A stretch of 6,427 bases of DNA. It comes from a virus. Taxonomy: Duplodnaviria > Heunggongvirae > Uroviricota > Caudoviricetes. The stretch is from the IMG/VR virus record IMGVR_UViG_2778261577_000003. The stretch is one strand, 5' to 3'. Of this stretch, positions 1 through 6,427 are shown piece by piece. The notes under the pieces were generated by a model. The model made no database searches. It was not told where the DNA came from and saw only the letters and a list, made by a program, of their open reading frames with translations. The translations under genes and the position numbers were made by a program. Position 1 is the first letter of the stretch. Each line of letters begins with the position of its first letter.

Positions 1-276
1 TTACCGACTGCGGCCTGAGTTTTTTAAGTGACGTAAAATCGTGTTGAGGCCAACGCCCATAATGCGGGCTGTTGCCCGGCATCCAACGCCATTCATGGCC
101 ATATCAATGATTTTCTGGTGCGTACCGGGTTGAGAAGCGGTGTAAGTGAACTGCAGTTGCCATGTTTTACGGCAGTGAGAGCAGAGATAGCGCTGATGTC
201 CGGCGGTGCTTTTGCCGTTACGCACCACCCCGTCAGTAGCTGAACAGGAGGGACAGCTGATAGAAACAGAAGCCAC
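1..276 (-). CDS. insA: IS1 transposase regulatory protein InsA
   Basis: The ORF-track translation [35 protein letters not shown]...LKNSGRSR is recognisable as IS1 InsA, with the N-terminal Cys-rich zinc-finger region. The stop codon is at 1..3 (TTA on the + strand). Confidence 0.93.
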
Positions 277-308
277 TGGAGCACCTCAAAAACACCATCA
301 TACACTAA

Positions 309-331
309 ATCAGTAAGTTGGCAGCATCACC
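309..331 (-). repeat. IS1 terminal inverted repeat (insA-proximal end, IRL)
   Basis: A 23-bp stretch matches the IS1 end sequence read on the minus strand, and is immediately followed by non-IS sequence. Confidence 0.75.
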
Positions 332-332
332 C

Positions 333-419
333 CTGACCACAAAAACATTCATTACTGACCGCATGATTAAAGTCTTCCTCGGTCGTGATGGTTTACCTGT
401 AAAGGCGGAGTCATGGTGA
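333..419 (+). pseudogene. 3' remnant of a prophage ORF truncated by the IS1 insertion; kilR-like by synteny with K-12 Rac, sequence identity not verified
   Basis: The reading frame is open from the IS1 junction to the TGA at 417..419, and no start codon for the original gene remains. Its stop overlaps the ydaE ATG (TGATG), as expected for a translationally coupled upstream gene. In K-12 Rac the gene upstream of ydaE is kilR. Confidence 0.35.
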
Positions 420-589
420 TGACTAAGAAAATAAAATGTGCTTACCACCTTTGCAAAAAAGACGTTGAAGAAAGCAAAGCTATTGAAAGAATGCTTCACT
501 TCATGCACGGGATTTTATCAAAAGACGAACCGAGAAAATATTGCAGTGAAGCTTGTGCCGAAAAAGACCAGATGGCACATGAACTTTAA
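419..589 (+). CDS. ydaE: Rac prophage small Cys-rich protein YdaE (56 aa)
   Basis: Translation MTKKIKCAYHLCKKDVEESKAIERMLHFMHGILSKDEPRKYCSEACAEKDQMAHEL. GGAG at 407..410 lies 8 nt upstream of the ATG at 419. An alternative in-frame ATG at 413 has no usable SD spacing. Stop is TAA at 587..589. This ORF is below the size cutoff of the supplied ORF track. Confidence 0.75.
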   Translation: MTKKIKCAYHLCKKDVEESKAIERMLHFMHGILSKDEPRKYCSEACAEKDQMAHEL

Positions 590-663
590 TTAATTGACTA
601 TTCGAAACTGAATTTATGCCAGAAATGGCAGGTATTCGCTCAACCTTAATTAAGGAGAAAAAC

Positions 664-939
664 ATGATTACCAATTATGAAGCCACTGTTGTAACTACCG
701 ATGACATTGTTCACGAGGTGAATCTGGAAGGAAAGCGCATTGGCTACGTAATTAAAACAGAAAATAAAGAAACCCCATTCACTGTGGTTGATATCGATGG
801 TCCATCAGGCAACGTAAAAACACTTGATGAAGGTGTCAAAAAAATGTGCCTGGTGCATATCGGAAAGAATCTGCCCGCAGAAAAAAAAGCCGAATTTCTG
901 GCAACTCTAATTGCAATGAAATTAAAAGGTGAAATCTGA
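664..939 (+). CDS. racC: Rac prophage protein RacC (91 aa)
   Basis: Translation from MITNYEATVVTTDDIVHEVNLEGKRIGYVIKTENK... matches RacC as I recall it. A strong SD (AGGAG at 653..657) lies 6 nt upstream of the ATG at 664. The ORF-track start at 616 is an unsupported upstream extension. Confidence 0.85.
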   Translation: MITNYEATVVTTDDIVHEVNLEGKRIGYVIKTENKETPFTVVDIDGPSGNVKTLDEGVKKMCLVHIGKNLPAEKKAEFLATLIAMKLKGEI

Positions 940-944
940 AAGAA

Positions 945-969
945 ATAGCCTGCGTATGGCGCAGGCTAT
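945..969 (+). other. Perfect 10-bp-stem / 5-nt-loop hairpin (ATAGCCTGCG-tatgg-CGCAGGCTAT) in the racC-recE intergenic region
   Basis: Direct base-pairing check: 945-969, 946-968 ... 954-960 are all Watson-Crick. It lies 6 nt after the racC stop. No U-tract follows, so it is not a canonical intrinsic terminator. Confidence 0.45.
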
Positions 970-1040
970 GAACAGTGTGTATCCGGCAAGATCATTCACT
1001 GAACAAAACGAATTTTAATCTGAGTTGAGGTTAAAAAACA

Positions 1041-1484
1041 ATGAGCACAAAACCACTCTTCCTGTTACGGAAAGCGAAAAAATCATCCGGTGAACCTGAC
1101 GTCGTCCTGTGGGCAAGCAACGATTTTGAATCGACCTGTGCCACTCTGGACTACCTGATCGTTAAGTCAGGTAAAAAACTGAGCAGCTATTTTAAAGCTG
1201 TTGCCACGAATTTTCCTGTCGTTAATGACCTGCCCGCTGAAGGTGAGATCGATTTTACCTGGAGTGAACGCTATCAACTCAGCAAAGACTCCATGACATG
1301 GGAACTAAAACCGGGAGCAGCACCAGACAACGCTCACTATCAAGGCAATACCAACGTCAACGGCGAAGACATGACTGAGATTGAGGAGAATATGCTACTC
1401 CCAATTTCTGGCCAGGAACTGCCCATTCGTTGGCTTGCTCAACACGGCAGCGAAAAACCGGTAACGCACGTTTCACGCGACTGA
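1041..1484 (+). CDS. recE: RecE N-terminal fragment (147 aa) ending at the premature TGA
   Basis: ATG at 1041 with GAGG at 1027..1030. Translation [30 protein letters not shown]... matches the RecE N-terminus. It terminates at TGA 1482..1484. Confidence 0.7.
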
Positions 1485-1721
1485 CTCCAGGCATTACACA
1501 TTGCTCGGGCTGAAGAACTACCGGCTGTTACTGCCCTGGCTGTTTCCCACAAAACCAGCCTGCTCGACCCGCTGGAAATTCGCGAACTCCACAAACTGGT
1601 TCGTGACACTGACAAAGTTTTCCCTAATCCTGGTAATTCAAACCTGGGACTGATAACTGCTTTTTTCGAAGCATACCTGAACGCTGACTACACCGATCGA
1701 GGACTGCTGACAAAAGAGTGG

Positions 1722-3641
1722 ATGAAGGGTAATCGTGTTTCACACATCACTCGCACGGCTTCCGGTGCTAATGCTGGCGGCGGAAACCTCACCGATCGCG
1801 GCGAAGGTTTCGTACACGATCTGACGTCACTGGCGCGCGACGTAGCCACTGGCGTACTGGCCCGTTCAATGGATCTGGACATCTATAACCTTCATCCGGC
1901 ACACGCTAAACGCATTGAGGAAATTATCGCTGAAAATAAACCGCCCTTTTCTGTTTTCCGCGACAAATTCATCACCATGCCTGGCGGGCTGGATTATTCC
2001 CGCGCCATCGTGGTTGCGTCCGTAAAAGAAGCACCAATTGGGATCGAGGTCATCCCCGCGCACGTCACTGAATATCTGAACAAAGTACTGACTGAAACCG
2101 ATCATGCCAACCCTGATCCGGAAATCGTGGATATTGCCTGCGGTCGCTCCTCTGCCCCGATGCCGCAGCGAGTAACAGAAGAAGGAAAACAGGATGATGA
2201 AGAAAAACCGCAACCATCTGGAACAACGGCAGTTGAACAGGGAGAGGCTGAAACAATGGAACCGGACGCAACTGAACATCATCAGGACACGCAGCCGCTG
2301 GATGCTCAGTCACAGGTAAATTCTGTTGATGCGAAATATCAGGAACTGCGGGCAGAACTCCATGAAGCCCGGAAAAACATTCCATCAAAAAATCCTGTCG
2401 ATGACGATAAATTGCTTGCTGCATCACGTGGTGAATTTGTTGACGGAATTAGCGACCCGAACGATCCGAAATGGGTAAAGGGGATCCAGACTCGCGATTG
2501 TGTGTACCAGAACCAGCCAGAAACGGAAAAAACCAGCCCAGATATGAATCAACCTGAGCCAGTAGTGCAACAGGAACCGGAAATAGCCTGCAATGCCTGC
2601 GGCCAGACTGGCGGGGATAACTGCCCTGACTGTGGTGCGGTGATGGGCGACGCAACATACCAGGAAACATTCGATGAAGAGAGTCAGGTTGAAGCTAAGG
2701 AAAATGATCCGGAGGAAATGGAAGGCGCTGAACATCCGCACAATGAGAATGCTGGCAGCGATCCGCATCGCGATTGCAGTGATGAAACTGGCGAAGTCGC
2801 AGATCCCGTAATCGTAGAAGACATAGAGCCAGGTATTTATTACGGAATTTCGAATGAGAATTACCACGCGGGTCCCGGTATCAGTAAGTCTCAGCTCGAT
2901 GACATTGCTGATACTCCGGCACTATATTTGTGGCGTAAAAATGCCCCCGTGGACACCACAAAGACAAAAACGCTCGATTTAGGAACTGCTTTCCACTGCC
3001 GGGTACTTGAACCGGAAGAATTCAGTAACCGCTTTATCGTAGCACCTGAATTTAACCGCCGTACAAACGCCGGAAAAGAAGAAGAGAAAGCGTTTCTGAT
3101 GGAATGCGCAAGCACAGGAAAAACGGTTATCACTGCGGAAGAAGGCCGGAAAATTGAACTCATGTATCAAAGCGTTATGGCTTTGCCGCTGGGGCAATGG
3201 CTTGTTGAAAGCGCCGGACACGCTGAATCATCAATTTACTGGGAAGATCCTGAAACAGGAATTTTGTGTCGGTGCCGTCCGGACAAAATTATCCCTGAAT
3301 TTCACTGGATCATGGACGTGAAAACTACGGCGGATATTCAACGATTCAAAACCGCTTATTACGACTACCGCTATCACGTTCAGGATGCATTCTACAGTGA
3401 CGGTTATGAAGCACAGTTTGGAGTGCAGCCAACTTTCGTTTTTCTGGTTGCCAGCACAACTATTGAATGCGGACGTTATCCGGTTGAAATTTTCATGATG
3501 GGCGAAGAAGCAAAACTGGCAGGTCAACAGGAATATCACCGCAATCTGCGAACCCTGTCTGACTGCCTGAATACCGATGAATGGCCAGCTATTAAGACAT
3601 TATCACTGCCCCGCTGGGCTAAGGAATATGCAAATGACTAA
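1722..3641 (+). CDS. recE: RecE C-terminal ORF (639 aa from the first internal Met after the nonsense codon); contains the acidic linker and the C-terminal 5'-3' dsDNA exonuclease domain
   Basis: Longest ORF in the window, in frame with the N-terminal fragment. Whether it is translated from the ATG at 1722 (weak SD-like AAGAG just upstream) is inference. C-terminal RecE fragments are known to retain exonuclease and recombination activity. Confidence 0.5.
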
Positions 3642-4443
3642 GCAACCACCAATCGCAAAAGCCGATCTGCAAAAAACTCAGGGAAACCGTGCACCAGCAG
3701 CAGTTAAAAATAGCGACGTGATTAGTTTTATTAACCAGCCATCAATGAAAGAGCAACTGGCAGCAGCTCTTCCACGCCATATGACGGCTGAACGTATGAT
3801 CCGTATCGCCACCACAGAAATTCGTAAAGTTCCGGCGTTAGGAAACTGTGACACTATGAGTTTTGTCAGTGCGATCGTACAGTGTTCACAGCTCGGACTT
3901 GAGCCAGGTAGCGCCCTCGGTCATGCATATTTACTGCCTTTTGGTAATAAAAACGAAAAGAGCGGTAAAAAGAACGTTCAGCTAATCATTGGCTATCGCG
4001 GCATGATTGATCTGGCTCGCCGTTCTGGTCAAATCGCCAGCCTGTCAGCCCGTGTTGTCCGTGAAGGTGACGAGTTTAGCTTCGAATTTGGCCTTGATGA
4101 AAAGTTAATACACCGCCCGGGAGAAAACGAAGATGCCCCGGTTACCCACGTCTATGCTGTCGCAAGACTGAAAGACGGAGGTACTCAGTTTGAAGTTATG
4201 ACGCGCAAACAGATTGAGCTGGTGCGCAGCCTGAGTAAAGCTGGTAATAACGGGCCGTGGGTAACTCACTGGGAAGAAATGGCAAAGAAAACGGCTATTC
4301 GTCGCCTGTTCAAATATCTGCCCGTATCAATTGAGATCCAGCGTGCAGTATCAATGGATGAAAAGGAACCACTGACAATCGATCCTGCAGATTCCACTGT
4401 ATTAACCGGGGAATACAGTGTAATCGATAATTCAGAGGAATAA
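3634..4443 (+). CDS. recT: RecT single-strand annealing protein (269 aa)
   Basis: Translation [41 protein letters not shown]...VIDNSEE matches RecT. The ATG at 3634 is preceded by AGGA at 3622..3625 and overlaps the recE stop (ATGACTAA, 8-nt overlap). The ORF-track start at 3577 lies inside recE and is rejected. Confidence 0.9.
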
Positions 4444-4451
4444 TTCAGCCT

Positions 4452-4488
4452 GGCGGTGTAATGCACCGCCAACTTGAAATATTTTTTA
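4452..4488 (+). terminator. GC-rich 7-bp-stem hairpin (GGCGGTG-taatg-CACCGCC, 4452..4470) followed 12 nt later by a T6 run (4483..4488), between recT and ralR; possible weak terminator or attenuator
   Basis: Stem pairing verified by eye. The T-tract is not directly adjacent to the stem, so terminator function is uncertain. Confidence 0.3.
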
Positions 4489-4499
4489 TGAGAAAAATT

Positions 4500-4694
4500 A
4501 TGAGATATGACAATGTTAAACCATGTCCATTTTGTGGTTGTCCATCAGTAACGGTGAAAGCCATTTCAGGATATTACCGAGCGAAGTGTAACGGATGCGA
4601 ATCCCGAACCGGTTATGGTGGAAGTGAAAAAGAAGCACTCGAAAGATGGAATAAACGAACCACTGGAAATAATAATGGAGGTGTTCATGTATAA
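4500..4694 (+). CDS. ralR: RalR / Lar restriction-alleviation protein (64 aa), also described as a type I toxin
   Basis: Translation MRYDNVKPCPFCGCPSVTVKAISGYYRAKCNGCESRTGYGGSEKEALERWNKRTTGNNNGGVHV, with a Cys-rich zinc-ribbon-like motif. Alternative in-frame starts exist at 4488 and 4461; 4500 gives the 64-aa product I recall for K-12. Confidence 0.8.
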   Translation: MRYDNVKPCPFCGCPSVTVKAISGYYRAKCNGCESRTGYGGSEKEALERWNKRTTGNNNGGVHV

Positions 4695-4896
4695 AATTAC
4701 CGCCACTATTGAAAAGGAAGGTGGCACTCCTACTAACTGGACAAGATATTCAAAATCTAAACTAACGAAATCAGAATGCGAAAAAATGCTCTCAGGTAAA
4801 AAAGAAGCAGGCGTTTCCAGAGAGCAGAAAGTAAAACTGATAAATTTTAATTGCGAGAAACTTCAGTCCTCGAGAATTGCATTGTATTCAAATTAA
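4687..4896 (+). CDS. ydaC: Rac prophage protein YdaC (69 aa)
   Basis: Translation MYKITATIEKEGGTPTNWTRYSKSKLTKSECEKMLSGKKEAGVSREQKVKLINFNCEKLQSSRIALYSN. GGAGG at 4677..4681 lies 5 nt upstream of the ATG at 4687. The start overlaps the ralR stop (ATGTATAA). Confidence 0.8.
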   Translation: MYKITATIEKEGGTPTNWTRYSKSKLTKSECEKMLSGKKEAGVSREQKVKLINFNCEKLQSSRIALYSN

Positions 4897-4907
4897 AACT
4901 TCATAGC

Positions 4908-4923
4908 TGATTATTAATAATCA
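4908..4923. promoter_or_regulatory. Perfect 16-bp palindrome TGATTATTAATAATCA upstream of xisR-intR; candidate operator or protein-binding site
   Basis: Perfect dyad symmetry read directly from the sequence. It lies in the 78-bp ydaC-xisR intergenic region, about 50 bp upstream of the xisR ATG, and overlaps AT-rich -10-like hexamers. Confidence 0.4.
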
Positions 4924-4974
4924 ACATCGGGCGTCAATTTCAGTCTAACATTGGCGCCTGCCAGAGGTGATGCG

Positions 4975-5190
4975 ATGGCACAAGTAATCTTTAATGAAGA
5001 GTGGATGGTTGAATACGGCCTGATGCTTCGCACTGGTCTGGGGGCCAGACAAATTGAAGCATACCGCCAGAACTGTTGGGTGGAGGGCTTCCACTTCAAA
5101 CGAGTATCTCCTTTAGGTAAGCCAGACAGCAAACGAGGGATTATCTGGTACAACTATCCAAAGATAAATCAGTTTATCAAAGACTCATGA
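4975..5190 (+). CDS. xisR: Rac prophage excisionase XisR (YdaQ), 71 aa
   Basis: Translation [79 protein letters not shown] at 4964..4969. It sits immediately upstream of the integrase, the typical xis-int arrangement. Confidence 0.85.
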
Positions 5191-5191
5191 T

Positions 5192-6427
5192 ATGTCTAAA
5201 TTACCAACAGGTGTCGAGATTAGAGGTAGATACATTCGCATCTGGTTCATGTTTCGAGGAAAACGATGTCGGGAAACATTAAAAGGCTGGGAGATTACAA
5301 ACAGTAATATTAAAAAGGCCGGAAATTTAAGAGCGCTGATAGTTCATGAAATAAACTCCGGTGAATTTGAGTATTTAAGACGTTTTCCCCAGTCCAGCAC
5401 TGGGGCAAAAATGGTGACAACGAGAGTCATAAAAACGTTCGGAGAGCTTTGTGATATCTGGACAAAAATTAAAGAGACAGAGTTAACAACAAACACAATG
5501 AAGAAAACGAAATCACAATTAAAAACACTCAGAATAATAATTTGTGAAAGTACCCCGATATCACATATTCGTTATAGCGATATCTTAAACTACCGGAATG
5601 AACTGCTGCATGGAGAAACGCTTTACCTGGATAATCCAAGATCCAACAAAAAAGGAAGAACCGTGCGCACAGTTGATAACTATATCGCCCTGCTCTGTTC
5701 GCTGTTGCGTTTTGCGTATCAGTCGGGATTTATATCAACCAAACCATTTGAAGGAGTAAAAAAATTACAGCGAAACAGAATAAAGCCTGATCCGTTATCT
5801 AAAACAGAATTCAATGCATTAATGGAAAGTGAAAAAGGACAGAGCCAGAACTTGTGGAAATTTGCCGTTTACTCAGGACTTCGTCACGGGGAACTGGCAG
5901 CTCTGGCGTGGGAGGATGTGGATCTCGAAAAGGGAATAGTGAATGTCAGAAGAAACCTGACGATACTTGATATGTTCGGTCCCCCAAAAACAAATGCCGG
6001 GATCCGAACAGTAACACTACTGCAGCCTGCTCTTGAAGCACTGAAGGAGCAATACAAACTGACCGGGCATCATCGCAAAAGCGAAATCACCTTTTATCAT
6101 CGGGAGTACGGCAGAACCGAAAAGCAAAAACTGCATTTTGTTTTCATGCCCAGGGTGTGTAACGGAAAACAAAAACCTTATTACTCGGTAAGCAGTTTGG
6201 GGGCAAGGTGGAATGCAGCAGTAAAACGTGCTGGTATTCGCCGCCGTAATCCGTACCATACGCGGCATACTTTTGCCTGCTGGCTGTTGACGGCAGGAGC
6301 GAACCCGGCATTTATAGCCAGCCAAATGGGGCATGAAACTGCGCAGATGGTGTATGAAATTTACGGTATGTGGATTGATGACATGAACGACGAACAGATA
6401 GCCATGTTGAATGCGCGGTTATCGTAG
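5192..6427 (+). CDS. intR: Rac prophage integrase IntR (tyrosine recombinase, 411 aa)
   Basis: Translation MSKLPTGVEIRGRYIRIWFMFRGKRCRETLKGW... carries tyrosine-recombinase signatures (LRHGE; HTRHTFA; C-terminal MGHETAQMVYEIYG with the probable catalytic Tyr). The ATG at 5192 follows the xisR TGA with a 1-nt gap. The TAG stop is the last codon of the window. Confidence 0.9.
   Translation: MSKLPTGVEIRGRYIRIWFMFRGKRCRETLKGWEITNSNIKKAGNLRALIVHEINSGEFEYLRRFPQSSTGAKMVTTRVIKTFGELCDIWTKIKETELTTNTMKKTKSQLKTLRIIICESTPISHIRYSDILNYRNELLHGETLYLDNPRSNKKGRTVRTVDNYIALLCSLLRFAYQSGFISTKPFEGVKKLQRNRIKPDPLSKTEFNALMESEKGQSQNLWKFAVYSGLRHGELAALAWEDVDLEKGIVNVRRNLTILDMFGPPKTNAGIRTVTLLQPALEALKEQYKLTGHHRKSEITFYHREYGRTEKQKLHFVFMPRVCNGKQKPYYSVSSLGARWNAAVKRAGIRRRNPYHTRHTFACWLLTAGANPAFIASQMGHETAQMVYEIYGMWIDDMNDEQIAMLNARLS

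Follow-up and report, generated by a model that had tools for sequence, protein, structure and literature searches.

In the Rac prophage of Escherichia coli K-12, depletion of RacR co-induces kilR, ydaE, racC, recE, recT, ralR, xisR and intR (bioRxiv 10.64898/2026.09.06.749655), and recET is fully repressed in this strain (PMC3945230). The kilR gene is kept off by transcription termination that depends on NusG, a cofactor of Rho (PMC5793797), and the toxicity of NusG repression is due to kilR (PMC5793797; see also PMC4632033). KilR toxicity requires the beta-sheet core of the protein together with a 12-residue C-terminal tail, and the protein disrupts Z-rings and MreB localisation (PMC12482147).

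Here we describe a 6,427-nt stretch of DNA (the window), taken from contig NLMO01000036.1 (46.6 kb) of the draft assembly GCA_002229045.1, in which kilR is interrupted by IS1. The window resembles the early-left region of K-12 MG1655 Rac in being collinear with it and in having the same ttcA integration site. In contrast, K-12 MG1655 has an intact kilR, a recE without a stop at codon 148 and a RecT with Ser255. Strain TUM10008 (NZ_CP135658.1) shares with the window a same-orientation IS1 (768 bp there) inside the Rac kilR, a 3' remnant of the gene joined to ydaE, and an intact ydaE-to-intR block; its kilR fragment is listed as a pseudogene, with the PGAP label 'kilR, incomplete, missing N-terminus', and both gene halves are kept. 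It differs from the window in that the insertion site lies 21 bp further downstream, with a duplication, TACTGACCG, corresponding to kilR nt 156-164, its IS1 copy has only about 96% identity where the two were compared, and recE is intact. Moreover, both IS1 junctions are seen in TUM10008, whereas the window shows the IRL side alone. IS1 hybrid promoters and sbcA-type activation of recET are also similar in arrangement, in that silent genes follow directly on an IS1 end; however, the window has no appropriately spaced -10 element, its insA reads the opposite way and its recE is nonsense-mutated. The window thus carries a real kilR::IS1 allele, which is a fresh instance of a very familiar lesion whose closest counterpart, that of TUM10008, is already annotated publicly.

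The IS1 end and the kilR remnant

Positions 1..331 were found to be, on the minus strand, the IRL-proximal 331 nt of an IS1A-type element (IS1 nt 1-331), with the outermost IRL base at 331, and matched annotated IS1A copies in complete genomes with 100% identity. The element is known here from the IRL side alone: the source contig holds only 28 nt more of IS1 before window position 1 and reaches 359 nt into the element. Its membership of the IS1 family follows from the IRL at the element end and the adjoining 91-aa insA ORF, which encodes a zinc ribbon and a helix-turn-helix; Pfam PF03811 (Zn_ribbon_InsA) and PF12759 (HTH_Tnp_IS1) were found on the identical InsA gene of the source contig/L005. 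The features on the two sides of the junction are as follows.

1..276, minus strand: insA, 91 aa, from the ORF list; it reads away from the Rac genes.
297..324, minus strand: promoter-like site CTGCCA-16-TATGAT, from the promoter scan, within the IRL and facing into IS1.
309..331, minus strand: IS1 left terminal inverted repeat GGTGATGCTGCCAACTTACTGAT, exact reverse complement, read directly.
332..419, plus strand: 3' remnant of kilR, a pseudogene fragment corresponding to kilR nt 135-222, with 0 mismatches to MG1655.
332..340, no strand assigned: CCTGACCAC, predicted right-hand copy of a 9-bp target-site duplication, as judged from comparator genomes.

Positions 309..331 correspond to the IS1 IRL; the last 12 of them, 320..331, read GGCAGCATCACC, the reverse complement of the IRL tip. 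The promoter-like site at 297..324 is consistent with the known insA promoter, an assignment based on established IS1 biology.

The MG1655 kilR gene is 222 nt long (73 codons), and its last base corresponds to window position 419 and nt 135 to position 332. The segment 332..419 was identical to kilR nt 135-222 at 88/88 nt (KilR is Pfam PF27398), and because it is identical to a named gene a chance resemblance is out. The break therefore falls between kilR nt 134 and 135, and the first 134 nt, with the start codon and approximately 45 of the 73 codons, are displaced. What is left starts at the third base of codon 45 and runs through codons 46-73 to the stop. It encodes KilR residues 46-73 without a promoter, start codon or ribosome-binding site, and its TGA at 417..419 overlaps the ydaE ATG at 419 (TGATG). 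No complete 73-codon KilR ORF with its own start was present, IS1 standing in place of codons 1-45. The only in-frame start for the remnant was a TTG at 318, inside IS1, and no clear Shine-Dalgarno sequence was seen by eye upstream of it. The preliminary description had reported an IS1 terminus at 331 adjoining an ORF without its 5' end and had suggested that the truncated gene was kilR. Both claims were borne out, with the IRL tip at 320..331, the ORF running to the TGA at 417..419, and the alignment to K-12 kilR described above.

These findings clearly show that KilR, a division inhibitor that targets FtsZ and MreB, cannot be made from the interrupted kilR copy. A second, intact kilR elsewhere in the same genome is possible. 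The empty target site, ...TTCGTAA followed directly by CCTGACCAC..., is visible in K-12 and in contig L008, an ENA metagenome contig with an intact kilR.

The Rac genes downstream of IS1

From position 332 to 6427 the window was collinear with K-12 MG1655 Rac, and 6093 of 6096 bases were identical (3 SNPs). The gene order kilR-ydaE-racC-recE-recT-ralR-rcbA-xisR-intR followed by ttcA identifies the segment as the left arm of Rac at ttcA. The genes, mapped from the K-12 annotation or compared with K-12, are as follows.

419..589, plus strand: ydaE, 56 aa, K-12 annotation mapped; Pfam PF27493.
664..939, plus strand: racC, K-12 annotation mapped.
1041..3641, plus strand: recE, which has an in-frame stop (TGA) at 1482..1484.
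3634..4443, plus strand: recT, with S255T and one silent change relative to K-12.
4500..4694, plus strand: ralR, identical to K-12.
4687..4896, plus strand: rcbA/ydaC, identical to K-12.
4693..4871, minus strand: RalA antitoxin sRNA (Rfam RF02694, 225 bits), antisense to rcbA/ydaC and adjoining ralR.
4975..5190, plus strand: xisR, identical to K-12.
5192..6427, plus strand: intR, identical to K-12.

In this arrangement IS1 separates ydaE, racC, the interrupted recE, recT, ralR, rcbA, xisR and intR from all upstream Rac DNA. The mapping of the Rac genes agrees in structure with the earlier claim that the insertion cuts the ydaE-to-intR block off from its upstream region.

A nonsense codon in recE, absent from the preliminary description, was also found. 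Codon 148 is changed from GGA to TGA (Gly148 to stop; G>T relative to MG1655), which splits the gene into ORFs of 147 aa and 639 aa in the same frame, the latter at 1722..3641 and spanning the C-terminal nuclease domain. Full-length RecE (exonuclease VIII) cannot be made. The nonsense base was also present in L005, L011 and L008, and since in L008 it lies beside an intact kilR, it is a natural allele that is independent of the IS1 event. In recT, the substitutions relative to K-12 were TTG>CTG at 4318, which is silent (Leu229), and TCT>ACT at 4396 (Ser255Thr). In exact-protein look-ups this RecT variant had no match besides GCA_002229045.1 and the Logan assembly of SRR3989766; together with the 147-aa RecE fragment, it served to trace the window to contig NLMO01000036.1.

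The spacer between racC and recE contains a hairpin at 945..969 with a perfect 11-bp stem (-21.9 kcal/mol for 935..1000, z = -2.9). The hairpin resembles a terminator on the minus strand alone and could influence read-through into recE.

Reliability of the junction and origin of the isolate

The assembly broke in the IS1 repeat, and for this reason the other IS1 end, the target duplication, the 5' half of kilR and sieB are absent from the contig. The junction lies 359 nt from a contig end that falls in a multicopy repeat, which is the circumstance in which a chimeric contig end would be suspected. However, the Logan assembly of SRR3989766, produced by a different assembler, contained the same three Rac SNPs, in recE and recT, and the same flanking chromosomal SNPs. 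The sequence of one Logan contig begins 28 nt inside IS1 and crosses the same junction into the kilR remnant and ydaE. In addition, the break falls exactly at the IS1 terminus, as transposition would give. With the junction reproduced by two assemblers and placed exactly at the terminus, an assembly artefact is extremely unlikely, and we regard the junction as real.

All three SNPs relative to K-12 Rac lie in recET, and a mutagenised K-12 laboratory derivative was therefore suspected. This was rejected, because approximately 3 kb of flanking sequence holds 8 further SNPs and a metagenome contig of unrelated origin has the recE stop too. With those 8 SNPs relative to K-12, the chromosome beside the prophage (ttcA, dbpA and beyond) indicates a natural K-12-like isolate.

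The Logan assembly of SRR3989766 splits recE into two contigs that overlap by approximately 30 nt, at about 2708..2737 of the window. This break hints at a second recE-like copy or at branching sequence in the same genome.

IS1 near kilR in other genomes

The exact junction was found in none of 5,426 complete E. coli genomes, and it was not found among GTDB species representatives. Among 1,857 complete genomes with this Rac segment, an IS1 lay no more than about 1 kb away in 13, its site varying between genomes and its orientation being the same as in the window in 8 and opposite in 5. The 8 same-orientation copies were mapped individually. In the first six strains listed below, IS1 is a simple 768-bp insertion flanked by a 9-bp duplication; in the last two it bounds a deletion or rearrangement and has no duplication.

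Strains 573 and ECZP248: IS1 in sieB.
Strain H1: IS1 in the sieB-kilR spacer.
APEC_AN-25: IS1 just upstream of the kilR start, the duplication ending 7 bp before the ATG.
TUM10008: IS1 in kilR, 21 bp downstream of the site in the window.
EEC_W5: IS1 in ydaE.
CAVP776 and ET650: IS1 adjoining racC/recE.

In CAVP776 (L021), where IS1 occupies 3197..3964, the unrelated DNA on the far side is abgT; in ET650 (L022), with IS1 at 2064..2831, the far side holds tRNA genes and lysis genes annotated essD/rrrD/rzpD. If IS1 inserted uniformly, about 10 genomes with a nearby IS1 would be expected, a rough estimate that assumes approximately 12 chromosomal copies in each genome and a span of detection of about 2.3 kb. 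An IS1 hot spot or selection at kilR was considered and dropped, as the 13 observed in 1,857 genomes were close to this expectation.

Simple insertion or rearrangement

The window would be accounted for if an IS1A-type element, with insA facing away from the Rac genes that follow, had transposed into kilR in a natural E. coli isolate whose Rac prophage resembles that of K-12. The event most likely took the form of a simple insertion that duplicated 9 bp of target and left the 5' half of kilR on the far side of IS1. With 6 of the 8 same-orientation comparators being simple 768-bp insertions with 9-bp duplications, one of them in kilR itself (TUM10008), and 2 being rearranged, we consider it likely that the duplication here is CCTGACCAC; the far junction would then read ...TTCGTAACCTGACCAC followed by GGTAATGACTCC, the IS1 IRR. 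The other possibility is that IS1 is the scar of a deletion or rearrangement that it bounds, and that the 5' half of kilR, possibly with sieB and the immunity region, is gone or moved. Adjacent deletions are known for IS1 (PMC9330008), and CAVP776 and ET650 show that an IS1 in this part of Rac can lack a target duplication and have unrelated DNA on its other side. Consistent with such a loss, none of nine predicted fusion ORFs joining the KilR N-terminus to the IS1 IRR (for duplications of 0 and 6-14 bp) was present in a collection of 15 billion proteins, and a homology search with the KilR'-IS1 fusion gave no full-length match. However, short and pseudogene ORFs are often left uncalled, so the absence of these fusions is weak evidence, and the comparators, including the one in kilR, were simple insertions in six cases out of eight. 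A rearrangement is therefore somewhat unlikely, and a simple IS1 insertion, taken together with an account of neutral decay, is as a whole the probable explanation of kilR::IS1.

Promoters and the downstream block

In K-12, a candidate for the early-left (PL-like) promoter of Rac was found between racR and ydaF, on the kilR strand (L004 MG1655 1442..1470, plus strand), approximately 1.4 kb upstream of kilR; its sequence, TTGACA-17-TATAGT, matches the sigma-70 consensus at 11/12 positions. An early-left operon would read through kilR, and a polar IS1 would now block it. IS1 insertions are generally polar. Given this polarity and the lack of an outward promoter, early-left transcription under RacR control would no longer reach the downstream block. 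As recET is already repressed and comes on only upon RacR depletion, the insertion would alter inducibility and not basal expression. The downstream block would stay silent as in K-12, save for any internal promoters, such as one that may serve the RpoS-responsive xisR, and the consequence that we infer is the uncoupling of an already silent block from its upstream promoter.

The preliminary description had proposed that expression of the whole module may depend on IS1-derived or internal promoters. The IS1-derived part is weakened, as no such promoter was predicted and the insA promoter faces away. For the internal part, xisR responds to RpoS (PMC4632033), which suggests some regulation of its own, and 'whole module' may therefore be too broad.

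A rival reading is an sbcA-like activation, in which the IS1 end would supply a promoter that switches on ydaE-racC-recET. An outward -35-like TTGGCA is present at 318..323, 8 nt from the IS1 terminus. IS1 hybrid promoters require a correctly spaced -10 element (PMC8764528, PMC9330008), however, and at spacings of 15-19 bp from TTGGCA each hexamer agreed with TATAAT at just 2-3 of its 6 positions and lacked the TAnnnT pattern (A at position 2 combined with T at position 6). The hallmark of such promoters, an outward -35 in the repeat with a flanking -10 at 16-18 bp, was thus not found. Moreover, the promoter scan gave no sigma-70-like plus-strand site in 1..1100, the minus-strand site at 297..324 being the only promoter-like site there, insA is transcribed in the opposite direction, and the premature stop at codon 148 of recE excludes full-length RecE. 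Activation of this kind is very unlikely.

The preliminary description called inactivation of kilR a plausible detoxifying (domesticating) lesion. A further rival reading is that selection favored the insertion as such a lesion, one that removed a lethal division inhibitor and uncoupled the recombination and excision genes from prophage induction. The high toxicity of KilR, which is behind the lethality of Rho/NusG impairment (PMC5793797; PMC4632033), would favor its loss, and several independent kilR lesions were found, namely the IS1 fusions P0037 and P0042, frameshifted forms and TUM10008. Against this, the genomes with a nearby IS1 (13 of 1,857) were about as many as the approximately 10 of the rough, uniform expectation, and the insertions were spread over sieB, the spacers, kilR, ydaE and racC/recE and were not focused on kilR. 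Intact KilR was also far more common, with 1,215 members in its cluster and the K-12 sequence on at least 1,000 contigs. Finally, kilR helps cells to survive nalidixic acid, azlocillin and oxidative stress (PMC3105296; PMC5793797), and because the gene has such benefits, its loss is not simply detoxification. Detoxifying domestication is possible and finds no support here in view of the insertion counts and the documented benefits of kilR; we consider selection for it unlikely. A related reading, that kilR::IS1 is adaptive and not neutral in that it removes the one Rac gene that makes Rho/NusG silencing essential, uncouples recET and xis-int from the early-left promoter under RacR control, and would lock a harmless Rac into the chromosome, is quite improbable. 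If it were true, the allele would represent a step in prophage domestication and would be a natural allele for study.

Significance of the allele

On the simple-insertion reading, kilR::IS1 and the recE nonsense codon would represent ordinary, probably neutral, decay of a cryptic prophage. The finding is an ordinary one: there is no sign of a new mechanism, and neither adaptive domestication nor altered inducibility receives support from the insertion frequencies. The isolate should lack KilR-dependent phenotypes, including the toxicity of bicyclomycin or NusG depletion, OxyS-induced growth arrest, and tolerance of nalidixic acid and azlocillin, and induction of the Rac recombination and excision genes through RacR has probably been lost. 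The allele is another natural case of the erosion of a cryptic prophage driven by insertion sequences and a data point for studies of prophage decay, and it has little importance beyond annotation.

The 'partial' KilR proteins P0048, P0052 and P0053 were considered as signs that insertion sequences often hit kilR. This reading was rejected, since the contigs of these proteins begin inside kilR without IS sequence, and they were not counted as gene disruptions. More generally, many short-read assemblies (L023-L033) break in the 5' third of kilR, near nt 55-70, and their contigs carry no IS at that end, which points to repetition or branching of this region between co-resident lambdoid prophages.

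Follow-up and report, generated by a model that had tools for sequence, protein, structure and literature searches.

A rare nonsense allele of recE in an IS1-interrupted Rac prophage of Escherichia coli, very probably a product of ordinary gene decay

The recE gene of the Rac prophage, which encodes exodeoxyribonuclease VIII, is found in the locus described here with an in-frame stop codon in its 5' part and a complete C-terminal nuclease domain downstream of it, which raises the question of how this allele should be explained and whether anything useful could still be made from the divided gene. The stretch of DNA that was analysed (6,427 nucleotides, hereafter called the window) is an exact substring, positions 29-6455, of contig NLMO01000036.1 (locus L002) from the E. 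coli assembly GCA_002229045.1, and the RecT protein encoded in it has been filed under E. coli as WP_089630188.1. From position 332 on, the window comprises the left arm of the Rac prophage with the genes in the same order as in K-12, namely the 3' end of kilR followed by ydaE, racC, recE, recT, ralR, rcbA, xisR and intR, while beyond the window the source contig runs on into ttcA and dbpA. Over positions 332-6427 only three differences from K-12 MG1655 were found (1482 G>T, 4318 T>C and 4396 T>A). The genes ydaE (419..589, + strand; Pfam YdaE) and racC (664..939, +) are intact and identical to their K-12 counterparts, and recT (3634..4443, +) is also intact and is provided with its own Shine-Dalgarno sequence, AAGGAA. 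The locus is thus like that of K-12 Rac recE (b1350) in the gene order from kilR to intR and in the 8-base overlap between recE and recT, and unlike it in having TGA at codon 148 of recE, a kilR gene cut by IS1 and two changes in recT, one of them a Ser255Thr substitution (4396 T>A, TCT to ACT) and the other synonymous (4318 T>C, TTG to CTG, both Leu). Two further elements of the region are encoded on, or oriented towards, the opposite strand: the RalA antitoxin sRNA, which is intact at 4693-4871 (-), antisense to rcbA and to the end of ralR (Rfam RF02694, 225 bits, E = 1.1e-54), and a perfect palindrome with a 10-bp stem at 945-969, between racC and recE, which scores as an intrinsic terminator on the - strand and has a T-run on that side only.

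The stop codon, TGA at 1482..1484 (+) with C as the next base, lies in frame with the recE start, ATG 1041, at a distance of 441 bases (147 codons), and corresponds to codon 148 of an 866-codon frame extending over 1041..3641. In a sequence-only reading of the window it had been taken for a single-base nonsense substitution, with the residues on both sides reading straight through, and K-12 had been stated to have Gly (GGA) at this position. These points are all confirmed by an alignment with recE of K-12 MG1655, which is annotated as an intact 866-codon CDS: 2,600 of the 2,601 bases are identical, there are no gaps, the same residues are found on both sides of the TGA, and the sole change is 1482 G>T, which converts GGA to TGA. 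Because a single substitution and no gaps separate it from the intact K-12 CDS, the recE frame is continuous apart from the TGA, and the comparison identifies the latter as one derived base change in a gene otherwise identical to that of K-12, and no chance feature of a random frame. The gene occupies the place expected of recE, between racC and recT, with the start of recT overlapping its end; a functional RecE is, however, expected from an uninterrupted frame of about 866 codons, and as the frame in the window is closed at codon 148, the gene is to be regarded as a recE nonsense allele, or pseudogene.

The TGA leaves a 5' fragment of 147 codons (1041..1484, +), which appears as a separate entry in the list of open reading frames (ORFs), and a remainder of 718 sense codons and the terminal TAA (1485..3641, +), which is identical to K-12. 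The 147-residue piece matches the Pfam profile Exonuc_VIII (PF06630, E = 3.4e-83) over positions 1-172 of 203, and positions 174-203 are matched after the stop; since the profile match continues beyond the TGA, the stop must lie inside the N-terminal Exonuc_VIII domain. The PD-(D/E)XK nuclease domain (RecE residues 605-866; 2853..3638, +) is located wholly downstream of the TGA, and is intact and identical to that of K-12. In agreement with what had been read from the letters of the window, the 639-codon ORF that opens at the first in-frame start after the TGA (1722..3641) carries this domain in its entirety, as indicated by matches to PDB 3H4R over residues 378-639 of the ORF (E = 1.4e-180) and to Pfam PF12684 (E = 2.9e-28), and its last 8 bases overlap recT, whose ATG is at 3634.

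A T found at a single position of a draft assembly could be a sequencing or assembly error concealing a true GGA codon. Damage to sequencing libraries is known to produce G>T artefacts, and the Ser255Thr change in recT, 2.9 kb away, is likewise found on one contig only, the corresponding protein having been recorded solely on the source contig. However, position 1482 is not within a homopolymer run, and the same T has been found elsewhere. The exact 147-residue product is on record for other sequences, most of which are contigs that break off here with the wild-type G, and a true TGA is present in two of these records, L006 and L003. The former is an independent assembly of the read set SRR3989766, identical to the window over 304..2737, including the exact junction between IS1 and kilR; it represents either reads of the same isolate or a very close relative, and in both cases the T was called by a second assembly procedure. 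The latter is an unrelated ENA metagenome contig, in which kilR is intact and the TGA is accompanied by two more SNPs in recE, i.e. lies on a different haplotype. Because the TGA recurs in both L006 and L003, an artefact of this kind, which the sequence-only reading had offered as an alternative, appears very unlikely. Seven of the contigs found in the same way (L004, L005 and L007-L011) end at window positions 1481-1483, with the wild-type G where this base is reached, and the clustering of their ends near 1482 probably results from the choice of the exact 147-residue product as the query, less probably from a recurrent break of the assembly graph there.

The frequency of the allele was determined with 30-mer probes designed so that the variant base falls within every possible 28-base seed and a match requires that base. 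The T-allele 30-mer is absent from all 5,426 complete E. coli genomes searched, of which 1,433 contain the G-allele 30-mer that served as a control. An 81-base probe, which cannot tell the G allele from T combined with another SNP, had no perfect matches in the same 5,426 genomes. The exact 30-mer across the TGA was found neither in species-representative genomes nor in the metagenome collection, where a 30-mer from the flanking part of the window, used as a locus finder, identified 59 loci (4 species-representative and 55 from metagenomes). Codon 148 reads GGA (Gly) in 56 of them, AGA in two, GAA in one and TGA in none. The three deviating alleles belong to the metagenome loci L047, L073 and L069, two of which encode Arg and one Glu. 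Base 1482 itself is changed also by G>A in two loci (Arg), i.e. the site is variable, and the occurrence of Arg and Glu in natural alleles indicates that Gly148 is not essential.

Among complete genomes the closest relative of the source contig over 9.1 kb, with the chromosomal flank included, is strain S171-1, with eight differences. In S171-1, codon 148 is GGA and both recE (866 codons) and kilR are intact, and since this strain has neither the stop nor the IS1 insertion, both must be derived in the lineage of the window. The synonymous recT change at 4318 distinguishes the window from S171-1 as well as from K-12. Thus, the T allele is real, derived and rare, and it is found in a recE gene whose remaining sequence is intact, with IS1 in kilR upstream.

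The relationship between the two occurrences of the allele is less simple. Over recE bases 1-727, the G>T is the sole difference between L003 (its positions 4209-4935) and the wild-type metagenome contig L071, and the recE background shared by these two contigs differs from that of the window and K-12 at recE bases 324 and 712, at both of which the L003 haplotype has T. The presence of the same G>T on two haplotypes could be accounted for either by recurrent mutation or by the transfer of a conversion tract of fewer than 388 bases. Judged from these haplotypes, it would be unexpected for a single neutral event, and it is the sole mildly unexpected point of the whole case. One might go further and suppose that the mutation occurred twice and was retained, with selection acting against full-length RecE, or against its N-terminal domain, and keeping the nuclease domain and RecT usable by means of internal initiation or UGA-C readthrough, which would make the allele a natural split or attenuated RecE; we consider such a scenario most improbable.

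UGA is also the codon for selenocysteine, and as it stands here in a weak termination context, programmed recoding, either by selenocysteine insertion or by regulated readthrough, could be envisaged; readthrough had in fact been named as an alternative in the sequence-only reading. However, the 80 bases that follow the stop show no stronger folding than shuffled sequences (z = 0.39; 123 of 200 shuffles were at least as good), no SECIS-like hairpin was found directly after the UGA by folding or as an Rfam match near the stop, and an Rfam search over the whole window returned the RalA sRNA alone. With no unusual RNA structure and no Rfam match other than RalA, a known selenocysteine or recoding signal at the TGA is excluded, and a SECIS or any other recoding element was accordingly ruled out as a candidate. 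A stop used for programmed readthrough would be expected to be conserved, but there is a stop at this position in 0 of the 1,433 complete genomes and in 0 of the 59 other loci, and the sequence downstream of it is identical to that of the Gly alleles. We therefore regard recoding as effectively refuted.

A different possibility is that the divided gene still works, either because a C-terminal nuclease is made from ATG 1722, 2256 or 2718, or because readthrough of UGA-C yields a full-length protein with Trp at residue 148 (Gly148Trp), and that in either form it would carry out useful recombination together with RecT when the operon is on. The whole nuclease domain and recT, with its own Shine-Dalgarno sequence, are identical or nearly so to those of K-12, codon 148 tolerates Arg and Glu, and the nuclease domain alone has been found to replace full-length RecE genetically, with full-length RecE reported to be better than C-terminal fragments for linear-linear recombination (PMC11611040). 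The window resembles such engineered C-terminal fragments, and the crystallised nuclease domain (PDB 3H4R), in that the whole domain is present unchanged 3' of the stop; the engineered fragments, however, are provided with engineered promoters and start codons, and the window supplies neither. Two of the internal ATGs are preceded by Shine-Dalgarno-like sequences, with calculated duplex energies of -8.2 kcal/mol for ATG 2256 (codon 406) and -5.4 kcal/mol for ATG 2718 (codon 560, GGAGGAA), compared with -6.6 kcal/mol for the start of recE itself. However, every wild-type recE has these ATGs in the same contexts, and therefore they do not represent an adaptation to the stop; nothing has evolved here for restart. 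Termination-reinitiation would call for an in-frame start with a ribosome-binding site near the stop, but the first in-frame start, ATG 1722, follows at a distance of 237 bases and is preceded by a weak Shine-Dalgarno sequence (-1.7 kcal/mol), and the nearest start in any frame past the TGA, TTG 1501, is out of frame. As regards readthrough, Poole et al. 1995 are said to have found UGA-C to be the weakest stop in E. coli. UGA followed by C behaved as a weaker terminator also in the eukaryotic reporters of PMC9841425, and because UGA-C is a weak terminator, a small amount of the Gly148Trp full-length protein is conceivable. Taken together, the evidence on any downstream product speaks mostly against it.

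The expression of the whole block is affected by an element that the sequence-only reading had overlooked. An IS1 lies 700 bases upstream of recE and parts the genes ydaE-racC-recE-recT from the Rac early promoter region. Its left end occupies window positions 1..331 (-), with insA reading leftward (276..1; the InsA ORF matches the Pfam families Zn_ribbon_InsA and HTH_Tnp_IS1) and with the terminal inverted repeat ending at 331, and similarity to the K-12 Rac prophage starts exactly at 332. The insertion cuts kilR, the gene for the Rac cell-division toxin: K-12 kilR maps to window positions 198..419 and is matched only from 332, where a 3' remnant consisting of the last 28 codons and the stop is left (332..419, +), while the first 134 bases (~45 codons) have been displaced, as far as the contig shows. 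The source contig begins 28 bases to the left of the window, still within IS1, which is compatible either with a simple insertion or with an IS1-mediated deletion at kilR. The IS1/kilR junction at 331/332 is common to the window and L006, and it has no contiguous match in any of the 5,426 complete genomes.

A simple consensus scan, which could miss a hybrid promoter formed at the end of IS1, found no sigma-70-like promoter on the + strand of window positions 1..1041. Promoter-like sites number 4 in total, compared with an expectation of 5.8 from shuffles; the best match in the region, at 2899-2928 (+; ATGACA, an 18-base spacer and TATATT, 10/12), falls within recE, where the nuclease domain begins, and is probably due to chance, since the total is below the shuffle expectation. 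Because IS1 replaces the upstream region and no promoter-like site was found, the operon is probably even more silent in this strain than usual. The recET pathway has been described as active only in sbcA mutants, and like the sbcA mutations, the window contains a rearrangement upstream of recE in Rac (PMC9504249). The sbcA alleles, however, switch expression on, whereas the IS1 of the window reads away from recE with no promoter-like site between the two by consensus scan, and the sequence offers no evidence of an sbcA-type activation of recET. With IS1 situated between the promoter region and recE, the questions of translational coupling to recT and of restart, which the earlier reading had raised, are therefore largely academic for this strain.

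The allele is, very probably, a genuine and recent loss-of-function nonsense mutation, in which G to T changed Gly148 to UGA, and it represents the ordinary decay of a normally unexpressed gene of the cryptic Rac prophage in a natural E. coli isolate. According to this explanation, IS1 would cut ydaE-racC-recE-recT off the Rac early promoter region, little or no transcript would be made, and the mutation would have no phenotype. If the block were transcribed all the same, translation would end at the TGA (1484) with the release of a 147-residue piece of the N-terminal domain, and the 2,149 bases from there to recT would be free of ribosomes. The first 140 of these bases are rich in C and poor in G (C/G ratios of 1.5-2.0), and Rho acts on RNA of this composition. 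As the RNA after the stop would be both untranslated and of Rho-type composition, we infer for this strain, beside the silence of the block, a strong polarity of the TGA on recT in case the operon is transcribed: the untranslated stretch would invite Rho-dependent termination, and recT would lose its message as well as its coupling to the translation of recE. At most, traces of product might be expected, i.e. a full-length protein made by near-cognate readthrough of UGA-C and a C-terminal nuclease fragment made by internal initiation. The polarity to be expected across 2.1 kb of untranslated RNA, the parting of the operon from its promoter region by IS1 with no replacement promoter detected, and the position of the first in-frame start all argue against a divided gene that still works, and we consider it unlikely.

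Decay as the origin of the allele is consistent with what has been found in other genomes. In an unbiased sample of 43 full-length recE loci, 38 have exactly 866 codons, three have in-frame indels and two are frameshifted, and one of these last two is a contig with about 1.75-fold coverage. Hence, recE is intact in 41 of the 43 unbiased full-length Rac-type copies (~95%), which, together with the 30-mer counts given above, upholds the earlier statement that the gene is normally intact. The exact 639-residue downstream ORF is on record for 26 contigs, and the ten of them that were examined (L012-L021 included) all have other lesions upstream, within the first 228 codons of recE. These comprise 1-base indels at codons 157, 209, 220 and 225, a 2-base deletion at codon 139, a change of Gln125 to a stop, and three deletions of the 5' end; the codon-209 lesion, a 1-base deletion, was found in 11 places. 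Such disrupted natural alleles share with the window the same 639-codon ORF and the same gene neighbourhood, and they differ from it in the nature of the lesion. Some of the indels, in assemblies that contain several split genes, may be sequencing errors. The overall picture suggested by these sequences is that recE is usually intact and is sporadically broken in many ways, and the variety of its 5' lesions in other assemblies fits a pattern of sporadic decay. Against entirely free decay it can be said that the great majority of unbiased copies are intact, which suggests that the loss of recE may not be strictly neutral.

The event described here is of a known kind, a decay allele of a well-known gene that involves no new mechanism, in an operon that IS1 disables independently. 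The recE gene in assembly GCA_002229045.1 should be labelled a pseudogene, and beyond annotation the allele has little import. The strain would be expected to lack full-length exodeoxyribonuclease VIII even if the Rac early genes were derepressed. If the allele truly arose twice, this would be a small hint of selection on the N-terminal domain of RecE, and the intactness of recE in most unbiased Rac-type loci fits the upkeep of a silent gene.

Follow-up and report, generated by a model that had tools for sequence, protein, structure and literature searches.

The CII protein of phage lambda binds direct repeats of the form TTGC-N6-TTGC. The lambda promoter pI is a recombination-gene promoter separate from pL read-through; its −35 element is poor and is overlapped by the site of the lysogeny-establishment activator, and it lies inside xis and serves Int alone (PMC2951348). 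In the prophage Rac of Escherichia coli, the transcription factor YdaT is an analogue of lambda CII and has been footprinted at the start of ydaT on the box ATGATT-N6-AATCAA (ATGATTCATGAAAATCAA) (Wons et al. 2025, PMC11879457). The YdaT homologue of CP-933P recognizes the box TTGATT-N6-AATCAA (Prolic-Kalinsek et al. 2023, PMC9986795), and the Rac and CP-933P proteins cross-bind each other's boxes (PMC11879457, PMC9986795). YdaT activates PRE933P (PMC8630535) as well as PracR4 and rcsA (PMC11879457), and its reported targets are the immunity region, the start of its own gene and the host rcsA promoter. Two other kinds of promoter are of interest for comparison. At the class II promoters of CRP and FNR, a palindromic site centred at −41.5 replaces the −35 element under strict spacing. 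At the sigma-H int promoters of Staphylococcus aureus prophages, a short conserved untranslated element upstream of the recombination genes places integration and excision under an alternative sigma factor (PMC2869324).

The window analysed here, a stretch of DNA of 6,427 nt, matches, over bases 332–6427 and in reverse orientation, the left end of the cryptic Rac prophage of E. coli K-12 with 99.95% identity, and window positions convert to K-12 coordinates (NC_000913.3) as 1418427 minus the window position. The genes are arranged in the order ydaE, racC, recE, recT, ralR, rcbA (ydaC; 4687–4896), xisR (ydaQ; 4975–5190, plus strand), which encodes a DUF1233 excisionase, and intR (5192–6427, plus strand), which encodes a tyrosine integrase. 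The xisR start codon (4975–4977) is preceded by a Shine–Dalgarno sequence GAGG at 4965–4968, and the antitoxin sRNA RalA is encoded antisense to rcbA at 4693–4871 on the minus strand (Rfam RF02694, 225 bits; annotated as b4714). Positions 1–331 hold an IS1 end (insA fragment, minus strand) in place of the kilR side of Rac, with identity to K-12 starting at 332, and recE carries a nonsense codon at 1482–1484 (TGA where K-12 has GGA, Gly148), leaving open reading frames at 1041–1484 and 1722–3641.

The palindrome upstream of xisR and its conservation

The sequence at 4908–4923, TGATTATTAATAATCA, is identical to its own reverse complement over 16 bp, in agreement with the original prediction of a perfect dyad symmetry at this place; the symmetry cannot be extended because C at 4907 and A at 4924 remain unpaired. 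Its assignment to the intergenic region between ydaC and xisR is likewise correct, as the palindrome falls inside the 78-nt spacer from the rcbA/ydaC stop codon (4894–4896) to the xisR ATG at 4975. It is the sole perfect 16-bp palindrome in the 6,427-nt window, and no second copy with up to 3 mismatches was found there. By chance, 0.07–0.09 such palindromes are expected per window, and approximately 7% of shuffled windows contain one. The palindrome alone is therefore just borderline unusual, and its weight comes from comparative data.

The original prediction tied its claim to conservation in Rac-like prophages that keep xisR-intR, and in these the palindrome is neither lost nor degenerate: the exact 16-mer occurs in 82 of 86 Rac-type loci, three of the others being changed in the spacer only and one in a half-site. 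It is intact also in the most diverged E. coli copy that we fetched (94.6% identity over 651 nt). In one IMG/VR contig the 16-bp Rac palindrome occurs again, without mismatch, approximately 3.5 kb upstream of xis, probably as a local duplication.

For a wider comparison we assembled 260 loci with XisR homologues (52–100% identity) from species genomes, including Escherichia, Shigella, Citrobacter, Pseudescherichia, Leclercia, Enterobacter and Klebsiella, and from IMG/VR, which yielded 124 distinct 100-nt upstream regions. A scan of IMG/VR with the Xis alignment returned identical Rac copies only and was repeated with diverged Xis queries. The pattern TGAT-N8-ATCA (at most one mismatch) is present in 113 of the 124 unique regions. 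In 209 of the 260 loci the distance from the start of the box to the xis ATG is exactly 67 nt, as it is in Rac, within flanks that are unalignable between lineages. The half-sites TGATT and AATCA are kept while the 6-bp centre is free, reading ATTAAT in Rac and TTGAAT, TCGAAT, TTTGAT, ATCCCT or ATCACC elsewhere; a different clade has the half-sites TGATA(T) and (A)TATCA. Given this free centre beside retained half-sites, perfect symmetry over 16 bp and AT-richness of the centre are traits peculiar to Rac. In these alignments the conserved object is the pair of half-sites at fixed spacing, which matches the definition of the YdaT box.

The notion that the palindrome is a chance occurrence with no function, which the frequency of such palindromes among shuffled windows might suggest, is barely credible given that the position, the half-sites and the spacing to a downstream −10 hexamer (see below) are conserved across genera despite diverged flanks.

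The far flank was read in one locus from outside E. coli, that of Leclercia (L013), where ttcA follows int as it does in Rac. In the non-Rac loci L011–L016 and L020–L022 (~9930–9940), the TGA that ends a small upstream open reading frame (79 aa in L013) falls within the left half-site of the box. The loci L245–L251 have neither a box nor a YdaT-family gene within 10 kb, and their distinct xis upstream region contains TTGC-like repeats, possibly a lambda-CII-type arrangement.

Match to the YdaT box and association with YdaT-family genes

Together with one flanking base on each side, the palindrome forms an 18-bp inverted repeat resembling a YdaT box, CTGATT-ATTAAT-AATCAA (4907–4924). Compared with the footprinted YdaT box, it agrees at 10/10 positions of the core TGATT-N6-AATCA and at 11/12 positions of the full box, and the single mismatch is at position 1, where the two footprinted boxes themselves differ. 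The site thus shares its half-sites, the unspecified 6-bp spacer and the prophage family with the box at the Rac ydaT start and with the CP-933P operator OM (TTGATT-N6-AATCAA), and differs from both in being a perfect 16-bp palindrome and in lying upstream of xisR-intR and not in the immunity region.

Operators often occur in sets, and the search for further copies that had been proposed on this ground was productive. In 25 kb of the K-12 chromosome spanning Rac, the exact core TGATT-N6-AATCA occurs three times compared with 0.06 expected, a count reached in 0 of 100 shuffles. The three sites are located upstream of xisR, at the ydaT start, where the site is the verified YdaT box, and inside ydaW. 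The ydaT gene (b1358) lies 7.2 kb from the box upstream of xisR, that is, the same element encodes YdaT. The ydaW box (L002 12120–12135, equal to NC_000913.3 1423119–1423134) keeps its half-sites with a variable spacer among Rac variants. No TAnnnT hexamer was found at +37 or +38 of it on either strand, which leaves it without class II promoter geometry; it might parallel lambda paQ or act as a looping partner.

A box upstream of xisR is not mentioned in the YdaT papers or in the other literature that we searched. The palindrome is most likely a previously unreported site, here predicted, for YdaT binding. The earlier suggestion of a binding site for a dimeric protein is borne out to the extent that the site appears to behave as the target of a dimeric or tetrameric protein.

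The box and the gene tend to occur together. In the loci that extend 9 kb or more upstream, the box is present in 181 of the 182 that have a YdaT-family gene within 10 kb, and 10 loci, representing about 3 lineages, have neither a box nor a detectable YdaT-family gene within 10 kb. The family includes a short form of 137–165 aa, whose box covers the start codon, as it does in K-12, and a long form of 178–190 aa, with the box 49 nt inside the coding region (for example, L013 1173–1739 and L019 886–1458); the L019 protein scores 38.5 bits against PF06254. In lambda cII, +49 in the coding region is the position of pRE. Since the +49 site of the long forms is part of a coding sequence, its conservation may partly reflect the protein.

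The half-sites of the box at xis also match those of the box at the ydaT-family gene in the same locus. Both boxes are of the TGATT/TGATT type in Rac, L019, L216, L217 and L244, the two 16-mers are identical in L013, and unusual pairs of half-sites are mirrored within a locus (TGATC/TGAAC in L008; TGATT/TGAAA in L192 and L206). For the 15 dereplicated combinations, the agreement between the two boxes scores 133, as against 122.7 ± 2.9 in permuted pairings (p = 7.5e-4). One group (L232, L235, L236 and L260) is discordant, combining a TGATT-type box at xis with a TGATA/TGAGC-type site at the ydaT gene.

This covariation bears on two alternative explanations. One is that the box is recognized by another phage protein borne on the same module, for example by XisR in autoregulation. 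XisR binds DNA and may dimerize (PMC4632033), excisionases repress int promoters in other prophages, such as TorI at intS (PMC2951348), and, with every locus in the survey having been found via Xis, Xis always accompanies the box. The type of box, however, tracks the box at the YdaT gene and not the similarity of Xis. The Xis proteins of L013 and L019 are approximately 80% identical (counted from the alignment), yet their boxes are of the TGATA and TGATT type, respectively, and each matches the box at its own ydaT-family gene, whose products are only 38% identical. Loci with identical XisR, moreover, keep the box beside different, cross-binding types of YdaT (L005). We regard recognition by XisR or a similar protein as highly improbable.

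Under the other alternative, a nucleoid protein of the host (H-NS, IHF or Fis) would use the AT-rich palindrome to silence or bend the control region of xisR-intR; an IHF- or Fis-like site had been part of the original prediction. H-NS has been reported to affect Rac excision (PMC4632033), 14 of the 16 bases of the Rac copy are A or T, and AATCAA and AATCAG fit the WATCAR part of the IHF consensus. The TTR part of that consensus is absent on both strands, however, and relatives have centres that are not AT-rich (ATCCCT, ATCACC, TCGAAT) whereas the position of TGAT-N8-ATCA is fixed. What is conserved is TGAT...ATCA at constant spacing rather than AT-richness, and the covariation of the half-sites is with a phage gene rather than the host. 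A nucleoid-protein site is thus improbable, and the IHF or Fis reading is not favoured.

Other host regulators were rejected as well. For PdhR, the gSELEX peak is in recT-recE, not at the palindrome, and no PdhR box is listed for this peak. Comparisons by eye with consensus sequences showed unfit spacing or half-sites for LexA, Fur, FNR, ArgR and IHF; to suit Fur or FNR, TGAT and ATCA would have to be separated by N7 or N4, where the palindrome has N8.

Predicted promoters around the box

The claim that a promoter serves xisR-intR independently of upstream read-through gains support from the comparison, in which the box is tied to a predicted promoter. In an alignment of 14 lineages, the only other invariant columns are T, A and the final T of a TAnnnT hexamer. 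This hexamer follows in all 113 box-bearing regions, starting 37 nt after the start of the box in 98 of them and 38 nt in 15, Rac included. The most frequent versions are TATACT (72 regions), TACTGT (14) and TAACAT (12, Rac among them), with TATAGT, TATAAT and others also present. In Rac, the predicted −10 hexamer TAACAT occupies 4946–4951 on the plus strand, with TC at −14/−13 and without a −35 element; among the upstream sequences examined by eye, none showed a usable −35 element or an extended −10.

The transcription start of xisR-intR is predicted 7 nt downstream of the −10 hexamer, at 4957–4959 on the plus strand of the window (approximately NC_000913.3 1413469, minus strand). A start at about 4958 would be 17 nt upstream of the xisR ATG, with the intact GAGG in between. 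With starts so placed, the box is centred at −41.5, and in Rac at −42.5 (4915.5), which is the position of a class II activator. The distance of 38 nt from the box start to the conserved −10 hexamer puts the palindrome over the −35 region, in the manner of an activator site, and not over the −10 as an operator would be. The original prediction was mistaken in this geometry, the −10 hexamer being outside the palindrome, and also in naming RacR as a candidate regulator: the RacR operator, (T/A)TAGGC-N3-GCCTA(T/A) (PMC9638921), bears no resemblance to the palindrome. The hexamers it pointed to, TATTAA (4912–4917) and TAATAA (4915–4920), do exist. As promoter elements they are not conserved, the centre being TCGAAT, ATCCCT, ATCACC or TTGAAT in relatives.

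A RacR-type repressor operator over these internal −10 hexamers, or a −10 element shared by two face-to-face promoters (AATAAT reads on both strands, with TTGACG as the leftward −35), is an alternative reading. Our consensus scan does find TTGACG-16-AATAAT on the minus strand (10/12) and TTAAAA-17-AATAAT on the plus strand (9/12). The minus-strand candidate, a sigma-70-like promoter at 4910–4937, would place its −10 within the palindrome, and its −35 would fall in the 5' arm of the hairpin described below. It is Rac-specific, and its start would precede the mapped 5' end of RalA at 4871 by about 32 nt; this 5' end is inconsistent with a start near 4903. A leftward promoter of the TTGACG type could not be recognized in Leclercia L013, the one non-Rac upstream region that was inspected by eye for it. 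More generally, the internal hexamers and TTGACG were seen in Rac-type sequences only, whereas the half-sites and the downstream TAnnnT hexamer extend across genera. The strong increase of xisR and intR upon RacR depletion (see below) agrees with control by RacR, but the sequence of the RacR operator is unrelated, and we consider these readings improbable.

The predicted rightward promoter may be of the sigma-S type, which is marked by a −10 near TATACT, C at −13 and a dispensable −35. TATACT, the hexamer in 72 of the 113 regions, is reportedly a −10 sequence preferred by sigma-S, and Rac has TC-TAACAT in a promoter that is known here by prediction. Sigma-S promoters commonly lack a conserved −35 element (PMC3141248), and an activator would therefore not be strictly required. 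The level of xisR mRNA increases 110-fold in stationary phase in an RpoS-dependent manner (Liu et al. 2015, PMC4632033), and xisR and intR increase approximately 100-fold upon depletion of RacR, with ydaST derepressed (PMC11014345). Both observations fit the predicted promoter, although read-through alone could produce the increase following the loss of RacR. In the Rac of K-12 the −10, TAACAT, is the weakest in the family and stands one base further from the box, which suggests that the K-12 promoter may be decayed.

On the opposite strand, a leftward −10 hexamer TACAAT is found at 4881–4886 in the Rac lineage only: a minus-strand TAnnnT exactly 37 nt from the box occurs in 13/13 unique Rac-type sequences and in 0/100 others. 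The start predicted from it, at 4874, differs by 3 nt from the 5' end of RalA that published primer extension placed at 4871, and the centre of the box is at −41.5 relative to this start. The symmetric site may therefore serve both promoters. The signal of ralA and ydaC increases 40–70-fold when RacR is depleted and YdaT is made (PMC11014345), for which causes other than the YdaT box are possible.

The −10 hexamer and the predicted start of the rightward promoter are enclosed by a GC-rich hairpin on the plus strand (4928–4960), with arms at 4928–4938 and 4950–4960 and 11 pairs, 2 of them G.U. Scored sequence by sequence, all 73 unique regions form such a hairpin with 8 bp or more, built from 41 different arm sequences; its register drifts between lineages and there is no RNAalifold consensus. 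The hairpin RNA is more stable on the plus strand in 48 regions and less so in 22 (p = 4e-5), and the plus strand accounts for 98 G.U pairs. A role as intrinsic terminator was rejected because no U tract is present, the stem being followed by TT or TG only, and the scan of 4400–5400 detected no terminator-like sites. With the predicted start inside it, the complete hairpin would be confined to read-through transcripts.

It is tempting to combine these features into a bidirectional class II site, at which YdaT would activate both xisR-intR and RalA, with the hairpin acting as a new kind of gate that separates promoter-initiated from read-through xis mRNA. We offer this scheme tentatively and think it unlikely to hold in full. 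If true, it would connect site-specific recombination and a type I toxin-antitoxin pair with the choice between lysis and lysogeny.

A candidate YdaT-activated promoter for excisionase and integrase

These results lead us to propose, with a probability of roughly 0.6, that the palindrome is the core of an 18-bp YdaT site that activates a dedicated xisR-intR promoter, the Rac-family counterpart of lambda pI. Whereas the motif match, its conserved position and spacing, and the co-occurrence and covariation with ydaT-family genes are shown by the sequences, we infer that YdaT binds here, where transcription starts and whether regulation is positive or negative. In this proposal YdaT, a tetrameric helix-turn-helix regulator in the role of lambda CII, would, once made, bind at 4907–4924, centred 42.5 bp upstream of the predicted start. 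The bound protein would recruit RNA polymerase in a class II manner to a sigma-S-like promoter that has no −35 element and uses TAACAT as its −10. Excisionase and integrase would then be supplied independently of read-through from the recET-ralR-rcbA operon, and in the Rac lineage the same site would possibly also drive the leftward RalA promoter. The invariant spacing between the box and the −10 favours activation over simple occlusion, hence our reading of the site as an equivalent of pI.

One published observation counts against a YdaT-activated xisR-intR promoter: overexpression of YdaT did not induce excision of Rac in MG1655, whereas overexpression of YdaS did (PMC11014345). It agrees with YdaT acting at this site as a repressor, or as a looping or architectural element, that keeps xis-int (or xis) off during the establishment of lysogeny, and the authors of that work see YdaT as cooperating with RacR in maintenance (PMC11014345). 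Such a role would draw on the same motif and the same covariation as activation does. The 18-bp box reaches 3 bp into the −35 position, and the tetramer has two DNA-binding dimers, can hold two duplexes and could bridge to other boxes. A repressor, however, needs mere overlap with the promoter, whereas the distance of 37 or 38 nt from the box to the −10 in 113 of 113 regions is a class II signature. No −35 element that could be occluded was seen in the regions inspected, and all promoter effects of YdaT cited here are activation. We therefore consider repression or looping unlikely and retain activation by YdaT as the preferred reading.

The predicted xisR promoter would resemble lambda pI as a promoter of recombination genes that is separate from upstream read-through, with a poor −35 overlapped by the putative site of a lysogeny-establishment activator. 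In the strict sense the site is not of the lambda pI type. It is the inverted repeat TGATT-N6-AATCA and not a direct repeat as bound by CII, the promoter lies upstream of xis and not inside it, and its −10 looks sigma-S-like, a further difference from pI. Promoted from upstream of xis, Xis and Int would be made together, and the logic of lysogeny would differ from that of lambda. Within Rac, the box at xisR is by prediction promoter-proximal (−42.5), whereas the box at the ydaT start acts on PracR4 from a distance of ~190 bp (PMC11879457). The predicted geometry resembles that of CRP and FNR class II promoters, with which the site shares a palindrome in place of the −35 and strict spacing, although YdaT, a POU-like helix-turn-helix tetramer, belongs to another protein family. 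The sigma-H int promoters of S. aureus prophages offer a further parallel, given that xisR of Rac is RpoS-dependent (PMC4632033); they involve another sigma factor and other organisms, and no CII-like box is known there.

The box is conserved across Rac-type prophages inserted at ttcA, at least in Escherichia and Leclercia, and gives a place to look for the RpoS-dependent xisR promoter that was inferred in 2015. A CII-type promoter upstream of xis in Rac-type phages would pose the question of what determines the direction of recombination. Our analysis also suggests one shared control element for the RalA antitoxin and the recombination genes. The second job of CII, driving the promoter of the integrase gene, has had no counterpart in the literature on YdaT, and the site upstream of xisR is a candidate for it.
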